Below, one piece after another: positions 1 to 64,000 of a stretch of DNA of 64,000 nt. The notes under the pieces were generated by a model, which was not told the DNA's origin, searched no databases, and worked only from the letters and a program-made list of their open reading frames with translations. Origin of the DNA: a bacterium (lineage in GTDB: Bacteria > SAR324 > XYD2-FULL-50-16). The DNA lies in contig JAVVEA010000012.1 in NCBI GenBank assembly GCA_032250835.1, positions 32,001 to 96,000 on the forward strand, written 5' to 3'. How positions within the stretch are numbered: position 1 is the stretch's first letter; each line of letters starts with the position of its first letter. The translations under genes were made by a program, and so were the position numbers.

Positions 1-1
1 G

Positions 2-643
2 GCGGGAGCGCTCCCGCTCCTGTTAAAAGGCTTTTGGGTGACCTTAGAAGTCTCTGCGGGGGGCCTGCTCTTGGCGTTGGTGGTGGCTTTCTGGGTGGGC
101 ACCGCAGGGCTGATGCCCTGGCGTAGTTTGCGCTGGTTGGCTTGGGGTTATGTGGAATTTTTCCGGGGCACCTCGTTGCTGGTGCAGCTCTTTTGGCTCT
201 ATTTTGTGTTGCCCTTCTTCGGCGTGGAGTTGAGCGCCCTGTTGACCGCTATCCTGGGGTTGGGCCTGCATATCGGGGCTTACGGTGCCGAGGTGGTGCG
301 CGGAGCGCTGCTTTCGCTACCTAAAGGTCAATTTGAGGCCGCCCAGGCCTTGGGGCTAAATTTGCGCCAGACCATGGTCCGGGTCATCTGGCCCCAGGCT
401 TTTCCGGTCATGTTGCCTTCACTGGGCAACCTCAGCATTGAGTTAACGAAGGCCAGCTCGCTGGTTTCGCTGATCACCCTGGCGGACCTGACCTTCCAGG
501 CCCAAAGCTTACGCAACGCCACCTTTGCTACCGGGCCGATCTTTGGTTTGGTCTTAGTTTTCTATTTCCTGCTTTCCTCGCTGCTCGCTTGGGGCAGCAA
601 AAAGGCCGAAAGGCAGTTTGCCTGGAGGCGTCATGGTCTTTGA
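2..643 (+). CDS. ehuC: Ectoine/hydroxyectoine ABC transporter permease EhuC (5' end probably outside the window)
   Basis: HisM-type permease motifs YVEFFRGTSLLVQLFWLYFVLP and AYGAEVVRG...GQFEAA; frame is open back to the window edge; followed by EhuD- and EhuA-like genes. Confidence 0.8.
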   Translation, partial: AGALPLLLKGFWVTLEVSAGGLLLALVVAFWVGTAGLMPWRSLRWLAWGYVEFFRGTSLLVQLFWLYFVLPFFGVELSALLTAILGLGLHIGAYGAEVVRGALLSLPKGQFEAAQALGLNLRQTMVRVIWPQAFPVMLPSLGNLSIELTKASSLVSLITLADLTFQAQSLRNATFATGPIFGLVLVFYFLLSSLLAWGSKKAERQFAWRRHGL

Positions 644-1307
644 TTGGGGCTTTGCAGCCGAAATCTTGCCCGAGCTGGTGGACGCCTTGGGCCTCAGTTT
701 GCGGGTCACCGCGCTGAGCTTTACCCTGGCGTTATTGCTGGGGATGGTGCTGGCCTTGGGCCGCCGGGCGCAGTCGGGCTGGGTTGCCAGACCCGTCAGT
801 TGGTTCGTCGAGTTCATCCGGCGCACCCCGCCGCTGGTGCAAATCTATTTGCTCTATTTCGCCGCGCCCGCCTGGGGGCTGCAATTAAGCCCCTTTTGGG
901 CCGGCAGTCTCGCTTTGGGCCTGCATTACAGTTGTTACCTCGCCGAGGTTTACCGCGCCGGGATCGAGTCCATCCCCAAGGGGCAGTGGGAAGCTGCCCA
1001 GGCTCTAGGAATGCCCAAAGGTCTAGTCTACAAGGATGTGATCTTGCCCCAGGCGCTGCCGCCGGTCTTGCCCGCTATGGGCAACTATCTGATTGCGCTC
1101 TTTAAAGACACCCCTCTGCTCTCGGCGATCACGCTGTTGGAGTTACTGCAAGCGGCCAAGATTCTGGGCGCGTCTTACTTTCAATATCTTGAGCCCTTGA
1201 CCCTGGTGGGCCTGCTCTTTCTGGTGGTGAGTTTGACCTCTTCGGTGGGGTTGAGGCTGCTGGAACGCTGGCTTCCCCAGGCGGGCCTACCCATGAGGCA
1301 CCGATGA
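633..1307 (+). CDS. ehuD: Ectoine/hydroxyectoine ABC transporter permease EhuD
   Basis: N-terminus [11 protein letters not shown] typical of EhuD; EFIRRTP and AEVYRAGI...GQWEAA motifs; ATG at 633 follows GGAGG. Confidence 0.8.
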
Positions 1308-2065
1308 TCCAAATTGAAGGACTAAAAAAGCGCTACGGCTCTAAAGAAGTGCTCAAAGGCCTCGACCTGAACATCCCCGCCGGAGAGCGCCTTTCGATCA
1401 TCGGGCCTTCGGGCTCAGGCAAGTCCACCTTGCTGCGTGTGTTGATGGCTTTGGAGCCCTATCAGGAGGGTCAAGTGCGGGTCGATGGCGAATTGCTGCG
1501 CTTCCCTAAAGTACAGCCGAAGCTCCCCTTTTGGGACTCTAAGGACCTGCGCCGCTACCGCCGAAATCTGGGCATGGTGTTCCAGCATTTTAATCTCTTC
1601 AACCACATGACGGTCTTACGCAACCTAACCGAGGCGCCCTGCCGGGTTCTGGGCTTAAGCGCCACCGAGGCGCGCCAGCGGGCCGAAGAGTTGTTGGAGA
1701 TGGTGGGGTTGCAGGACTTTGCCCAGCGCTTTCCGGGCCAGCTTTCGGGCGGGCAAAAGCAACGGGTGGCGATCGCCCGTGCCTTGGCCATGCGCCCCAA
1801 GGTGATGCTTTTTGACGAAGTCACCTCCGCCTTGGACCCCGAACTAGTCGGTGAGGTCTTAGGCGTCATCCAGCATCTCGCCGAAGCCCACGAACTAACG
1901 ATCTTGATGGTCACCCACGAGATGAGCTTTGCCCGGCGCATCTCCGACCGGGTCCTATTTTTTGATCAGGGGTTAATTGTGGAGCAGGGCACCCCCGAGC
2001 AGATCTTCGACCACCCCCGCCATGAGCGCACCGCCCAGTTTCTTTCGGCGGTACATAGCCCCTAG
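1304..2065 (+). CDS. ehuA: Polar amino acid/ectoine ABC transporter ATP-binding protein EhuA
   Basis: Walker [10 protein letters not shown], signature [25 protein letters not shown] overlap with ehuD. Confidence 0.85.
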
Positions 2066-2514
2066 GTTTCTAAATAGACCACCAAGTCCACCAAGGTCAG
2101 TTCGCCGATCACTTTGCCTTGGGCGTCTAAGACCGGGACTTCCTTGACGTTGCTGTCGATCATGCGGCGCAGAAGGGCCCGCACCTCCTCTTCGGGCGTG
2201 CAAAACAGCGGGTGCTGGATCATCAATTCTTCGGCCCGCTCTCCGGTGATCAACGAAAGCAACCGGCGGCCATGGACCTGGGGCAAGTGGTCTTGGGCCA
2301 AAAGAAACCGGACCAAGTCCTTGACCGCTAGGGCTCCCTTGAGTCGGTTTTGTTCGTCGACTACATAAAACAACCGGTTGCAACGGTAGCGGTCTAAGGC
2401 CCGGACCCAATCGGCCCGTTCGGCCTGGGTCGGGAGGGTCGGGATTTCGCGGTGCCCGATGCGCTCCAGCAAATCGGACACGCTGCTACGTCGGTCCTTT
2501 TTACTCATCTTCAC
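2062..2514 (-). CDS. CBS domain pair protein
   Basis: [11 protein letters not shown] and [15 protein letters not shown]-type motifs; overlaps the 3' end of the antiporter gene. Confidence 0.8.
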
Positions 2515-3778
2515 CTCCCTTAGACCCTCTCTGGCCCGCTTCGCCAGCCAGATTCAACGCAAAGCGGATGAAGAAGGGGCTGATCAATTCGTTTAAGACC
2601 ACCGTAGCTAAAATACCGTTAACCAATAAAGAGCCCACGGGGCCCGCTGGCAAACTGGCTTTGGCCGAGAGCACTAAGCCCACGGCCACCCCCGCCTGGG
2701 GCGTCAGCCCCAAACCTAGATATTTGACCACCTGCGGCGGGCTTCCGCTAACCTTGGCGCCCAACCCGGCCCCCAATAACTTACCTAAAAAACGCGCCAG
2801 CAGGATCAATACCGCTAGGGCCCCGGCCTGAGGCAAAACACTCAAATCCAGATGGGCCCCGGCGAGCAGAAAAAACATCCCGAAGATCGGCTCTTCGATC
2901 TCTTCGACCACCGCAAAAAGGTCTTGGTGGTGCTGTAAGAAGTTAACCAAAACAAAGCCCAAGGTCATGTTGGCCAGCAGGGGCGAAGCCCCTAAACTAT
3001 GGGCCAATCCAGCACAGAGAAAGAGCGCGCCCCAGGCGACGCCAAAAAGCCCCAAACCGGGAGAAAAATGACGCGCCACCAGGGCCATAGCCCAACCAAG
3101 CACCCCGCCCAGCAGCAGGGCCAGACCAATTTCACGCCCAATAAACCCGAGTGAGGCACCCCAAGAAACCACCCCTACGCCCACCAAGGCCAAGACCCCC
3201 GTTTTGGCCAAGGCAAAGGCGGTGATGCCCAGGGCATCGTCGATAGCCACGACCCCCAACAACAATTGGGTCAAAGGGCCATCGGCACGGACCTCATGGA
3301 TCACCGCTAAAGTCGCCGCCGGGGCGGTAGAGACGCAGAGCGCTCCGATCATGATGGCCAGAGGCAATAATTCAGTGCGCCAGTCCAAAGAAGGATCGAC
3401 CACCTGACCCAACCCATAGGCGGCGACCACCGCCAAAAAAGGAAACAACATGGCCCCAAAGCCTTCGGCCAAAGTCACCGTGGCGATCTGAAGCCCTAGT
3501 TTTTTAAGCTGTTTCCAGCGCAACACCCCGCCGATGGAAAAGGCAATCGCCCCCAGGGCAATGTCCGTGATCAGGCCCAAACGCTCCTCGACCACCGTTG
3601 CCGAAAGCAGTCCGGTCACCGAAGGGCTAGCCAGCATCCCCACCACCAGATAACCGGTTACCTTAGGTGAATGGAGGCGGTGGGCCAAGAGCCCCGCCGC
3701 ATGGCTAAGCAGCAGCAACAGGCCGACAAAGACCAGCGGATGGGCCGATTGGAAGGGAACCAGAAAAGACGAAAACAT
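2501..3778 (-). CDS. Cation:proton antiporter (CPA2/Kef-like family)
   Basis: Highly hydrophobic; STAPAATLAV and GVVAIDDA motifs; FFLLAGAHL and GLGLTPQAGVAVGL. Confidence 0.85.
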   Translation of the reverse strand: MFSSFLVPFQSAHPLVFVGLLLLLSHAAGLLAHRLHSPKVTGYLVVGMLASPSVTGLLSATVVEERLGLITDIALGAIAFSIGGVLRWKQLKKLGLQIATVTLAEGFGAMLFPFLAVVAAYGLGQVVDPSLDWRTELLPLAIMIGALCVSTAPAATLAVIHEVRADGPLTQLLLGVVAIDDALGITAFALAKTGVLALVGVGVVSWGASLGFIGREIGLALLLGGVLGWAMALVARHFSPGLGLFGVAWGALFLCAGLAHSLGASPLLANMTLGFVLVNFLQHHQDLFAVVEEIEEPIFGMFFLLAGAHLDLSVLPQAGALAVLILLARFLGKLLGAGLGAKVSGSPPQVVKYLGLGLTPQAGVAVGLVLSAKASLPAGPVGSLLVNGILATVVLNELISPFFIRFALNLAGEAGQRGSKGGEDE

Positions 3779-3995
3779 AAAGATGTCCTGAAAGCCTGGG
3801 GCAAATGTTTGTTTTCATATTGTCATAAATTGCGCTAAATTGCAGTTAAATCCCGAATCAAGAAGGGATTTTTCTCAAATTGTTTAGTAAAATAGACTAC
3901 AGTCTTACCTACCACCCTGAAGGCCAACTAGTGAACTACTTTGCGAACGACCCATTGAAAGGGGGAAACATGGGCAGTCTTCCCAAACTATTTTA

Positions 3996-5210
3996 TTGGC
4001 TATCACCCTACTGAGCCTTTCGTTGCCTGCCTCGGCCATCGAACGACGACAGAATCAATTTTTAAACGAAGAAAGTTATATGTTTGTTCCGCTGCCCTAT
4101 TCGATTCCGGGCATCGGCCAAGGCGTCATGTTTACCGGGCTGGCGGGCAACGCGCTGGGGACCTATACGGACCTTTACCTGTTGGCTATCACCGGTGACG
4201 CCAGCGGACAAATCTTGGGCCTCGAAGACATCCATCTGGTGGATGAGACCTTAATTTTCAATTATTTTTATCAAGGCCTCAATAAAGCATCGGTGCAAAT
4301 GTACGAAGCAAGGGGGATGGATACCCAAAAGGACGACTTTCAATTCATCGTCTTAGATAAGGTCACCGGCACGGACACCAACCTATGGTTGACCCTTTGG
4401 GAGCGCCGGATTGAGGCCTATATTGGCCGCTGGAGTCAGGGCGTGGGGGTGACCGCTATCAACGATGCCGAAGGCAACCTGCTAGCCAGTTACGACGAGT
4501 CCTATACCTTCGAGAATCAAACCAACTATTATGGCTTGCGCCTGGACTATACCGACGACCGGCAAAACCCCTTCGCCGGAGTTCGCCTTGAGGCCCTACG
4601 CACCTCGAGCCCGCCGAGTAACGACTTACAGCCGGACTATTATGTAGTCACCAAGTCGGCCTCCGCTTACATCCCCATTGGCAAAGCGAGTACCTTCGCC
4701 TTCCACCACCGGGTTTCCGATGCCATCGTCAACCGCGAGGGCGAGACCGACCCCTTGGCCATTGCCGCGGAGCAGGGAGTGACCTGCAACGACGCAGATG
4801 CAGCCTGCTTAGCGGCCGTTGAGTCGCTAACGGCGACCACGGCGGCAGAACGTAAATACGGCACCGCCGAAGATCTGGGCGGTCAGAACCGCCTGCGGGC
4901 TTATCCCCAAAGCCGGTTTAAGGGTGCCCATTCGCTCTATCAGTCCGCTGAACTACGGCTCACCCTTTTTGACGAAGTGACCCCCTTTAACTTCTGGATC
5001 TGGAAAGACGTCAGTACCGGAATCCAACTGGCCCTCTTTTATGAACAAGGTGCCGCCAGCGACGACGCCAGCGAACTGACCTCCAAGCTACGTACCTCTA
5101 ACGGAGCCGGTATTCGGATGGTTTCTGGCTCGGGCTATGTCTACCGCTTCGACTTAGCCCAAGGCGACGAAGGCAGCCAGACGACCGTCATGTTCGCTTA
5201 CCCCTGGTAA
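3996..5210 (+). CDS. Omp85 (BamA/TamA-like) outer membrane beta-barrel without obvious POTRA domains; start uncertain
   Basis: Signal-peptide-like N-terminus; LGGQNRLRAYPQSRF resembles the Omp85 (V/L)RGY lid motif; C-terminal FAYPW beta-signal. Confidence 0.6.
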   Translation: MAITLLSLSLPASAIERRQNQFLNEESYMFVPLPYSIPGIGQGVMFTGLAGNALGTYTDLYLLAITGDASGQILGLEDIHLVDETLIFNYFYQGLNKASVQMYEARGMDTQKDDFQFIVLDKVTGTDTNLWLTLWERRIEAYIGRWSQGVGVTAINDAEGNLLASYDESYTFENQTNYYGLRLDYTDDRQNPFAGVRLEALRTSSPPSNDLQPDYYVVTKSASAYIPIGKASTFAFHHRVSDAIVNREGETDPLAIAAEQGVTCNDADAACLAAVESLTATTAAERKYGTAEDLGGQNRLRAYPQSRFKGAHSLYQSAELRLTLFDEVTPFNFWIWKDVSTGIQLALFYEQGAASDDASELTSKLRTSNGAGIRMVSGSGYVYRFDLAQGDEGSQTTVMFAYPW

Positions 5211-5223
5211 CCCCCAACGGACC

Positions 5224-5892
5224 ATGTCAAATCCCCCGGACCTAACCGCCCCCGCCCAAACACCACGCCAGGAGCTGGCCAACTGGCTTTTGCACGGCTT
5301 AGGCTTAGTCTTAAGTACCGCCGGGGCGGCGGTGGCCATCACCTTCGCGGGGATTTACGGTAACCTTTGGCATATTGTGGGCGTTTCTATCTACGGCGCG
5401 ACGCTGGTCATCCTCTACGGTTCTTCGACGCTCTACCACGCCGCCCGCTCCGAGGTGGCCAAGCGGCGGCTGAGGATTGCCGACCATATCGGCATCTTCT
5501 TGTTGATTGCGGGCACCTACACCCCTTTCACCTTCGTGACGCTACAAGGAGGCTGGGGTTGGAGCATTTTCGGGGTACAGTGGGGGCTGGCTTTGGTCGG
5601 TATCTGCTTTAAGCTGTTTTTTGTGGGCCGGTTCCAGCTGATGTCCACCCTGGCTTACTTGGGGATGGGTTGGATGATTGTGGTGGCGATCTATCCTTTG
5701 TACCAAGCCCTGGCCCATTGGGGCTTGTTTTGGCTAGTCGCCGGGGGGCTGGCCTATAGCCTGGGCACCCTTTTCTTCCATAAAGAAGAGTATGGATACA
5801 ACCACGCCATCTGGCATGGTTTTGTGATGGTTGGGTCGGTTTGCCATTTCATGGCGATCTTCTTTTTTGTGATCCCTGAAGTGACCCAATAG
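5224..5892 (+). CDS. Hemolysin III/PAQR family membrane protein (TrhA-like)
   Basis: ELANWLLH, SSTLYH, DHIGIFLLIAGTYTPF and HAIWHGFV motifs. Confidence 0.92.
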   Translation: MSNPPDLTAPAQTPRQELANWLLHGLGLVLSTAGAAVAITFAGIYGNLWHIVGVSIYGATLVILYGSSTLYHAARSEVAKRRLRIADHIGIFLLIAGTYTPFTFVTLQGGWGWSIFGVQWGLALVGICFKLFFVGRFQLMSTLAYLGMGWMIVVAIYPLYQALAHWGLFWLVAGGLAYSLGTLFFHKEEYGYNHAIWHGFVMVGSVCHFMAIFFFVIPEVTQ

Positions 5893-5987
5893 GGAAACTT
5901 GTCAGATGATTTTACAAGAATAAAACATCCCCTTGATTAGCCAACTCCTTTTGTCCTCTAGTTTGGGGCCATCAGAAGGAGTTGCCC

Positions 5988-8387
5988 ATGGACCTCAAGA
6001 AGCGTGCCCTCTCGCTCATCCCGCTAGACCGGATACTGCGCTGGTATCTGCGCCACAAAGACAAAGAATATTTACTCCGCTTCATCGACGGAATGGCCCA
6101 CATCGGCCAGCCGAGCCAAGTCTTTTTTCCGCCCGAACTATTTGAGCAAGGCGCTTCGCTCCTGCTTTCGGGCTTAAACAACACCCTGGCGATCCAATCA
6201 AACCCCAACTGGGTTTGGCCCTATTGGGTCGAGCGGCAGCAAGATCCCGAAGGGGACGACTTCGTGCCCACCGGGGTGAACTTGGTCTTAGGCAACCTGA
6301 CCCACCGTAACTGGACTTCTATCGGCATCAAAGGCAGCCGCCTCGAAGCGATGGTCGATCCAGTCGGGATGACCACCATAGAGCCCTTTGGTTGGTCGGT
6401 AATGCCCTTTGTGCGCTACCAAGACCAACTGGCCTTACCGCCCCGTCTAGCCGAGCAGAGCCAGCAAAAACTGGGTCCCGACCAGATTCCGGTGGTGGTT
6501 ACCTCATATAACTGCTTTAAAGACCTTGAATGGAGTTTCGAGGCTCAAGCGCTCTTGACCCAAGGCGAAGAGCTGGTTTGTTTCGCCCAGCGGTTTACCA
6601 ACCGCTCAAAGCAAACCCTCCGATTCACCGCCGGATTCGCCCTGCGGCCCTACAACGCGCTGACCATCGGGCACATCAACAAAATCAAATACAAAAACCA
6701 GCTTTGGCGCATCAACCGCCGCCCTGCGCTGTGGCTCCCGCGCCCGCCGGACCGTAGCTTTGCCGCTGGCGGCACCGAGCCCGACCCGCTCTTAGGCCAG
6801 ACCCAGGTCCCCCAAGTCAGCAAACTCCGCAGCCTTTCGGGCCTCTTGGCGGGCCAATCGGAATATGACCTCACCTTAAAACCCGGCGAAACCTTGGTGC
6901 TACGCGCGGCGGCCCCCATGGCCCGTCACGGGGCCTTGGAAAAACGCTTTGAGCATTTAAGCGAAGCGGCTCTGGCCCAAGCGGTGGACCGCTCTGTCGA
7001 TTTCTGGCAGCTGAGCCAGCGCCGGGGGATGAACTTAACGGTCCCTCGCCATGACCTGCAAGAGGCCTTCGGGGCGGTTAAAAACCACCTGCATGTCTTT
7101 GACGATGGGGACCGCTTCACGGCGGGTACTTACTTTTACCATTTTGAATGGCTGCGCGATTCGGCCTTTTTGGCGCTAGCCTTTGAGAACTTGGGCTTTT
7201 CTAAAGAAGTGGCCCAAAAGGTTCCGGGCTTTTTGAAGTTCCAAGACAAAGAAGGTTGTTTTAAAAGCCAAGACGGCGAATGGGACGGCCCCGGTCAAGC
7301 GATGGTTACCTTGATCCGCCACTTCACCCGCGCCGGTGACGACGAATCCCTGAAGCGGTATTTCTCTAAGCTCTACAAGTCCGCCCAGTGGATCGAAAAA
7401 ACCCGCCAGCTGAGCGCCAATGGCCCCGCCCCTCATGGCGGCCTGTTGCCTGCCGGGCTTTCGGCCGAGCACTTCGGCCCCAACGACCATTATTTTTGGG
7501 ACAACTTTTGGGGTTTAGCCGGCATGATGGCGTTGCTTGATGTAGCCCGGCGCTTAAACCTACGGACCGAAACGGCCTGGCTAGAAGATGCCTCAGGGCG
7601 CTACCGTGAGCGGATTTTTCAGGTCGCCGCCCAGGCTTCGTCCAAGGCTCCCGAAGGCGGCCTGCCCTGTTCCATCTACCGGCATTTAGACACCGCCGCC
7701 ATCGGCAATTTGGTGGCCCTTTGGCCGCTGGATTTGATCAGCCCCTTTGAATCCTGGGTGGGTCCGACGGTAGAGTTTTTATACCGCAACAACCTCAAAC
7801 AGGGACTCTTTTACCAGCAGATCATCCACACCGGCCTCAATGCCTACCTTTCGGTACAGTTCGCCCAGGTATTACTCGCCCGGGGCGACGAGCGGGTTTG
7901 GGAGGTGATCGAAGCGCTCTTGAAAATGGGCGGCCCGACCTACGTTTGGCCCGAGGCGATCCACCCCAAAAGCCACGGTGGCTGTATGGGCGACGGGGAC
8001 CATGGCTGGGCGGCGGCCGAGTTCGCCAACCTGATGCGCTGTCTTTTGGTGAAGGAACAACAAGGGGAATTGCTCTTCGGGTTGGGCTTACAGGCCGACT
8101 GGCTGAGTGAGGGCGCAAAAATTTCGATCCACGAGGCCCCCACCGATTTTGGCTTGGTTCATTGGGATCTGACCTGCAAACAAGAGCTCATGACCTTGAC
8201 TTGGTCGATCCAACGCGGCCCCTTGCAAACGCGTGCTTCGGCCTATTTGATGCTACCGCGCGGGCTGGTGAAGGGACCCCATTGGGGTCAAAATAAAACC
8301 CGGATCGCCCTTGAAGGCGAACAGGGCCAACTGACGCTGCTCCGGGCCGATGGCCTAGCGGCTCCACTCCAATCAAAAACGGCATGA
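5988..8387 (+). CDS. Putative six-hairpin (alpha/alpha)6 glycoside hydrolase/phosphorylase-like protein
   Basis: YHFEWLRDSAF, EWDGPGQ, YFWDNFWGLAG, WPE and GDGDHGWAAAEF motifs resemble six-hairpin glycosidases; ATG at 5988 follows GAAGGAG. Confidence 0.6.
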   Translation: MDLKKRALSLIPLDRILRWYLRHKDKEYLLRFIDGMAHIGQPSQVFFPPELFEQGASLLLSGLNNTLAIQSNPNWVWPYWVERQQDPEGDDFVPTGVNLVLGNLTHRNWTSIGIKGSRLEAMVDPVGMTTIEPFGWSVMPFVRYQDQLALPPRLAEQSQQKLGPDQIPVVVTSYNCFKDLEWSFEAQALLTQGEELVCFAQRFTNRSKQTLRFTAGFALRPYNALTIGHINKIKYKNQLWRINRRPALWLPRPPDRSFAAGGTEPDPLLGQTQVPQVSKLRSLSGLLAGQSEYDLTLKPGETLVLRAAAPMARHGALEKRFEHLSEAALAQAVDRSVDFWQLSQRRGMNLTVPRHDLQEAFGAVKNHLHVFDDGDRFTAGTYFYHFEWLRDSAFLALAFENLGFSKEVAQKVPGFLKFQDKEGCFKSQDGEWDGPGQAMVTLIRHFTRAGDDESLKRYFSKLYKSAQWIEKTRQLSANGPAPHGGLLPAGLSAEHFGPNDHYFWDNFWGLAGMMALLDVARRLNLRTETAWLEDASGRYRERIFQVAAQASSKAPEGGLPCSIYRHLDTAAIGNLVALWPLDLISPFESWVGPTVEFLYRNNLKQGLFYQQIIHTGLNAYLSVQFAQVLLARGDERVWEVIEALLKMGGPTYVWPEAIHPKSHGGCMGDGDHGWAAAEFANLMRCLLVKEQQGELLFGLGLQADWLSEGAKISIHEAPTDFGLVHWDLTCKQELMTLTWSIQRGPLQTRASAYLMLPRGLVKGPHWGQNKTRIALEGEQGQLTLLRADGLAAPLQSKTA

Positions 8388-11062
8388 GCGCAAACTTCCA
8401 CAACCGAAATGCCTTGGCCTTTCAGGCCTATTTGGACCGGGCCCAGGGGGACTTCAAGCCCAGCGAGACGTTACGCTTCGACCCCCACTGCCACGACTTC
8501 AACTCCTCAGAGCCCGACGAGCTTTGGGGCCGCATCTTGCGGCTGCCTGAAACCTGGCTCTCTAGCGAAGACCTGCTGCGCAACCTGACGGCTCAGGGCT
8601 GCCAAGCCAAAACCATCACCAACCACAACAACGCGCTGAGTTGTTGGCAGATGATGGATAAAGGGCATGACATCTTGCCGGGCGCGGAGTTTACCTGCAC
8701 CTTCCCTGAGTGGACCTTAAAAATCCACGTGCTGGTTTATGGCTTCACGCCGGACCAGGAGGTCCGGTTGGCCAAGTTACGCAAGAACGTTTACCGCTTT
8801 GCTGCTTACTGCCGCCAAGAAAACCTCCCGACCATCTTGCCGCACCCCTTGTTTTTCTACCGCGAGGGCCAACAACCGCCGCCGGACCTGTTGGAAAAAT
8901 ACGCCATGCTCTTTGAGCGCTTTGAGGTGCTCAACGGACAGCGGGACGTCTGGCAGAATCACTTGACGGCCCGCTGGGTGGCGGGGATCGACGACGAAAA
9001 AATGCGGCGTTGGTCCAAAAAACATGGCCTGGACCCCGCCGAGTTTTGCAGCCATCCCTTCAAAAAGTCGGTTACCGGTGGCTCAGACGACCACATCGGG
9101 GCCTTTGCGGGCTCTTGCGGGACCTTGCTTGAAGTGCCCAACTTGGCCGAACGCTTAAAGACCGAGAAAGCCAGCGCTTTGGCTTTAGAAGCGTTGCGCG
9201 CAGGCCGCACCCGGCCCTTTGGCTTGATTGCCGAAGAAGAAAAATTGCACTTGGCGCTGCTCGATTACTTTGCCCAGGTGGCCCGTAACATCAAGGACCC
9301 CGGCATGCTCCGCTTGCTGCTGCACCGGGGCAGCACCAGCGACAAGCTTTCTTGTCTGGCCTTAGGCAACTTGATGATGGAGTTGCAGCGCCATAAATAC
9401 ACCATGAAGTTCTTCACCGTCTTCCACCAAGCCTTAGCGGGCAAAAGGCCGAGCTTTTTGCTCAAGCACAGCGTGGCGAAGGACTACAAACCCGCGATCC
9501 AGTGGATCGATCAATTGGCCACCGCCAAACAGGCGGGGATGGAGCCCTTCCAAAAGAGCCTTAAAAAGGTCTTGCCGGGCCTGTTCCGCAGCTTAGAGGA
9601 CATCTTGGTGCGCCGGGTCAAAGAAGAAGTATCCGGCGGTTTGGACCTTGAGGCCTTGACCCAGTTGGACGCCGAAGACTTGATCTTGCGCTTTGAAGCG
9701 CCCAGCCGCTTAAGGAGTTTGTTGGGCAGCGAGCCGACCCAGGGACGGCGCATGAGCGAGGTACACTTAGCCAAAACCTTGGACCGCCTGTCCTTCCCGG
9801 CCTTGGCATCTTTGGTCTTGGCCGGTTCGCTTTTGGGCAGCAGCCGGGCCCTTTACCAAAACCGCGAGTTCCTCAACCAAGTGGCCGCGAAGATCGACGC
9901 GCCCCAACACCCCAAGCGGGTTTTGTGGCTGACCGATAGCTTGGGCGATAAAAACGGGGTGGCTAAGGTGCTTGAAGCGACGTTGGACGAAGCCCGGCGG
10001 CGCGACCTGCCGATTGATTTTTTGGTCTGCGACTCTGAGATGGAATCGGGCGAACACTTACATGTCTTAAAACCGCTGGTTGAGTTTGATTTGCCCCAGT
10101 TCGGGGGACAAAAGTTCCGCGTCCCGGACCTGTTAGAGGTCCACCAACTCTTCCAGGAAGGCGGCTATGACCGGATTGTCTGTTCTACCGAGTTGTTGAT
10201 GGGGCCGGTGGCGCTGTTCCTTAAAGAAGCCTTTAAGGTGCCCGCCCATTTCTTTATGCACACCGACTGGCTCGATTTCGCCCACCGTAGTTTGGGGCTG
10301 GACCAGCAGGGGCAAGACCGGGTCCGGCGTCTGCTGCGCGCCCTTTATTCGCGCTTCGATGGCATCTTTGCGTTAAACAAAGAGCATGGCGATTGGTTGG
10401 CCAGCAGCCAGATGGAGATCCCGGCCGATCAGATCCATTTAACCGCCCATTGGGTGGATCAGCGGTTCACCCCCCAAGCCGGTGCGCGGGCCCGCTTTTT
10501 TGGCGACCTGGACCCCAAGGCCCCGGTGCTGCTCTTTGCCGGGCGGCTCTCGAAGGAAAAAGGGGTGATGGACCTGCCTTACTTGTACGAGAAATTGCAG
10601 GAGCAGTACCCCAGCGCCCAGATGGTTTTTGCCGGGAGCGGCCCGGCTGAGGCAGCGCTCAAAGCAGCCATGCCCCAGGCCCGTTTTTTGGGCTGGGTCG
10701 ATTCCGCCCAATTACCGGAGCTTTACTCGGCGGTGGATTTGCTGCTACTGCCCTCTAGGTTCGACACCTTTGGCTGTGTCGTTTTAGAAGCACTCAGTTG
10801 CGGTACGCCCGTTGCCGCTTATGACACCAAGGGCCCTAGAGATATATTGTCACAAGGCGGGGGGATTTTGGCCGACAACGCGAAAGAATTGGCCGCTAAG
10901 ATTTTAGCGCAATTGCAAAGCCCCTCGGGGCTGAAGTCCCTGCACCGGCCTGCCTTGCAGCGTTCGCAAGATTACCAAGCCCAAGAGATTATGGACCAGT
11001 TGCTTAGCGACTTAGGCTTGCCACAAGAACCAAAGACCCAGAAGGTTTCGCTGGCAGGTTAG
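8384..11062 (+). CDS. Fusion of a PHP-family phosphoesterase domain and a GT4 glycosyltransferase
   Basis: PHP motifs DPHCHD, TITNHN, GAEFT, LPHP, FEVLNG, GGSDDH; GT4 motifs FAGRLSKEKG and PSRFDTFGCVVLEA; ATGA overlap with the upstream gene. Confidence 0.85.
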   Translation: MSANFHNRNALAFQAYLDRAQGDFKPSETLRFDPHCHDFNSSEPDELWGRILRLPETWLSSEDLLRNLTAQGCQAKTITNHNNALSCWQMMDKGHDILPGAEFTCTFPEWTLKIHVLVYGFTPDQEVRLAKLRKNVYRFAAYCRQENLPTILPHPLFFYREGQQPPPDLLEKYAMLFERFEVLNGQRDVWQNHLTARWVAGIDDEKMRRWSKKHGLDPAEFCSHPFKKSVTGGSDDHIGAFAGSCGTLLEVPNLAERLKTEKASALALEALRAGRTRPFGLIAEEEKLHLALLDYFAQVARNIKDPGMLRLLLHRGSTSDKLSCLALGNLMMELQRHKYTMKFFTVFHQALAGKRPSFLLKHSVAKDYKPAIQWIDQLATAKQAGMEPFQKSLKKVLPGLFRSLEDILVRRVKEEVSGGLDLEALTQLDAEDLILRFEAPSRLRSLLGSEPTQGRRMSEVHLAKTLDRLSFPALASLVLAGSLLGSSRALYQNREFLNQVAAKIDAPQHPKRVLWLTDSLGDKNGVAKVLEATLDEARRRDLPIDFLVCDSEMESGEHLHVLKPLVEFDLPQFGGQKFRVPDLLEVHQLFQEGGYDRIVCSTELLMGPVALFLKEAFKVPAHFFMHTDWLDFAHRSLGLDQQGQDRVRRLLRALYSRFDGIFALNKEHGDWLASSQMEIPADQIHLTAHWVDQRFTPQAGARARFFGDLDPKAPVLLFAGRLSKEKGVMDLPYLYEKLQEQYPSAQMVFAGSGPAEAALKAAMPQARFLGWVDSAQLPELYSAVDLLLLPSRFDTFGCVVLEALSCGTPVAAYDTKGPRDILSQGGGILADNAKELAAKILAQLQSPSGLKSLHRPALQRSQDYQAQEIMDQLLSDLGLPQEPKTQKVSLAG

Positions 11063-11085
11063 GTCGCGCTCTAGGGCCCATTCGG

Positions 11086-11107
11086 GAAAAAGCGCCGGGG
11101 CTTTTTT
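11086..11107. terminator. Possible weak bidirectional terminator
   Basis: AAAAAGC-gccggg-GCTTTTTT between convergent genes. Confidence 0.35.
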
Positions 11108-11323
11108 GGGCTCTTAGCGAGCGCTAGGCCCCGGAAGGATAAAAAGACTTGGGGGGTGCGGTTATGCTGCGCCCCCTACCGAGAACTTTGAGAGCGAAGG
11201 GCGGGCACTGCGGGTTTGGCCCAGCCGCCGAACCCCTCTGCCCCCGGGGCACAAAATTACTGGAAACATTCAAGGAAAGGGCGTCTTTCTTTGGCTAGCA
11301 AAGCCGCTAAAAGGACCATTTGC

Positions 11324-12220
11324 TTAAGTCAGGTTGCGTTGCGGCGTCAAATTACGCACATCCACACTGACCTTGAGTTGGTGGCTTCCGCCGCCGTAGA
11401 TCACGCCTTTGAGCGGCGTTACGTCGGCGAAGTCGCGGCCCCAGGCGCAGGTGATGTGGCGGTCATTGGGGATCAAGTTGTTGGTGGGGTCGAAATCCAC
11501 CCAGCCTTCGTGGGGCACATAGACCGAGAACCAAGCGTGGGAGGCGTCCACCCCGACCAGCTTGGGCTTGCCGACCGGCGGTTGGGTTTCTAAATAGCCG
11601 CTCACGTACCTAGCCGCCAGCCCCATGGACCGCACGCAGGCAATGGCCAGATGGGCGAAGTCTTGGCAGACCCCTTGGCGCTTGGCCAAAACCTGGGTCA
11701 AAGGGGTGGAGATGGTGGTGGAGCCCGAAACATAGGCAAAATCTCGGTAGATCCGCCCCATCAAGTCCACCACTGCGTCCATTAAGATCCTCCCCGGCCA
11801 GAAGCTAGGCAGAGCGTACTCGTGCACCTCGGGGATTTGGGGCAGTTGGGGTGATGCGAAGGTGAATCCCTTGGCGTCAATCAGCTTGGCAGTGGTCGGC
11901 TTAGCTAAGATCGCTACCGCCTCTTCCCAGGGGGCTAGATGGTCGCCCGAGACGGGGGCGTCTAAGGTTTCGACGGTAACCAAGGAACTCATGGTGACCA
12001 TCATCTTCTGGTGCGGTTCTTGGAGCGTAAAGAAACTAACCTTATTGCCGAAGATGTCGCGCCGCTCGCTATAGTCCTGTGCCCTGGGCGAAACGGAAAT
12101 CTCGCTTTTTTGGCAAATCTGGTGGCTGAAACTGCGCGGGCAGAGCCTCGCCTCGTTGTAACTCTGACTGACCGGTTCGGCGTATTCGTATTCGGTGCGG
12201 TGGGTGATTTCGTAGATCAC
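11324..12220 (-). CDS. Transglutaminase family protein (Bact_transglu_N plus core)
   Basis: YEITHRTEYEY N-terminal domain; triad GVCQD, ASHAW, DFDPT; GRDFADV; GTG at 12220 overlaps the upstream TGA. Confidence 0.9.
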   Translation of the reverse strand: MIYEITHRTEYEYAEPVSQSYNEARLCPRSFSHQICQKSEISVSPRAQDYSERRDIFGNKVSFFTLQEPHQKMMVTMSSLVTVETLDAPVSGDHLAPWEEAVAILAKPTTAKLIDAKGFTFASPQLPQIPEVHEYALPSFWPGRILMDAVVDLMGRIYRDFAYVSGSTTISTPLTQVLAKRQGVCQDFAHLAIACVRSMGLAARYVSGYLETQPPVGKPKLVGVDASHAWFSVYVPHEGWVDFDPTNNLIPNDRHITCAWGRDFADVTPLKGVIYGGGSHQLKVSVDVRNLTPQRNLT

Positions 12221-14760
12221 AGGGCTTCCTCCGTACCGGTCAACTGGTGGCGTTTGATGGCATGAGCAAAGTAGGCATTGTTGATGTAGTCCGAAGCCTC
12301 GGCAAGGCATTGGGCGATCTCGTCGCAGAGGGCATCCAGACCAGCACGGCGGCCATCCACCTCGCGGACCAACTCGTTCATGTCACTTAAGTTTAAGGCC
12401 GTATAGGCTTTCAGGATCAACTTGCCTTCTTCTTTGATGCCCTGACCAATCTTAAAGGGCGGAAGGAACTTTAGGTGTTCGGACAAGGATTCTAGCTGGA
12501 ACAACACCGAGCGCGGGTTTTGGCCGTTGATCAACAGAAACCTTAAGATGTCTTTGGACCCAAAATTGGTGTGGTGCAGCCTGCGGTAAGAGATCAGGCT
12601 TTCCATCGCGGTCAGCAGCGTCTCTTTGGCAATCTGGCCCACAATGGACTCATCAGCTTCGCCGACCATGCTGGGGATCAAAGAAACGGCCAAGGTAGCG
12701 CGCTCTAAGCGCCGCCCCAACATCAGCAAACGCCAACCCAGGTCTTGGGTCATGTTTTCAATGTTTTGGCCCGAAAAAGCGGCGAGCGGCACCACCGCAC
12801 GGTCGAGGTCGATCAACAGACGATTCAAACCAATCCGTTCGGTATTCGCCAGATGGTCCAGCGCCTGTTTGAGCTGGTTTAAGATGCGCCAGGTGTCGTT
12901 AGACCAACGCTCGCGCACCGAAAAGGTGGCCTGCATCAGTGAGCGTAGGTTATAAGCCAAGGTGCCGGGCCGGTTGGCGTTACCCACCACGTCCAGCAAT
13001 TCGGCCTTAGGGTGGGCCAATCGTTCTTCGGGCTCTTCTTCGACAAAGCCAGGGTAGGTATTGGTCAGGCGGGTTAGGGCCTGTAACATAATCGCCAAGG
13101 CTTCTTGGTCGGCCTGGGAATCAAAATCAGAAATCTGGTTGAAGTGCTGGACCACAATCCGGATGAACCGGACCGTCTGTTCGGCCCGCTCAGCGTAGCG
13201 CCCGACCCAAAATAGCTGCTGAGCGCTGCGAGAAGACAGGGTGGTCATCTGCTCGTTGATGCGCTCCGAGGTATCTAGTTGGGGGCGCGGGTTGAAGCTG
13301 AGCATGCGGTGACCCAAGACCCAGGTGTCTTTGGCGACTGCGTCGCTCTGGTGCGGGACCACCGTAACGTCTTGGTTGGTAGCGCAGCGCGAAAGCCCGC
13401 CGGGCATGACGTGGTATTCATCGTCCTTGGCGGTCAGGAAAAACCGGGTCATCAGGTGGCGCGGCTCGATCCCTTCGGCCCCTAAGATCGGAGAGGTCGA
13501 GGTATTGAGCACCCGCTGGCCCACGTAGCTCGAAGGATTGGCCTGGATCTTCGCCGCCCATTCGGCCCGCTCGGCGGGGCTGAGTGCAAAGCCAAGGGTC
13601 GAGGCCATGCCCACGGGACGGAAAACCGGCGAGAGCATCATTTGGTCCATCTCGTCCAGAACCGTCCGGAGGCCCTCAGGTTGACCGCACCAATAGGTAT
13701 CGGGCATGGGCAAAAGCAGATCTTCTCCCAGCAATTCCTTGGCAATTGCGGGCAAAAAGGGAAACAGGGCGGGGTTTTCTAAAATCCCCGCCCCGGCGGG
13801 GTTGATCAAGGTAACGGTCTTGCGACGCACCGCTTCGATCAAGCCGGGCACCCCATAAAAGGCGTCGGATTCGATTTCTAGGGGGTCCAAGTGGCGGTCT
13901 TCAATCCGCCGCAAGATGATGTCCACCGGCTTGAGGCCGTCTAAGGACTTCATAAAAATACGGCCATCACGGAAGATCAGGTCTTCGCCCTGAACCAACG
14001 TGATCCCCAAATAAGACGCCAGATAGGCGTTTTCAAAATGATTCTCTTGCTCGGGGCCTCGGGCCAACAGCACCAAGTTGGGTTCGCCCCGGGTTTCGGG
14101 GGCGTTCTCTACCATCCCTTCTTGCAGCAAGTTAAAGAACTCACTCAAGCGGCGGATGCGGTAGCGGGTGAAAAAGTCGGGCATCGCCTTGGCCATGGCC
14201 TTGCGGTTCTCGATGGCATACCCCGCACCGGGCGTTTCTTGGGTATGGTCGCGGACCACAAAAAATCGGCCATCGGGGCCACGGGCAATATCGGCGGCAT
14301 ACTGGATTAGAGGGGTGTCCCAGTTTTCGTACAGCTTGTCGCAGGCACGGATAAAATGAGAATGCTGGTGGACCAGTTCTAGCGGCAAGAGACCCAAGCG
14401 GATCAAGCGGCGCGGGCCGTATAGGTCTTTAAAAAGCTCGTTGAGAAGGCGGGCGCGTTGTTTGAGCGCCGCCTCTAAAAAGGCCCATTCGCCTTCTTGG
14501 ACCATCGAAGGGAGGCCGTCGAACTGCCAAGGGCGCATGCCCATCTGTTGGAAGTCTCCAACCTCATAGGTGACCCCGGTCTCACGTAGCAACAATTGGG
14601 CTTGCTGGTGGGTGCGGTAGAGCTCGTCAAAGCCCATAGACTCCCAATCGCCGACCATGTTCTTCCAGTGGTCGCGGAGGCTGCCATCAGGAAAAAACCA
14701 CTCGTCAAACCCACCGGGAGGTTGCCGGTAAGCCTTAAACAGTTTGGCGCCTTGATTCAT
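12217..14760 (-). CDS. Circularly permuted type 2 ATP-grasp protein fused to an alpha-E domain
   Basis: LKQRARLLN, PGAGYAIENR, LDPLE, GVPGL, VMPGGLSR, KDTWV; alpha-E motifs FWVGRYAERAE and LGRRLERA. Confidence 0.9.
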   Translation of the reverse strand: MNQGAKLFKAYRQPPGGFDEWFFPDGSLRDHWKNMVGDWESMGFDELYRTHQQAQLLLRETGVTYEVGDFQQMGMRPWQFDGLPSMVQEGEWAFLEAALKQRARLLNELFKDLYGPRRLIRLGLLPLELVHQHSHFIRACDKLYENWDTPLIQYAADIARGPDGRFFVVRDHTQETPGAGYAIENRKAMAKAMPDFFTRYRIRRLSEFFNLLQEGMVENAPETRGEPNLVLLARGPEQENHFENAYLASYLGITLVQGEDLIFRDGRIFMKSLDGLKPVDIILRRIEDRHLDPLEIESDAFYGVPGLIEAVRRKTVTLINPAGAGILENPALFPFLPAIAKELLGEDLLLPMPDTYWCGQPEGLRTVLDEMDQMMLSPVFRPVGMASTLGFALSPAERAEWAAKIQANPSSYVGQRVLNTSTSPILGAEGIEPRHLMTRFFLTAKDDEYHVMPGGLSRCATNQDVTVVPHQSDAVAKDTWVLGHRMLSFNPRPQLDTSERINEQMTTLSSRSAQQLFWVGRYAERAEQTVRFIRIVVQHFNQISDFDSQADQEALAIMLQALTRLTNTYPGFVEEEPEERLAHPKAELLDVVGNANRPGTLAYNLRSLMQATFSVRERWSNDTWRILNQLKQALDHLANTERIGLNRLLIDLDRAVVPLAAFSGQNIENMTQDLGWRLLMLGRRLERATLAVSLIPSMVGEADESIVGQIAKETLLTAMESLISYRRLHHTNFGSKDILRFLLINGQNPRSVLFQLESLSEHLKFLPPFKIGQGIKEEGKLILKAYTALNLSDMNELVREVDGRRAGLDALCDEIAQCLAEASDYINNAYFAHAIKRHQLTGTEEAL

Positions 14761-17700
14761 CGAAGTCTAAGGTCCAGAGTGTAGGGGTATTCAGCATTGC
14801 GGACCGGTGGTTTGATCTCCACGGGATTGGGGTCAAAGGCTTTGGGCTCTACATAGTTCCCGCTTTTTATTTTTCCTGGTCCGGCGGGCATCTGAGGCAC
14901 CGCGGCGACTAGTTGCTCCGGCGTGTGGCCAAAGTCCCAGAATCGGTTGATCCGCCGTGACTCCGCTTCAAAGGAATTGACCGGGAAGACTTCATAGCTA
15001 CGTCCGCCGGGGTGGGTCACGAAATAATTGCAACCGCCCAGGATGGTCTTGTTACGCAGGTCCACTAGGTCAAAGGTCAGCTTGGGCTCCACCGGGATAT
15101 TGGGGTGCAACGCCGAAGGGGGATTCCAGGCCAAATGCCGGATGCCCGCCACATATTCGCCTTCCGTACCCGTCGAAACCATGGGCACCGGGCGTCCGTT
15201 GCATTGTAACTGGAAGCGCTCGGGGATGAACCCAAACAGTTTGACCTGCAACCGCTCGACCGAAGAATCCACAAACCGCGCGGTGCCTTGGCTGGTCACT
15301 TCTTCACCCAAAACGTTCCAGGGCTCAATGCCCATGGTCAGTTCCATCTTGACCTCACCCACCTGCACCCGGCCATAGAGCGGGAAGCGGAACTCCAAGA
15401 AGGGAGCCAGCCATTCTAACTGGAAGGGGAAGCCCGCCCGTTGTAGGTCTTGGGTTACTTCCTTCATGTCTTCCCAGATATAATGAGGCAACATGAACTT
15501 ATCATGCAGTTGGGTGCCCCACCGCACCAGTTGCCCTTCATAGGGCTTCTGCCAAAAGTGCGCCAGCAGAGTGCGGATCAACAGCAGCTGGGTGAGGTTC
15601 ATCTGGTAATGGGGCGGCATCTCATAACCCCTAAACTCCAAAAGCCCCAACCGGCCCGTGGGGCTGTCTGGCGAATAGAGCTTATCGATGCAGAACTCAG
15701 CCCGGTGCGTGTTGCCCGAGATGTCCACCAGCAGGTTACGCAGGATGCGGTCCACCAGCCAAGGCTGGGAGACGTTGCCTTTAGGCAGTTGCGAGAAGGC
15801 CAACTCCAACTCAAACAAGATGGCGTCGCGCCCTTCGTCCACCCGAGGAGCCTGAGAGGTAGGGCCCACAAAAAGGCCCGAGAAGAGGTACGACAAACCG
15901 GGGTGGTGCTGCCAATAGGTGATCAGGCTCCGCAACAGGTCGGGTCGGCGCAACAGCGGGCTGTCGGCGGGGGTCGCCCCGCCTAAGGTGACGTGGTTGC
16001 CGCCGCCGGTACCGGTGGGGCGGCCGTCGAGCATGTACTTTTCCGAACCCAGCCGGGCTAGCCGGGCCTGTTCGTAAAGCGACTTGGTCTTGTCGACCAA
16101 CTCCCCCCAAGAGCGGGAAGGGTGGACGTTGACCTCAATGACGCCAGGGTCCGGGGTGATCATGAATTTCTCGATCCGCCGGTCTGGCGGGGGATCGTAA
16201 CCTTCCAAGATCACCTTAATACCCGTTTCTTTCGAGGCCTGCTCCACCAACCGGACCATCGCCGCAAAGGGCTCAAGGTCCTTAAAGGGCGGCAAGAACA
16301 AGAACAGGCGGCCTTCGCGGACCTCTAGGGTCATGGCCGTTTGGATCGTTTCGGTCCAAAGGTCCACTTGGGGCGTTTTGAGGTAGTCGGCGGGATTTTC
16401 CAACAGCGGGGGGACCTCTTCGAAGAGGCTCCGTTCGGCTTCGATTTGCTTTTTTTCTTCTTCGGTCAGCGCCAAGCGGTCTAAGGGTAGTCGGAAGCCC
16501 GCCGCCGAATTGCCGGGCACCAAAAAGAGCTGTTCGGTGCGGAATTTCCATTTGGAACTTTGGAAACAGCTAAACTCGCGGTTCCATTTAAGCGGCATGA
16601 CCAAAGCCGCCTCTTGCCCCAGGTCGTCCATCAAGAGTTCGGCCAGTTTGCGCCGCTCCAGCGGATCTTTTAGCCCCGCTTTGCGGGGGTCTAAGTTGGT
16701 GGGGACGCGGCCCTCTTCCCAGGCAAAATAGACAACGTCTTCAAAGGCATCGATCCAAAAAGAATCGGGCACCTGAATGGCCTGGCTCAGCGCTTTCGCA
16801 AATTTGCGGGCCTGTTTACGGCCATAGTTTAATTCTTCGGTGTCCAAGGCTTGTAGGCTCGGGTCTTGCCAAAGCGGCAACCCGTCTTTGCGCCAATAAC
16901 AGGCCTTTTTCCAGCGGGGCAGCGGCTCGCCAGGATACCACTTCCCTTGGCCAAACTGCAACAAAGCGCCAGGGGCCCATTGCTCCTTGAGGCGGATCAG
17001 CAGGTCGTTAGACAGTTGGCGCTTGTGTTTGCCATCGGCGTCGGTATTCCACTGGGCGGCTTCGTAGTCGTCGACAGACACAAAGGTGGGTTCTCCGCCG
17101 ATGGTCAGGCGCACGTCTTCTTGTTCTAAAACGTGGTCGACCTGATAGCCCAATTGGTCGATCCGCGCCCAAGTGGCTTCGTCGTAAGGTTTGGTGATCC
17201 GGGGGTCCTCGTGGATACGGATGACCTTATTCTCAAAAGAGAAGTCTACCTCACAAGGGTCGGTCGCGCCGGTGATGGCCGCCGCCGATTGGGGGTCTGG
17301 GGTGGCCGAAAGGGGGATGTGTCCCTCGCCAGCGAAGAGCCCGCTGGTCGGGTCGAGCCCCACCCAGCCAGCACCGGGAAGGTATACTTCGCACCAAGCA
17401 TGTAAATCGGTAAAGTCCGCTTCGGGGCCACTAGGGCCGTCGAGCGACTTTTCGTCGGTCTTGAGTTGCACCAAATAGCCCGAGACGAAACGTGCCGCCA
17501 GACCTAAATGCCGCAGCACCTCCACCAGCAACCAAGCAAAATCGCGGCAAGAGCCCGAATGTTTGGTTAGAGTCTCTTCACAGGTCTGGATGCCCGGTTC
17601 CAGGCGGATATTATAAGAAAGGTCCTGATAAACCTTTTGGTTGATGTTCACCAAAAAGTCGACAATCGGCACCTTTTTATGCCCCTTGACCTGCAAAGCC

Positions 17701-18095
17701 TCGATCCAATGGAGCAGCTTTTGCCCCTGGTCCTTGATCTCTAGGTAAGGGGCTAGGTCTTTTTTCAGTCGGTCATCGTAGGCAAAGGGATAGGCTTCGG
17801 CCTCTTCGTCTACAAAGAAGTCAAAGGGGTTGATCACCTTTAAGTCGGCGATGACCTCAACCTCGATCCGGAATCGGTCGGTTGGCTCCGGGAAGACCAA
17901 CCGGGCAAGGTAATTGCCGAAGGGGTCCTGTTGCCAGTTGATGAAGTGTTCTTCTGGATAGACCTTAAAGCCATACCCTAAGATCGGGGTGCGGCTGTGG
18001 GCGGCGGGCCGCAGGCGGACTACATGCGGGCTCATCGCCACACGGCGGTCGAAGCGGTATTCGGTGTTGTGGATCAGTTTGATGCGGATGGTCAT
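14757..18095 (-). CDS. Transglutaminase plus DUF2126 (putative amidoligase) protein
   Basis: GSCRD, DLHAW and GLDPT triad; LTIGGEPTFVS, TPDPGVIEVN, GTGGGNH, GNTHRAEFCIDKL; ATG at 18095 follows AAAGGGGAG. Confidence 0.9.
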   Translation of the reverse strand: MTIRIKLIHNTEYRFDRRVAMSPHVVRLRPAAHSRTPILGYGFKVYPEEHFINWQQDPFGNYLARLVFPEPTDRFRIEVEVIADLKVINPFDFFVDEEAEAYPFAYDDRLKKDLAPYLEIKDQGQKLLHWIEALQVKGHKKVPIVDFLVNINQKVYQDLSYNIRLEPGIQTCEETLTKHSGSCRDFAWLLVEVLRHLGLAARFVSGYLVQLKTDEKSLDGPSGPEADFTDLHAWCEVYLPGAGWVGLDPTSGLFAGEGHIPLSATPDPQSAAAITGATDPCEVDFSFENKVIRIHEDPRITKPYDEATWARIDQLGYQVDHVLEQEDVRLTIGGEPTFVSVDDYEAAQWNTDADGKHKRQLSNDLLIRLKEQWAPGALLQFGQGKWYPGEPLPRWKKACYWRKDGLPLWQDPSLQALDTEELNYGRKQARKFAKALSQAIQVPDSFWIDAFEDVVYFAWEEGRVPTNLDPRKAGLKDPLERRKLAELLMDDLGQEAALVMPLKWNREFSCFQSSKWKFRTEQLFLVPGNSAAGFRLPLDRLALTEEEKKQIEAERSLFEEVPPLLENPADYLKTPQVDLWTETIQTAMTLEVREGRLFLFLPPFKDLEPFAAMVRLVEQASKETGIKVILEGYDPPPDRRIEKFMITPDPGVIEVNVHPSRSWGELVDKTKSLYEQARLARLGSEKYMLDGRPTGTGGGNHVTLGGATPADSPLLRRPDLLRSLITYWQHHPGLSYLFSGLFVGPTSQAPRVDEGRDAILFELELAFSQLPKGNVSQPWLVDRILRNLLVDISGNTHRAEFCIDKLYSPDSPTGRLGLLEFRGYEMPPHYQMNLTQLLLIRTLLAHFWQKPYEGQLVRWGTQLHDKFMLPHYIWEDMKEVTQDLQRAGFPFQLEWLAPFLEFRFPLYGRVQVGEVKMELTMGIEPWNVLGEEVTSQGTARFVDSSVERLQVKLFGFIPERFQLQCNGRPVPMVSTGTEGEYVAGIRHLAWNPPSALHPNIPVEPKLTFDLVDLRNKTILGGCNYFVTHPGGRSYEVFPVNSFEAESRRINRFWDFGHTPEQLVAAVPQMPAGPGKIKSGNYVEPKAFDPNPVEIKPPVRNAEYPYTLDLRLR

Positions 18096-18248
18096 GGGCT
18101 CCCCTTTGGTGGCATCTGAAGTGTAATGCTCAAGACCCCCGAAATCAAGCAAGCAAATCTTTTCTGATCATTTTAACAGCCCTTGCTGGAACCCTTAGCT
18201 TCGATGGATTCCACGATCCTTTAAGAGGAAGGCTAAGTGGGTGGTGAG

Positions 18249-18270
18249 TGAATATTTTGGACAATATTCA
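18249..18270. promoter_or_regulatory. Palindromic candidate operator upstream of napD
   Basis: TGAATATT-ttggac-AATATTCA, perfect 8-6-8 inverted repeat in a divergent intergenic region. Confidence 0.45.
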
Positions 18271-18337
18271 TTTTTTTCTTGGTGCAACCCCCTAGGTCTG
18301 TTACATTAGCGCAAAACCCTGTTTATGAGGACGATGG

Positions 18338-18568
18338 ATGTTGATTTCCGCCCTTTACTTGCTCTTTGATCCCAAATTCGATGCCCCCTTGCACCGGGAA
18401 TTGTCTGCGCAGCCGGGCTTGGACCTACAGACCGAAGAACCGGGCCGCATGATTTTGACCCTAGAAGCCCAAGACGAAGAGTCCTCAGCCCGTCGGCTCA
18501 GAGAACTGATCGGCTTGCCCGGTGTTTTGGACGTGCAGGTAACCGGATTTTATAGTGAACCCAGTTGA
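18338..18568 (+). CDS. napD: NapD chaperone
   Basis: 76 aa with [15 protein letters not shown] and LPGVL patterns; directly upstream of napA; GAGGA SD. Confidence 0.75.
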
Positions 18569-18603
18569 GCCTTGAAGACTCAGCCATGCCCCAGGGGAAA
18601 CAA

Positions 18604-21333
18604 ATGGAATGGAACCGACGTGAGTTTATCAAGCGCAGCCTCGCCGCCAGCGCGGCCTTGGCGGTGGGGATTGAGCTTCCGCTAGGCTGGTCTGAAGCCT
18701 TGGCCGCCCAGGCTGATTGGAACTGGGACCGGGCGGTTTGCCGTTTCTGCGGCACCGGCTGCGCCATCCAGATTGCCACCGAAGGAGACAAGGTGGTCGC
18801 CGTCAAGGGGGACCCTGATTCACCGGTCAACCGTGGCCTACTCTGCGTAAAGGGCTACCACAACGGCTCGATTTTATACGGCAAAGACCGCCTGACCGAG
18901 CCCATGCTGCGCATGAAAAATGGCAAATTCGATAAAAAAGGTGAATTTACGCCCGTCAGTTGGGACCAAGCTTTAGACCAGATGGCCACCCAAATTAAAA
19001 AGGTCTTGGCCACCGACGGACCCGCCGGGATCAGCATGTTTGGCTCTGGGCAATATACCGTTGACGAAGGTTATGCCGCCAATAAACTGATCAAGGCCGG
19101 CCTGCGCAGCAATAACCTAGAACCCAACGCGCGACATTGTATGGCCAGCGCGGTGGTGGGTTTTATCCAGACCTTCGGCATCGACGAACCGCCGGGAAAT
19201 TATGACGACATCGAGGCGACGGACACCCTGGTGCTCTGGGGGGCCAACATGGCCGAGATGCACCCGATCCTTTGGACCCGCGTCACCTCAGCCAAGTTAA
19301 AACGCCCCGAGCGGGTGCAAGTGGTCAACCTAAGCACCTACCGCAACCGTTGTTCGGACTTGGCGGATTTGGAGATCATCTTTGCGCCCAACACGGACTT
19401 GGCGATTTTTAACTACATCGCCCGCGAACTATTGCAGCAAAAGGCGGTGGACTGGGACTTTGTCAACCAACACTGCGTCTTCGCTGCTGGACCGACGGAC
19501 ATTGGTTATGGCTTGCCCAAAAAGGACCGGCGCGAACATGAGGTGATTCTTTCTAAAGCCGGGGCCATTGCGCTGGGCTTAGGAGCCGCCGGGGCCGGAC
19601 AGAAAGTGGCCCAAGAAAACACTGCCACGGCGGGCAAACATTGGGTGATCAGTAAAGAGGAGTTCATTAAGGGCTTAGAGCCCTATGATTTGGACTATGT
19701 AGCCAACTTAGCCAAAGGCGACGCCAGCGAATCGATTGAGAACTTTAAAGCCAAATTGGTGACCCTCGCCGGACTGTACGCCGAAAAAGCCCGCAAAGTG
19801 GTCAGTTTCTGGACCATGGGGATGAACCAGCATGTGCGCGGCAGTTGGGTCAACGAACAGGCCTATATGGTCCATCTGTTGGCAGGCAAGCAGGCGAGCC
19901 CCGGCAATGGGGCCTTTTCCTTGACCGGTCAACCTTCGGCCTGCGGCACCGCCCGCGAAGTGGGCACCTTCAGCCACCGCCTCCCGGCGGACTGGGTGAT
20001 TGCCAACCCGGCACACCGCCAAGCGACCGAGAAGATCTGGAACCTGCCCCAGGGCACGCTCAACCCGGTGCCCGGCAGCCACGCGGTCAAAATCATGCGC
20101 GAGCTAGAATCCGGCAAGATCAAGTTTTTCTGGTCTCAGGTAGCCAACCCCTTCCAGGACTACCCGAACCTCAACCGCGCCATCGCCGCGGCCCGCAAGC
20201 CCGATGCTTTTGTGGTGGTCTCCGACGTCTACCCCACCGTCAGTTGCAAAGTCGCCGATTTGATCCTGCCCTCGGCGATGATCTTTGAAAAATGGGGCGC
20301 ATACGGCAATGCCGAGCGCCGCACCCAGCATTGGCGCGAACAAGTCCCCCCGCCGGGCAACGCCAAAGGGGACACCTGGCAATACCTTGAGTTAGCCAAA
20401 CGCTTTACTTTAGCGGAAGTCTGGGGCGAGACGCCGCTGGCCAAGGCACCGGGCGGAAAATTGCCCAGCCTGTTGGGCCAATTGGGCGCTATGGGCTATA
20501 CCCCCGAAGATAGCCTCTTTGAGGTGCTTTTTAAACGCCCGGGCGCGGCCTTTCCTTGGGACGCCAAAAGCCCCTTGGCCAAGGGGAAGCGAAACCACAT
20601 CGCACAAGAGCAAGGTTATTTTGTGCAAAAGGCGCTTTGGGAGGAATACCGCCGCTTTGGGGACGGACATGGCCATGACCTAGCCCCTTACGATACTTAC
20701 TTTGAGGTGCCCGGTCTGCGCTGGCCGGTGGTGGACGGCAAAGAAACCCCCTGGCGTTACCATCAGGACTACGACCCCTATGTCAAAAAAGGTGAGGGCT
20801 TTAACTTCTATGGTCCCGCCTTTAAAGAACTACCCCAAGGCGACCTCCAGGGAGTGGACGCCAGCGCCCCGAAGGTCAAGCTGTTCGCCTCTAAAGACGC
20901 CCAAGGCCATATCCGAGGCGGCAAAGCCAAGATCTTCTTTCGGCCCTACGCCGACCCGCCGGAGATGCCCGATCAGGAATACGACCTCTGGCTCTGTACG
21001 GGCCGGGTCTTAGAACATTGGCATTCTGGCACCATGACCCGGCGCGTACCCGAGTTGTACCAAGCCGTACCCAACGCCACGGTGGCCCTACACCCCGAAG
21101 ACGCCAAATCTAGGGGACTAAAAAACGGCGATTTGGCCAAAATCGTCTCGCGCCGAGGTGAAGTACAGGCTCGGGTGGAGATCGGCGGACGCAACCAGAT
21201 GCCCCTAGGCAGCGTTTACGTTCCCTGGTTTGACGAACATATATTGATCAACAAACTGACGCTCGACCAGACCTGTCCCATATCAAAACAAACGGACTAT
21301 AAGAAGTGCGCCGTTAAACTGACCAAGGTATAG
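18604..21333 (+). CDS. napA: Periplasmic nitrate reductase catalytic subunit
   Basis: Tat motif [15 protein letters not shown]...LLCVKG 4Fe-4S site; [10 protein letters not shown] Mo ligand; [22 protein letters not shown] end; ATG at 18604 follows AGGGGA. Confidence 0.95.
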
Positions 21334-21338
21334 GAGGT

Positions 21339-21824
21339 ATGATGAAAGTTACCGCAACGATCTTCTTAGCCCTTGGATTTCTCTTGGCTGCCTGTTCGAG
21401 CGCCAATCAGGCGGGCTGTCAGTCCTTTTCCTTGCGCCAAGACTGCCTCAGCAAGACCGCCAAGCCCCTGCCTGCGCCGGTCTATAGCTCCCAAGGGGCT
21501 GGAGAAAGCCAGCTGCTTGTGCGCTCCTTTGCCACCGCTCCGCCCCAAATCCCCCATGACATGGAGGGATTACCGGTCACTAGAGAGGCCAATATGTGTC
21601 TGACTTGCCACTATCCGGGCGGCTCAGGGGTGCCGGGCCTGCCCGCTAGCCACCGGAGCCAGCCCAAGATTGCCTTAGGCCATACCCAAGGCTCACCCCA
21701 GTACACCCGCGTAACAGGGCGCGAACCGGCCCCCGAGGGCTTCGACCAAGCCCGGTATTTCTGCAACCAATGCCACGTCCCCCAAGCAGGCAACTTAAAG
21801 CCCTTGGTGGAAAACCAATTTTAA
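21339..21824 (+). CDS. napB: Periplasmic nitrate reductase diheme cytochrome c subunit
   Basis: RSFATAPPQIPH, CLTCH, RYFCNQCHVPQ, PLVENQF; lipobox-like LAAC. Confidence 0.92.
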   Translation: MMKVTATIFLALGFLLAACSSANQAGCQSFSLRQDCLSKTAKPLPAPVYSSQGAGESQLLVRSFATAPPQIPHDMEGLPVTREANMCLTCHYPGGSGVPGLPASHRSQPKIALGHTQGSPQYTRVTGREPAPEGFDQARYFCNQCHVPQAGNLKPLVENQF

Positions 21825-21894
21825 CCCACCGGGCCCAGGCGTTAGCGGTTTCCTGGGCCTTGGGCTACCCTGGCGGTCGGGGGGCTTTATGGAG

Positions 21895-23643
21895 TTAGGC
21901 GGCGGGCTTGGGCCAAAGGGGGCGTAGGGCGGCCAGCAGCTTGTCTTTACCCAGCGGCTTGTTGAGGTAGCCGGAAAAAAGCTGTTCATCGGCTATAGAG
22001 GCCAGCTCTTGGGGGGAATAGGAACTGAGCGTTAAAATCCAGGGGGCAGGGGTCGGTAGACTTTTGATGCGGCGCGCCGCCTCGATGCCGTTCATTTCGG
22101 GCATGTCAATATCCATCAAGACCACCTCAAAGCGGTGGGCCTGCATTTTTTCTAGGGCCTCTAACCCGTTGCGAGCGGTAACGAACTCAAGGCCCAGGTC
22201 CTTTAGCTGAGAGCTGCTACTTTCCAAGTGCAGTGGGTTGTCGTCTACAATCAAAATCGGTCGTTGGGCGAGGCGCGCTAAAATCGCCTGGTCCGTTTGG
22301 GTGAGCGCCAGGGTATCGGCGTTGCCTTTAGGTAGGGTAAACCAAAACTGACTGCCCTGGCCCAGTTGGCTATCCACGCCGATTTGTCCGCCCTGACGCG
22401 CCACAAATTCAGCGCATAAGATCAGCCCCAAACCAGACCCGGCCTCACTCTGGGTGCCGAGACTCGAATGGGTTTTGCGGTCAATGGAAAAGAGGTCGGC
22501 CTGAGCCGTTGGCGCAATCCCTACGCCCGAATCAGCCACCGTCACCTTAAGAAAGTCCCCGCAGGCTTCCGCACTGAGCCGGATTTCCCCCTTTTGGTCG
22601 GTGAACTTTAGGGCATTGCCCAGCAGGTTACGTAAGATAGTGGTCACCATTTCCTGGTCCGCATAGGCCACCTGTGACGGGTCAATTTGGCCCATCAAGC
22701 GGACCTGCTTTTGCTGGGCGGCCTGTTGGTATAGGTCCAAACAGGCCTTTTGCGGCTGCGCTAAAGAGAAGTGGGTGGGCGCAAATTCAAGGTTCCCCTT
22801 TTGGCTGCGGGACCAAAGCAGTAAGTTTTCCAGTAATTGGTGGGTGCTTTTGGTGGTGCTGCGGATGGTTTGTAAGAGGTCCTCTTCTAGATCCTGGGCG
22901 TGATGGATCACGTCACTAAAAATCACTGCCAAGCTGCCGATAGGGCCGCGGAGGTCGTGGGCGATGATCGTAAAAAACTTATTTTTGGTGTCCACCGCCT
23001 CTTGCAGTTGGGCGGCGGTCAACGAAAGCCGCGCCTTAGATTCGATCTCCGACAAGGCCACGGTAGACACATTCCAGCCCTTCAGCACCACAATCCCAAA
23101 GCCCGCCCAAGTGGCCGCTAAAATCCCCAAGTAGATTGGGCTGTGGTGCAAGATCAGATAAAGGCTCCAAGGCACCATTACCGATATATCCAGCGCCAGA
23201 AAATAACCGGGCATGATGGCATAAGTCATGACGCCAACGGTGACCATCACCATCATGACGATCATCAGAAAAAAGATCCCTACCGATTGATTGTTGGGCA
23301 AAAAGAAGGGGCTGATGCCATATTGCAATCCAATCCCACAGCCGACCCAAACCCGGCGGCGGGCAAGGCGTAGCAGTTCAGCTTCATGTAGCTTTTGGGT
23401 GCTTTGGCGGCGAGAAAGCCAGAGCACAAAAACCACAAAGGCCAGCATCAAACCCAACAGCCCAGCCGCCTGATACCAAGGGGTACCCGAAAGATAGAGG
23501 ATCAGCGTCAAGGTAAAAGACCCAATGACCGCCTTAGACATATTGTCTGTAGAATGCCTAAAAAACTGGTCTACCCGCGCGTGGAAGATTTCTTTTTCCA
23601 GCGGGCTTTCAGGTAACCGAAGCAGGCCTTCTTTTAGCTTCAT
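21895..23643 (-). CDS. Membrane-bound hybrid sensor histidine kinase/response regulator
   Basis: Multi-TM N-terminus; H-box IIAHDLRGP; N-box NLLGNALKF; DSGVG and GSGLGL; receiver domain IVDD...LMDIDMP...KP. Confidence 0.92.
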   Translation of the reverse strand: MKLKEGLLRLPESPLEKEIFHARVDQFFRHSTDNMSKAVIGSFTLTLILYLSGTPWYQAAGLLGLMLAFVVFVLWLSRRQSTQKLHEAELLRLARRRVWVGCGIGLQYGISPFFLPNNQSVGIFFLMIVMMVMVTVGVMTYAIMPGYFLALDISVMVPWSLYLILHHSPIYLGILAATWAGFGIVVLKGWNVSTVALSEIESKARLSLTAAQLQEAVDTKNKFFTIIAHDLRGPIGSLAVIFSDVIHHAQDLEEDLLQTIRSTTKSTHQLLENLLLWSRSQKGNLEFAPTHFSLAQPQKACLDLYQQAAQQKQVRLMGQIDPSQVAYADQEMVTTILRNLLGNALKFTDQKGEIRLSAEACGDFLKVTVADSGVGIAPTAQADLFSIDRKTHSSLGTQSEAGSGLGLILCAEFVARQGGQIGVDSQLGQGSQFWFTLPKGNADTLALTQTDQAILARLAQRPILIVDDNPLHLESSSSQLKDLGLEFVTARNGLEALEKMQAHRFEVVLMDIDMPEMNGIEAARRIKSLPTPAPWILTLSSYSPQELASIADEQLFSGYLNKPLGKDKLLAALRPLWPKPAA

Positions 23644-24471
23644 TGCTTGTTAGTTTTTAGGGCGAACAAAAAAAGATTTGAGCCCAAACCTCATTAGCCG
23701 GGTCTTCCGGGTCCCTTCAGGATAAACCTACCTATAACCTAGTCATTTGGAGATTCCTATTGGTAGATGTTCTTAAGCTCAAAGTTGATTTTACGAGCCT
23801 AAAGCCCCCTACTGCGTTCCAACCATTATTGCGGACCAGGACTCTTTTTGTCTTACTTTTCTAGAGCAAAGCGGCAAAAGCCCTTTTAAAACCAACAAAT
23901 AACCATATAATCATTGACTTATAAAGTCTGCCGAAACGTCATTTGCCGGGCCCTTGATTGAATATAAATCTAGCTGAAGGCCCCGCTTTGCGGGTCAATT
24001 CAAATCCGGCTAGGGGGCTCGGAGGACTCCACTCCTTTTTGGTTTTACCGAAAGGCCCAGGATTGGACCACCAAAGACCAGATGCCCGGGGCAGGCAACC
24101 CCCAAATCACTGGGGTAAAAGACCTATTTATTATAGCTTGGGGGCATACCTAAGGGGGTCGAGTTTACGGACCCAGGGTCTTTAAAAATAGCCCCCCTAA
24201 CCTTTACCATAGGGCAGCCTGCTTGAGACCCGCCAAGGGCCTTTTCTTTTGAACTCAGCTAGGGCAAAGCACCGGTAGTCTCCCGCTGTCCATTGCTTGA
24301 GGGAATATTTTGATTGTAGCTAGGGGGGAGTTGATCTACAATCAACTACATGGGTCACCGGCCCAATTACCTGATACCGCCTCAGCGCGCCCAACATACC
24401 CCTTTGGGGTATTCGGTACGAGACCGTCCGCTTGGTTTATCCGCAAGTTCAACACAATTGGAGTTTACCGC

Positions 24472-25374
24472 ATGATCACAATTTCCGTAAAAGAGTGGGA
24501 ACGACGCAAACACTTTGTTCAATTTGAAGAAGAAGACATCACTCGGCTCAAAGAGTTGCTTCCGGTGGTGGAGAAGCAGGTAGATAAAGTGGTCGAACAG
24601 CTTTACGAAAACTTTGAAGCTATCCCCGAGCTCTCTCGGATTTTGCATGCCGAAGAAGGCCGCCTTGAAAAACTCAAGCGGATGCAGCGCGCCTATTTTC
24701 TCCAACTCTTTGAGGGCGACTACGGCTCTGACTACCTGAACAACCGCCTAAAAGTGGGGATGGCCCACCACCGCATCAATTTAGGGGTCGATTGGTATCT
24801 AGGGGCTTACTCAATGTACATCCGCTTGGTGATGCCGATCATCTTAGATCACTACAAGAAAGACCCGGCCAAAGGCCAAGCGGCCTTTGCTTCGGCCATC
24901 AAAATCATCCACCTAGACCAAGACGTGGCCATTTCCACTTACCTCTCGGCCCGTGAAGAGGTGATTGCCGAACAGTCCGAAGAGATCTTAGAGCTCTCGA
25001 CCCCCGTAGTGCAGCTCTGGGACGGTATCGTCGCCGCCCCGATTATCGGCACCTTAGATAGCCAGCGGACCCAACTCTTTATGGAGCGTTTGCTGCAAAC
25101 CATCGTGGACACCAAGTCGCCGGTGGCGCTGGTGGACATCACCGGCGTGCCCGCCATCGACACCGCCACGGCCCAACATCTGATCGACACCATCAACGCC
25201 GTCAAATTACTGGGCTCTACGGTGGTGATCACCGGAGTCAGCCCCTCCATCGCCCAGACCTTGGTGCATTTGGGCATCGACCTTTCGGACATCTTGACCC
25301 GCTCGAGTCTGGCCGAAGGCCTCAAGGTGGCGCTCAAGCAACTTAATCTGGTGATGACCACCAAGGGGGCTTGA
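24472..25374 (+). CDS. rsbR: Stressosome RsbR with N-terminal protoglobin (globin-coupled sensor) domain and STAS domain
   Basis: Globin: LKRMQRAYFLQLF...YLNNRLKVGMAHHRINL...WYLGAY; STAS: ELSTPV, PIIGTLDS, DITGVPAIDT; ATG at 24472 follows GGAG. Confidence 0.9.
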   Translation: MITISVKEWERRKHFVQFEEEDITRLKELLPVVEKQVDKVVEQLYENFEAIPELSRILHAEEGRLEKLKRMQRAYFLQLFEGDYGSDYLNNRLKVGMAHHRINLGVDWYLGAYSMYIRLVMPIILDHYKKDPAKGQAAFASAIKIIHLDQDVAISTYLSAREEVIAEQSEEILELSTPVVQLWDGIVAAPIIGTLDSQRTQLFMERLLQTIVDTKSPVALVDITGVPAIDTATAQHLIDTINAVKLLGSTVVITGVSPSIAQTLVHLGIDLSDILTRSSLAEGLKVALKQLNLVMTTKGA

Positions 25375-25375
25375 G

Positions 25376-25738
25376 ATGTACGAAGGTTCCATTTCGGTCA
25401 TTAAAATCCGCAATGTTTTGTTGGTCACCGTGCCCCCGGACCCGGACGACGAGCTGATCAACCAACTGCAAGAGCGGGTGTTGCAGATCCTAGATCAGTC
25501 CAAGGCCAAGGGCGTGATCATGGACATTTCGACGGTAGATATTTTGGATTCATTTTTCGCCCACACCTTGGTTGAGACGGCCAAGATGATTGCCCTGATG
25601 GGCGGTCGGACCATCATCAGCGGGATGAACCCCAGCGTGGCGGTCACGGCGACCCAACTGGGCCTAACCTTTGGTGATATCGATACGGAATTGGATGTGG
25701 ATTCTGCCTTAGACCGGATGGAAGCAAGCGAGGATTGA
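25376..25738 (+). CDS. rsbS: Stressosome RsbS (single STAS domain)
   Basis: DISTVDILDSF (Ser59-equivalent); LMGGRTIISGMNPSVA. Confidence 0.88.
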   Translation: MYEGSISVIKIRNVLLVTVPPDPDDELINQLQERVLQILDQSKAKGVIMDISTVDILDSFFAHTLVETAKMIALMGGRTIISGMNPSVAVTATQLGLTFGDIDTELDVDSALDRMEASED

Positions 25739-25742
25739 CCCT

Positions 25743-26159
25743 ATGGCTTTTACTCCTCTCGAAGAGGGCTTTGAATTTGTGCCCATTAAGACCGAGTCGG
25801 ATATTGTGCGCAGCCGCAAGGTGATCCGCACTTTAGCCAGCAAGATGGGCTTCCGGTTGACCGATGTGACGCGCATCGTCACCGCCGCTAGTGAATTGGC
25901 CCGAAATATTTACAAATACGCCGATCAAGGGCAGATGTGTTACCGGGAATTGCAGATCAACGGTAAGCTTTGGCTTGAGCTGGTTTTCGAAGACCAGGGG
26001 CCGGGGATTGAAGACGTTGAAATGGCCATGGGCGAGGGCTATAGTAGCTCGGGTAGCTTGGGCCTGGGATTGCCCGGAACCAAGCGCTTGGTCGACGAAA
26101 TGGAGATTGAAAGCGAAGCCGGTGTGGGTACCCGGATCACTTTACGCAAGAAGGTCTAA
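25743..26159 (+). CDS. rsbT: RsbT Ser/Thr kinase
   Basis: TAASELARNI, DQGPGI, GYSS...LGLGLPGTKRLVDE. Confidence 0.92.
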   Translation: MAFTPLEEGFEFVPIKTESDIVRSRKVIRTLASKMGFRLTDVTRIVTAASELARNIYKYADQGQMCYRELQINGKLWLELVFEDQGPGIEDVEMAMGEGYSSSGSLGLGLPGTKRLVDEMEIESEAGVGTRITLRKKV

Positions 26160-27182
26160 TTGTCCGTTGAAAAAAGTGATCAAGTTATCTTTTTAATCAG
26201 CAATAAAGGGGAGGCCACCCTGGCGAAGCGCCGGGTGCGGTCTTTTGCCTTAGACTTAGGCTTTGCTGACGACCTAGCCGAAAAGCTGGCCATAGTGGTC
26301 GCCGAGTTGGCTTCGAACCTACTCAAACACGTCGGCGAAGGCCACCTGTTGGTTAGCCGCCTGCGTGAAGGCGAACAGTTTGGGATCGAGATCGAGTCGG
26401 TTGACCAAGGTCCGGGGCTCTCGGCGCTCGGTGACTCCTTTGCCGACGGTTTTTCTACGGCCGGTACCCTGGGCAATGGCCTAGGTAGCATCAACCGGAT
26501 CATGGACGATTTGGAAATGCTGCCGGGGCACCATAAGGGCTTAAGGATCATCGCGCGCAAATGGATCCACCGGCCAGGCAAAACGGCGGGGTTGGTTTGC
26601 CCCTTTGACATCGGCGTAGCCAGCCGCCCGCACCCCAAGATGAGTGTCAACGGAGACAACTTTTTGGTGCGTAGTGGCCCGGACTTTAGCTTTGCTTGTG
26701 TGATCGATGGGGTGGGCCATGGGCAATTCGCCTTCAAGGCGGCTATCTCGGCGCGCAACTATTTAGAAGGCCATTTCCACAAGCCTATGACCCAGCTATT
26801 CCAAGGTGCCGCTCGGGCCTGCGCCTCTACTAGGGGGGCGGTAATGGCCGCCTTGACGCTGGACTGGCGGACCCACCGGATTAGCTTTGCCAGCGTGGGC
26901 AATATCGAAATCCGCGTCAAGGGGCCCAAAAGTTATAGTTTTATCCACCGTCGGGGCGTGGTGGGCAGCCGGATGCCCCCCTTTAAGCCCCAAGAAGAAG
27001 TTTGGGAGCCCGGGACCTTGATGGTGCTGTTTTCCGACGGTATCCGAACCTCTTGGACCTGGGATGAGTTTGCCGACCTATATAACGAACCCTCCAGCAA
27101 GATCGCCTCAGCCATGCTCAACAAACTGGCCCGAGACAATGACGACGCGACCGTAATGGTGATTAAGGACAAAAAGTCATGA
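26160..27182 (+). CDS. RsbT-like HATPase fused to a SpoIIE/PP2C phosphatase (RsbX-type)
   Basis: ELASNLLKH...DQGPG...GNGLG followed by NGD, IDGVGHG, FSDG and DDAT PP2C motifs; TTG start immediately after the rsbT stop. Confidence 0.85.
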   Translation: MSVEKSDQVIFLISNKGEATLAKRRVRSFALDLGFADDLAEKLAIVVAELASNLLKHVGEGHLLVSRLREGEQFGIEIESVDQGPGLSALGDSFADGFSTAGTLGNGLGSINRIMDDLEMLPGHHKGLRIIARKWIHRPGKTAGLVCPFDIGVASRPHPKMSVNGDNFLVRSGPDFSFACVIDGVGHGQFAFKAAISARNYLEGHFHKPMTQLFQGAARACASTRGAVMAALTLDWRTHRISFASVGNIEIRVKGPKSYSFIHRRGVVGSRMPPFKPQEEVWEPGTLMVLFSDGIRTSWTWDEFADLYNEPSSKIASAMLNKLARDNDDATVMVIKDKKS

Positions 27183-29314
27183 GAGACAACGTCAATCTTG
27201 AGGAATTACAAGAATACATTGCCTCCTTAGAACTAGAGCTCGAAGAGACCCAGGCGGGGTTGGTGGCCTTGACCATGGAGCTGACCAGCGCCGAAGAAAA
27301 GTACCGGGGCATCATCGAAAACAGCCTAGAGGGCGTGTGTCGGGTGGACCGCGAAGGGACCTTCGAATTGGTCAACCCCGCCTTGATCGAAATGTTGGGC
27401 TACCAAGACGAAGACGACTTGCTGACCCATTGCTCAAAGATCAGTCAGGTCTTAGAAGAGCCCGATTCGCACCAATTGCTGCTAACCTATTTGGCGCGCA
27501 AGAAGGTCCAAGCCAACTGGGAAACGAGGTTGCGCAGCAAAAGCGGCCAATTGATCTGGGTCAGTCAGAACATCCACCAAATCACCGACAAGAACGGCCA
27601 GTGCATTGGCTACGAGGCCTTGATCAGCGACATCAGCCGCCAAAAGTTTTATGAAGAAAAGCTCAAGCTGCTGGCGATGGTCTTTGAGCACAGCATCGAA
27701 GGGGTGGTGATCACCGACGACCACGAGACGATCTTAGAGGTCAACGCTGCCTTTAGCCAAATCACCGGATATACGGCCCACGAAGCGATTGGCAAGACGC
27801 CTCACCTACTCTTTTCAGGCTGGCAGGATAAGAACTTTTACCAAGACTTTTGGGACAAGATCAACGGCGAAGGGATCTGGCAGGGCGAGATGAACAACCG
27901 CCGCAAAGGGGGCGAGCTTTATAAAGAATGGCTGACGGTCTGCGCCATCAAGAGCGGGGGACGGGTCCAAAACCTCATTGGAATCTTCACGGACATCACC
28001 GAAAAGAAACGCGCCGAAGCCCGCATCCATGAGTTGGCCTTTTATGACATCCTGACCAAGCTACCGAACCGATATCTATTCCAAGATCGCCTGCGCCACC
28101 GCTTAGATACGGCCAAACGCAACGACCAACGCTTTGCGGTGATGTTCATCGATCTAGACAACTTCAAGCTGATCAACGACACCTTCGGGCACTTTGTGGG
28201 CGACCTTTTCTTGCAAGAAGTAGCCGAACGCATCAGTTCGGTGGTGCGCCAAGAAGACACGGTGGCCCGCCTGGGCGGTGACGAGTTCACCATCATTTTA
28301 GAACAACTGACCGCCCCCGAGCAGGCGGCGGTGATCGCCGAAAAGGTTTTAGAGCAGCTTTGTCTGCCCTATACCTTAGAAGGACAAGAGGTCTTCTCGG
28401 GCGCTAGTATCGGCATCGCGGTCTTCCCTGATGACGGAGTCTCGGCCCAGGAACTGACCCAAAAGGCCGATGCGGCCATGTACGACATCAAAAACAAGGG
28501 CAAAAAGGGCTTTCAGTTTTACACCGAAGAGATCAACACCAAGGCGACGCTGCAAATCCAACTAGAGTCAGACCTCCGCCGGGCTTTGATCAACGGGGAT
28601 TTTATCTTAAACTATCAGCCCCAGTTTGCCGTAGACTCAGACCAGATCATCTCCACCGAAGCACTGATCCGGTGGAACCATGCCGAACGCGGGGTGGTGC
28701 CGCCTTCGGAGTTCATTCCCTACTCCGAACAATCTTCGCTGATTGAGAATATCGGCAAGTGGGTCTTGTTTAAGGCCTGTGAACAGAACCAACGGTGGGT
28801 TCGATTGATCAACCGCCCGATCCGCATTGCGGTGAACCTATCGGCGCGTCAGTTGCGCCAAAAGGACTTGGTGGAAACTGTTGAGGAGGTCTTGAACGTC
28901 ACCGGGATGGAGGCCAAGCTGTTGGAATTGGAGCTGACCGAATCGACGGTAATGGACGACCCCGAAGAATCCATCAAGGTCTTAAAACGGCTTAAGGCGA
29001 TGGGCATCCGGCTGTCGGTAGACGACTTCGGTACCGGATACTCTTCGCTCAACTACCTCAAGCGGCTGCCTATCGACCGGGTAAAGATCGATTATTCCTT
29101 TGTCCGCGACTTAGTGGACGACAACGAGAACCAAGCGATTGTGCGGGCTATCTTGGCGCTGTCTAAGAGTTTGAACCTAGACGTGATCGCTGAGGGGGTG
29201 GAGACCGCCGAGCAACTGGAATTCCTGGCCCAAGCCGGTTGCGACGAGGTCCAGGGCTTCTTTTTAGGCCGCCCGGTTAGCGCCGAAGAAGTGACCCAAC
29301 GGCTGCTTTCTTAG
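27179..29314 (+). CDS. PAS-PAS-GGDEF-EAL diguanylate cyclase/phosphodiesterase
   Basis: Two PAS domains; RQED I-site, [34 protein letters not shown] overlap with the phosphatase gene. Confidence 0.93.
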
Positions 29315-30831
29315 GCGAGGCGGTCCGTGGAGATATGATAACGGGGGTCTTCCACTAGGTTGAAGTCCACCATGCTGCCCGCGTTTTCTAAGAGTTGGGC
29401 GCATTCGGGGCTCAGGTGCTTGAGCCGCAAAAACTTGCCCAACCCCAAATAACGCTCGGTCAGTGCGTTGATCGCTTCTAAACCCGAGTGGTCGTAAACC
29501 CTAGAATCTTGGAAGTCGATCACCACCTCAATGGGGTCCTCGTTAGGCGTAAAGAGGTCGTGGAAGCTGCGGACCGAGCCAAAAAATAACGGGCCCGACA
29601 GCTTATATATCTTCACCCCTTTAACATCGATCTCGGTACGCACCCAAATCTTTTGAGCCTGCTTCCAAGCAAAGACCAAGGCCGAAACGATCACCCCTAC
29701 GCCCACCGCCACAGCCAAGTCCGTGACCACCGTCACGCCCGAAACCAGGATCAACACAAAAGCGTCGGACTTAGGGATCTTGGGGATCAGCAAAATGCTG
29801 GGCCAAGCAAAGGTCCCGATCACCACCATAAACATGACGCCCACCAAGGCGGTCAAGGGGATCATTTCGATCAAGCTGGAAGCAAAAAGAATAAAGACCA
29901 ACAGGAACAAAGCCGCCAAGATGCCTGAGGCCCGGCCCCGTCCCCCTGAATTGATGTTGATCATGCTCTGGCCGATCATGGCGCAACCGCCCATACCGCC
30001 GAAGAAGCCGGTCACCACGTTGGCCACGCCCTGACCGATACATTCTTTATTGCCGCGCCCGCGGGTCTCCGTGATCTCGTCGATCAGGCTCAGGGTCATC
30101 AAAGACTCAATCAAACCTACTGCCGCCAAAATCACCGCATAGGGCAGGATAATCTTTAGGGTCTCCAGGTTCCAGGGGACATCAGGGATGTTAAAATCCG
30201 GCAGGCCACCGGCGACCTGGGCCAAGTCCCCGACGGTGCGGGTGTCTAAGTTGAGGCCGTGGACTAAGCCAGTGACCACCAGGATTGCCGCTAAAGACGC
30301 AGGCACCGCTTTGGTCAGCTTGGGCAAGAAGTGGATGATCGCCATGGTCAGCGCCACTAAGCCCAGCATCAAGTAAAGCCGCTCTCCGGTCACCCAGCCG
30401 CCGGTCTGACGGTCTTTGAAGTTCGATAGCTGGGCTAAGAAGATGATGATCGCCAAACCGTTCACAAAGCCCAACATGACCGGATGGGGGATCAGCCGGA
30501 CAAATTTCCCCATTTTGGCGACGCCCGCGCCGATCTGGATAATCCCCATCAAGACCACCGTAGCGAAAAGGTATTGGATGCCATGTTCGGCTACCAACTG
30601 GATTACCACCACCGCCAAAGCGCCGGTGGCCCCAGAAATCATGCCCGGCCGCCCGCCGATGGCCGCCGTGATCAGGCCGACCATAAAGGTGGCGTAAAGG
30701 CCCACTAGGGGCTCGACCCCGGCAACAAACGAAAAGGCTACGGCCTCGGGCACCAATACCAGAGTGACCGTCAGGCCCGGAAGGAGGGCATCTTTTAAAT
30801 GGGTACTACGGCGTAAGATATAGTCGAACAT
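29311..30831 (-). CDS. SulP family inorganic anion transporter with STAS domain
   Basis: [41 protein letters not shown] at 30831 preferred. Confidence 0.92.
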
Positions 30832-31073
30832 CAAAGGTCTTTTGAGGAGGTTAAGGGCCGGGGGAAAAAGGTCCACATTAAAAGGCCCGAGAGAGGTTGT
30901 CAACCCAAAATTTTGTGAAACCCATTACACAAGCCTATGGATAGGGCCGCTTGCCTGCCCCTAACCCCCTCGAACAGGCTGGCCATGTAATCACTTATTT
31001 CAATTAGTTAACCAATATACCGGAGGGGTGCTGGAAAAGAGGGGAAAAAAAGTTACAAAAAAAATGGCGGTCA

Positions 31074-31103
31074 TTGACAAAGGGTGGCGGTCTGAAATAG
31101 ATT
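31074..31103 (+). promoter_or_regulatory. Sigma70-type promoter upstream of the RRM gene
   Basis: TTGACA-N18-TAGATT with upstream A-tracts. Confidence 0.55.
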
Positions 31104-31362
31104 CTACCTTAGCTAAGCCAAGAGGCACTAGAACAGATACCGTGAACGATTGGTTTCGACCAATCCTCACCACCATAAAAATGGGGATCCAGCTAGTTCT
31201 TGGTCCCCTTTTTTTATGACCTGATTATAGGTTACGACCTAAAAAAGGGACAAAGCCCAATAGTTGGACTCAACGTCCTGGGCTTTGGTTTTGGTGCATA
31301 TGGGCGGAAGAGCTGCCCGGCGGGCTTGGCTGTGAAACATCCTTTGAGAAAGAGAAGAAAGC

Positions 31363-31650
31363 ATGAATATTTACGTTGGAAACCTCCCCTATTCCGTGAC
31401 CGAAGCTGATCTGCGCGAGCTGTTTTCAGAATTCGGTGATGTCTCTAAAGCTACTGTGATCATGGATCGGGAGACCGGCCGCGCTAAAGGCTTTGGCTTT
31501 GTTGAAATGTCTGACGACTCGGCAGCTAGCGAAGCGATTTCGCAGTTGAACGAGACCAGCCTACAGGGTCGCAACCTGAAGGTCAACGAAGCTCGTCCCC
31601 GCGAAGAACGCCCCCGTGGTGGTGGCGGTGGCGGTCGCGGTCGCTATTAA
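31363..31650 (+). CDS. RNA recognition motif (RRM) RNA-binding protein with Gly/Arg tail
   Basis: RNP2 IYVGNL, RNP1 KGFGFVEM, VNEARPRE...GGGGGGRGRY. Confidence 0.95.
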   Translation: MNIYVGNLPYSVTEADLRELFSEFGDVSKATVIMDRETGRAKGFGFVEMSDDSAASEAISQLNETSLQGRNLKVNEARPREERPRGGGGGGRGRY

Positions 31651-31708
31651 TAGCAACGGACCCAAAGTAGCTGCCTAGTCGCTTCGGTGGTTAGGTAAGT
31701 AGCCTGAG

Positions 31709-31744
31709 AGCCCGAGAAGATTCGTCTTCTCGGGCTTTTTTTTT
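31709..31744 (+). terminator. Rho-independent terminator
   Basis: AGCCCGAGAAGA-TTCG-TCTTCTCGGGCT followed by a T-tract. Confidence 0.9.
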
Positions 31745-31805
31745 GCCTTGCCTCCAAGGATTGGGTGAAGGCATTAGAATTTTCTAATTTTGACTGGTAG
31801 CCAAC

Positions 31806-32315
31806 ATGATCCAACCCATCAAACTCACCCCAGCCCCCGAGCCGCCGCACCCCTCAAGGCCCCGACCAGCAGACTATGCCGACGGCTTCGCTCTAAACTT
31901 GATTGTTTCAAGTGATATCAGTGCATTGACTCTGGAGTTTTTAAAGTCGCTGCCCCTATGGGCCGCCAGACTGGTCGCGCTGCGTAATTATCTGGTTGCT
32001 TGGACTGGACTCAAGGCCCAGCCCATTAAGCGCGAACTGGACGAGGCCGATTTGGTCCCGGGGGCGGACTTGGGGCTGTTTACCTGTTATGGTTGCGGCC
32101 CTGATGAAGTCCTGCTGGGACAAAAGGAACGCCACTTGGACTTTTATACCAGCCTAAAATTGGTCCCCTTGACCGGTAGTAGCCAACTACAGGTGAGCAC
32201 TTGGGTCTATTTCCACAACCCCTGGGGTCGGGCCTACTTTTTCTTCGTCGCCCCCTGGCACCGCTGGATCGTCCGCAGCATGTTGGAGCGTCTGGCTCAT
32301 CGGCTGATTCGGTAA
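31806..32315 (+). CDS. DUF2867-like protein
   Basis: DYADGF, LRNYLV, ERHLDF and HNPWGRAYFFFVAPWHRWIV patterns. Confidence 0.7.
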   Translation: MIQPIKLTPAPEPPHPSRPRPADYADGFALNLIVSSDISALTLEFLKSLPLWAARLVALRNYLVAWTGLKAQPIKRELDEADLVPGADLGLFTCYGCGPDEVLLGQKERHLDFYTSLKLVPLTGSSQLQVSTWVYFHNPWGRAYFFFVAPWHRWIVRSMLERLAHRLIR

Positions 32316-32381
32316 TTCACCTGTTGCCAGTCGGGCCTATAGGCGGCAACCTATAGGAAACCCGCTTGTTAGAGGACAACT

Positions 32382-33188
32382 ATGTTGAAGGGCTTGTCGA
32401 TTGTCTTGAGCTTTGTGGTCTTGCTGGTGCTATTCTGGGCTCATTTTAGCCGCCAAGGCTTCGAGCGCAAGGCAGAATCCGAACGGGGGCGGCTGCTCCA
32501 ATTGGGCCAAAGCCCCGCTTCAAACCCGCTGCCCGAAGCGTTGCAACGGGCGGTAGAGTTGTCCGGTGACTTGCCGAGTGCGAGCCAGTGGGTTGAGTTG
32601 CAGCAAGAGGGGCATATGCGCCTCAAGCCCGATGGCCCCTGGATTCCTTTTAAGGCGAACCATCTTGCGTTGGTGGATCGTCCGGGTTTTGTTTGGTGCG
32701 CGGAGATGGAGATGTTGCCGCTCGTTCCGGTGTTGGTCTGTGACAGCTATGTAGAAGGGAGAGGGCGTCTGGAAGCGCGGATCGGTGGGTTCATTACCAT
32801 TGCCCACGAAGAGGGGAACGACTTAGCCTTAGGCGAGTTATTCCGCTACTATGCCGAGTTGCCTTGGCTGCCCCAGGGGTTTGCCGCTCAACAAAACGCT
32901 CAATGGAGCCAAGGGCCTGATGGGGTCCAACTGCTCTTTGAGGCCGACGGCAACCGGGGCGAGGTCCGCTACCGTTTCAATGCACTGGGGCAGATAGACG
33001 AAGTCCATGCCCAGCGGCCCAACGCTAACGTAGGGGGGCGCAAGTTCCCTTGGACCGGGCGGTTCTCGGATTATCAAGACTTCGGTGGTCTGAGCCTGCC
33101 CGCCCAAGGCGAGGTTTCTTGGGGCCTTCCGGGCGGCGAGTGGACCTATTGGAAAGGGCGCATCATCTCCGTGAAGTTTGGACCTTGA
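32382..33188 (+). CDS. DUF6544-like membrane-anchored hypothetical protein
   Basis: N-terminal TM; QEGHMRL...W.PF.A, PGFVW, GELFRYYAELPWLP. Confidence 0.6.
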   Translation: MLKGLSIVLSFVVLLVLFWAHFSRQGFERKAESERGRLLQLGQSPASNPLPEALQRAVELSGDLPSASQWVELQQEGHMRLKPDGPWIPFKANHLALVDRPGFVWCAEMEMLPLVPVLVCDSYVEGRGRLEARIGGFITIAHEEGNDLALGELFRYYAELPWLPQGFAAQQNAQWSQGPDGVQLLFEADGNRGEVRYRFNALGQIDEVHAQRPNANVGGRKFPWTGRFSDYQDFGGLSLPAQGEVSWGLPGGEWTYWKGRIISVKFGP

Positions 33189-33349
33189 GGCGGGGCGGGC
33201 TTAAGGTCGAAGGTCTGGGTTTAGTAAGACAGCCTAATCCCAGGCAATAGCCCCCTAAAAAAATGTAGGCGGCAAAAAATAAAGGCCGCCTGAGCGGCCC
33301 GGTTAGCCTTCTGGTGGGTCGTTATTTTGCCGAGCCGAAGGGGGTCTAG

Positions 33350-33703
33350 CTAAAGGCTCTTCCCGTCATATTCAATGATCTGGACCTGACTTAGATCAAA
33401 TTCATCCAATGTGCGCAGGTTGACGGCGGTCATCATTTGCCCGGTGCCTGGCAGCGCACCCTTTGAAAAGGGCGTGACGCCACAGTTTGAACAAAAGTAG
33501 TGTTCGATGGCTTTTTTGTTGAACTGGTAGCTGGTCAGCGTTGAATCCCCGCTCAACAGCTTGAATTGTTCTGCGGGAACGAAAACGCGCAAAGCCGCTG
33601 TTTTGGAACAGATGGAACAATTGCAGGAAACCGCCTGGTCGGGAGTGAATTCCACTTCAAATCGAAGGGCGCCGCAATGACACCCGCCTGGATAAGTTTT
33701 CAT
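33350..33703 (-). CDS. GFA (CENP-V) family zinc protein
   Basis: GGCHCG, CNCSIC, HYFCSNCG. Confidence 0.92.
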   Translation of the reverse strand: MKTYPGGCHCGALRFEVEFTPDQAVSCNCSICSKTAALRVFVPAEQFKLLSGDSTLTSYQFNKKAIEHYFCSNCGVTPFSKGALPGTGQMMTAVNLRTLDEFDLSQVQIIEYDGKSL

Positions 33704-33764
33704 ATCGTTTTTTTTGCGCTTGGGGGTTGAGAGGCTTAGATATGAACCGCTAGGGAGGGGTTGT

Positions 33765-34538
33765 CTAATCGGGGGGGGCTTTTTCTACTGGGGGGAAGCC
33801 CCCATAGATGGGCTCTGAGAAAGCCACTTCCCCGGCGATCAGCTCGATGGCTTCGCCTTGACTAACAATCCGCAAGGCCCCTTGGGGACTTAAGCCCAAT
33901 ACCTGCCCGCTGCGGGTTTGGCCCTGCCATTCAAAGGAAACCTCGGCCCCTAGGCTTAAAGAAGCAGCCTCCCAAGCGGCGATCAGGGGCGCTAAGTCTC
34001 GGGCGCAAGCGGCGCAGAGTGCCTCGGCTTGGTCCAATATCTCTTCAAATAGGGCTTTGGGTTCCGGCGGGGGACAACGGAGCAACTCAAAATTAGTCAA
34101 CTTACCGGCCAATTCACGGGGGTAATCTTCCAAGGTTCCGCGCAGGTTCACGCCAATCCCGCACACCACCCCTTCGCCGCTGGCCTCGCACAATATCCCC
34201 GCCAGCTTCCGTCGGCCACTCAGCAGGTCATTGGGCCATTTCAACCGGAGGTCTGGGGCCCCAAAATGCTCTGCGGCGCGCAAGACCGCCAAGCCAACCA
34301 ACAGGGTCAAGGCAGGACGGAAGTGGGGCCATTCTCGGTTGGCCACATAGAAGCTGGCAAACAGTTGTCCCTCGGCCCCTGCCTCCCACTGGCGGCCCAA
34401 CCGGCCCCGTCCTTGGGTCTGACGCCGGGCCAACAGGGCTAATCCGGGCCTGGCTTGCGCCAGCAGCCAAAGGTTGGTGCTGTCTAGCTCCTCAAAATCC
34501 AACAGTTCCCGCCCCCAAAGGTTACGCCGCTGTTTCAT
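33765..34538 (-). CDS. birA: Biotin-[acetyl-CoA carboxylase] ligase, no HTH domain
   Basis: LDSTN, QTQGRGRLGRQW, LKWPND, KLAGIL, GIGVN. Confidence 0.92.
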   Translation of the reverse strand: MKQRRNLWGRELLDFEELDSTNLWLLAQARPGLALLARRQTQGRGRLGRQWEAGAEGQLFASFYVANREWPHFRPALTLLVGLAVLRAAEHFGAPDLRLKWPNDLLSGRRKLAGILCEASGEGVVCGIGVNLRGTLEDYPRELAGKLTNFELLRCPPPEPKALFEEILDQAEALCAACARDLAPLIAAWEAASLSLGAEVSFEWQGQTRSGQVLGLSPQGALRIVSQGEAIELIAGEVAFSEPIYGGFPPVEKAPPD

Positions 34539-34597
34539 TGACCAAATCCCGCCAAATGCCTAAGTTAAACAAACCTCCAATACAAGCTGATCAAACG

Positions 34598-35407
34598 ATG
34601 AAGATTGCCTCTTTTAATGTCAACAGCATCCGCGCCCGTCTGGAACTGTTGCTGCAATATTTAAAAACCGAATCGCCGGACATCCTGGGATTACAAGAGA
34701 CCAAGGTCCAAGACCACGAGTTTCCCGTTGAAGCCCTTGCCGATGCGGGCTATGAAGTCGATTTTTTTGGCCAAAAATCCTATAACGGGGTGGCCCTGCT
34801 CTCTAAGGTCAAGCCTTTAAGCGTCCAACGGGGCTTTAAAACAGATGGCCCCGAAGACCAAAAACGCTTCCAGGCAGCTCGTTTCAGGACCACTGAAGGC
34901 AAGGAATTGGTGGTGGTCAATGGCTATTTTCCTCAGGGCGAAAATCGCGAGCACCCCACTAAGTTCCCGGCGAAGAAGAAGTTTTATGAAGACCTACAGC
35001 GTTTTTTAGCGAACGAAGACCCTTCGGGCTATCTCATGGTGATGGGTGATTTTAATATTTCGCCCACCGATCTAGATATTGGGATCGGGGAAACCAACGC
35101 CAAACGGTGGCTGAAAACCGGCAAGTGTTCCTTCTTGCCCGAAGAACGGGAGTGGTTAGGCCGGATGGCCGGATGGGGGCTTTTTGACAGCTTTCGAGAG
35201 CTACACCCGGAGGTAAAGGATCAATTCAGTTGGTTCGATTACCGCAGTGGGGGTTACCCAGACCGGGGGCTGCGTATCGACCAGATTTGGGTGACCAAAC
35301 CTTTATTAGAACATTGCCTTGAAGCAGGCATCGACTACCACTTGAGGGCACAAGAACGGCCCTCGGACCATTGTGTGATCTGGAGCCGCTTCAACCTAGG
35401 CCTTTAG
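34598..35407 (+). CDS. xthA: Exodeoxyribonuclease III
   Basis: MKIASFNVNS, LQETK, NGYFPQG, MGDFN, SWFDYR, GLRID, SDH. Confidence 0.95.
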   Translation: MKIASFNVNSIRARLELLLQYLKTESPDILGLQETKVQDHEFPVEALADAGYEVDFFGQKSYNGVALLSKVKPLSVQRGFKTDGPEDQKRFQAARFRTTEGKELVVVNGYFPQGENREHPTKFPAKKKFYEDLQRFLANEDPSGYLMVMGDFNISPTDLDIGIGETNAKRWLKTGKCSFLPEEREWLGRMAGWGLFDSFRELHPEVKDQFSWFDYRSGGYPDRGLRIDQIWVTKPLLEHCLEAGIDYHLRAQERPSDHCVIWSRFNLGL

Positions 35408-35477
35408 TGGAAAGGTCTTTACGAAGCAAGGCAAAAACCGCTAGTTTGGTGGAATGTTCCTTTAGCCCCACGGAGCC

Positions 35478-36284
35478 ATGAGCGAAGAACCACAGATTTT
35501 AGAAAATACCGCCGCCAATGCAGTCATGCCCGGCGAAGACTTCTCCGCTATCGGCCGCAGTTTGCTGGCCAAGCGTGAAGAACTCTCTTATACGCTAGAA
35601 CACGTTGCCGAGATCACCCGGATCACCCTATCCAACCTGCGCGCCATTGAAGACGGCGAGATGGATAAACTGCCGGGTTTGGTCTTTGTGCGCGGTTTTG
35701 TGCGCAACTACGCCAACCTACTAGGCCTCGATTCAGACTGGATGGTCGACGTGCTCAACCGGGTCTACGGTCACCATGAAGACGCACTCCACGCGGCCAA
35801 AATGCCGGTGCGCAGCGGCTTAGACCTAGGTCAACTCAACCTGTCCCATTTGGGCCTGTTGGCCGGGGCTTTTGTGGTGATCTTGCTGATCGGTTACTTC
35901 ATGAGCAGCAACCAGTCCGGCGAGGGCCCAGTCCAACAAGCGGTCCAAGCGGTGGAATCCACCCAGGAAGCAGGCGTTAAGGACCTAAAAAAACAAGAAC
36001 AGGCGATCCAAACGGCCATCAGCCCCTTAAACTTGGTTTTGGTCGCCAAAGCCGACGAATGGGTTTCGGTCGCCAAAGACGGCGAGCGCAGCCGCGAATT
36101 GCTGCTGGAAAAGGGCAAAAAATATGAATTCCCTGCCGATGATTATTACCAGGTGGTGATGACCAGCGGATCTAGCGCTTCGATTTACCTGAATGGAGAG
36201 GAATTAGAGATCCCTAAAGATCAACACGAAAAGCTTTACCAATCCAAGCTGAATAAGTTTTCTTTGACCCGGATGAATAACTAA
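35478..36284 (+). CDS. rodZ: RodZ-like HTH-TM-DUF4115 protein
   Basis: HTH ending in FVRGFVRNYANLLGL; one TM; periplasmic LVAKADEWVSV...YLNG. Confidence 0.8.
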   Translation: MSEEPQILENTAANAVMPGEDFSAIGRSLLAKREELSYTLEHVAEITRITLSNLRAIEDGEMDKLPGLVFVRGFVRNYANLLGLDSDWMVDVLNRVYGHHEDALHAAKMPVRSGLDLGQLNLSHLGLLAGAFVVILLIGYFMSSNQSGEGPVQQAVQAVESTQEAGVKDLKKQEQAIQTAISPLNLVLVAKADEWVSVAKDGERSRELLLEKGKKYEFPADDYYQVVMTSGSSASIYLNGEELEIPKDQHEKLYQSKLNKFSLTRMNN

Positions 36285-36285
36285 G

Positions 36286-37497
36286 ATGAAAGCCCTGGTC
36301 CTAGCCGCCGCCAAATCTGCTAAATTAAGCCCCTTTTCGGACAGCCGTCCGAAAACCATGATCAACCTGAGCGGTCAGATGATCTTAGAGCGGCAGTTGC
36401 GCATGCTCAAAGAGGCGGGGGTCAACGAGGTCTTTTTGGTGGTTGGGCATAAGCGGGAGATGATCCAGCAAGCCTTCCACTACGGCCGCGAACTGGGTCT
36501 GAAAATCGACTATTTGGTCCAGGAAGAACAAAAGGGGATCGGCAATGCCGTAGCACTTGGAGCCAAGGCCTTGGCCCAGGAAGAACGTTTCTTGCTGGTT
36601 TACGGCGATGGCCTGATGGGCGGGAATAACTTCAAACAGTTGATTGACCGCGTTCCCTTGGCCTCCAAACCCAACTTGGCCACCGTCACCCACCCGTCCT
36701 CCGATGGAGCCTACGGTAACGTCTACCTCTCTGGTGAGATGTTGATCAGCAAGTTAGTAGAAAAGCCCGAGGCCGGTCGATTTTCCAACTACATCTTTGG
36801 CGGGGCCTTTATTTTAAGCCCCAAGATCTTTGACCTGTTGGCCCAAAAGGGCGAAGACATGTTGGCGGTCTACCAGGAATTGATCGCCAATGCGGAGATG
36901 GAAGCGAGCCTCTGGGAAGATAGCTGGATCGACATCACCCGTCCTTGGCATATCCTGCTGGCCAATCAAATGGTCATGCGCCGCTGGAATGAAACGATCA
37001 TCCCCGAGTCTGCGGTGATCGAACCCAATGTGACCCTACGCGGTGCGGTGCATCTGGGCGAAGGGGTCCATATCGCTTCGGGCACCACCATTGTCGGCCC
37101 CTGTTACGTCGGCGCTGGGAGTTATATTGGTAACTCCTGCCTGATCCGTACCTTCTCCAGCATCGGGCCCCAATGCACTATTGGTTATGGTACGGAAGTC
37201 AAAAATGCGGTGCTCTTCGGCAACAGCGTGGTCGGGCGGCTCTCCTTTATTGGGGATTCAGTCTTAGGCGAACACGTACACCTCGGCTCGGGCACCATGA
37301 CCATCAACCACCGCATCGAAGGGGGCAACATTACCTTCAAGCCCGCCGACGAAGCCCCATTAGATACGGGCTTAAGTAAGCTAGGTGCCTTCATCGGCGA
37401 CCACGCCGTGATCGGCACTGGCCATAATTTGGCTCCCGGCACCTGGATTGGCTCTGGCCAGATCTTGGGTGATCAATTTACCTTCCGAAACGAATAA
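36286..37497 (+). CDS. Archaeal-GlmU-like sugar-1-phosphate nucleotidyltransferase with hexapeptide acyltransferase domain
   Basis: KALVLAA...RPK, VYGD, VEKP, WIDITRPWHILLAN; LbH repeats; GTEVKNAV, SFIGDSVLG, KLGAFIGD. Confidence 0.8.
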   Translation: MKALVLAAAKSAKLSPFSDSRPKTMINLSGQMILERQLRMLKEAGVNEVFLVVGHKREMIQQAFHYGRELGLKIDYLVQEEQKGIGNAVALGAKALAQEERFLLVYGDGLMGGNNFKQLIDRVPLASKPNLATVTHPSSDGAYGNVYLSGEMLISKLVEKPEAGRFSNYIFGGAFILSPKIFDLLAQKGEDMLAVYQELIANAEMEASLWEDSWIDITRPWHILLANQMVMRRWNETIIPESAVIEPNVTLRGAVHLGEGVHIASGTTIVGPCYVGAGSYIGNSCLIRTFSSIGPQCTIGYGTEVKNAVLFGNSVVGRLSFIGDSVLGEHVHLGSGTMTINHRIEGGNITFKPADEAPLDTGLSKLGAFIGDHAVIGTGHNLAPGTWIGSGQILGDQFTFRNE

Positions 37498-37503
37498 AAC
37501 GCC

Positions 37504-39324
37504 ATGTGCGGAATCAGCGCAATCGCTAGCCACCGACCGGTGGCAGCCGGACTGCTCCAATGCCTAAAGAATTTGGAGTACCGCGGGTACGACTCCTGCG
37601 GCATGGCACTGCAAAGCGACCAAGGGATCGAACTACGCAAAAACGTAGGCAACGTGGCCGCAGTGGACGAAGCCGAACACTTTGTTGAAATGCCCGGCCA
37701 CCTCGGCATCGCCCACACTAGGTGGGCGACCCACGGCGGAGTCACCAAAGAAAACTCCCATCCCCATGCCTCTAATGACGGCCAGTTTGTGGTGGTCCAC
37801 AACGGGATCTTCTCAAACTACCAGACGCTGCGCGAAGAACTGCGTGCCAAAGGCTATACCTTCTTTTCCGATACGGACACCGAAGTCCTGGCCAACCTGT
37901 TAGAAGAAGCTTATAAGACCCACCCGGAGGTGGAAGCGGCCTTTATTGCCGCAGTGCACCAGCTCGAAGGCTCTTACGCGGTGGCCATCCTCTCAGAGCA
38001 CCAACGCGGAACCCTTTTCGGCGCCAAAAAGGATTCTCCTTTAGTGCTGGGTTTAGGGGACGGTGAAATCTTTCTAACTTCGGACATCAACGCCTACATC
38101 AGCGAGACCCGCGACACGGTGCTGCTCAACGATATGGAGTATGTAGTCGTCACCAAGGACACCTGGCAGGTCAAATCACTGCTCGACGGCAAAAAGCTGA
38201 CCAAAGAGGTGATCCAAGTCCAGTGGGACCGCGAAACGGCCCAGATGGGCGGTTATTCCCATTACATGCTCAAGGAAATCTTCGACCAACCCCAAACCAT
38301 TAAAAATGCGTTGGCCGTTGACCAAAGCCAGATCGAGCAAATTGCCCGTCAGTTTGTGGCGAAGGGGCAGAACTTCCTTTGTGGAGTGGGTACCACCTAT
38401 TACGTGGCCATGGTGGGGGCCTATCTTTTTAAGCGGTACGCCCAACTTTACGTCCCGGCGATCAGCTCCGACGAATTCCCCACCCTGCTGCCTTTGAGCG
38501 CCGACCAACACAGCCTGTTTTTGAGTCAGTCTGGGGAAACCTACGATACCCGGATGGCCATCCGCGCTGCCCAAGAAGCTGGTGGAGCGACTAGCGCCAT
38601 CGTCAACGTAGTGGGCAGTTCCATCAGCCAAATGGTGGACCAATGTATTTTTCAGGGTTCTGGCCCGGAAATCTGCGTCGTCAGTACCAAAGCGGCTTTA
38701 AGCCAAATGATCCTACTTTGGCGGATCGCGCTGCGCACCGGTGTGCACCGTGGAACGCTATCTTTGGCCGAAGAAAAGCGCATCTTGGGGCATTTGCAAG
38801 AATTTGGCGAAATGCTGACCGATACACTCAACGAGGAATCTGGCTTCATCCGCCAATTGGCCAAGCAGACCAGCCATATCCACAACTGGCTGTTTATGGG
38901 TAAGGATATTTATTACCCTATGGCGCTGGAATCGGCCTTAAAAATGAAAGAAGTCACCTACCTTCATGCCGAAGGGCTCCCGGCTGGGTTTTTGAAGCAC
39001 GGCACGCTGGCCATGGTGGACCCCAGCCTCTTCAGCCTATTCTTCCTGCCCACCCAGGGTGAAGGGGACCTTTACCGCTCGACCTTAGCCGCCATCGAAG
39101 AAGTCCGCGCCCGTGACGGCGTGGTGATCAGCTTCGCTACCGAAGGCAACCACCAAGCCCGCGAGCTGATGAACCACTGCATCCAGGTGCCCGACCTCCC
39201 GGCCGAAACCATGCCGCTGATGCAATTGGTGTTGGCCCAGCTCTTTTCTTATTATTCAGCGCTGCACTTGGGACTGAATATCGATAAACCCCGCAATTTG
39301 GCCAAATCGGTCACCGTGGGCTAG
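37504..39324 (+). CDS. glmS: Glutamine-fructose-6-phosphate transaminase (isomerizing)
   Basis: MCGI, LEYRGYDS, HTRWATHG, HNG, SQSGET, STKA, PRNLAKSVTV. Confidence 0.92.
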   Translation: MCGISAIASHRPVAAGLLQCLKNLEYRGYDSCGMALQSDQGIELRKNVGNVAAVDEAEHFVEMPGHLGIAHTRWATHGGVTKENSHPHASNDGQFVVVHNGIFSNYQTLREELRAKGYTFFSDTDTEVLANLLEEAYKTHPEVEAAFIAAVHQLEGSYAVAILSEHQRGTLFGAKKDSPLVLGLGDGEIFLTSDINAYISETRDTVLLNDMEYVVVTKDTWQVKSLLDGKKLTKEVIQVQWDRETAQMGGYSHYMLKEIFDQPQTIKNALAVDQSQIEQIARQFVAKGQNFLCGVGTTYYVAMVGAYLFKRYAQLYVPAISSDEFPTLLPLSADQHSLFLSQSGETYDTRMAIRAAQEAGGATSAIVNVVGSSISQMVDQCIFQGSGPEICVVSTKAALSQMILLWRIALRTGVHRGTLSLAEEKRILGHLQEFGEMLTDTLNEESGFIRQLAKQTSHIHNWLFMGKDIYYPMALESALKMKEVTYLHAEGLPAGFLKHGTLAMVDPSLFSLFFLPTQGEGDLYRSTLAAIEEVRARDGVVISFATEGNHQARELMNHCIQVPDLPAETMPLMQLVLAQLFSYYSALHLGLNIDKPRNLAKSVTVG

Positions 39325-40016
39325 TGGACGTCGAGCGCTTCCCGCTGCAGCTGTTTGATCTCGACGACACCCTCCTGCATACCCGCGCTAGCTATTATGC
39401 AGCCCAAGAGTATGCCGTAGACGAACTGTGGGACCGTTTGCTGCTTCCCCAGCGCGAGCGCGCTTACCAAGAGATCCATTGGTTTTCCAAGCGGATTGGT
39501 TCGGTGGACCCACCAGCCTACATGAGCGCCTTCTTGCAAAGCTGGGGTATCCTCAACGACGCCAACTTACGCCTGCTGCTTGAATGTTACCGTGAATCTT
39601 ATTGGAGCGACATCAAGCTTTATGAAGGCGCTCTAGAATTTTTAGAGAAGCTCCAGACCCAGGGACGCCAGTTGGGGTTGGTCAGCAATGGCACCAGCAG
39701 CACCCAACACAAAAAGGTGATGCATACCGGGCTAGGCCGGTTTTTCCCCGCTGCGGCAAGGTTCATCTCCGGCGATTTCGAGCCGAGACACAAAAAACCC
39801 TCACCCTACATGATTTTGCGGGCTTTGGAGTACTTCGGCAGAGAGCCGAGTGAAACAATATATTATGGGAATACCCAGGATGACGTCCTGGCGGCAAACT
39901 TGGCCGGAGTGACCAGTTTGTTATTTGGTCCTGAAGAAACAGAAGAAACCGCACCGCAAGCGGCCAAACCGGTCTTGCGGCGCGGATCTTGGTTGGGGAT
40001 CGTAAAACCAGCCTGA
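39324..40016 (+). CDS. HAD-family hydrolase
   Basis: FDLDDTL, VSNG, KKPSP, GN...DVLAA. Confidence 0.85.
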   Translation: MDVERFPLQLFDLDDTLLHTRASYYAAQEYAVDELWDRLLLPQRERAYQEIHWFSKRIGSVDPPAYMSAFLQSWGILNDANLRLLLECYRESYWSDIKLYEGALEFLEKLQTQGRQLGLVSNGTSSTQHKKVMHTGLGRFFPAAARFISGDFEPRHKKPSPYMILRALEYFGREPSETIYYGNTQDDVLAANLAGVTSLLFGPEETEETAPQAAKPVLRRGSWLGIVKPA

Positions 40017-40051
40017 AGCACAGGGGGCGAACCCCTGCACCTCAATCGGCC

Positions 40052-41509
40052 TTACCTATCCATCAACAAAGAGAACACCTTCGAGGGTGAGCTATTCGCC
40101 TGCGACATCATTGCCGCAGCCGACTGCTTCATCAACTCGTTACGGGTATAATTGGCCATCTCCAAAGCGATGTCCGTATCCCGAATGGTTGATTCCGCAG
40201 CCACCATGTTCTCCTGGGTGGTCCGCAACGTCGCGATGTTGGTCGCCAGAGTATTCTTCTGGAACGAACCCAACCTTGAGCGCGTCTGGGACACGTCGTT
40301 AATGGCGGTGTCAATGATCTTCAGAGCGTCCTGTGCCCCTTGAGCCGTCCGGACATCGATGTCCGCAAGACTTTCAAAGGCACTTGAGTTCGCAATACCC
40401 CGGCCAACTTGGTTGGCCGACATGTTCTGAAGCGCAATCTCGACCGTTTGGCCCGCGTCCGGTCCGACCTGGAAGGTTAAGGCGTTTTGAGCCACCGTAA
40501 CCTTACCCACGTTCGTTCCTTCGGCCAGCGGCTGCACCCCTTCGGGCCGCCGGTACCGCACCGTCAAGTTGTCGGTCGAGGGGTTACCGACCAAACCGGT
40601 CATGGTATCCCCTTTTCCGAGCGTTGCCTCACCATTAATGGTTCCCATTAGGTCCGTACCCGAATTGGCGCTGCTTAGGCTACCGGCTTCTTGTGACAAG
40701 ACACCAGCGGTCGAAGAAGACACCTGGAAGGTGTACTGAGACCCATGTTGCTTATGAGCGATCCGGATCACACCCGAGTCATCACTCGTCACGTCTACCG
40801 CGAGACCCGACTTACGGGACACCTCGGCGAAGTTCTTGATCGCACTAGCCACCGTGTCCGTAGACTTGGTGGTGTAGGTGGCGGATTTACCGCCCTCTAC
40901 CAGCGTCAAGGTTTCCCCCGCTTCGACCATCTCTTTAGTCAGGGCCGTACTGCCCGACCAAGAGGCCGCGGAAGACTCTTGGGTAATGACTACGTCATAC
41001 CCGTCTTTCCCAGAAGACATGGCTTTGGTACCGGCTTCGACGAAGGACAAGCCCGCGCCGATTGAGGTACCCGAAACACCGTTTGAACCGTCCAGCAGCT
41101 TCTTAGAGCCGAATGACGTGGTTTGAGCGATCCGGTCAATGGCCGAAATCCCTCCGCTGATTTCCGTTTGGTCGGCCTCCAGCATAACCATATCGTTCGC
41201 GCCCTCGTTGGCCGCGTGGATGGACAATTGGCGCATGCCCACCAAAAGGTTGTTCACCTCTGTTAAAGCACCTTCAGCAGTTTGAACCATAGAAACCGAG
41301 GCTTCGGAGTTCTTCACAGCTTGCTCGATACTCGCGATTTGCGAGCGCATCTGTTCAGAAGCTACCAAAGACGCGGGAGCATCCCCTGCTCGGTTGATAC
41401 TCAAGCCCGACGAAAGTTTTTCAAGGGACTTTGAGACCCTATCCGAAGCTTGTGTCAGGTTCCTATGCGCGTTCAGACTGCTGGTATTATGGTTAATTCG
41501 CAAACTCAT
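40052..41509 (-). CDS. Flagellin, downstream paralog (here called fla2)
   Basis: MSLRINHN, LEKLSSGLSINRAGD, QTAEGALTE, FQVG, RSRLGSFQ, ESTIRDTD; SD AGGAGG. Confidence 0.95.
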   Translation of the reverse strand: MSLRINHNTSSLNAHRNLTQASDRVSKSLEKLSSGLSINRAGDAPASLVASEQMRSQIASIEQAVKNSEASVSMVQTAEGALTEVNNLLVGMRQLSIHAANEGANDMVMLEADQTEISGGISAIDRIAQTTSFGSKKLLDGSNGVSGTSIGAGLSFVEAGTKAMSSGKDGYDVVITQESSAASWSGSTALTKEMVEAGETLTLVEGGKSATYTTKSTDTVASAIKNFAEVSRKSGLAVDVTSDDSGVIRIAHKQHGSQYTFQVSSSTAGVLSQEAGSLSSANSGTDLMGTINGEATLGKGDTMTGLVGNPSTDNLTVRYRRPEGVQPLAEGTNVGKVTVAQNALTFQVGPDAGQTVEIALQNMSANQVGRGIANSSAFESLADIDVRTAQGAQDALKIIDTAINDVSQTRSRLGSFQKNTLATNIATLRTTQENMVAAESTIRDTDIALEMANYTRNELMKQSAAAMMSQANSSPSKVFSLLMDR

Positions 41510-41824
41510 ATTACCTCCTAATAGAGCGTATGCGGCTTGAGAGTATCATCGACCTCCGATGTCAATAAAACTCGAACCTTACCCTTTCGGGCAGGAAACG
41601 CTTGGGACCTGTAGGTCGCACAACCTGCGGGTACCAAAGCGGCTCCCCTGAACCACATTCCCCTTCCTAGTTTGGGGCTCAAGGCAACCGCTTTGCCGCG
41701 GTCACCCATACCTCGCCTGGAAAGGTGCTCTTAGACGATAAGTCTGCGATCCTGCCAATGATCGCAACCGATCCCCAATGGCCGGGGGGAGCAGCCCCCG
41801 GCTACGTTCATGCCGCTGTTAAGA

Positions 41825-43282
41825 TCAACCCAACAACTTCATGATCGAATTGGGCATATTGTTGGCGTGGCTGAGCATCGCCGTAGCCGACTCGACCATG
41901 ATCTGGTTTCTGGTGAAAGAAGCCATTTCCATAGCCATGTCGGTGTCGCGAATGGTCGACTCAGCCGCTACGAGATTCTCCGAAGCAATCCGCAGGTTCG
42001 ATAGATTGCTTTCCAGGGTGTTTTTCTGGAAGGCACCCAACTCACCACGGATGGACGTGATGTCGTTGATCGCTTGATCGATCAACCGCAACGAGTCCTG
42101 AGCCCCGTCGAAATTCCGTACGTCGATGTCCCGCAAGCTAGCAAAACCTGAATCGTTCTCAACCCCTTTGCCCAATGACTTAGAAGAGGTGTCAAACAAC
42201 GATACACTAGCGGTTTGGCCCTGGTTGCCCCCGATTTGGAAGGTCAACGAGTTGTTCGAAACCGCTACGGAGCCAATTTTAACGCCCCCTTCGGGGATGT
42301 CGCCATCGGTGCCGGCCCTACCCCAAAAGCCTACTTTTAGGCCTTCGACGTTTGCCGTACCACTGGAACCGGTAAGGACTTGTCCCTTACCCGAAGTGGT
42401 TTCTCCGTTGATCGATCCTTCAATGTCCTGACCATTGTCGATGGTCTGGACCGCCCCGCCTTCGTCCGAAAGCAGGCCAGAGGAAGTCGATGAGACTTGA
42501 AACTGTTGGCCGGAGCCATATTGTTTGTGGGTCACCACCAACTGGTTTTGTTCGTTTAGCGAAACTTCAACATCCAACCCTGAGTCTTTGACGGCGCTAG
42601 AAAGCCGTTGTACGGCCGTCTTCACGTTGTCGCTGCTCTCAGCTTTGAACCTTGCGATCTTCCCGCCCTCAATGATGGTAAACTCCTCGCCTGCGGCGAT
42701 GGCTTCTTCCGTTAGGGCTTGCTTGCCGACCACTTGGCTGCGGGTGGCGTTTTTGGTGACCACTACGTCGTAACCGTCGGCGTCTGAAGCTTGAGTCTTG
42801 ACGCTAGCGCCAAGAAATTCAACTCCATTACCGATGGCCACGCCGGTGGCACCATTACTTCCATCAAGCAACTTCCGTTTGCCGAACTGCGTCTGGGCAG
42901 CGATCCGATCTAAAGATTGAAGCGCGTTGGAAATCTCGAGTTGGTCCGCTTGCAGCATGACCTCGTCGTTCATCCCCTCGTTGGAAGCGTGAATAGACAA
43001 CTGCCGCATGGATACCAAGAGGCGGTTGACTTCGTTCAGCGCACCTTCGGTGGTCTGAATGACGCTGATAGCGTTCTCGTTGTTCGTTACGGCCTGGTTG
43101 ACCGAAGCGACCTGAGCACGCATCTGCTCGGAAATCACCAATTGCGCCGGGCCGTCACTGGCCCGGTTGATCTTCAATCCGCTGGAAAGCTTTTCCAGGG
43201 AGCCCCGAAGAGCCGTCTCGTTAGCGAGCAGGTTCCGGTGGGCGTTTAAGGCACTCTTGTTATGATTGATACGAACACTCAT
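41825..43282 (-). CDS. Flagellin, upstream paralog (here called fla1)
   Basis: MSVRINHN, LEKLSSGLKINRASD, QTTEGALNE, FQIG, RGELGAFQ, ESTIRDTDMA. Confidence 0.95.
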   Translation of the reverse strand: MSVRINHNKSALNAHRNLLANETALRGSLEKLSSGLKINRASDGPAQLVISEQMRAQVASVNQAVTNNENAISVIQTTEGALNEVNRLLVSMRQLSIHASNEGMNDEVMLQADQLEISNALQSLDRIAAQTQFGKRKLLDGSNGATGVAIGNGVEFLGASVKTQASDADGYDVVVTKNATRSQVVGKQALTEEAIAAGEEFTIIEGGKIARFKAESSDNVKTAVQRLSSAVKDSGLDVEVSLNEQNQLVVTHKQYGSGQQFQVSSTSSGLLSDEGGAVQTIDNGQDIEGSINGETTSGKGQVLTGSSGTANVEGLKVGFWGRAGTDGDIPEGGVKIGSVAVSNNSLTFQIGGNQGQTASVSLFDTSSKSLGKGVENDSGFASLRDIDVRNFDGAQDSLRLIDQAINDITSIRGELGAFQKNTLESNLSNLRIASENLVAAESTIRDTDMAMEMASFTRNQIMVESATAMLSHANNMPNSIMKLLG

Positions 43283-43287
43283 AACAT

Positions 43288-43421
43288 TCTCCTTGTGAGA
43301 TGGTTTAGCCCGAAATCCTTATCGGGCCGGTAAGCCAAGTCATGGCTACTTCGCAAAGCTCGGATCGGCAAAAAAGTTCGGTCGCCAACTCCTTTTGGCG
43401 GACAACCAAATCCTTTTGGTT
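43288..43421 (-). promoter_or_regulatory. Array of CsrA-type AGGA-in-loop hairpins in the fla1 leader
   Basis: Hairpins at 43308-43327, 43383-43400 and 43404-43421 each display AGGA in the loop on the minus strand; SD is CAAGGAG. Confidence 0.7.
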
Positions 43422-43618
43422 TCTCCAAGCGAAGCACCCTACGAAGTCCCCCTAGAGGGGCCTCCCAGGGCAGCTCCCATATCCAACCCAAGCCTAACTT
43501 CTCGGGATATGGCAACTGCCGGGCGTGGTTCACCTTGCGCACCTCACGCATTATCCATAGGCAATCTCCAATTCAGGTTTAAAATAACCCTCCGTTGGCC
43601 ACAGAGGGAGTTAGTTCC

Positions 43619-43646
43619 TTAACGGCTAAAGGCCGCTAAAACTTAA
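43619..43646 (-). promoter_or_regulatory. Sigma28 (FliA) promoter for fla1
   Basis: Minus strand TAAG-N15-GCCGTTAA versus consensus TAAA-N15-GCCGATAA. Confidence 0.75.
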
Positions 43647-43774
43647 ATACTCTTCGCCGCAAACAGGCCTTGGGCTTAGATTTAACCCCGTCCAGCCTAG
43701 TTGTAGCCCGATCAAAAAAACACAAAAAGGAGCTTCGAGCCAGGTCTTAGACCCGGACCCTTGGCCCCTGTGTT

Positions 43775-43966
43775 TCATGAGGCCGCATCCAAGGGCCCGC
43801 TTTCGTATTCGTCGATTTCGATAAACAACGGCGGATCTTCAGGCGCGTAAACCAGTTTCAATCCTGGCTGGATGCGCGTTAAGCTACGTTCGTCGAAGCA
43901 GATGTTGATCACCCGTTTCGCATAATTGGAGCTGTAGCGCTCCTTAGCAACTCGTTTGGCTTTCAT
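43775..43966 (-). CDS. Small hypothetical protein, 63 aa
   Basis: ATG preceded by AAAGGAGAAAAGGACC; fills the gap between fliS and the fla1 promoter in the operon orientation. Confidence 0.5.
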   Translation of the reverse strand: MKAKRVAKERYSSNYAKRVINICFDERSLTRIQPGLKLVYAPEDPPLFIEIDEYESGPLDAAS

Positions 43967-43987
43967 GGTCCTTTTCTCCTTTGATCA

Positions 43988-44003
43988 TGGCACAGCTTTC
44001 GCA
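43988..44003 (+). promoter_or_regulatory. Sigma54 (RpoN) -24/-12 promoter on the + strand with no downstream ORF
   Basis: TGGCAC-AGCTT-TCGCA, exact GG-N10-GC spacing. Confidence 0.6.
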
Positions 44004-44013
44004 TCTCCATAAT

Positions 44014-44150
44014 CGTCATGGTTAATTCGCAAACTCATATGCCGGATCCCCAAGGACCCCAAAAATTCGCGGTGCCGCACACGCCGCAGGGGAATCCAGA
44101 AGGATCCCGGATATGGGCAGAGTGATCCGACCAGACTCCTAATCAAAATC
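44014..44150 (+). ncRNA. Candidate trans-antisense sRNA against the fla2 translation start; ends approximate
   Basis: 44018-44040 is identical to 41489-41511 (23 of 23 nt); 44136-44143 is identical to 41515-41522; imperfect hairpin 44036-44115; sigma54 motif just upstream. Confidence 0.5.
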
Positions 44151-44255
44151 CCCTTGCCTTAAAATTTTGCCAAAAGTCCCCCGGGCCGCTTATCGTTTTT
44201 CGATGCCGCCTAGTTCTTTACCTATGGGGGCCAGTGCCTGGGCACCGGATGGGTC

Positions 44256-44693
44256 TTAACCTTCTACATTAACCGGCTTGACGGTACCGCGCATCTGCAC
44301 ATAATTGCTTTTGGTTTTGCGCTGTTCGATCACCGCACGCCAACCTTCGCGCAACTCGGTTAACAGAACCAAACACTCGTCGGTCAAGACCGGACTTTTT
44401 TGGATGTTCGCATCGATCAGCCGGTTGTAGATGTAGGTGTACAGCTTCTGAAGGTTAACACCGATCTCTCCGGTGCCTTCGGTATTCAAAGACCCCAACA
44501 ACTCGGCCACAATGTCCTTGGTCTTCACCAACGAGGTGTGGGCTCCTTCCAAGTCGTTTTCTTCGAGTTTGATCAAAGCTTTCTTTAAAAAGCGCACCGC
44601 GCCGTCGTACAACATCAAGATCAGGGTCGCCTGATCCTGGGTGTTTACGGCGGCCTTTTTGTAGGCCTGGCTGCCTTTGGCATAGGGGTTCAT
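44256..44693 (-). CDS. fliS: Flagellar export chaperone FliS
   Basis: AYKKAAVNT...LILMLYDGA, NLQKLYTY, LTELREGW. Confidence 0.95.
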   Translation of the reverse strand: MNPYAKGSQAYKKAAVNTQDQATLILMLYDGAVRFLKKALIKLEENDLEGAHTSLVKTKDIVAELLGSLNTEGTGEIGVNLQKLYTYIYNRLIDANIQKSPVLTDECLVLLTELREGWRAVIEQRKTKSNYVQMRGTVKPVNVEG

Positions 44694-44710
44694 GTTTCCT
44701 CCGAATTAAT

Positions 44711-47700
44711 CTACAGTTTTGCCAGTTCCTTACTCATGTAGCTTTGTTCAGCTTTTAGCTGGCCCATCTTCGAGTCAAGGCGGGCAAACTTTTCCACCAA
44801 CTTTTCGCGTTTGGCGGTCACGCGCTCTTCGAGGGTTTTCACCTCCGCTTCGTAGCCCTTGAGCTGTTCTTCAACGTTCTTGGTGTAAATCCCCAGGGCC
44901 CCGGTTTCGGCGTCCATTAGTCCGGTGATATACTCCATCACGCGGGTGCCCACCCCTTTAGTGAACACCATATTCGCTTCGGGCCCTTCGGCTAGTTGGG
45001 TGTCGGCCAGCGAGACAAATAGCTTCAACCCTTCAAAATCAGTCCCTTCGGGCCCGGATAAGATCTGACCCGAGCCGTCCATCTCGATGCCGTTGATGCT
45101 GCCCTGAACATTTTTACCCGCCGCCCCTTCGCCGCCCATCAAGAAATGCGGTTTGAGGTTGTCCACTTCCTTGGGCCGGACCTCGATGGCGCTTCTCGAA
45201 CCGGTCAGGTTCGAGCGGATCGTGATTTTGCCTTGGTCCTGAGTCACGGCTATGTTCATGCGCTTAAGCGCTTTATCTTCCAAAATCTTTTTCTGTAATT
45301 CCTTAGCCAGCATCTCGACGCTGTCATAGGTCTTCTTTTCTAACTCGATCGGTTCGGACTCGCGTCCGTTGACCTTTAAAAAGATCACGTTATTGGTGTC
45401 GTCGACCACCACGGGCTGCGTAAAGGTTTGGGTGCTATAATACCCTTTGCTCGCCGCTTGGGTGATGTCGATGGCAAAGCCGTCTGCACCGCTCAACTTG
45501 GTTTTCTCGGTAGACGAGAGATAACTGATCGCGCTGTTCTCGCTGGTGCCATTGCTGCGGAACAGGTTGGCTACCTTAGAGAGGTCGTCATTGACCGCTT
45601 GGTTCAGTTTGTCTTCGTCTACAATAATGGTCCCTTCACCACCAATTTTGAGGCCAATGGCCATCAGCAAGTTGGCGTCTTCGGGCAACCCGCTCACCGG
45701 GTTGATGAAGATCCGCGACATCTCTTGTTGGATCCGCGGAAGGTTCCGGTCGCCCTGCAACGGGGCCGCCTCATCCTTATCCTTGTCGTACTTGATCACC
45801 TCTCTAAAGAAGGTGAGCATTTCGTTGTACGAATCCACAAATTCTTTGACGCCGGCGATGGCCTTTTCGGTATCGCCTTTGATGCTGATGGTCACCGGCT
45901 TTTCGGAGGTGGCCAAAAGGTTCAACTTGACCCCATCAATCACGTCGTCCAGTTCGTTGGTGGCGCTGGTGATCAGCAAACCGCCGCCCAATTCGGTCGC
46001 CCCTAGCCGAACCTCAGCATCTTGGGGCGGTTGGATGACCGGGCTGAAGGTGCGGAAGGTGAAGCTATCGGTTTCAAAGATACTCCCTTCGCCCAACTGC
46101 AAGCTCAAGCCCGAGTCGAAGGCTAGGGCCGCTCCGGCTTGGTAGTGGTCGCCACCTACCTTCAAAACGCCCGAATTGCCTTCATTGTCTTCCCATTTCA
46201 TCTCCAAGCCCTTGGTGGTCCCGATGGTACCGGAGCCCAGGGCGGTGAAGGTATAGACCTTGGATTCATAGCCCTCAAAGTTACCTACGATCTGCTTTTC
46301 TACGTTGCTGACCCTAGGTCCTTTCGGAGCCGTCGAAGCCTTTGCGCCACCACCAAAACCGGTCGAGGCGGCATCGTCTTCTACCTCAGGGCCGATCCAA
46401 CTGCTCAAATTTTTAATCTGCCCACCTTCTACCTGATCCGACTCGGGCAACCACCAATAGTTGGCCGTCGATTCAGACTGGCATTCGAAGGTAGCATAAC
46501 TGCCTTCGTTTAGCAGACCGGGCTTCAACTCGATCTCTAGGCCTCGGCCCAAGCTCATTTTGGTGCCCGGTTGGTAACCGTCCCCGACGAAGATAGTGCC
46601 GGAGAAACCATTTTCACTGGTCACCTCAATCTTTAAATCACCTTGGCCGATCTGACCGGAGCCCACCACCTTCATGGTGAAGCGGTCGTCTTCTGCTCCG
46701 TCATATTGGCCGGTGACGATCGGTCCACCTTCGGTGGCCTGCTTGCCCCAACTGGCCGGTTGTTGGATCGCCGGGGCCCGCTCTTCATCAGACTTCCACC
46801 AATAGATTTCCGGTTCCTGTGGCTTAGCCTTGGCTTCGAAGCTGTCGTTAACGATCACTTCCCCATCGGTCATCACCAACTGGATCCCGTCGACTACCTC
46901 CACCGGCTCTCCGGGGGTGTAGTTAAAACTGCCCAAGTCCAGGTAGCCATGGCGTCCCTGGTTGTCTTCCCAGCGCACCCTTAAGGTTTCGCTAACCCCG
47001 ACCGCGCCGGTGTTGACCACCGTAAACTTCAGGTCTAAGGGTTCGGTGCCCGTATAGGTCCCGATCAATTCCGGGATCGCCGTCGAAGCGCCGGTTCCGG
47101 TCGCCTTGGAATCTGCTTTGTCTCCTGCCGCAGCAATCCCTTTCCACTTGCTGGGCTGGTTGTAATAGGGGTCGAAGGTCGGCGAGGGGATTCCCTCTTC
47201 GCCTTGCAGTTCGACCTGGGTAAAGATTTCCCCATCTTTGCCCGTCATCTTGCTGGTCAACACGATCTGATAGGGCGCTTCTTTGTTGCCCGTCTTGATG
47301 ATGTTGGCCTCTACCTCAGCGTCCAGCGCGTTGATCGCGTCGGCAAAGCCTTGCACTGTATTGTTGGTGTCATCGACCACAAAACTTTCGGAGGCATTTT
47401 CGCCCACCGTTAACGTAACCTTTCCTTTACCAATCTGGGCGTCCTTTTCGGCAAAGCCCTGGCTGGCAATCTGGTGGTTTAAGGCCAGCTTATCGACCAC
47501 CAAGGTATGTTTGCCCGGCTTCGCTCCACTGGTGGCGCTGGCGGCGACGATCTCGGGGTCCGAGCTATCGACCAGCTTGCCTTCCCACATGGACTTCTTC
47601 GAGAGCACCTCGGACTTATCCTTTACCTGCTCAATCAAAGCCTTGACCTGCTTCCAGGCCTCCAACTCGACGGTCTTCTCAGTGGCCCGGCCCTGGATCG

Positions 47701-47806
47701 GCTCGATCTTCTTTTTTTCGACCTCAACCAATTTTTCGATGATGTTCTTGACGTCCAAACCGGAGCCAAGCCCTTGCATCATATTGGGTGAAATTTCACC
47801 AGCCAT
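44711..47806 (-). CDS. fliD: Flagellar filament cap FliD, unusually long (about 1030 aa)
   Basis: GLGSGLDVKNIIEKLVEVEK N-terminus; QDA...TNELDDVIDGV, FVDSYN, PLQGD; C-terminal KFARLDS; ATG at 47806 preferred. Confidence 0.92.
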   Translation of the reverse strand: MAGEISPNMMQGLGSGLDVKNIIEKLVEVEKKKIEPIQGRATEKTVELEAWKQVKALIEQVKDKSEVLSKKSMWEGKLVDSSDPEIVAASATSGAKPGKHTLVVDKLALNHQIASQGFAEKDAQIGKGKVTLTVGENASESFVVDDTNNTVQGFADAINALDAEVEANIIKTGNKEAPYQIVLTSKMTGKDGEIFTQVELQGEEGIPSPTFDPYYNQPSKWKGIAAAGDKADSKATGTGASTAIPELIGTYTGTEPLDLKFTVVNTGAVGVSETLRVRWEDNQGRHGYLDLGSFNYTPGEPVEVVDGIQLVMTDGEVIVNDSFEAKAKPQEPEIYWWKSDEERAPAIQQPASWGKQATEGGPIVTGQYDGAEDDRFTMKVVGSGQIGQGDLKIEVTSENGFSGTIFVGDGYQPGTKMSLGRGLEIELKPGLLNEGSYATFECQSESTANYWWLPESDQVEGGQIKNLSSWIGPEVEDDAASTGFGGGAKASTAPKGPRVSNVEKQIVGNFEGYESKVYTFTALGSGTIGTTKGLEMKWEDNEGNSGVLKVGGDHYQAGAALAFDSGLSLQLGEGSIFETDSFTFRTFSPVIQPPQDAEVRLGATELGGGLLITSATNELDDVIDGVKLNLLATSEKPVTISIKGDTEKAIAGVKEFVDSYNEMLTFFREVIKYDKDKDEAAPLQGDRNLPRIQQEMSRIFINPVSGLPEDANLLMAIGLKIGGEGTIIVDEDKLNQAVNDDLSKVANLFRSNGTSENSAISYLSSTEKTKLSGADGFAIDITQAASKGYYSTQTFTQPVVVDDTNNVIFLKVNGRESEPIELEKKTYDSVEMLAKELQKKILEDKALKRMNIAVTQDQGKITIRSNLTGSRSAIEVRPKEVDNLKPHFLMGGEGAAGKNVQGSINGIEMDGSGQILSGPEGTDFEGLKLFVSLADTQLAEGPEANMVFTKGVGTRVMEYITGLMDAETGALGIYTKNVEEQLKGYEAEVKTLEERVTAKREKLVEKFARLDSKMGQLKAEQSYMSKELAKL

Positions 47807-48034
47807 ATTGAAACCTATCCTTGAGAAGGTCGGAACCGGCAAATAGTTCCGCAGTCTTTAACTAGAGACTCCGCTCGACCCAACGGATTAAACTCCGTCG
47901 TAGGGACCTCCTTTTATTGCTACCCGCCGTAATCAAAGGCGGACAGGTTCAGGAGCGGACCTGCCTTGCCATCGGGCAAGAGGTCCCTGAGGTTGATTGG
48001 GCCATCAAAGGCCCTAGAATCCCAAGGATAGGTT

Positions 48035-48051
48035 TACAATTCTTGTTCCAA
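48035..48051 (-). promoter_or_regulatory. Sigma54-like promoter upstream of fliD
   Basis: Minus strand TTGGAAC-AAGAA-TTGTA; correct spacing with GT instead of GC at -12. Confidence 0.45.
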
Positions 48052-48059
48052 CTTGCCTT

Positions 48060-48385
48060 TACACTCCTTCTTTCTTTTTCGCCCGCCTGCTTAAGCTCCG
48101 GCGTTGGGGCCTAAGAGGATCAAGGCGATTACCGTTTAGGGGTGGCCGCGAGGGCCACTGGCTCCTCTGGTGAGCCCGATCATACGGGCCAGACCACTCG
48201 CCTCAGGCGAAATGCTGGCCACCCCATTAAGTTCCCCCTTTTAAAGGGGCTAAAGATTTGGCCTCCTACAGGCTGATAGGCGCACACCCCAGCCTGCAGG
48301 AGCCGACCCGAGGGGGTCGGTGTCATGGTGCTTTCGCACCCAATCTAACGGGCGGAACCTAGCCCTTTGGCTTAAGTCCTTGCCT
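48060..48385 (-). ncRNA. Large structured non-coding RNA or leader domain
   Basis: Dense nested stems, GAAA tetraloop and G-U pair on the minus strand; starts just downstream of a sigma28 promoter; no minus-strand ORF of 60 aa or more. Confidence 0.45.
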
Positions 48386-48387
48386 CC

Positions 48388-48414
48388 TTATCGGCGGCTC
48401 CTTTTAGAACTTGA
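48388..48414 (-). promoter_or_regulatory. Sigma28 promoter (proximal) upstream of fliD
   Basis: Minus strand TCAA-N15-GCCGATAA, perfect -10 element. Confidence 0.8.
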
Positions 48415-48543
48415 GCCTTTTTTCTTAATTTTCACTCGAACCCGCTGGGGCCTGCGTCCTAAGATGATCCCTAAGATCCATAACATCTCATCCTCCGTTG
48501 GGAGTTCTTTTTCGATTTGGCGCCAAGGATTGCGCTTGCTTCC

Positions 48544-48570
48544 CTATCGGTTGCTCTGAGCTTTAACTTA
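48544..48570 (-). promoter_or_regulatory. Sigma28 promoter (distal) upstream of fliD
   Basis: Minus strand TAAG-N15-ACCGATAG with AT-rich upstream sequence. Confidence 0.6.
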
Positions 48571-48697
48571 ACTATATTTTTTATTTTTTAGTTACAGTTA
48601 GTTGGATTTGATTATTGAGCTTGGGCTTGCCAGAATGAAGCGGTTTTGATTTATATATGACTAACTTGATCAGTTTACTCATCTATAAAAGGGCGGT

Positions 48698-49948
48698 ATG
48701 GAACTTTGGTTGACTCTGCTGGCGGTGGCTCTGGTGATCGGTCTGTTTTTGGTGACCTCCTGGCGGCCAGACCTGATTTTGGGTTGCGCCATTGGCCTGT
48801 TGGTGCTGACCGGCACCTTGACGCCCGCTGAGGCCCTGAAGGGGTTTTCTAATCAGGCCGTGCTGACCATTGCCCTTTTGTATCTGGTGGTCGGTGGGTT
48901 GCAGCATAGCGGTGGCATGCTCTGGCTCTCGCGCCACCTGTTAGGCAGTCCGGCGAGTGAATGGCGGGGCCGGTTGCGGATGATCACCCCGGTGATCGGC
49001 CTGAGCGCCTTCATGAACAACACCCCGGTGGTGGCCTTGATGATCCCGGCGGTACAAAACTGGTGTAAGCGGTTGCAGTGGGACCCAGCTAGGTTTTTAT
49101 TGCCCCTCAGTTATGCCTCTATCTTAGGGGGAATCTGCAGCCTGATCGGAACCAGCACCAACCTGGTGGTTGCTGGGCTGGCGTTAGAGGAAGGTTTGAC
49201 CGAAATCGGCCTGTTTGACGTCACCCCGGTGGGCCTGCCCTGCGCGGCGGTCGGACTGGTCTTCTTGATTTTTTTGGGGCCCCGGTTGCTGCCGAAGCGG
49301 AACCTAACGCCGGAGCTACGCCCCATTTCTTGGCCCCAGGACCCCAAAGAACCGAATTTAAATTACCGGGGTGCCCTCGCCCTAGGTTTGTTGGCGGCGA
49401 TGGTATTGCTGGCCGCTACAGGGCTTTTGGGGATGTTTTATGCCGCTTTGGGCACCGCGTTGGCGATGCTGGTCCTGCGGTTTTTGAACTTCAAGGCAGC
49501 GGCCCGGTCGGTAGATTGGTCTGTTTTAATCGCTATCGCCCTCTCCTTTGGCCTAAGCGAAGCGATCAAAAAACATGGCTTAGACCGGATGGTGGCCCAA
49601 GGGCTGATGGACAGTGTGGGGCAGGACCCCTTCTGGGTGTTGGTGGTCTTTTTCTTGGCCACCTCCTTGTTGACTGAGTTGGTCACCAACAATGCCACCG
49701 CCGTGCTGATGTTCCCCATCGCCCTTTCGGCAGCGGCGCAATTGGGCGTTAGCCCCCTGCCCTTTATCTTTGCCGTGATGATCGCCGCCTCATCCAGCTT
49801 TTCTTCCCCCATGGGCTACCAAACCAACCTAATGGTCTACGGCCCCGGCGGCTACCGATTCTCCGACTATTTGCGGCTGGGGGTTCCGATGAATTTACTG
49901 ATCGGGGCCACGGCGTTGTGCCTCTTGCCCTGGCTCTATCCCTTCTAA
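48698..49948 (+). CDS. SLC13/CitMHS family permease lacking TrkA-C domains
   Basis: SAFMNNTPVV, LIGTSTNL, TELVTNNA, SPMGYQTNLMVYGPGGYRFSD. Confidence 0.88.
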   Translation: MELWLTLLAVALVIGLFLVTSWRPDLILGCAIGLLVLTGTLTPAEALKGFSNQAVLTIALLYLVVGGLQHSGGMLWLSRHLLGSPASEWRGRLRMITPVIGLSAFMNNTPVVALMIPAVQNWCKRLQWDPARFLLPLSYASILGGICSLIGTSTNLVVAGLALEEGLTEIGLFDVTPVGLPCAAVGLVFLIFLGPRLLPKRNLTPELRPISWPQDPKEPNLNYRGALALGLLAAMVLLAATGLLGMFYAALGTALAMLVLRFLNFKAAARSVDWSVLIAIALSFGLSEAIKKHGLDRMVAQGLMDSVGQDPFWVLVVFFLATSLLTELVTNNATAVLMFPIALSAAAQLGVSPLPFIFAVMIAASSSFSSPMGYQTNLMVYGPGGYRFSDYLRLGVPMNLLIGATALCLLPWLYPF

Positions 49949-50202
49949 GACGGCCTCAAGCTATGCTGGGGGCCTTCTCCTGGCGGCTTCGATCCCCTTG
50001 GGGGCCGTTGGGGTAAGCCCAGCCATAGATTGGGTCTTTTCTGTAAACACCACCGCGTCCAGTTGGCTTCACCCCAGGGCTAATAAGCCACCTAAAGACT
50101 TTATGAGTCCTAAGGACCGGTTCGCTAACTCTATTTAATGGGGGTTGCGAGGGCGGCGTTGCCGCGCTGGCTTAAGAAGGGAGCAGGGGGCTGCCTGTTA
50201 GG

Positions 50203-50586
50203 CTATTCAGCAGGTTCTTCGGGGTCCGTCGCGACATCGGGCTTGGGCCCTTGGGCGGCCTTGAGCATTTCTTCAATCCGGTCTTCGTGGTCAAAGCCCC
50301 GGTGGTAGACGAAGTGTAGGCGGGGGGTGTTGCGGGTTTTGATCGTCTGTCCCAGTTTGGACTGGAAGAACCCGGCCGATTTGTTCAGCGCCCGCTCGAT
50401 TTCTTCGGGGCTTCCTTTGGCGAAAAAAGCCGAAAAGAAGACCGTCGCTTGAGAGCCGTCGGGGCTGAGCTTGAGGTCTGCCAAGGTCACCCCTTCAAAG
50501 CGGGGGTCTTGGGATTCTTTAGCGAGAATCAAGGCGAGTTTTTCTCGGATCAATTCTCGCTTGCGGTCTTTGGAAATCTTGGCCAT
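50203..50586 (-). CDS. rbfA: Ribosome-binding factor A
   Basis: DPRF, LSPDG, AGFFQ...RNTPRLHF; follows infB. Confidence 0.9.
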   Translation of the reverse strand: MAKISKDRKRELIREKLALILAKESQDPRFEGVTLADLKLSPDGSQATVFFSAFFAKGSPEEIERALNKSAGFFQSKLGQTIKTRNTPRLHFVYHRGFDHEDRIEEMLKAAQGPKPDVATDPEEPAE

Positions 50587-53255
50587 TAGAGGGTGGCGCT
50601 GGTTTCAAGCCGCTGGTAAGATTCCAAAATATCTCCAACCCGCAGGTCCTTGAAGTTCTGGATGCCAATACCGCACTCAAAGCCCTGAGCCACTTCCTTG
50701 GCGTTTTCCTTAAACCGCTTGAGGCTCGACAGCTTCCCATCGTGGATCAAGACGTGGTCGCGGAAGACCCGAACAGGACTGTCGCGGACGAACTTGCCTT
50801 CGGTCACCTTGGTACCGGCGATTAAGCCGACTTTGGGGATGTTGAAGACTTCTAAGACCTCGGCTTTGCCTTGGATCTCCTCGCGGATGATCGGCTTGAG
50901 CATGCCTTCAAGTGCCTTGGTTACGTCTTCGATGGCATCGTAGATAACCGAGTAAAGCCGGATTTCCACGCCCTCTTCGCTGGCCGCCTGTTTGGCCCCT
51001 TGGTCTGGGCGGATGTTGAAGCCAATCACGATGGCCTTACTGGCCACCGCTAACATCACGTCGCTGCGGGCAATGGCCCCCACCGCCGAGTGGATCACCC
51101 GAACGGCCACTTCTTCGTTGCCCAACTTAGCCAAAGAATCCGAAAGCGCTTCCATCGAGCCGACGACGTCGGTTTTGATGATCAAGTTCAGTTCTTTGGT
51201 CTCCGAAGCGGCATCTTCGAACAGGTTCTCTAAGCGGACCTGATTCTGTTTGGCCTGCTGGGATTCTTTTTCCTTCTGGGCCCGAGATTCGGCAATAGAG
51301 CGGACCTGTTTTTCGTCGCTGCCGACAATGAACTGGTCACCGGCCTTGGGCAAGCCGTTGAGGCCGACGATCTCCACGGGGATCGCGGGACCGGCCACCG
51401 TAATGGGCTGGCCCAAATCATTCCACATGGCCCGGACGCGGCCATACTCGGAACCGACTACATAGTTGTCGCCGATCTTGAGGGTACCGTTCTGGATCAA
51501 TACCGTGGCGATGTTGCCCCGTCCTTTTTCCAGTTTCGACTCAATCACCACCCCGGCCGCTTCGCGGTTAGGGTTGGCTTGAAGCTCCATGACTTCAGCT
51601 TGCAGCTCAATGGCCTCAAGAAGCTCTGGAATCCCTTCGCCGCTGTGCGCACTGACTTTGATCATGACAATGTCACCACCAAAGGACTCAGAGACCAGCT
51701 CATGGGACATCAGCTCTTGGATCACCTTGTCTGGATTAGCACCCGGTTTGTCGCATTTGTTGATGGCCACGATGATGGGCACTTCGGCCGCTTTGGCGTG
51801 GTGGATTGCTTCAACCGTCTGGGGCCTCGGGCCATCGTCAGCGGCCACTACCAAGATCACGATGTCGGTGGCGTTAGCACCACGGGCACGCATGGCCGTA
51901 AAGGCTTCGTGGCCCGGCGTATCCAAGAAGGTGATCTCACCGCCCTGGAAGTTTACGTGGTAAGCGCCAATATGCTGGGTAATACCGCCCGCTTCGCCTT
52001 GCGTTACGTTGGTCTTGCGGATCTTATCGAGCAAAGAGGTCTTGCCATGGTCGACGTGTCCCATGATGGTCACTACCGGAGACCGAAGCACCATGTCTTC
52101 AGGAGCGTCTTGGGCCGTCTCCAGACTATCTTCAATGGTGGTGGCGTCAAACTTGATGCTCACACCATGCTCTTCGGCCACCAACTGGGCAGTTTCGCCG
52201 TCGATAGCCTGGGTGATGGTGGCCATGATGCCTAGATTGATCAAGGTCTTGATGATGTCCGGAGCGCGGACGCCAATCATGCCGGCCAAATCGCCGATGG
52301 TGATGCTCTCACCGACCACAAGATCCTTTTTGCGGGGCTGGAAAGTGTGTTTGACCTTAGGCTCGCGGCGGGCTTTCGGGGTCATGAACTTGGTTACCCG
52401 CTTCTTGTTGCCGCCAATAGGGCGGTCGTCGCGGTCCAAGTCAACCTTGGCCAAGTTCTTGTGGGCTCCGCCCTTGGCGTCAAAGCGGTCGCGTTTGAGC
52501 GCGGCTTTCTTGGGCTTAAGGGCCTGTTCTTCGTCAAAGATGCGGCGGGCTTCCTTGCGGCGGGCCGTTTCGGCTTCGTCTTCTATGGTCGGCTCAATGG
52601 CGTTGACTTCACCTTTGACTACCGTGGTGTTCTTGCCTTTGGCTTCGACCACTTGGATTTGCACCTTGCCGTCTGCGCCGGTGACCGAGGTAACCTTGCG
52701 GATACCTCCGGCCTTGCGGGGCTTGTGCAGGCCGCGGTGGTCGAGTTCGTCAACGACCTGGACCGGTGCCGCACTTTTGTCTCGGGGCGGTTCGGCCTTT
52801 TGAGCGGGCTCAGCTTCGGCTTCACGGGCCTCTTCTTCGGACGCCTCGGCCTGGATTTCGGTTGCTTCGTTGGTTTCTTCGACCGCTTCGGTCTCGGCTA
52901 CCTCTTCGGCGTCCTCGGATTCGGCGGAACCTTCGGGCGAAGCCTTAGTTTCCTCTTCTTCCTCTTCCCCTTCTTTGGCGTTTTTGCGGCGAACCCGCTT
53001 GACGCCATCTTCGTCTTTTTTGATTGAAATGATCCGGCGCATCCGACGCGGGCCATCGCTCAGCTCCAGCTTGGAACCTTCCTCTGCACTGCCGCCGCCG
53101 GGGCTTTTGTGGGAACTACGGATCTTGGCAACTTCTTCATCGGTGAAGGTGGAGAAACTGCTTTTTGCCGAGATTCCCATCTTACTGGCCAAGGCGATCA
53201 AGTCCTTGCTCTGGATATCCAGCTCTTTTGCTAATTCGTAAACTCTGAGGGCCAT
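50586..53255 (-). CDS. infB: Translation initiation factor IF-2
   Basis: [50 protein letters not shown]. Confidence 0.98.
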
Positions 53256-53306
53256 AAATCGGTTTTCCTGGTTGTCGGGAGGCCGGGGCAGCGGATCGCT
53301 GCCGGA

Positions 53307-54608
53307 TCAGCCCTTGTCTGCTTCGTCTTCTGCGCTTCCTTCTTCTTTCTTCTGCGGTTCGGGCTCGCTGGCCTCGGGAGTTTCTTCGGCAGGGGCTTGG
53401 GGGGCCTCGGCTTCGGGAACTTCGGGGGGCGTTTCCATCTCCGGTTCGTTCACTTCGACCTGATTCATACTAAAGGTCTGTTCCACTGCCGGTTCGCCGA
53501 CCTGGATCGGTTCGGGCTCGCCTTCTGCAGCAGCAGCGGCGCGGGCTTCATGTTCCTCGAAGGGATCATAAGTTTCCCAAGCACCAATGTTAATCGAAAC
53601 GTTGGTCAGCTTGCTGGCCAGACGCACGTTTTGGCCTTGCTTGCCGATGGCCAGCGAGAGTTGGTCGGGCATAACCTTAATGTCGGCGACCCTTTCCTCT
53701 TCGTCCAGCGTCATTTCGATGATTTCTGCCGGAGCCAATGCATTGGCAATGTATTGGGTCAATTCTTCGGCGTATTCGATCACGTCGATCCGCTCACCGC
53801 TTAACTCGCTAACCACTGCTTGGATGCGTGAACCGCGTACGCCCACACAGGCACCTACGGGGTCTACGTCTACATCATTGCTGCGGACCGCAACTTTAGC
53901 GCGGCGGCCGGGCTCACGGGCCGCCCCCATGACATCGATGATCCCGTCAAAGACCTCGGGGACCTCTACTTCCATCAGCTTCATCAAGAAGTTAGGATGG
54001 GTACGAGTCAAGACCAACTGGGGCCCGCGACCTTCCGTGCGGATTTCCAGCAGCAAGGCGCGGATGTTGTCGCCGGGCTGAAGCTTCTCGACCGGAATTT
54101 GTTCGCGGCGCTCTAAGGCGGCCTCAACGGTATGGCCGATCATCACGATCACGCGGTTGCGCTCAACGCGGGCAACCTGTCCATGGATGATTTCGCCGAC
54201 CTTTTCGCGGTATTTCTCCAAGATCGATTCGCGCTCGGCCTCGTTGATCTTCTGGAAAATCAGCTGGCGGGCGGTTTGGGCGATCACATTTTGGAACTCG
54301 GCCACATCAATCCCAAATTCCACCTCGTCGCCTGCTTCGGCTTCGGGGTCCAGTTGCCGGACTTCGGCCAGGGCGATTTGGTTGTGCGGGTCCTCCACCT
54401 TTTCGGCGACGGTCTTAAAGTACATCAGCTCGACTTCGCCGGTCTTTTTGTCTAAGACCGCCTCAATGTTTCGGTAGTGCTTGTACTTCTTGTACGCCGC
54501 ACCGACGATAGCGTCTTCGATGGCTTCGATGATGATATCCTGATCCAAGCCGCGCTCGTGGCTCAGTTCAACGATGGCTTCAATCAATCCAGCGTTGTTG
54601 GATTTCAT
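53307..54608 (-). CDS. nusA: Transcription termination factor NusA
   Basis: AQTARQ, EVPEV, AREPGRRAKVAV, DPVGACVG, SLAIGKQGQNVRLA. Confidence 0.97.
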   Translation of the reverse strand: MKSNNAGLIEAIVELSHERGLDQDIIIEAIEDAIVGAAYKKYKHYRNIEAVLDKKTGEVELMYFKTVAEKVEDPHNQIALAEVRQLDPEAEAGDEVEFGIDVAEFQNVIAQTARQLIFQKINEAERESILEKYREKVGEIIHGQVARVERNRVIVMIGHTVEAALERREQIPVEKLQPGDNIRALLLEIRTEGRGPQLVLTRTHPNFLMKLMEVEVPEVFDGIIDVMGAAREPGRRAKVAVRSNDVDVDPVGACVGVRGSRIQAVVSELSGERIDVIEYAEELTQYIANALAPAEIIEMTLDEEERVADIKVMPDQLSLAIGKQGQNVRLASKLTNVSINIGAWETYDPFEEHEARAAAAAEGEPEPIQVGEPAVEQTFSMNQVEVNEPEMETPPEVPEAEAPQAPAEETPEASEPEPQKKEEGSAEDEADKG

Positions 54609-54632
54609 GGGGCTCCTTCAGAGAGTTCCGTT

Positions 54633-55106
54633 TTAAAACAGCTTGGGCTCAAGGGACAACTTTTTGATGTTCTCTCTTTCCAGGTTCAGAGTCCTCTGAT
54701 CCGATTCAAGAGTGATGCTGACTTGCCGGTCGTCGAAGCCTTCCAGGCGGCCAATCAATTGGTTGTTCCCCTCAATGGGCGTTATGAGTTTCACCTTCAC
54801 TCGTTCCTGCTGGTGGCGTAGCAGGTCCTTATCTTTCTTAAGAACCCGAAACAAGCCCGGTGACCCCACTTCGAGTTGGTACTCAAAGGGGAAGGGATCC
54901 TCGACGTCTAACAGAGGCGAGATCATGCGTGAGATCTCGGCACAGTCGTCGATCAGAATCCCGCCGGGTTTATCCACCAGCAACGAGAAAATTTGGGTCT
55001 TGCCCTGGCTGCCCAGTTCCATGTCCACCAGGTCAAATCCTTTGGCCTCCAATAACGGGAGGATCAAGGTTTCTAGCTGTTCGTATTGTAGTTCGGTCAA
55101 GGACAT
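54633..55106 (-). CDS. rimP: Ribosome maturation factor RimP
   Basis: DKPGG...DDCAEISR...LDVED, YQLEVGSPG; upstream of nusA. Confidence 0.93.
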   Translation of the reverse strand: MSLTELQYEQLETLILPLLEAKGFDLVDMELGSQGKTQIFSLLVDKPGGILIDDCAEISRMISPLLDVEDPFPFEYQLEVGSPGLFRVLKKDKDLLRHQQERVKVKLITPIEGNNQLIGRLEGFDDRQVSITLESDQRTLNLERENIKKLSLEPKLF

Positions 55107-55268
55107 GCTTCAGATACCGTTGGGCCGGGCCTATAAGCTCGACTGAATTTCCAAAAGTAGCATGCACCTAACTCTTAGGCAACCGCCTTTTTCCTAGCCC
55201 GAATTACTTAAGAAAAAGGGGTTGTAAAGAAGGGCGGCGGGCCAGTTGGAGCGGTTATGTTTGGCGGG

Positions 55269-55931
55269 TTAAAAAGCCCAGCCTAAGGTAAAGATGGCCG
55301 CGCCGCCCAGGCCGGAGATTTGGTTCATCGTCTGGCCCATCAGGTCAAACTCTTCTTGGGCGGTGGCGGTGTCGATGCCGGTGTTGCTGGTGATCGTATA
55401 GCTGTGCTTTCCCGAAAGAACCGATTCAGCGACGAACCAATCGGCACCAATGTAAAAGCCCGCGTCGAATAACCAAATATTACCGATCCCAAAAGAGGCC
55501 ACCTGAGCTTCGGCCTTGATGTTAGCCTTGGCGGTGTAGGTTGCGGTGCTGTAAGTACTGGTCCAAACTTCGGTATAGGTGCCCGTTGCGTCCCAGGTCC
55601 TTTGGTGATAGCCCGCCTTGAGGTAAAAGCTATTGCCGACAAACCAACGAGCCCAGGCACCTTGGTTAGAATAGGTCAGACTAACGTCCGAGCCCTCTAC
55701 GGTATCCGTATAGGTTTGCTCGCCAGAGTCTACCCCGAAGACAAAATTGTCGGTCAAGGAAATACCCATATGCAACGGAGGGGCGGCAACGGTGGGCACA
55801 TGGACCCCAACGGGTTGGTACCCAATCCACAAAAGGGTGTCTTTACGGTTAGAGGCCGAGTCGGCTGCCCAAGCAGAGGTGGAAGCAACCATTAAAATAA
55901 AAAAAGCCAAGGTCCATTTGCGCATGGTCAA
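55269..55931 (-). CDS. Putative outer membrane beta-barrel protein (paralog 3)
   Basis: Signal peptide; alternating aromatic beta-strands; C-terminal LGWAF. Confidence 0.65.
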   Translation of the reverse strand: MTMRKWTLAFFILMVASTSAWAADSASNRKDTLLWIGYQPVGVHVPTVAAPPLHMGISLTDNFVFGVDSGEQTYTDTVEGSDVSLTYSNQGAWARWFVGNSFYLKAGYHQRTWDATGTYTEVWTSTYSTATYTAKANIKAEAQVASFGIGNIWLFDAGFYIGADWFVAESVLSGKHSYTITSNTGIDTATAQEEFDLMGQTMNQISGLGGAAIFTLGWAF

Positions 55932-56052
55932 TCTCTCGATTACGTTGATCTTGAGGCCCTATGATAAGGCCTTTTTTTTTGCAATACAAGGGTGTTTGGG
56001 GTTTAATTCCTAGGTAAAATGTCTGGGTTTCGCCTAGCCTTGCTTGGGCGCT

Positions 56053-56715
56053 TTAAAAATAAAAACCCAAAGTCAATACCGCTAGGCCGGGGCCGGTCAT
56101 CACGTCATGGTGCAGTTTTGCGCGCTCCTCTATGGCTCTTTGGGCCTCTGCGTCCGAGCCGTATCCGAAGTAACTGACGACATCTCCGCTATAGCTTGAG
56201 GAAAGGGGCTTGGTGAAGACCGCCCAGTCAACGCCCAAGTAAAAGTGGCTATCAAAGTGCCAGAGGTTGCCAAAGCCAAAAGAGGCCAGTTTGGCCTCGC
56301 CTCGGGTGACGCCGTCTACGTCTTCCCAGAGACTATTGATGTTTCCAAAGAGCCACAAACCCTGGTTTGAGGTCCGAAATTGCCACTTGCGTTGATGATA
56401 GCCCAGCTTGAAATAGAAGCTGTTGCCGGTAAAAAGGCGCAACCAATAGCCCTGGGTCTCGTAGTAGAAAGAGCTGTCGGCTGCTTCATCGAGCGCCCCA
56501 GGCTGGTTTTTTTCCACACCAAATATTAAGTTTTCACCCAACCCAATCCCCAGATGACCGGTCGGACCGATCAAGTCCGGGATATCCATCCCGATAGGCT
56601 GTATGCCAAGGTATAAAGTGGCGTCTTTGCGGTTGCTGGCTGAATCGGCAGCAAAGCTGCTGGTAGAAAAAGAGCTCAGGCACAATAACAGGGCCCCTAG
56701 CTTAAAATAGTTCAT
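56053..56715 (-). CDS. Putative outer membrane beta-barrel protein (paralog 2)
   Basis: Signal peptide; shares AADSASNRKD, GNSFY and GYHQR with its neighbour; C-terminal LGFYF. Confidence 0.65.
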   Translation of the reverse strand: MNYFKLGALLLCLSSFSTSSFAADSASNRKDATLYLGIQPIGMDIPDLIGPTGHLGIGLGENLIFGVEKNQPGALDEAADSSFYYETQGYWLRLFTGNSFYFKLGYHQRKWQFRTSNQGLWLFGNINSLWEDVDGVTRGEAKLASFGFGNLWHFDSHFYLGVDWAVFTKPLSSSYSGDVVSYFGYGSDAEAQRAIEERAKLHHDVMTGPGLAVLTLGFYF

Positions 56716-56817
56716 AACCTTACCTTCCCGATTGTTGCCGCCTACCTAACTTGACGCCCAATCCCTGGATCGGTCACTTGGGGGCAAATCTTTAATCAAA
56801 TATCGTAAGGTAATGAA

Positions 56818-57414
56818 TTAAAAGGAGTATCCGAAGGATAGCTCGGCCAGGCCGGGATAGCCCCAAAGATTGCGCAGTTCGTCAGCCTGGGAAGCTACTT
56901 GGTTATTGATGGCGGCGTTTTGGGAGGCCGCCTGGTAGCTTTGGGTGAAGTTGAGGCGGTGGTTGTAAACCGCCCAGTCCAGCGAGATCACCCAACGGGC
57001 CCCGAAGTGCCACTGATTGCCCGCACCGAGGCTGACCCGCCACGCCTCGGCTTGGGCTTGGTAGGCCGCGGAGCCCAGGCTCTCGTTCCATTGGCCTTGC
57101 ATACGGCTCAGCCCGGCCTTAAGGTTGGTGGTCTCGCCCCAAAACCAGCGCCCCCAAACCCCGGCCTCGTCGAGGTCATAGCGGACGCCGGAACGCCGGT
57201 AGTCCGGTTCTTGGGCGTATTTGATCCCCGCCAACCAGTCAGGCCCCCAAAAGGCCCCTAAATAGAGCGGGCGGCTGTCGCGCTCCATACTGACCCAGGC
57301 ATCAACGCCCAGGGCGGCAAAATATTGGCGCTCGGACCGGTTCTGGGCCCATCCGCCGGCCGAAGCGCTCAGGCTCCAACCAACGAAGATCAGGACCAAA
57401 GCCAGCGGCCTCAT
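56818..57414 (-). CDS. Putative outer membrane beta-barrel protein (paralog 1)
   Basis: Signal peptide; GVWGRWFWG, GAGNQWHF, LDW; C-terminal FGYSF; ATGA overlap with tex. Confidence 0.6.
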   Translation of the reverse strand: MRPLALVLIFVGWSLSASAGGWAQNRSERQYFAALGVDAWVSMERDSRPLYLGAFWGPDWLAGIKYAQEPDYRRSGVRYDLDEAGVWGRWFWGETTNLKAGLSRMQGQWNESLGSAAYQAQAEAWRVSLGAGNQWHFGARWVISLDWAVYNHRLNFTQSYQAASQNAAINNQVASQADELRNLWGYPGLAELSFGYSF

Positions 57415-59672
57415 TTATTGAACTTAGCGGCTAAGGCGGCCAAGTCGGCCTTAAAGTCGCCGGTCGCTTGGGGCGCTTGGGCTTTAGGCTGGGCCTTGGG
57501 GCGTCCTGCGCCGCGAGCCGAACCGGACTGACCGCCTCCGCTGCCCGTTTGGCGTGCACTGAGGGCGATCCGCTGGCGCTCTAGGTCCACACTCAAAACC
57601 CGCACCTTGATCACCTGACCCACCGAACAGACCTCAGCGGGGTCCTTGATGAACCGGTCGGCCAGTTCCGAGAGATGCACCAAGCCGTCTTGGTGGACCC
57701 CTAGGTCCACAAAGACGCCGAAGTGGGTCAGGTTGGTGACGGTGCCTTCTAGCTCCATGCCCGGTTCAAGGTCCTTGATATCTTGGATGCTGTCGTCTAA
57801 TTGGGCGGCCACAAATTCCTGGCGCGGGTCCCGGCCCGGCTTTTTGAGTTCTTCGATGATGTCCACCAGCGTGGGCAAGCCCACCTCGCCGCCCACATAC
57901 TTTTGTTTGTCTAGCTTGGCTAGCGCCGCTTCGTTGCCGATCAACTCGCCAACGGCCAGCCCTAAATCCTTGGCCATCTGGCGCACCAGCCCATAATTCT
58001 CGGGATGTACCGCCGAGCGGTCTAAGGGCTCGCTACCTTCAATGATCCGTAAAAAACCCGCCGCCTGCTCAAAGGTCTTGGGGCCAAAACGAGGGACCTT
58101 CTTGAGGGCCGCGCGGCTTTCAAACCCGCCTGCTTGGTCGCGGTGGGTCACAATGGATTTGGCTAAATTGGCGTTGAGACCGGCCACGTAAGAGAGCAAC
58201 GGGGCCGAAGCGGTGTTTAGGTTCACCCCCACATGGTTCACGCAGCTTTCTACGGTGTCGTCGAGCCGCTTCTTTAACAGCCGCTGGTTCACGTCATGTT
58301 GGTACTGCCCGACGCCGATGGACTTGGGGTCGATTTTGACCAACTCGGCTAAGGGGTCTTGGAACCGGCGGGCGATAGAGATGGCCCCGCGCAAGGTCAG
58401 GTCCAGGTCCGGGAACTCTTCACGGGCAATGTCTGAGGCCGAATAGATCGACGCGCCGGACTCGTTGACAAAGATAGGCCGGAGTTTGTCGGTGAGGCCC
58501 TCGTCGGCGATGAAGGCCTTCAAAAAGGCCATCACCTCGCGGCTGGCGGTGCCGTTGCCCAAGCAGACCACCTCGGCCCCATATTGCTTGACCAGCGACT
58601 TGAGCACCGCCCGGCTTTGGGGGACCTGTTTCTGGGGCTCTACGGGGTAAATAGCCCCATGGTCCAGCAACTTCCCGTTGCCGTCGACCACCACCCACTT
58701 GGTGCCGGTACGAAAGCCCGGGTCCAGGCCAATGGTCACCTTGGCCCCACCCAAGGGAGCCAGTAGCAGGTCGCGCATGTTTTTGCCGAAGATCCCAATG
58801 GAGTCTTCGTCGGCCCGTTCCTTCAGCTCTAAGCGCAGTTCCACTTCGATAGTCGAAGAAAGCAACCGGTCCCAGGTGTCGGCCAGCACCAACTCCAACT
58901 GGTCCTTATGTTGGGCCCCACTGGGGAGGAAATGACTGCGCAGGATGTCCAAGACCGCTTCAGCAGGCAGGTCGAGACGCAGGCGCAAGATTTTTTCCTC
59001 TTCGCCCCGCCGGATCGCTAAAAACCGGTGGGCCGGGATCTTGCGGATCGGTTCCTGGTATTCGTAATAGTCGTTGAACTTGGTTTTTTGCTCCGCAAAC
59101 TCGGGGCGCACCTCGGTGCGGATTTCGCCTAAGCGGCGGCAGAGGTCGCGGATCGCTTCTTTGGGGGCCGCGTCGTCGGCAAAACGCTCGGCCAATATGT
59201 CCCGCGCCCCTTTGAGCAAAGCCCGGTCCTCGGGCCGTTCTTGGCCTTCGGGGGGTTGGAAGGCGGCCATCCAGGCCTCTAGGTCGCCGCCCTGCAATAA
59301 CATTTCAGCCAGCGGCTCTAAGCCCAGCTCCTTGGCGATGGTCGCGCGGGTGCGCCTTTTGGGGCGGTAGGGCAGGTAAAGGTCTTCTAAGGCTTGCTTG
59401 GTGGTGGCCCCATGGATTTGGGCCTTGAGTTGGTCGGTCAGTTTGCCCTGTTCGACCAGACTGGCTTCGATGGCCTCTTTACGCTGGGCCAATTCGCCTA
59501 GGTATTCTAAGCGCTCTTGGATCTGCCGGATTTGGACTTCGTCTAGGTTACCGGTGCGCTCTTTGCGGTAACGGGCAATAAAAGGTACCGTAGCGCCTTC
59601 GCCGAACAGCTCGGCTACGCGCTGGACCTGGCCGGGCGTAATGCCCAGCTCAGTTGCGACCAGTTCGATCAT
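57411..59672 (-). CDS. tex: Tex/YhgF transcription accessory protein with S1 domain
   Basis: GATVPFIARYRKERTG, EDLYLPY, GLDPGFRTG, GASIYSAS, IGVGQYQHDV, S1 domain; ATG at 59672 preferred. Confidence 0.95.
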   Translation of the reverse strand: MIELVATELGITPGQVQRVAELFGEGATVPFIARYRKERTGNLDEVQIRQIQERLEYLGELAQRKEAIEASLVEQGKLTDQLKAQIHGATTKQALEDLYLPYRPKRRTRATIAKELGLEPLAEMLLQGGDLEAWMAAFQPPEGQERPEDRALLKGARDILAERFADDAAPKEAIRDLCRRLGEIRTEVRPEFAEQKTKFNDYYEYQEPIRKIPAHRFLAIRRGEEEKILRLRLDLPAEAVLDILRSHFLPSGAQHKDQLELVLADTWDRLLSSTIEVELRLELKERADEDSIGIFGKNMRDLLLAPLGGAKVTIGLDPGFRTGTKWVVVDGNGKLLDHGAIYPVEPQKQVPQSRAVLKSLVKQYGAEVVCLGNGTASREVMAFLKAFIADEGLTDKLRPIFVNESGASIYSASDIAREEFPDLDLTLRGAISIARRFQDPLAELVKIDPKSIGVGQYQHDVNQRLLKKRLDDTVESCVNHVGVNLNTASAPLLSYVAGLNANLAKSIVTHRDQAGGFESRAALKKVPRFGPKTFEQAAGFLRIIEGSEPLDRSAVHPENYGLVRQMAKDLGLAVGELIGNEAALAKLDKQKYVGGEVGLPTLVDIIEELKKPGRDPRQEFVAAQLDDSIQDIKDLEPGMELEGTVTNLTHFGVFVDLGVHQDGLVHLSELADRFIKDPAEVCSVGQVIKVRVLSVDLERQRIALSARQTGSGGGQSGSARGAGRPKAQPKAQAPQATGDFKADLAALAAKFNK

Positions 59673-59685
59673 ATTAACTTGGGGA

Positions 59686-61320
59686 TTAGAGGGTCTTCGC
59701 CGCGAGCGGCATCCGCCAACCGGTGCCAAAGGCCAATTCATGGATCTTAAGGCCCGGAGGTGATTGTTTGCGTTTGAACTCGGCACCGCGCACCTTGCGG
59801 ATGATGTCCCAGACCATCTCGGCATCAAAGCCTTCGTCGATGATCTCCTGCCCGCTTAAGCGCTGTTCGATAAAGCGCAGCAAGATGGCGTCTAAGGTGT
59901 CGTAGTCCGGCAGGCTGTCTTGGTCCTTTTGGTCGGGACGCAACTCCGCCGAAGGGGCCTTGGTGAGGATTTCTTCGGGGATCGGGTTGCCGTGGTGGGC
60001 GTTGATCCAGCGCGCCATGCGGTAAACCCGGCTCTTGGGCAGGTCGCTGATCACCGCCAGGGCCCCGGCCATATCGCCGTATATGGTGCAGTAACCCACC
60101 GAAAGCTCGCTCTTGTTGCCCGTCGAGAGCAACAACGAATTTTCTTCATTTGAAAGGGCCATCAAGAGGTTGCCACGGATGCGGGCTTGTAGGTTTTCGG
60201 CCGTTAGCCCCTGGGGCTCTGCGCCGAATAGGCCCTTTAGGCTCGCATCAAAGCTGGACATCAACGGGCCGATGGGAACCTCTTTGGCAACCACGCCCAG
60301 GCGCTGGGCCAATTCCTTAGAATCATCCAAGCTGCCTTGGCTCGAGTGGCGCGAAGGCATCATCAAGGCGGTGACGTTCTCGGGGCCTAAGGCGTGCGCG
60401 GCGATCACCGCCACCAGGGCCGAGTCGATCCCGCCCGAAAGACCCAAACAGGCCTTCTTGAAGCCACACTTGTGGATATAGTCGCGCGTACCGGTGACCA
60501 GCGCCCCGAAGATTTCGGCGTCTTCGTCGTATTCAGGTTCCACCACCCCCTGGGGGTCATAGAGGTCTACGATGATCACGTCTTCTTCAAAGAGGCGGCC
60601 TTGGGCTAGCTTGTTTCCTTGACCATCATAGGCCATGCTGCGGCCGTCGAAGATCAGGTCATCGTTGCCACCCACTTGGTTGACGTAGACCAAGGGCACC
60701 TTCGACTTCTTGGCAATGCTCTGGAGCATCGCTTCCTTTTGTTTGTTTTTGCCCAAAGAAAAGGGCGAACTGGAAAGATTGACCACCACCTCGACCCCCT
60801 GAGCCCGTAGATCACTGAGCGGGTTGGTGGCGTACAGCGGGCTGGCTTTAAAGAGGTGGTCGTTCCAAATATCTTCGCAGATGGTGATGCCCACCATCTT
60901 CCCGGCCAGTTCCATGATCTGGCTTTCTTTACTCGATTCAAAATAACGGGCTTCGTCGAAGACGTCGTAGTTGGGCAGCAGTTTCTTTTGGAAACTGGCC
61001 TTGATCAAGCCTTCATGCAGCAAGAAGGTGCTGTTAAACAGCGGTTTGCCCATGCCGCTGAGGTTGAGCTCTGGCGCGCCGACCAGCATAGCCGGGCCGC
61101 CGTTTAGGTCTTGAGCCAAGCGTTCTAGTTGCAGACGGCAGCGGTCGATCAGGGCGTAGTTAAACAGCAGGTCTTTGGCCGGGTAACCGACCAGCGCTAA
61201 CTCAGAGGTGATGATCAGGTCCACCGGTTCGGTGATGGTCCGTACTGCCTTGAGGATGCGTTCGGCATTTCCTTCAATGTCCCCAACCAATAGATTGAGC
61301 TGCAACAGGGCGATTCGCAT
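59686..61320 (-). CDS. nadE: Glutamine-dependent NAD+ synthetase
   Basis: Nitrilase domain (SEL, KKLLPNYDVFDE, ICEDIW) plus GLSGGIDS, ENLQARIRG, TGNKSE, PSAELRPDQ. Confidence 0.96.
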   Translation of the reverse strand: MRIALLQLNLLVGDIEGNAERILKAVRTITEPVDLIITSELALVGYPAKDLLFNYALIDRCRLQLERLAQDLNGGPAMLVGAPELNLSGMGKPLFNSTFLLHEGLIKASFQKKLLPNYDVFDEARYFESSKESQIMELAGKMVGITICEDIWNDHLFKASPLYATNPLSDLRAQGVEVVVNLSSSPFSLGKNKQKEAMLQSIAKKSKVPLVYVNQVGGNDDLIFDGRSMAYDGQGNKLAQGRLFEEDVIIVDLYDPQGVVEPEYDEDAEIFGALVTGTRDYIHKCGFKKACLGLSGGIDSALVAVIAAHALGPENVTALMMPSRHSSQGSLDDSKELAQRLGVVAKEVPIGPLMSSFDASLKGLFGAEPQGLTAENLQARIRGNLLMALSNEENSLLLSTGNKSELSVGYCTIYGDMAGALAVISDLPKSRVYRMARWINAHHGNPIPEEILTKAPSAELRPDQKDQDSLPDYDTLDAILLRFIEQRLSGQEIIDEGFDAEMVWDIIRKVRGAEFKRKQSPPGLKIHELAFGTGWRMPLAAKTL

Positions 61321-61943
61321 TAGTTGACGGGCTCCACCAAGAGGGAGTTGATCACTTTACGCAGGTTGGCCACATCGGCACCGACCACTTTAATGCTGTC
61401 TTGGATCACCAAGGTCGGGGTGGACTCGACCCCTTTGGCTTGAGCGTAAGCAACGCCGTCATTCATTTGCGCCACAATCTTCGGGTCGTCCATTTGGGTT
61501 TCAAACTCAGCGCTCAGGCCGGTCAACTTGGCCACAAACTGAAGCTTGTCGCGGGTGAACATGCTCTTGCCCAGTCCTTTGTCGTGCACAAAGTTAAAGA
61601 TCATTTCCTTGACCTCATGTTCCTTTTCGGGGCCCTTGCGGCGCGCGATCAGGAGCAAACGACCGGGATCGTGCCCGCCCCAGCCGATAGGCACCGAGAC
61701 CAACTTAAGCCGATTACCAAACTCCGCCTGGAGCGCCGGAAGTTGTTTGTGCAGCTCATAACAATGAGGGCAACCAAAGAAAAAAACCTCATGGACCGTG
61801 ACCTGCTTAAGGCTGTGCGCTTTAGGTGCCACCGCCGGAGGAATGGGCTCGTAATGACCGTCAAGGGCCTGGGCGAAAAGCGCCGGGGCCAAGAGAGGGA
61901 AGAAGCAGAGCAGGGCCAAAGCCCCTTTAATGGGTCCCATCAT
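61320..61943 (-). CDS. DsbA-family thiol:disulfide oxidoreductase
   Basis: Signal peptide; EVFFFGCPHCY; GVESTPT cis-Pro loop. Confidence 0.85.
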   Translation of the reverse strand: MMGPIKGALALLCFFPLLAPALFAQALDGHYEPIPPAVAPKAHSLKQVTVHEVFFFGCPHCYELHKQLPALQAEFGNRLKLVSVPIGWGGHDPGRLLLIARRKGPEKEHEVKEMIFNFVHDKGLGKSMFTRDKLQFVAKLTGLSAEFETQMDDPKIVAQMNDGVAYAQAKGVESTPTLVIQDSIKVVGADVANLRKVINSLLVEPVN

Positions 61944-61952
61944 CAGACTACC

Positions 61953-63191
61953 TTAGTGTTGGATCTTGGGGTAATAGGTTTCAAAGCGAAACTTGGGGGA
62001 GTGTGATCCTTGGTGGCAGGTCGTGCATACCCGCTCCGTAACGGGTTTGCGGTTCTTTTTGAACTCAGCGTCTTGGGCATGGGCTTCGGCTACAACTCCG
62101 TGGCAGTTTTCACAACCCACGTTCTGTAACTCCGGCGTAAGCTCCTTGGAAAGGAACCCCCCTTTGCGCATCCCCTGAACGTGGCAGACGATGCAATCCG
62201 GATCGTATTGACGACCGGCCGCTTCCAAGACACTAAAGGCCTTAGAGTGATCCGAGTCAGCCCAGGCTTTGCCTGCTTTAGGGTGACAATTTACACAGTA
62301 GGCACTGCCCTTGTAAACCCTTTTGTCCGGCTTGGCGGACTGGCTTTCGAGAAAGGCCATAAAGAGCCCCTCTACCTTTTTGTCGTAGTCTTTAAAGTCC
62401 TTGGCCCAGGAGGAGTCATTGGCCACGGTATTATCCAGCCAGTCTATGGTGGGTTTTTGCTGGACAGCACCCAGGTCGAGCCGCAAGACCCCTTGCCCCT
62501 TGATGGGCGGCTTGGGCCATTTTTTACCCCCAGCGGTTTCTTCGAAGGTCTGTTTTTCTTCAAGGATCGCTTGGTTTGCCACTAGAATTTGGTCAAAAAG
62601 CCCGGAGTCGGTTAGCTGCTGTAGCTCGGCGGCATTGCCCCGAAAGAGCAGGAGGTTCTTCCATTCCGCAGATTTAAGCCCACGGACCCGCTTAATCAGC
62701 GCCTGGGGCCCATCTAACAGTTGGGTCTTGTGGGTTCCTTGGCTCAGCAGCTCCGGCGAGAGGTAGCCAAAAAATTTCCAACCGCCGCGGTGTTTGATCC
62801 GCTCGGTAAAGGCCAGTTCGCCTTTGTGGTTAGTCAGCAGGTAAGGCAGGCGATTCTTGGCGATCCCCCGTTTGCCCATAGAAAATTCCGCCGGACCGGG
62901 AAGCATGGCAAAAAGCCTTTGTTGGCGGAAGAGCTTTAAGAAGAGGGCGTTTTTCAGTTGCCCCTGGGGGTTCGGCTCCACCGCGTAGTTGCCTAGATCG
63001 ACCCAAAGCCGGTCTTTGCCCAAGTGTTCCTTCAGGTAGGTCGCCAACCGCTCGATCCCGCCCTTTTCCTGGCCCGGCTCGCAGCCGCAGGGGCGGATTT
63101 CACCCAGGATTTGACCGGTCACACGCAGTTCTAGTGCGTCGGCCCCGAGGCTCCAAAAACAAAGACTAATTAGCAGCAGCCAGCGTTTCAT
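61953..63191 (-). CDS. Periplasmic UshA-like (degenerate metallophosphoesterase) domain fused to a tetraheme c554-type cytochrome
   Basis: GEIRPCGC...GGIER, VDLGN; four CXXCH motifs (CVNCH, CIVCH, CENCH, CTTCH). Confidence 0.75.
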   Translation of the reverse strand: MKRWLLLISLCFWSLGADALELRVTGQILGEIRPCGCEPGQEKGGIERLATYLKEHLGKDRLWVDLGNYAVEPNPQGQLKNALFLKLFRQQRLFAMLPGPAEFSMGKRGIAKNRLPYLLTNHKGELAFTERIKHRGGWKFFGYLSPELLSQGTHKTQLLDGPQALIKRVRGLKSAEWKNLLLFRGNAAELQQLTDSGLFDQILVANQAILEEKQTFEETAGGKKWPKPPIKGQGVLRLDLGAVQQKPTIDWLDNTVANDSSWAKDFKDYDKKVEGLFMAFLESQSAKPDKRVYKGSAYCVNCHPKAGKAWADSDHSKAFSVLEAAGRQYDPDCIVCHVQGMRKGGFLSKELTPELQNVGCENCHGVVAEAHAQDAEFKKNRKPVTERVCTTCHQGSHSPKFRFETYYPKIQH

Positions 63192-63915
63192 AGCTTAAGT
63201 CCGCGTGAATTTTTAAGTAACGGCAGCCCTCAAGCCAACCGGGAACCACCACCGCATGGCCGGACTCGATGCTTTGGTCGATCGGTTCGCTCGGGTGGAA
63301 GTGGCCGACCAACACTAATTTAGGGCGTTCCTGGGCGGCCAGTTGGCGGGTCCAGTTTTCCCACTGTTCGGTAGGAAAGGACATCTTATAGTTCAGGTTG
63401 CTTTCGCGCAATTTGGCTTCTAAGCCAAACATAAGCTTCTTGGCCCAGGCCTTGGGCATCAACTCAAAGGCCCAGCGAAAGACCCGGCTACGGATCACCT
63501 TGCGCCAACGCAGGTACGCCCGGTCTTCTTGGTTGACCAGGTCGCCATGGGTGCAGAGGAGCAGCCCTTGGGGCGTTTCGATACGGTCAAAGTCTTGGGC
63601 GATGCGCGCAAAGGGGAGGCCTTGATAGGGCGGCTCGCCGACTTGGACTTCTTTAAAAAAGGCATCCCGGTTCCCGACCACTAGGCGCGAACTCCCCCCG
63701 CGCTCCCTAAAAGCCCAGAGGGTGGCCATTAGGGCTTTGACTTCGTCGGTATGGAACCTTTCGGGCCCGGCCCAGATATGGAAAAGGTCGCCTAAGAAGA
63801 TCAACTCCTGGCGGGCGGGGTCGAGGCTTAAGATCAGTTGAGTGACCGCTGCCAAATCGCCGGGACGGGCTCCTAGGTGCGGGTCGGCGATAGCGATCCA
63901 TTCGGTTGCGCCCAT
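63166..63915 (-). CDS. lpxH: UDP-2,3-diacylglucosamine diphosphatase-like metallophosphoesterase
   Basis: IADPHL, FLGDLF, VGNRD, THGD, YLRWRK, VGHFH. Confidence 0.78.
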   Translation of the reverse strand: MGATEWIAIADPHLGARPGDLAAVTQLILSLDPARQELIFLGDLFHIWAGPERFHTDEVKALMATLWAFRERGGSSRLVVGNRDAFFKEVQVGEPPYQGLPFARIAQDFDRIETPQGLLLCTHGDLVNQEDRAYLRWRKVIRSRVFRWAFELMPKAWAKKLMFGLEAKLRESNLNYKMSFPTEQWENWTRQLAAQERPKLVLVGHFHPSEPIDQSIESGHAVVVPGWLEGCRYLKIHADLSYETLAAAN

Positions 63916-64000
63916 GATCCTTATAGAAACGGGGGTTGGGTTTTGCCCCTAATAGATAGTTGGTTTGCGCCCAAACTGGCAAGTTGTAGCAAGAAACCTT

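Follow-up and report, generated by a model that had tools for sequence, protein, structure and literature searches.

A candidate sigma-54-dependent antisense RNA directed at a flagellin start in the filament locus of a SAR324-group bacterium

The flagellar filament module of an uncultured SAR324-group bacterium, fliD–fliS–orf63–flaB–flaA, carries on the opposite strand between fliS and orf63 a canonical sigma-54 promoter followed by an antisense copy of the flagellin A start. We favour, with modest confidence, the explanation that a small RNA driven by this promoter blocks translation of flagellin A, superimposed on ordinary CsrA–FliW control and with a long-range anti-Shine-Dalgarno sequence (anti-SD) upstream of fliD as a third layer. 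What we observed directly is that the sequence elements exist, that they are conserved and covary, and that the genes for the factors are present. Coordinates are positions in the window, the whole 64,000-nt stretch of DNA that was analysed; comparisons were made with 12 related loci. The genes are as follows.

44711..47806, minus strand: fliD (filament cap), 1043 aa as annotated, Pfam FliD_N and FliD_C
44256..44693, minus strand: fliS, Pfam FliS
43775..43966, minus strand: orf63, encoding a 63-aa protein, with a good Shine-Dalgarno sequence
41825..43282, minus strand: flagellin B (flaB), 485 aa, identified by Pfam, ∼50% identical to flagellin A
40052..41509, minus strand: flagellin A (flaA), 485 aa, Pfam Flagellin_N and Flagellin_C
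40013–40045: terminator-like hairpin 3' of flagellin A, from a scan

Alignment with relatives indicates that fliD probably starts at ATG 47806 rather than TTG 47842. Both flagellin paralogues are retained in six related loci. The first-pass annotation had described long gaps around the flagellins, fliS and fliD. Comparable gap lengths are indeed found again in relatives (315 nt between flaB and flaA, ∼890 nt upstream of fliD), but fliD and fliS are only 17 nt apart, and the 973-nt interval between fliS and flaB contains orf63, which that annotation missed, leaving true gaps of 289 and 492 nt. orf63 was matched by tblastn in 10 of the 12 related loci; a search of 1.84 billion representatives with its profile gave 28 matches at E ≤ 0.001, of which 26 are 60–82 aa long, and there was no match in Pfam or NCBIfam.

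The element between fliS and orf63, and its target, consist of the following.

43988..44003, plus strand: canonical sigma-54 promoter, GG at −24, GC at −12, exact 10-nt spacing, 10/11 consensus positions
44017..44038, plus strand: proposed small RNA seed, 22 nt reverse-complementary to the start codon and codons 2–7 of flagellin A
44042..44110, plus strand: strong hairpin after the seed, from RNAfold of the predicted transcript
41488..41509, minus strand: target, the flagellin A start codon and first seven codons

Transcription is predicted to start near 44014, and no ORF of at least 70 aa lies within 350 nt downstream of the promoter. The antisense copy of a flagellin start, already noticed in the first pass, proved to be a 23-nt exact repeat of 41489–41511 on the opposite strand that begins 14 nt after the promoter and is conserved in relatives. 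Promoter and copy occur as a unit in all 11 loci that carry orf63, and the invariant promoter columns are kept in 12/12 aligned family sequences. The exact promoter–copy pattern was found in 12 of 19 genomes of one SAR324 family, one copy each, while the reversed control pattern gave 0 matches. When 88 genomes of the phylum (19 of this one family and 69 others) were searched with a profile, full-length matches of at least 41 bits were obtained in 14 of the 19 and in none of the 69. Across 185,579 species scanned there were 15 matches, 11 of them in SAR324-type MAGs; both of those tested (L058 and L060, identical in the matched stretch) adjoin fliS, and the remaining four come from unrelated taxa, and their 8-kb loci contain no flagellar gene. 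The promoter-to-copy distance is 12–18 nt in 14 genomes. Within the family the flanking spacer does not align, while the invariant promoter positions and the seed persist.

The predicted duplex between the seed and the flaA initiation region of the window reaches −40.4 kcal/mol (z = −7.1, 23 contiguous nt), as against −18.6 kcal/mol for flaB. Values of −27.9 to −40.4 kcal/mol (z = −5.7 to −8.6) were obtained with flaA-type initiation regions in 10 of 11 genomes, the exception being L035, in which flaB is the better target. The earlier proposal that a sigma-54-phase RNA dampens a flagellin fits the best-supported element of the locus, but the copy mirrors the gene at 40052–41509 and pairs far more weakly with the one at 41825–43282. 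Ranked on duplex energy alone, the flaA start comes fourth among 378 genome sites, behind the RNA's own locus, which is first, and two intra-coding sites (−43.7 and −41.3 kcal/mol). The copy tracks lineage-specific synonymous flagellin codons (22/22 in L037), and its identity averages 19.2/22 to the flagellin of its own genome versus 17.9 to those of other genomes, a slight margin among related genomes that are not independent. Because strong conservation also marks the flagellin 5' end, repeated gene conversion could account for part of the conservation of the copy.

The hairpin after the seed has no U-run in the window, so that the 3' end of the predicted RNA is undefined there. By a strict rule, 4 of 11 loci, the window not among them, do show a plus-strand hairpin and T-run that close the unit ∼93–136 nt from the predicted start. 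In the search for transcripts the only runs found were short contigs from relatives, which cover the flagellins and the flaB leader and not 43748–44340. The promoter might instead produce a long cis-antisense transcript into fliS and fliD, acting through transcriptional interference or RNase III cleavage of the fliD–fliS–orf63 mRNA, with the complementarity to flagellin A secondary. No terminator follows the seed in the window, where the first plus-strand hairpin with a T-run lies inside fliS (44380–44393), and the top duplex hit of the RNA is the fliS–orf63 spacer, to which it is necessarily complementary throughout. We nevertheless consider this unlikely: it leaves unexplained why only the 22 nt mirroring the flagellin start persist, unlike the rest of the spacer, and in the four loci just mentioned the unit is closed by a hairpin and T-run.

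The element is invariably found immediately 5' of the Shine-Dalgarno site of orf63, and in the window its sense copy contains an ATG from which a 17-codon frame runs, ending ∼20 nt before orf63. Read on this strand, the 22-mer could imitate the flagellin initiation region in competition for a factor, or could open a short leader peptide coupled to orf63; the apparent sigma-54 promoter would in that case be a conserved RNA or operator element. Against such a role, which we regard as distinctly improbable, the sense copy has ATA in place of a start codon in 2 of 11 loci and GTG in another, the invariant positions are those of the opposite-strand sigma-54 promoter with its spacing exact, and the hairpins with T-runs face the other way in four loci.

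The favoured explanation places the candidate RNA on top of control acting in the flagellin leaders, which contain the following features.

41546..41568, minus strand: GGA-loop hairpin of the flagellin A leader (CsrA BS1-like), with a GGA-containing Shine-Dalgarno at 41514–41519
43307..43328, minus strand: GGA-loop hairpin of the flagellin B leader (CsrA BS1-like), with a GGA-containing Shine-Dalgarno region at 43289–43297
41636..41694, minus strand: long conserved hairpin 'type A' bordered by A and T runs, ∼130 nt 5' of the flagellin A ATG
43469..43520, minus strand: long conserved hairpin 'type B', 187 nt 5' of the flagellin B ATG
43544..43558, minus strand: mini-ORF of four codons 5' of hairpin B, Shine-Dalgarno at 43566–43569
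43580..43608, minus strand: terminator-like hairpin and T-run
about 43714–43769, minus strand: hairpin and T-run after orf63

GGA-loop hairpins were present in 17 of 19 flagellin leaders (12 loci) at a fixed spacing from the AUG of either 23–26 or 36–47 nt, whereas a GGA-loop hairpin with a stem of at least 5 was found in 15% of 1500 control upstream windows; the CsrA-type hairpins of the first-pass annotation are thereby confirmed. In the flagellin A leader the stems vary between genera and the loop GGA is retained. The hag leader carries a two-site CsrA layout. GGA within a Shine-Dalgarno site is expected anyway. For the titration of CsrA by GGA-rich RNAs, which had also been proposed, support is limited to a two-fold enrichment of GGA (2.2–3.5 per 100 nt in the gaps versus 1.37 genome-wide).

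A hairpin family that escaped the first pass is conserved upstream of every flagellin gene. In a 12-sequence alignment of hairpin A, RNAalifold gave 19 pairs, six with compensatory changes, and its covariance model scored 58.6–73.1 bits in sense versus 13.2–31.3 bits in antisense. Hairpin A looks like an intrinsic terminator or attenuator; by eye, the upstream segment 41698–41707 can alternatively pair with its 5' arm. As for the mini-ORF 5' of hairpin B, a Shine-Dalgarno, an ATG and an in-frame stop after 1–6 codons were read by eye in all six two-flagellin loci. Of the gaps described earlier as structured, only the fliD leader stands out (MFE z = −7.3); the flaB–flaA gap (−3.7), the orf63–flaB gap (−3.7) and the two strands of the fliS–orf63 gap (−1.6 and +0.3) do not fall below the coding controls (−5.5, −3.5 and −0.6), and structure is not supported as a specific signal of the gaps. 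Simple scans performed at chance (sigma-70 promoters, 6 versus 4.4 expected; terminators, 10 versus 12.2). That this is an ordinary CsrA–FliW filament operon, whose conserved pieces are plain promoters, terminators and ribosome-binding sites and whose antisense copy is a non-regulatory remnant of flagellin rearrangement kept similar by gene conversion, would suit these folding scores, the resemblance of hairpin A to an ordinary terminator after rplC in the same genome, and the single-flagellin genomes, which look like flaB deletions between two conserved hairpins, but is very unlikely, as a neutral 22-nt remnant should neither outlast spacer divergence between genera whose FliS proteins are 53–67% identical nor stay 12–18 nt from a canonical sigma-54 promoter in 14 genomes.

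The region upstream of fliD, together with the remaining sigma-factor motifs, contains the following.

47811..47823, minus strand: fliD Shine-Dalgarno region with GGA
48023..48035, minus strand: long-range anti-SD, a 13-nt perfect complement to the fliD Shine-Dalgarno region
48035..48050, minus strand: family-conserved sigma-54-like box with GG and exact spacing, abutting the anti-SD
48206–48221: window-only sigma-54 match
48388..48414, minus strand: canonical sigma-28 promoter, 8/8 in −10, 6/8 in −35, 11-nt spacer
48388..48486, minus strand: candidate 32-aa ORF with a hydrophobic start and basic tail, found by eye
48543–48570: weak sigma-28-like site upstream of the candidate 32-aa ORF
47833..47861, minus strand: sigma-28-like box directly upstream of fliD, −10 without the CGAT core, in 6/6 aligned loci
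43362–43369: weak, unconserved sigma-28 −10 box before flaB

The fliD anti-SD proposed in the first pass stood up well. It sits 229 nt upstream of the fliD ATG, and 0/200 shuffles attained the 13-nt match in the window, L033 or L034; the match shortens to 11 nt in L039 and to 9 nt in L042, and in other genera G-U pairs and compensating changes are seen by eye. One of three sigma-28 motifs claimed earlier is canonical: it lies ∼580 nt upstream of the fliD ATG, is conserved in L033 and L034, ranks among the dozen best in the genome, and its motif is found twice immediately 5' of flgM. With a loose threshold, 140 sigma-28 sites are counted in the genome versus 65–92 in shuffles. The stop codon of the candidate 32-aa ORF falls within the −10 box of the canonical sigma-28 promoter, and similar small ORFs sit at the same place in L033 and L034. 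The flagellin-proximal motifs were not supported: no canonical sigma-28 promoter adjoins flaA or flaB, so that the switching on of fla1 in the sigma-28 phase is unsupported, and no promoter was identified for either flagellin gene, which leaves the assumed sigma-28 timing of flagellin A unsupported too. Up to three sigma-54 motifs had been listed, of which 43988–44003 is canonical, the box at 48035..48050 has TTGT or TTGA in place of TTGC at −12, and 48206–48221 is confined to the window. The proposed switch of cap translation, in which a sigma-54 transcript would lack the anti-SD and a sigma-28 transcript would carry it, rests on a motif without the defining −12 GC.

The circuit as first drawn called on rpoN, fliA, csrA and fliW, and all four are present in the genome, csrA adjoining fliW, together with 10 strong sigma-54 activators and flgM; a third flagellin sits on another contig. 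Sites scoring equal to 43988–44003 precede nifH, a type III glutamine synthetase gene and a flgB-like rod gene, from which sigma-54 appears to be used canonically here and to reach the flagellum. The sigma-28-dependent flagellar small RNAs of Escherichia coli are Hfq-dependent. Hfq was not found in this genome, which fits the long, near-perfect seed.

Most elements of the first-pass list are thus present, and many are conserved across the 12 related loci. An integrated post-transcriptional circuit is supported as regards its CsrA-type sites, antisense copy and fliD anti-SD, all conserved in relatives with compensating changes, and less so as regards the fla1 and fliD switches proposed. No part represents a new kind of mechanism; each has a known functional counterpart. 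In Vibrio cholerae and V. parahaemolyticus, FlaX, an RNA of the sigma-54 (RpoN) phase, pairs with the leader or initiation region of a later flagellin mRNA and prevents 30S binding, setting which flagellin is made when (PMC11879080; bioRxiv 10.64898/2026.08.28.747715). The proposed SAR324 RNA would likewise belong to the sigma-54 phase and be aimed at a flagellin initiation region. Unlike FlaX, the element has its own sigma-54 promoter, is antisense between fliS and orf63, and would cover the start codon and first codons by means of a copy of the target itself; it also belongs to a different phylum and showed no sequence relation to FlaX, an Rfam search giving no match. The adjacent csrA and fliW, and a flagellin leader with GGA in a hairpin loop and at the Shine-Dalgarno, recall the Hag/FlaA–FliW–CsrA partner switch of Bacillus subtilis (PMC6529632) and Campylobacter jejuni (PMC4894983), from which the SAR324 locus differs in having two flagellin paralogues with predicted sites at differing fixed spacings, and GGA also in the fliD Shine-Dalgarno. 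In C. jejuni the RpoN/FliA-tier small RNAs FlmE (CJnc230) and FlmR (CJnc170) fine-tune the flagellar hierarchy without Hfq; the SAR324 candidate would similarly be tied to a sigma tier in a genome without detected Hfq, whereas FlmE is processed from flgE mRNA, represses flgM and another regulator, thus raising flagellin, and does not pair with flagellin mRNA (PMC11187230). The E. coli RNAs that act on flagellar mRNAs are sigma-28-dependent and UTR-derived, and differ from the candidate in these respects and in their targets (PMC10578931).

From sequence we infer the production of the RNA, repression and its timing. On both flagellin mRNAs the GGA-loop hairpin and GGA-containing Shine-Dalgarno would allow CsrA, released or held by FliW, to couple flagellin translation to export, as this arrangement does in Bacillus and Campylobacter. 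The fliD Shine-Dalgarno would be closed by the anti-SD ∼230 nt upstream, in a long leader transcribed from the distal sigma-28 promoter. The sigma-54 promoter would drive a short non-coding RNA carrying at its 5' end the antisense of the flagellin A start. As long as sigma-54 is transcribing rod and hook genes, this RNA would base-pair across the initiation region of flagellin A, blocking 30S and probably setting off decay of the mRNA, and the third flagellin may be held back likewise, if less well. Flagellin A would then be made only once the sigma-54 phase ends, and so would be off while the flagellar base is under construction.

The filament module lies on the minus strand of a genome of 3.66 Mb that is 97% complete, and its gene order, glmS–HAD–flaA–flaB–small gene–fliS–fliD, is common to its family within SAR324. 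The first-pass annotation had read this locus as a post-transcriptional circuit wired by several RNA elements and two sigma factors; most of what it observed is real, while only part of its interpretation held. The features of the locus are listed below, with coordinates taken by hand from sequence rulers and subject to a possible error of 1–2 nt.

Features of the filament locus
40052–41509 (−), flaA, flagellin of 485 aa (Pfam)
41636–41694, type A hairpin, before flaA-type genes
41825–43282 (−), flaB, flagellin of 485 aa (Pfam)
43469–43520, type B hairpin, before flaB-type genes
43775–43966 (−), orf63, 63 aa, with a good Shine–Dalgarno site and a tblastn match in 10 of 12 related loci
43988–44003 (+), sigma-54 promoter between fliS and orf63, 10 of 11 consensus positions
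44017–44038 (+), 22-nt copy, reverse-complementary to the start codon of flaA and its codons 2–7
44256–44693 (−), fliS (Pfam)
47806 (−), start ATG of fliD, 1043 aa (Pfam), chosen over TTG at 47842 from alignment with relatives
47811–47823, Shine–Dalgarno region of fliD, with a 13-nt perfect complement (anti-SD) at 48023–48035, 229 nt upstream
47833–47861, sigma-28-like box just before fliD, conserved, without the CGAT core
48035–48050, sigma-54-like box immediately before the anti-SD, kept in every family locus examined
48388–48414, canonical sigma-28 promoter about 580 nt upstream of fliD, with CGAT core and 11-nt spacer

The sigma-54 promoter between fliS and orf63 has GG at −24 and GC at −12, exactly 10 nt apart, with the flanking consensus present, and no ORF of at least 70 aa was found within 350 nt downstream of it. 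The copy of the flaA start begins 14 nt after the promoter. Promoter and copy occur together in all 11 loci that have the small gene; the spacer around them is too diverged for alignment, and within the pair all 12 sequences agree in the GGCA and T-GCAT columns of the promoter and the 22-nt seed varies little or not at all.

The exact pattern of promoter plus copy was found in 12 of the 19 family genomes, once in each, and a reversed control pattern in none. A sequence profile gave full-length matches, promoter included (41–57 bits), in 14 of these 19 genomes; 69 further genomes of the phylum were searched and gave no such match. Weaker matches to the profile were partial and covered the seed half of the model only; the two examined in the window's own genome, G000, are flagellin gene starts read backwards. 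When one genome per species was scanned (185,579 species), 15 matches were returned, 11 of them in SAR324-type MAGs; the remaining four, about the number expected by chance, come from unrelated taxa and have no flagellar gene close by. Judged from its sequence, the promoter and copy unit is a candidate sigma-54 small-RNA gene, restricted to the family and apparently derived from its target.

Paired with the flaA-type initiation region of its own genome, the seed gives duplex energies of −27.9 to −40.4 kcal/mol, with z-scores of −5.7 to −8.6 in 10 of 11 genomes; in the exception, locus L035, flaB is the better partner. The complementarity to the ribosome-binding window of flaA is extended and conserved across species, and flaB in the window forms a poor duplex with the seed (−18.6). 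The copy tracks lineage-specific synonymous codons of the flagellin, reaching 22/22 in L037, and its mean identity to the flagellin of the same genome is 19.2/22, only slightly above that to the flagellins of other genomes (17.9). A second filament locus lies outside the window (G000 contig 42, ∼1611–4340), with a paralogue of fliS (37% identity) and a gene for a third flagellin, 477 aa long, whose start is at C42:2905. Over its first 22 nt this third flagellin gene agrees with the copy at 19 positions, and the predicted seed duplex is at −28.1 kcal/mol.

Among the genome's 378 candidate sites the flaA start ranks fourth by energy alone, and it is the sole initiation region with a long perfect match (23 nt) to the candidate RNA. 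Ahead of it stand the RNA's own locus and two sites within coding sequence, whose predicted duplexes with the 5′ region of the RNA are probably due to chance:

G000 C11:5736–5815, in a transaldolase-like ORF, −43.7 kcal/mol
G000 C15:17274–17353, in a 2020-aa ORF, −41.3 kcal/mol

A small RNA driven by sigma-54 from this site would occlude the ribosome-binding window of flaA, and we infer from these comparisons that such an RNA may exist and would act as a repressor of flaA. A strong hairpin lies 3′ of the seed in all loci, and under a strict rule a hairpin followed by a T-run was found in 4 of 11, the window not being among them. A search for sequencing runs returned no RNA data set. Two runs labelled metatranscriptomic, possibly of DNA, yielded only short contigs from relatives that are 90–99% alike; these map to the flagellins, to the flaB leader as far as 43597 and to the junction of fliS and fliD, none falls on 43748–44340, and this empty stretch speaks neither for nor against expression. 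Rfam gave no match in the window at gathering score, and at a loose E-value the interval 39900–48800 returned just four, all at chance level (E ≥ 1.2).

The regulators that such a locus would call on are encoded in the genome. rpoN (contig 6), fliA (contig 38) and csrA (contig 11) are all present, a lack of any of them being among what the first-pass annotation had named as fatal to its reading, and so are fliW (adjacent to csrA), flgM and ten strong sigma-54 activators; a search of the genome for Hfq found none. Sigma-54 motifs of equal score lie upstream of nifH, of a type III glutamine synthetase gene (GS-III) and of a flgB-like rod gene, the last identified by a below-cut-off Pfam match to its first 60 residues, and we conclude that sigma-54 is used canonically in G000. 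Given the canonical promoters before nifH and GS-III (contig 38, 183386–184328, and contig 12, 19369–21638), this SAR324 relative apparently fixes nitrogen. Sigma-28 sites were scored against the consensus, in which 11 nt separate the −35 box from a −10 box with a CGAT core. The genome has perfect or near-perfect sites, two of them in tandem just 5′ of flgM, and the use of sigma-28 is canonical as well. The csrA and fliW genes lie some 4–5 kb downstream of this tandem on the same strand:

G000 contig 11, 283592–283672 and 278348–283392, tandem near-perfect sigma-28 promoters with flgM, csrA and fliW

Another tandem pair of perfect sigma-28 −35 boxes is found at the end of contig 7.

Canonical promoters of either class adjoining flaA or flaB were not found, and inspection by eye of alignments of relatives revealed no conserved sigma-28 or sigma-54 promoter beside the flagellin genes. 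Next to the flagellins, sigma-28-like sequence is limited to an unconserved 6/8 −10 box before flaB (43362–43369), with none before flaA. An apparent −35 box before flaA was rejected as the 5′ arm of a GGA hairpin. Generic promoter and terminator scans of the locus stayed at chance level. Nearly every gap between the genes had also been described as structured; by folding z-scores the gaps are no more structured than coding controls, with the fliD leader as the sole exception.

The earlier observation of CsrA-type hairpins was borne out. A hairpin with GGA in its loop is present in 17 of 19 flagellin leaders (12 loci) at a fixed distance from the AUG, 23–26 nt in flaB-type and 36–47 nt in flaA-type genes, as compared with 15% of 1500 control upstream windows for stems of at least 5 and 6.7% for stems of at least 6; flagellin Shine–Dalgarno sites also hold GGA, which is weakly diagnostic. 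The stems vary in sequence between genera, with covariation, and the loop GGA is retained. The combination of csrA, fliW and GGA sites in the leader matches the layout of the Hag–FliW–CsrA and FlaA–FliW–CsrA systems (PMC6529632, PMC4894983), and binding of CsrA is predicted here. GGA is enriched about two-fold in the gaps, which lends little weight to the further idea that GGA-rich RNAs titrate CsrA.

Every flagellin gene (19 genes in 12 loci) is preceded, 110–250 nt upstream, by a hairpin that is long and irregular; its two arms have in common a short, conserved core that includes a G–G mismatch. For type A, RNAalifold gave 19 pairs, six of them with compensatory changes, and a covariance model scored 58.6–73.1 bits on the sense strand as against 13.2–31.3 on the antisense strand, which favours an RNA read from the strand of the operon. 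A T-run of at least four follows hairpin A in 9 of 12 sequences (three T in the window), and in about 10 of 11, judged by eye, an upstream segment can pair in competition with its 5′ arm. The only other match of the type A model in the genome (32 bits) is the rplC terminator (G000 contig 11, 139167–139209), which has the arm motif of the flagellin hairpins. The T-run, the likeness to the rplC terminator and the competing pairing together make a putative terminator or attenuator the most economical reading of hairpin A, and terminators built on the arm motif may be common in G000. A simple pattern built on the hairpin arms occurred 34 times genome-wide against ∼42 expected, which is chance. Against type B the type A model gave two weak matches only, so no single model of a hairpin family was obtained.

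Type B is preceded in six of six loci by a Shine–Dalgarno site and an ATG with a stop after 1–6 codons. Contigs from two rhizosphere runs labelled metatranscriptomic (90–99% alike) correspond to window 43597–43442 and 43023–43468; they span the flaB leader, including hairpin B and this mini-ORF, and hold nearly no fliD. Should these contigs derive from RNA, transcription of flaB would begin 5′ of hairpin B. Five relatives are single-flagellin loci, each with a flaA-type gene only, and single-flagellin genomes carry extra B-like hairpins after the small gene. In L036, L038, L040 and L043 the small gene is directly followed by the B-like hairpin and, about 270 nt beyond, by a hairpin of type A, with no gene between the two hairpins. 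It looks as if this arrangement arose by deletion of flaB from an ancestral two-flagellin layout.

The 973-nt interval that the first-pass annotation took for its largest gap holds a real gene, orf63. Alignments of its product show invariant CFD and GLK motifs, and a profile run against 1.84 billion representative proteins returned 28 matches at E ≤ 0.001, 26 of which are proteins of 60–82 aa. Pfam and NCBIfam gave no match, and the top score in the ESM Atlas, 0.78, is at chance level. An AlphaFold model (pLDDT 77.6) has the order strand–helix–helix–strand–strand, and Foldseek found nothing below E = 3 for it in the PDB.

In the fliD leader, none of 200 shuffles matched the length of the anti-SD complement in the window, L033 or L034; the complement is 11 nt long in L039 and 9 nt in L042, and in single-flagellin genera the pairing is kept, by eye, through G–U pairs and compensating changes on both strands. 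The sigma-54-like box that adjoins the anti-SD on its 5′ side keeps the GG, and its spacing is exactly that of sigma-54 sites, but at the expected GC it reads TTGT or TTGA, so that the GC at −12, the defining sigma-54 feature, is absent in all family loci examined. The earlier suggestion that this box is a promoter, whose transcripts would start inside the anti-SD and so escape it, we consider doubtful. A third sigma-54-like motif reported at 48206–48221 is unconserved. Of the sigma-28-like sites in the locus only 48388–48414 has the consensus pattern, and its motif recurs at flgM; a leader transcribed from it would be long, and no other stretch of the locus folds as strongly (z = −7.3). At 48388–48486 (−), between two sigma-28-type sites, lies a possible 32-aa ORF, hydrophobic at its start and basic in its tail, with its stop codon inside the −10 box of the 48388–48414 site; similar small ORFs were seen by eye at this position in L033 and L034.

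Searches of the literature on RpoN-dependent small RNAs that act on flagellin mRNA, and on flagellar regulation in SAR324, yielded systems from Vibrio, Campylobacter and E. coli and none from SAR324. In Vibrio, FlaX, an RNA of the RpoN phase, pairs with the mRNA of a sigma-28 flagellin and keeps the 30S subunit from binding (PMC11879080; bioRxiv 10.64898/2026.08.28.747715). By analogy, FlaX is the closest functional counterpart of the SAR324 candidate RNA. FlaX is processed from a 3′-UTR, whereas the SAR324 element would have its own promoter; genomic position and lineage also differ, and the SAR324 element, unlike FlaX, would act at the start codon and the codons next to it by way of a sequence copied from the target itself. 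Set apart by origin and position, and with no match in Rfam at E up to 5, it is probably no FlaX homologue. FlmE and FlmR of Campylobacter (PMC11187230) and the sigma-28 small RNAs of E. coli (PMC10578931) share the general theme and have different targets.

The elements can be joined into one circuit, in which an inverted copy of the flaA start, placed behind a sigma-54 promoter, became a repressor RNA. On this scheme the sense partner in the fliD–fliS–orf63 mRNA could serve as a sponge for the repressor, the flagellin hairpins, competing pairings and mini-ORF would be regulated attenuators, the orf63 protein would be a further lineage-specific player, and the order and ratio of flaB and flaA in the filament would be set jointly. 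We hold this complete circuit to be quite improbable. The locus is a new version of kinds of control that are already known, and its most interesting part is the candidate sigma-54 small-RNA gene.

If the small RNA is real, an uncultured phylum would have invented independently the logic known from Vibrio, in which a small RNA of the sigma-54 tier delays a late flagellin. The source of this RNA would be exceptionally easy to see, because its seed copies the first 22 nt of the target, and it would be a clean example of the birth of a regulatory RNA. It would also suggest that ordering of flagellin paralogues at the RNA level is widespread where flagella depend on sigma-54 and Hfq is absent. The hairpin family and the 63-aa protein offer new handles on filament regulation in a group that is globally abundant and unstudied. 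Even should the RNA turn out not to exist, the locus provides a well-documented case of predicted CsrA–FliW wiring beyond the Bacillota, Campylobacterota and spirochaetes.

Follow-up and report, generated by a model that had tools for sequence, protein, structure and literature searches.

Why should a spacer among flagellar genes carry an exact copy of the start of a flagellin gene, on the strand opposite to the flagellar genes themselves? The question was raised by a DNA stretch of 64,000 nt (the window, to which all positions refer unless a contig is named) from a bacterium of the SAR324 lineage. On its minus strand lie, in this order, fliD (44711-47842), the flagellin chaperone gene fliS (44256-44693; Pfam FliS, E = 9.2e-36), a spacer of ~290 nt, a conserved 63-aa ORF (43775-43966) and the flagellin genes fla1 (41825-43282) and fla2 (40052-41509; Flagellin_N/C domains), each encoding 485 aa. 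The candidate element is located within the spacer, upstream of the flagellin genes and in the 5' region of the 63-aa ORF, on the strand opposite to all of these; fliS lies downstream of the predicted plus-strand RNA and is antisense to it. No Rfam family was found in 39000-49000 at E values up to 1.

A copy of the flagellin start on the opposite strand

The 23-mer at 44018-44040 is a second, exact copy of 41489-41511, ~2.5 kb away, and the identity from which the original prediction of an antisense small RNA (sRNA) had started was confirmed at 23 of 23 positions. Read on the minus strand it consists of AT, the ATG and six further codons (MSLRINH) of fla2; it is the exact complement of fla2 from -2 to +21. 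The 23-mer has only two occurrences in the window when up to three mismatches are allowed, and two occurrences were obtained in none of 100 shuffles. At fla1 the counterpart (43262-43284) is identical at 17 of 23 positions (74%), so that this paralogue does differ as had been claimed, albeit at six positions where about five had been counted. We refer to 44015-44040 of the plus strand, the part antisense to the flagellin start and 5'-terminal in the predicted RNA, as the seed; it is conserved in 14 family genomes.

A predicted sigma-54 promoter in front of the seed

Ahead of the seed, TGGCACAGCTTTCGCA at 43988-44003 on the plus strand (TGGCAC-AGCTT-TCGCA, with GG at -24 and GC at -12) agrees with 10 of the 12 defined positions of the sigma-54 consensus and has the GG-N10-GC spacing, in keeping with the motif originally reported there, and it is the best sigma-54-like site among the four flagellar intergenic regions scanned. 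The transcription start is predicted, from geometry only, at 44012-44016 on the plus strand, ~12 nt past the C of the -12 element, and in 12 of 12 genomes a start placed 12 nt past this C would precede the seed by 0-4 nt. The genome encodes rpoN (Sigma54_DBD match at C6:79917-80393, 207 bits, in an open frame of 582 aa), and a genome scan found comparable intergenic -24/-12 motifs before other ORFs, two of which we take, from their N-termini, to be NifH and FlgB; the organism should therefore be able to use such a promoter. The genome also contains fliA. In loose scans, the region upstream of fla1 yielded neither a sigma-28 nor a sigma-54 site, and that upstream of fla2 yielded no sigma-28 site and only three weak sigma-54-like sites, each matching 8 of the 12 defined positions. 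Sigma-70 or sigma-28 promoters serving the 63-aa ORF from inside the element were also considered and were rejected, as no consistent match could be seen by eye in the alignments.

Conservation of promoter and seed as one module

Relatives were compared by using the 63-aa ORF as an anchor, which is independent of the element, in 19 genomes of the SAR324/Lambdaproteobacteria-type family. The ORF was found in 15 of the 19, and both boxes, the sigma-54 motif and the seed, were present in 12 of the 13 readable regions upstream of it; the exception, G001, has the ORF and lacks the element. A sequence-only model of the module (R1), for which 12 of the copies served as training sequences, was then run over all 88 genomes of the phylum. 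It found the full-length module in 14 of the 19 family genomes, those beyond the training set being G005 and G010, together with a copy in G014 cut by the contig end; the 69 other genomes of the phylum gave partial matches only and no full-length copy. Ten of the model's matches (two full-length and eight partial) were inspected by eye, and G005 and G010 proved to be true copies.

The remaining eight were rejected as copies of the element. Those in G020, G068, G070 and at a second locus of G012 are ordinary flagellin gene starts, and those in G027, in G069 and at two loci of G011 are without a correctly spaced -24/-12 motif. At the two G011 loci (L067 and L068), repeat copies end in a mini-ORF starting MSLRIVHN or MSLQIIHN, which is preceded by a conserved hairpin, CCCACTTTCGCGGGAATG. 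The G027 stretch (L063), from another family of the class, reads TTGCGAATCAACCATGAGAAC ... ATGCAGATGCCAATGC and resembles both boxes; it has no start codon and no correctly spaced GG/GC, and could be either a diverged relative of the element or a chance likeness.

Across 11 genera the module keeps a fixed geometry of motif, gap of ~10-14 nt and anti-flagellin block, and the conservation of the seed, which the original prediction had left to be examined, thus turned out to be conservation of motif and seed together. In an alignment of 12 genomes (A2, plus strand), GGCA and T.GCAT are invariant and the spacer between them varies in sequence and never in length; the block (C)ATGnTTnATTCGCAAAnTCAT is the antisense of the flagellin start. 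The GG-N10-GC stretch is free of indels in all 14 family copies, G005 and G010 included, and indels occur just outside it. Judged by the motif, the invariant columns of the module are the positions that sigma-54 would read. Wider searches with a strict two-box pattern returned nine matches in a collection of about 185,000 species genomes, every one in a genome of the family, and 21 in metagenome contigs, in 17 of which a flagellin start follows 565-1245 nt downstream; the other four show no flagellin start within the sequence available.

Little else in the spacer can be aligned. Among the three closest genera (alignment A3; G000, which is this genome, G003 and G007), only the promoter, the seed and one further short block, CAAAATCCCCTT..TTAAAA at 44144-44164, are alignable. 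This block may represent either the 3' portion of the RNA or a signal read from the opposite strand. A related sequence, AAGGGGATYGGTCYGC, is seen on the other strand in G012, G013 and G006. In G013 (L015) and G006 (L014), long tandem arrays of a ~70-nt repeat fill the spacer after fliS, and the end of the G006 contig inside its array probably explains why element and small ORF are missing there.

An intact third flagellin at this place in relatives, which the original prediction had named as the mark of a duplication remnant, was not found: no flagellin gene lies between fliS and the 63-aa ORF in any of the 13 readable relatives. Since, in addition, the resemblance of the spacer copy to flagellin stops after codon 7, we rejected a flagellin pseudogene or duplication remnant as its identity. 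The unalignable flanks, together with the absence of a flagellin there in any relative, argue that the element is under selection and is no recent duplication scar. In order-level relatives fliS, the small ORF and flagellin are packed without spacer and without the element, a layout which suggests that the element was inserted in the ancestor of the family. The comparative support for a predicted sigma-54 promoter that would make an RNA with a 5' anti-flagellin seed is strong.

Predicted pairing with flagellin mRNAs

Pairing in this genome was calculated for the first 32 nt of the predicted RNA, with 200 shuffled seeds as a control. The predicted primary target is the initiation region of fla2 (41487-41515, minus strand), where the spacer after the Shine-Dalgarno (SD) sequence and the stretch from the AUG to codon 7 form a duplex of -38.8 kcal/mol, against a mean of -17.0 and a best value of -25.4 kcal/mol for shuffled seeds. 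The fla1 leader offers a possible second target, 57-75 nt ahead of the AUG (43339-43357, minus strand; -30.4 kcal/mol), where 17 of 19 positions match the complement of the seed; in G003 and G007 only a GCCAUG core of this site is kept, inside a conserved small hairpin. The start of a third flagellin, on another contig, gives -25.0 kcal/mol, the other three flagellins of the genome pair at background level, and nowhere else in the genome are there 12 or more contiguous complementary bases. The original prediction of an RNA specific for one paralogue is therefore upheld in so far as fla2 pairs best, but the fla1 leader and the third flagellin speak against exclusivity.

The same calculation was extended to the family by taking all flagellin starts that match a degenerate pattern (3 to 9 per genome, in 14 genomes), a pattern which misses unusual starts. 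In each of the 14 module-bearing genomes the best duplex with a flagellin of its own lies between -25.5 and -38.8 kcal/mol, and none of the shuffled 5' ends (50 per genome) reached the observed energy in any of them. The duplexes usually reach 5-13 nt upstream of the AUG. In 23 of 26 distinct copies the predicted openness of the seed also exceeds that of the remaining RNA (0.58 versus 0.41).

The original prediction had further asked whether the seed tracks the flagellin of its own genome. Individual cases fit: the G002 seed has TTA, as has the second G002 flagellin (21 of 21 positions identical), and the seeds of G010 and G013 carry a GTG variant that matches their own MSV-type local flagellin. 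Overall, however, the signal is weak, with a mean of -33.3 kcal/mol for own-genome pairing versus -31.4 kcal/mol for other genomes, a difference equalled by 2.9% of random assignments among genomes that are themselves related; for pairing with the seed, the rank of the own genome among these 14 related genomes varies between 1st and 12th. The flagellin start is too conserved in the family for a strong test. The sequence identity, the conserved promoter motif with its geometry and the pairing energies are directly established.

Other conserved elements upstream of the flagellin genes

Three further elements were observed in the flagellin leaders and upstream regions. At 41635-41700 (minus strand) a conserved AAGCGGTTGCC ... 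GTGGTTCAGGGGAGCCGCTTT, a hairpin followed by U, stands ~130-195 nt upstream of fla2-type starts; it is kept in at least five genera, occurs also at L026, L027, L028, L035, L167 and L168, and matched no Rfam family. A single metatranscriptome contig, covering 41514-41701, ends at the edge of this element, which could be a 5' stabiliser, an attenuator or the terminator of the upstream gene. The fla2-type leaders (~41553-41567, minus strand, and relatives) contain, ~55 nt ahead of the AUG, a small hairpin whose loop includes GGA, in addition to a GGAGG SD sequence; a GGA in a hairpin loop combined with a GGAGG SD sequence is the two-site layout of CsrA-controlled flagellin leaders. Finally, a sequence-conserved hairpin, GGCAGTTGCCATATCC ... 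GGATATGGGAGCTGCC, is located at 43469-43520, ~190-240 nt upstream of fla1, in G000, G003 and G007, and is adjoined by a conserved block, GGAGATTGCCTATGGA; two metatranscriptome contigs end beside it, at 43450-43468.

Structure and extent of the predicted RNA

The original prediction described a bipartite RNA in which a second, distal segment would cover the SD region of fla2. The octamer CTCCTAAT is indeed located at 44136-44143 (plus strand) and is the same as 41515-41522, the anti-SD sequence of fla2, but this half of the design did not hold up in relatives: a match over 8 nt is close to what chance would give, and the octamer is absent in the two closest genera (G003 and G007). Given this lack of conservation it is probably a chance or genome-specific feature. 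In several relatives an anti-SD-like CUCC directly follows the seed instead.

An imperfect hairpin beside the seed, likewise part of the original description, is present at ~44034-44117, directly after the seed, in the minimum-energy folds of both strands. Its energy is no better than that of shuffled sequences (z -1.46 on the plus strand and -0.66 on the minus strand), and a hairpin occurs at this position in all lineages while its sequence is not conserved. The minus-strand preference that had been noted persists as a slight lean: the hairpin is more stable on the minus strand in 14 copies and on the plus strand in 11, with one tie, but the mean difference of 2.0 kcal/mol favours neither strand (Wilcoxon p = 0.13). 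In genus-g10-type copies the U tract of the hairpin lies mostly on the fliS strand, where the two together look like a fliS terminator. An origin of the hairpin from a repeat or mobile element was rejected, as whole-genome BLAST of the spacer gave matches of at most 20 nt besides fla2, and a 12-mer of the hairpin occurs just once in the genome.

As to the 3' end of the RNA, a hairpin followed by a U tract was not found on the plus strand of this genome before +183/+201, and the only site that a scan for consensus terminators returned on this strand, 44380-44393, lies inside fliS, such sites being no more numerous than in shuffled sequences. Among relatives, a clear hairpin and U tract on the RNA strand stands at +71 to +101 in G003, G008, G009 and G002, and weaker ones are seen in G004, G007, G012 and G013; in G016 the sole one is at +166, and none is present in G015 or G018. 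Contigs from three metatranscriptome runs (5-7% of sampled words) cover parts of fla1, fla2 and their upstream regions, a coverage that excludes 43738-44538.

A working model

We favour the reading that the element is the gene of a stand-alone, sigma-54-dependent, trans-acting sRNA that represses flagellin translation, to which, on the comparative data, we assign a probability of about 0.6. The promoter at 43988-44003 would give rise to a plus-strand RNA starting near 44014, the first ~25 nt of which would be the exact antisense of the flagellin start from the AUG to codon 7, and in several relatives the seed would cover the SD region as well. Such an RNA would pair in trans with mRNAs of flagellins of the MSLRINH type, in this genome chiefly with that of fla2, probably with the leader site of fla1 and more weakly with that of the third flagellin. 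By occluding the ribosome-binding region, the pairing would prevent the translation of flagellin while the sigma-54-dependent flagellar genes are on. Promoter activity, the two ends of the RNA, a repressing rather than activating effect of the pairing and the logic of its timing are inferences in this scheme.

Alternative readings of the element

Of the other explanations, the one that survives best, unlikely as we consider it, places the selected feature on the strand of the flagellar genes. The element would there be a mimic or decoy of the flagellin start in the mRNA leader of the 63-aa ORF, to which any factor that reads flagellin starts would bind, or a regulatory structure for this small ORF, and the sigma-54-like box would be a second RNA or protein site whose likeness to a promoter is only superficial. 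The element always stands 11-35 nt upstream of the small ORF, an SD-like GGAG precedes the mimic AUG in several genomes, and the adjoining hairpin is marginally more stable on the flagellar strand, where, in the genus-g10-type copies, U runs come after it. The genome also encodes CsrA and FliW (genes adjacent at C11:278348-279069), which in other bacteria are reported to act on flagellin leaders (PMC4894983). Yet the second box fits the sigma-54 -24/-12 elements base for base and with exact spacing in all copies, and its distance from the mimic fits the geometry of promoter and transcription start; CsrA sites, moreover, are GGA motifs, and these lie outside the conserved part. The order-level relatives, which keep fliS, the small ORF and flagellin without the element, indicate that the small ORF does not need it.

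The small ORF itself belongs to a family of 69 homologues, all hypothetical or nameless. An alignment of 46 sequences (A4) has C23, F24, G35, L36, K37, P46 and F48 invariant, and the AlphaFold model is a confidently predicted beta-alpha-beta fold (pLDDT 81.4), for which no structural match was found (best Foldseek E = 2.0; VIA Z at most 2.4). Searches of Pfam and NCBIfam gave no match, and in the Atlas there was nothing above 0.78. Because it directly follows fliS in order-level relatives with reduced genomes, the ORF probably encodes a flagellar accessory protein.

Somewhat less probable again is a translated mini-ORF (MSLRINH...[N/D]A[K/R]x[V/M]P) that bears the flagellin N-terminus and would serve as a leader peptide, linking expression of the 63-aa ORF to the status of translation or export. 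The sense face of the element does contain such a frame, MSLRINHDDYGDAKAVP followed by a stop codon (43985-44038, minus strand); in 11 of 14 genomes it stays open, with no change of frame, to the end of the second box, it begins with ATG in 11 of 14, and the indel between the boxes is one of 3 nt. These 11 open-frame genomes, however, amount to only about five lineages. In the other three of the 14, the frame stops after 8-9 codons, before the second box, which is nevertheless kept in another frame, and three of the 14 have ATA or GTG as the start codon (ATA in two). In alignment A2, furthermore, third codon positions of the frame are among the invariant nucleotides (the T of the N/D/Y codon and the G of the V/M codon) and first positions vary, the reverse of a coding pattern. 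The third-position invariance, the early stops and the ATA and GTG starts point to a constraint on the nucleotides and not on a peptide, and the mini-ORF is probably not the selected feature.

We give slightly less weight still to a cis-acting antisense RNA directed against the fliD-fliS-small ORF transcript, through transcriptional interference or duplex-directed cleavage, with the flagellin likeness an inherited by-product. Any plus-strand RNA from 44014 is by its position antisense to the spacer between fliS and the small ORF, and without an early terminator in this genome it may enter fliS. A by-product would decay, however, whereas across 11 genera no part of the spacer is better conserved than the 21-nt flagellin-like stretch, and the rest is unalignable. 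Least probable is a functionless relic of a partial flagellin duplication beside a chance sigma-54-like motif, or a leaderless plus-strand gene for a micro-peptide from the ATG at 44018: in shape the element resembles a flagellin 5' end, and it has an ATG 0-4 nt past the predicted start, but the module is conserved across genera between unalignable flanks, no relative has a flagellin gene there, and past the seed the plus-strand frames agree neither in length nor in sequence (hand translation of G000, G003, G004, G007, G009 and G012).

Comparison with known regulators and significance

The closest parallel to the trans-acting sRNA that we favour is FlaX, an RpoN/FlrA-C-dependent sRNA of Vibrio cholerae and Vibrio parahaemolyticus (PMC11879080; bioRxiv 10.64898/2026.08.28.747715), which keeps ribosomes from binding the mRNA of a secondary flagellin and represses its translation (PMC11879080), thereby reinforcing the flagellar gene hierarchy and setting filament composition (PMC11879080; bioRxiv 10.64898/2026.08.28.747715). 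FlaX is processed from a flagellin 3' UTR, binds ProQ and has three pairing sites in the 5' UTR (PMC11879080; bioRxiv 10.64898/2026.08.28.747715). FlaX has in common with the predicted RNA that a sigma-54-class RNA represses flagellin via the ribosome-binding region. The element described here differs in having its own predicted promoter and an antisense position in the spacer between fliS and the small ORF instead of a flagellin 3' UTR, in pairing by a 5'-terminal copy of the first seven codons where FlaX pairs at three 5' UTR sites, and in belonging to another phylum. The original prediction had not recognised the architecture; it does differ from that of FlaX, but the concept has a precedent in FlaX as a sigma-54-class repressor of flagellin (PMC11879080).

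Other flagellar sRNAs are more distant. In Campylobacter jejuni, CJnc230 and CJnc170 are integrated into the circuits of RpoN- and FliA-class flagellar genes and adjust flagellin output, in a host which has CsrA-FliW and reportedly is without Hfq (PMC11187230). Hfq was likewise not found in the present genome, which is 97% complete. Neither Campylobacter sRNA has a sequence relation to the element, and CJnc230 is reportedly co-transcribed with a hook gene and said to act on flgM and a transcription factor gene, not on a flagellin start codon. In Escherichia coli, sigma-28-dependent, UTR-derived sRNAs made within the flagellar regulon act by base-pairing and feed back on flagellar expression (PMC10578931). 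Being of the sigma-28 class, UTR-derived and reportedly Hfq-dependent, they differ from the element also in targets and architecture. Qrr is a stand-alone sRNA gene with a -24/-12 promoter in the quorum sensing regulon. GlmY and GlmZ, too, are stand-alone sigma-54-dependent sRNA genes (PMC3045617). These share with the element the arrangement of an independent sRNA gene behind a -24/-12 promoter; their regulons, quorum sensing and cell-envelope sugar, have no relation to flagellin. In the open-access literature searched, on flagella and small RNA in SAR324/Lambdaproteobacteria and on RpoN-dependent sRNAs and flagellin mRNA, the element is not described.

With regard to its origin, we tentatively propose, as a doubtful but possible reading, an RNA gene born from its own target. 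The SD sequence and first seven codons of a flagellin gene would have been duplicated into the spacer in the ancestor of the family and captured in reverse behind a sigma-54 promoter; the product would now be an Hfq-independent checkpoint RNA that works alongside CsrA-FliW and prevents flagellin translation for as long as the genes of hook and basal body are on. For such a reading, the packed gene order of the order-level relatives, lacking the element, would represent the state before insertion.

The sRNAs shown to date to keep flagellar assembly in order come from a few cultured Proteobacteria and from Campylobacter. If the present reading is true, an uncultured phylum would have evolved its own sigma-54-class RNA that restrains flagellin, independently and with a simpler architecture, one legible straight from the sequence, and the pair of promoter and 21-23-nt seed would be testable in a heterologous host without culturing. 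It would also be one of the rare cases in which the seed of a bacterial sRNA can still be traced to a piece of its own target gene.

Follow-up and report, generated by a model that had tools for sequence, protein, structure and literature searches.

A conserved leader helix predicted to sequester the fliD ribosome-binding site in SAR324 bacteria, and a possible promoter-dependent switch of its translation

The DNA analysed here is a stretch of 64,000 nucleotides (the window) from a genome of the lineage SAR324 or 'Candidatus Lambdaproteobacteria' (hereafter G000; 3.66 Mb in 43 contigs, 54.7% G+C). On its minus strand lies fliD (44711-47806), which encodes a filament cap protein of 1031 amino acids with the Pfam domains FliD_N (1.4e-18) and FliD_C (2.8e-42). 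The start codon is the ATG at 47806-47804, and the N-terminus of the protein is aligned with those of relatives from residue 1. The fliS gene (44256-44693, minus strand; Pfam FliS, 9.2e-36) is located 17 nt downstream from fliD in the same operon and carries its own Shine-Dalgarno (SD) sequence, GGAGGAAAC-AUG, followed downstream by two flagellin genes (41825-43282 and 40052-41509, both minus strand). A CitMHS-type transporter gene (48698-49948, plus strand) is aligned divergently from fliD, and the features described below lie in the gap of 891 nt between the two. The genes rpoN, fliA and csrA are all encoded in G000, csrA adjoining flagellar genes, and at least one gene for an enhancer-binding-protein-like product was seen.

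Within this gap the repeat search detected two arms of 16 nt, 47811-47826 and 48020-48035, with 94% complementarity and a separation of 193 nt. An earlier note on this DNA had described a perfect 13-bp inverted repeat, and it was found exactly as described at 47811-47823 and 48023-48035. The helix formed by the two arms on the fliD mRNA is designated P1. Its 3' arm, UCUCAAGGAUAGGUUUCAA (47808-47826, minus strand), is the ribosome-binding region of fliD; its last base lies 1 nt 5' of the AUG, and the mRNA strand reads CAAGGAUAGGUUUCAAU-AUG, in agreement with the same note. The 5' or anti-SD arm, UUGUAAACCUAUCCUUGGGA (48020-48039, minus strand), contains the perfect 13-nt core at 48035-48023. 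Both arms were delimited from the sequence, the repeat search, the fold and the covariation. Between them, about 190 nt of nested hairpins (47827-48019, minus strand; repeat search, folds and alignments) include a three-hairpin domain closed by 47988-47980 and 47910-47902, where the nested repeat AGGGACCTC/GAGGTCCCT noticed earlier is indeed present at 47902-47910 and 47980-47988.

The RNA of 256 nt corresponding to 47790-48045 of the minus strand folded at z = -6.25 with a free energy of -105.9 kcal/mol, a stability reached by 0 of 200 shuffled sequences; the opposite strand of G000 folded nearly as well (z = -5.83). In the clade of G000 the helix extends to 19-20 pairs, taking in the UUG of the -12 box described below and the CAA immediately 5' of the AUG. 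A scan of positions 47000-49500 with the covariance models of Rfam 15 gave no relevant family among riboswitches, leaders and thermometers, and the sole two hits at E <= 1 (0.33 and 0.55) were located inside fliD, far below the gathering score. The reading as a repeat or mobile element was rejected, the leader having no second copy in the genome (with a query of 894 nt, the best match after itself had E = 0.126).

The intergenic region was compared by BLAST with 40 relatives, and only two conserved islands were detected, shared with five further genera of the family. The first island is composed of a sigma54-like motif and the 5' arm, and the second of the SD arm and the fliD start; the interior sequence of P1 varies between genera. 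A pattern made from the motif and the 5' arm was used for collection of a first set of leaders, which was accordingly chosen via the 5' arm itself. The pattern gave 14 loci in the species-genome collection (11 of SAR324 type with fliD downstream, and 3 by chance in other phyla) and 17 loci in metagenomes (2 by chance, 1 incomplete), from which alignment A1 of 20 distinct leaders was constructed. The long-range helix was the main consensus feature in RNAalifold, and P1 was present in the minimum-energy fold of 20/20 distinct leaders; as in the full leader of G000, the upstream arm of the long RNA pairs with the SD and start region. Along the 11-bp core, 97.3% of the 220 cells of the 20 leaders can pair, against 37-65% with a slid partner. 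The core contained 32 G.U cells in the mRNA sense, 6 unpaired cells and 0 A.C cells. Because the two strands fold almost equally well in G000, it was this G.U/A.C asymmetry that placed the helix on the mRNA strand of fliD. As read from the sequences, the asymmetry of the core fits pairing of coding-strand RNA rather than two sites on DNA.

Since the first set had been picked through the 5' arm, a second set was collected by FliD protein. Search with the first 130 residues of FliD gave a match in 73 of the 88 genomes of the phylum and in 17 of 18 family relatives (the sole family relative that gave no match is a genome of 90% completeness), and the 17 family relatives together with G000 form alignment A3 of 18 genomes. 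Standard pairs occupied 90.4% of 239 cells of the 16-pair helix, against 37-56% when the partner was slid by 1-3 columns. Changes on both sides were found at 7 pairs (21 cells), against 3.7 +/- 1.1 pairs in shuffles (reached by 1 of 500), and the covariation score was 0.259, against 0.163 in shuffles (reached by 0 of 500); these shuffle tests are inflated by relatedness, yet the slid controls, which retain the relatedness, stay far lower. Compensations within the core include CCTGG/CCAGG (G012), CTATCCG/CGGATAG (G001), TTATCCTT/AAGGGTAA (G005) and TTCTAT/ATAGAA (G017). The segment following the motif paired with the ribosome site better than every interior control segment in 15 of the 18 genomes, the exceptions being G004 with a bulged helix, G008 with a tie, and G002, in which the motif is kept and the partner arm is unclear. 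Except for this last genome, P1 is conserved with compensatory changes across the 18 family genomes, although its length in most relatives is only 11-13 bp. The earlier proposal that the helix occludes the ribosome site of fliD is supported by both folding and covariation, indicating that the helix is under selection, and we consider it very likely that P1 sequesters the fliD ribosome site.

The sigma54-like motif, TGGAAC-AAGAA-TTGTA (48035-48050, minus strand), was read from the sequence and is conserved in 18/18 family genomes. In the form TGGAAY-N5-TTG(T/A)A it always adjoins the arm on its 5' side, and the ATG follows about 190-256 nt further on. The GG is at 48049-48048 and the G at 48037, so that the spacing GG-N10-G and the TGG and TTG boxes are those of sigma54 promoters. 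The -12 base at 48036 is T, and T or A occupies the place of the C of the consensus GC doublet in every locus seen. From the geometry of the motif, with +1 about 12 nt past the -12 base, a sigma54 start is predicted at about 48024-48021. Of the start near 48024 that the earlier note had claimed, the motif geometry and the conserved place in 18/18 genomes stand in favour, and the absence of the consensus -12 C everywhere stands against. The anti-SD arm coincides with the -12 box plus the next 11 bases, and the anti-SD proper, CUAUCCU (the partner of GGAUAG in the ribosome site), lies upstream of the predicted +1.

The other sigma54-like promoters of flagellar genes in G000 read TGGCCC-N5-TTGCA (flgB), TGGCCT-N5-TTGCA (fliF-like) and TGGCAT-N5-ATGCA (flgF), and only one other, before a fliJ-like gene, reads TTGAA. 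The extended form TGGAA[CT]-N5-TTG[TAC]A occurs 8 times in the genome of G000, close to a rough estimate of chance, so that no promoter class beyond fliD is visible. At the AA following TTGW, A.A mismatches were found in 8-10 of 20 leaders, and the invariant bases of the motif are thus unexplained by pairing. Readings of the motif as a sigma70 or ECF promoter were rejected, the spacers being misfits. Equally, the halves TGGAA and TTGAA, with their period of 11 nt, could make up a direct repeat bound by a response regulator. Judged by its sequence and placement, the motif appears to behave as a promoter, short of proof, and its assignment to sigma54 is the weak link of the switch reading proposed below.

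Promoters of the sigma28 type, for which the consensus is TAAAGTTT-N11-GCCGATAA, are located further upstream. In G000 the sequence TCAAGTTC-N11-GCCGATAA (48388-48414, minus strand), identified by sequence, by the family consensus and by the presence of fliA, agrees with the consensus at 14 of 16 positions, and its predicted start at about 48381-48379 would give a leader of about 575 nt containing the anti-SD arm. A similar sigma28 promoter precedes the flgM-like gene in G000. A second site, TTAAGTTA-N12-ACCGATAG (48544-48571, minus strand), was read from the sequence; its spacer is one base over, with 6/8 matches in each box. Of the two sigma28 promoters claimed earlier, that at 48414-48388 holds, and that at about 48571-48544, with its 12-nt spacer, is weaker.

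Among relatives the family consensus of sigma28 promoters is CTAAAGTTTT-N11-GCCGATAAGG. A regular expression located such promoters ahead of the motif in 17 of the 20 leaders, and those of 2 more, with ACCGATAA, were recognized by eye. In the set collected by FliD, near-consensus sigma28 promoters were detected in 16 of 17 relatives; for the remaining one (G006), no sigma28 promoter was found within 700 nt. The distance from sigma28 promoter to motif is at most 90 nt in 9 of the 17 relatives, whose RNA would start about 35-60 nt before the 5' arm. Since G000 and 16 of 17 relatives have their sigma28 promoters on the upstream side of the motif, sigma28 transcripts should include the anti-SD arm, as had been claimed, and it is highly probable that these RNAs carry P1.

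The accessibility of the ribosome site was predicted by folding for a long RNA and for a short RNA, starting at the predicted sigma54 +1. The mean unpaired probability of the SD hexamer in the 20 leaders was 0.03 for the long RNA, here starting 30 nt before the motif, against 0.41 for the short RNA; the predicted release was missing in leaders L028 and L034, for which the short RNA stays low. For the 18 genomes collected by FliD, the region from -15 to +3 was 0.25 unpaired in the long RNA against 0.46 in the short RNA, the short RNA exceeding the long one in 16 of 18 genomes (exceptions, G008 and G002). When both transcripts of G000 were folded, P1 was retained in the full sigma28 leader of 607 nt, which is unusually structured (z = -8.9, 20 shuffles), and in the minimum-energy fold of the short RNA only UGGGA paired, with UCUCA, leaving AGGAUAGG free. 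The release of the SD sequence in short RNAs is thus predicted to be partial (about 0.4-0.5 unpaired), and not all-or-none.

One block is conserved in the interior of the leader. This block, GGAACTATTTGCC (47838-47850, minus strand), was detected in the alignments; its family form is GGWAnnTTTTGCC and its phylum form is the palindrome GGCA-N5-TGCC. It is located 20-60 nt upstream of the fliD start, and the palindrome is conserved 90-210 bp downstream of the sigma54-like motif. It may be a site of an enhancer-binding protein or a small hairpin. Three other readings were rejected: a second sigma54 promoter, the spacing from GG to GC being 8 where 10 is needed; a proximal sigma28 promoter, since it contains neither the TAAAGTTT box nor the GATAA of the family sigma28 consensus; and a uniform hairpin in family f1, as the local folds vary among loci. 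Genome-wide scans for the block gave 13 and 8 hits, of which 2 each are near flagellar genes, a result that is suggestive and post hoc.

In other families of the phylum, TGGAAY-N5-TTGAA was found before fliD in 8 of 9 loci of family f7 (the ninth has TGGTCT), 21 of 22 loci of family f6 and the single locus of family f3 (1/1). In f7, no comparable helix was found by gapless search with approximate start-codon calls. In f6, the motif is located directly after a co-directional gene with a flagellin-like C-terminus, which ends 2 nt before it. In many f6 loci the region of the TTGAAG box pairs with CUUCAA, a conserved sequence close to the start codon; this helix has 11-14 bp in G038 and in G077, and G087 compared with G028 shows a compensated pair. 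Of the 16 f6 loci that could be scored, 6 of the 22 having been left out by the start-codon or motif filter, only 9 have a promoter-adjacent helix better than the interior controls, and the difference in unpaired ribosome site is small (0.36 vs 0.48). The case for a promoter-adjacent helix in f6 is suggestive.

Taken together, these features would make up a translational switch of fliD set by the choice of promoter. RNAs started upstream at sigma28 promoters (about 48381 in G000) would contain the 5' arm UUGUAAACCUAUCCUUGGGA, which would pair across the self-folding spacer of about 190 nt with the SD region UCUCAAGGAUAGGUUUCAA; as a proposed consequence of this pairing, the 30S subunit would be largely excluded from fliD. 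Transcription from the nested sigma54-type promoter, with its start at about 48024-48021, would give an RNA retaining only UGGGA of the arm, and AGGAUAGG of the ribosome site would be free on this short RNA. RNAs begun at the nested promoter would then be the main source of FliD, and the sigma28 read-in transcripts would be translationally insulated for fliD. Based on sequence comparison and folding models, we put the probability of the full switch, in which the nested promoter start removes the arm, at about 0.5; an active sigma54 promoter, the start position, the timing, early for sigma54 and late for sigma28, and the strength of the effect on translation are what we infer. The wider statement, that the fliD promoter DNA is dual-coded family-wide, the stretch from -12 to +1 serving also as the anti-SD arm, so that only nested-promoter transcripts make the cap, is held more tentatively. 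Dual coding exists perhaps in a second family in shifted form.

The earlier note had added that long transcripts, silent for fliD, might still deliver fliS. This is possible, given the SD sequence of fliS itself, but doubtful, as the untranslated fliD stretch of 3.1 kb is exposed to Rho-dependent polarity and decay. The retention of the sigma28 promoter despite a silent fliD message is a counterpoint to the switch.

The motif might alternatively be no promoter at all. All fliD mRNAs would then be transcribed from sigma28 promoters, and P1 would be opened by a trans-acting factor or a condition, such as a protein bound to single-stranded UGGAAY...UUGWAA, CsrA/FliW on GGA motifs, a secretion chaperone or temperature, or else by a ribosome on a mini-ORF of 2-5 codons overlapping the motif. 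We regard this main rival as less likely than the switch, although several observations agree with it. The -12 C is absent at all loci, the motif is specific to fliD within G000, and its adjacency to the arm is also expected of a helix-melting factor bound there. The csrA gene is present beside flagellar genes, and the SD arm contains AAGGA within a sequence, CAAGGAU, that we take to resemble the CsrA consensus; on a CsrA-leader reading, the GGA of the SD is paired when P1 is closed. At every f1 locus, moreover, the base before TGG makes ATG, TTG or GTG, followed by GAA and by an in-frame stop within 1-4 codons. Such a mini-ORF, however, is mostly devoid of a well-spaced SD sequence, and its stops are accounted for by the A/T-rich spacer and TTGTAA itself. 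The geometry of the motif is exactly that of sigma54, with GG-N10-G and the TGG and TTG boxes. In f7 the motif is conserved before fliD with no adjacent helix found, which speaks for a role that does not depend on the helix, and in f6 its position 2 nt after the end of a co-directional gene is a usual place for a promoter.

The helix might otherwise serve for processing or stability of the RNA, either as a protective 5' domain or as a nuclease site for release of a translatable fliD mRNA. The 19-20 pairs in the G000 clade and the extent of structure in the 607-nt leader (z = -8.9) would suit such a role, but the helix of 11-13 bp in most relatives is short for RNase III, and conservation bears on the pairing to GGAUAG, the SD core, rather than on the length of the helix, making this role very unlikely. 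That the arms are inverted DNA operators, at which one repressor loops about 200 bp and shuts both the motif and the fliD start, is more improbable still: one arm does overlap a promoter-like motif, the arms are spaced rather uniformly in the family, at about 190-215 bp, and a palindromic block lies between them, but the transition mismatches of the core are all G.U in the mRNA sense (32 vs 0 A.C), and the arms change together in several independent lineages, which is unpredicted by a fixed protein specificity.

For the assembly of flagella, very few cap subunits are needed and much of the flagellin chaperone, and the genes for both, fliD and fliS, share an operon. For sigma54/sigma28 hierarchies, most explanations of stoichiometry invoke transcription alone. 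If the switch is true, the arm built into the promoter would tie translation directly to the sigma factor chosen, and one operon could give different ratios of FliD to FliS at two stages of assembly. The element of about 250 nt is also compact enough for studies of how nested promoters are insulated at translation. Should the motif be no promoter, the SD-sequestering helix is still a new family-wide element of the fliD leader, in need of an opener. No description of the fliD leader was found in the literature searched, and with respect to SAR324 flagellar sigma factors, nothing on the topic was found by titles and abstracts among the matches listed.

Fold-back inhibition is known for the transposases of IS10 and IS50, in which the read-through RNA is silent and the RNA from the own promoter is translated. 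The likeness to the fliD leader is in the pairing of sequence upstream of the own start with the ribosome site, and in the resultant translational insulation. In IS10 and IS50, this is a defence of a mobile element against outside promoters, whereas fliD would be insulated against the sigma28 promoters of its own regulon. In Caulobacter, FlbT reportedly acts on the flagellin 5' UTR, and the sigma54 flagellar promoters have downstream enhancers (ftr elements). The palindrome GGCA-N5-TGCC, downstream of a sigma54-type flagellar start, has a possible reading as an element of the ftr kind, a comparison made at the level of article titles only.

In Campylobacter, CsrA-FliW acts post-transcriptionally on flagellin mRNA, as far as the available part of the source describes it (PMC4894983). 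As with CsrA-FliW and FlbT, the translation of a late flagellar gene would be set at the 5' leader and ribosome site of fliD; in both of those systems, to the extent covered by these sources, a trans-acting protein works on flagellin mRNA, whereas the fliD leader contains a conserved cis helix.

The closest parallel is the arrangement in Bacillus subtilis. According to the available part of McCormick et al. (2021, RNA, PMC8208050), long sigmaA isoforms fold into structures that sequester the SD sequence and within which sigmaB transcription starts, the short isoform, devoid of the upstream arm, is translated, and the arrangement is conserved in relatives; the authors suggested that the mechanism might extend to other alternative sigma factors. 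In both cases the long isoform hides the SD sequence and an alternative sigma start lies inside the structure, that of fliD being a predicted one. As far as that text goes, the B. subtilis cases pair a long sigmaA isoform with a short sigmaB isoform for stress genes at operon ends, with starts and structures measured by Rend-seq and DMS-MaPseq, whereas the pair for fliD would be a long sigma28 and a short sigma54-like RNA within the flagellar hierarchy, with starts deduced from sequence. A further difference from the cases described there is the position of the arm between the -12 box and +1 of a promoter of the enhancer-dependent type. The fliD leader would extend known isoform-specific translation, the new points being the sigma28/sigma54 pair, the flagellar setting, the lineage and the arm within the promoter. 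If true, sigma-isoform-specific translation would be seen here for the first time in a flagellar hierarchy and at an enhancer-dependent promoter, and the principle shown so far for sigmaB in Bacillus would reach motility genes and an uncultured phylum.

In 20 of 20 leaders of the family to which the genome of the window belongs (f1), the base preceding TGGAA of the sigma54-like motif upstream of fliD forms a start codon, which is ATG, TTG or GTG and never CTG. The frame thus opened runs over the motif as XTG-GAA and meets a stop after another 1-4 codons at the latest. This mini-ORF lies at 48034-48051 (minus strand) in the window and at the equivalent position in all f1 loci. In the window it reads UUG GAA CAA GAA UUG UAA, and it ends on the beginning of the 5' arm that pairs with the fliD ribosome-binding region. 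A ribosome terminating on the mini-ORF would cover this anti-SD arm. The frame may be a by-product of the A/T-rich spacer and TTGTAA.

The sigma28 leader, with a predicted start near 48381, is strongly folded as a whole (z = -8.9), and its part upstream of the motif (48060-48381, minus strand) carries a dense structure of its own. Within this part a second module is closed by a 9-bp pair (48139-48147 with 48217-48225, minus strand), its interior of 69 nt being equal to that of the module inside the anti-SD helix. The structured region at 48060-48381 shows no conservation in other genera.

Each of the four families examined has a palindrome-like block, GGCA-N5(A/T-rich)-TGCC, downstream of the motif and 20-60 nt 5' of the fliD start; it lies at 47838-47850 (minus strand) in the window and is also present in the leaders L076-L107. 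Its form in f1 is GGWAnnTTTTGCC, and the stems flanking it show covariation in family f7 of the same phylum. In the genome of the window, similar blocks occur immediately 5' of fliE, about 55 nt ahead of the flgB sigma54-like promoter and ahead of flagellin-1; sites of this type include position 128062 of contig C39 (minus strand) and window position ~43375 (minus strand). The block may be a binding site for an enhancer-binding protein, or a small RNA hairpin.

FliD itself is unusually long throughout the phylum (about 1020-1110 aa), with an additional N-terminal extension in f7, and its start codon is TTG in family f6. In the f6 leaders (L086-L106), a gene in the same orientation, whose product has a flagellin-like C-terminus, ends with its stop codon no more than 2 nt ahead of the motif, and no terminator separates the two. 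In f6, fliD would by default receive read-through.

Between fliS and the flagellin genes of the window, the first 21 bases of a short frame (43985-44038, minus strand) are identical to those of the flagellin gene at 41509 (MSLRINH...). The frame then runs into a stop, after 17 codons, and resembles what is left of a flagellin 5' end.

One further intergenic copy of the fliD-type motif, TGGAAC-N5-TTGAA, was found in the same genome at position 56139 of contig C12 (plus strand), 114 nt ahead of a gene whose predicted product, judged by eye, resembles a lytic transglycosylase, a class of enzyme that serves flagellar rod passage in some bacteria.
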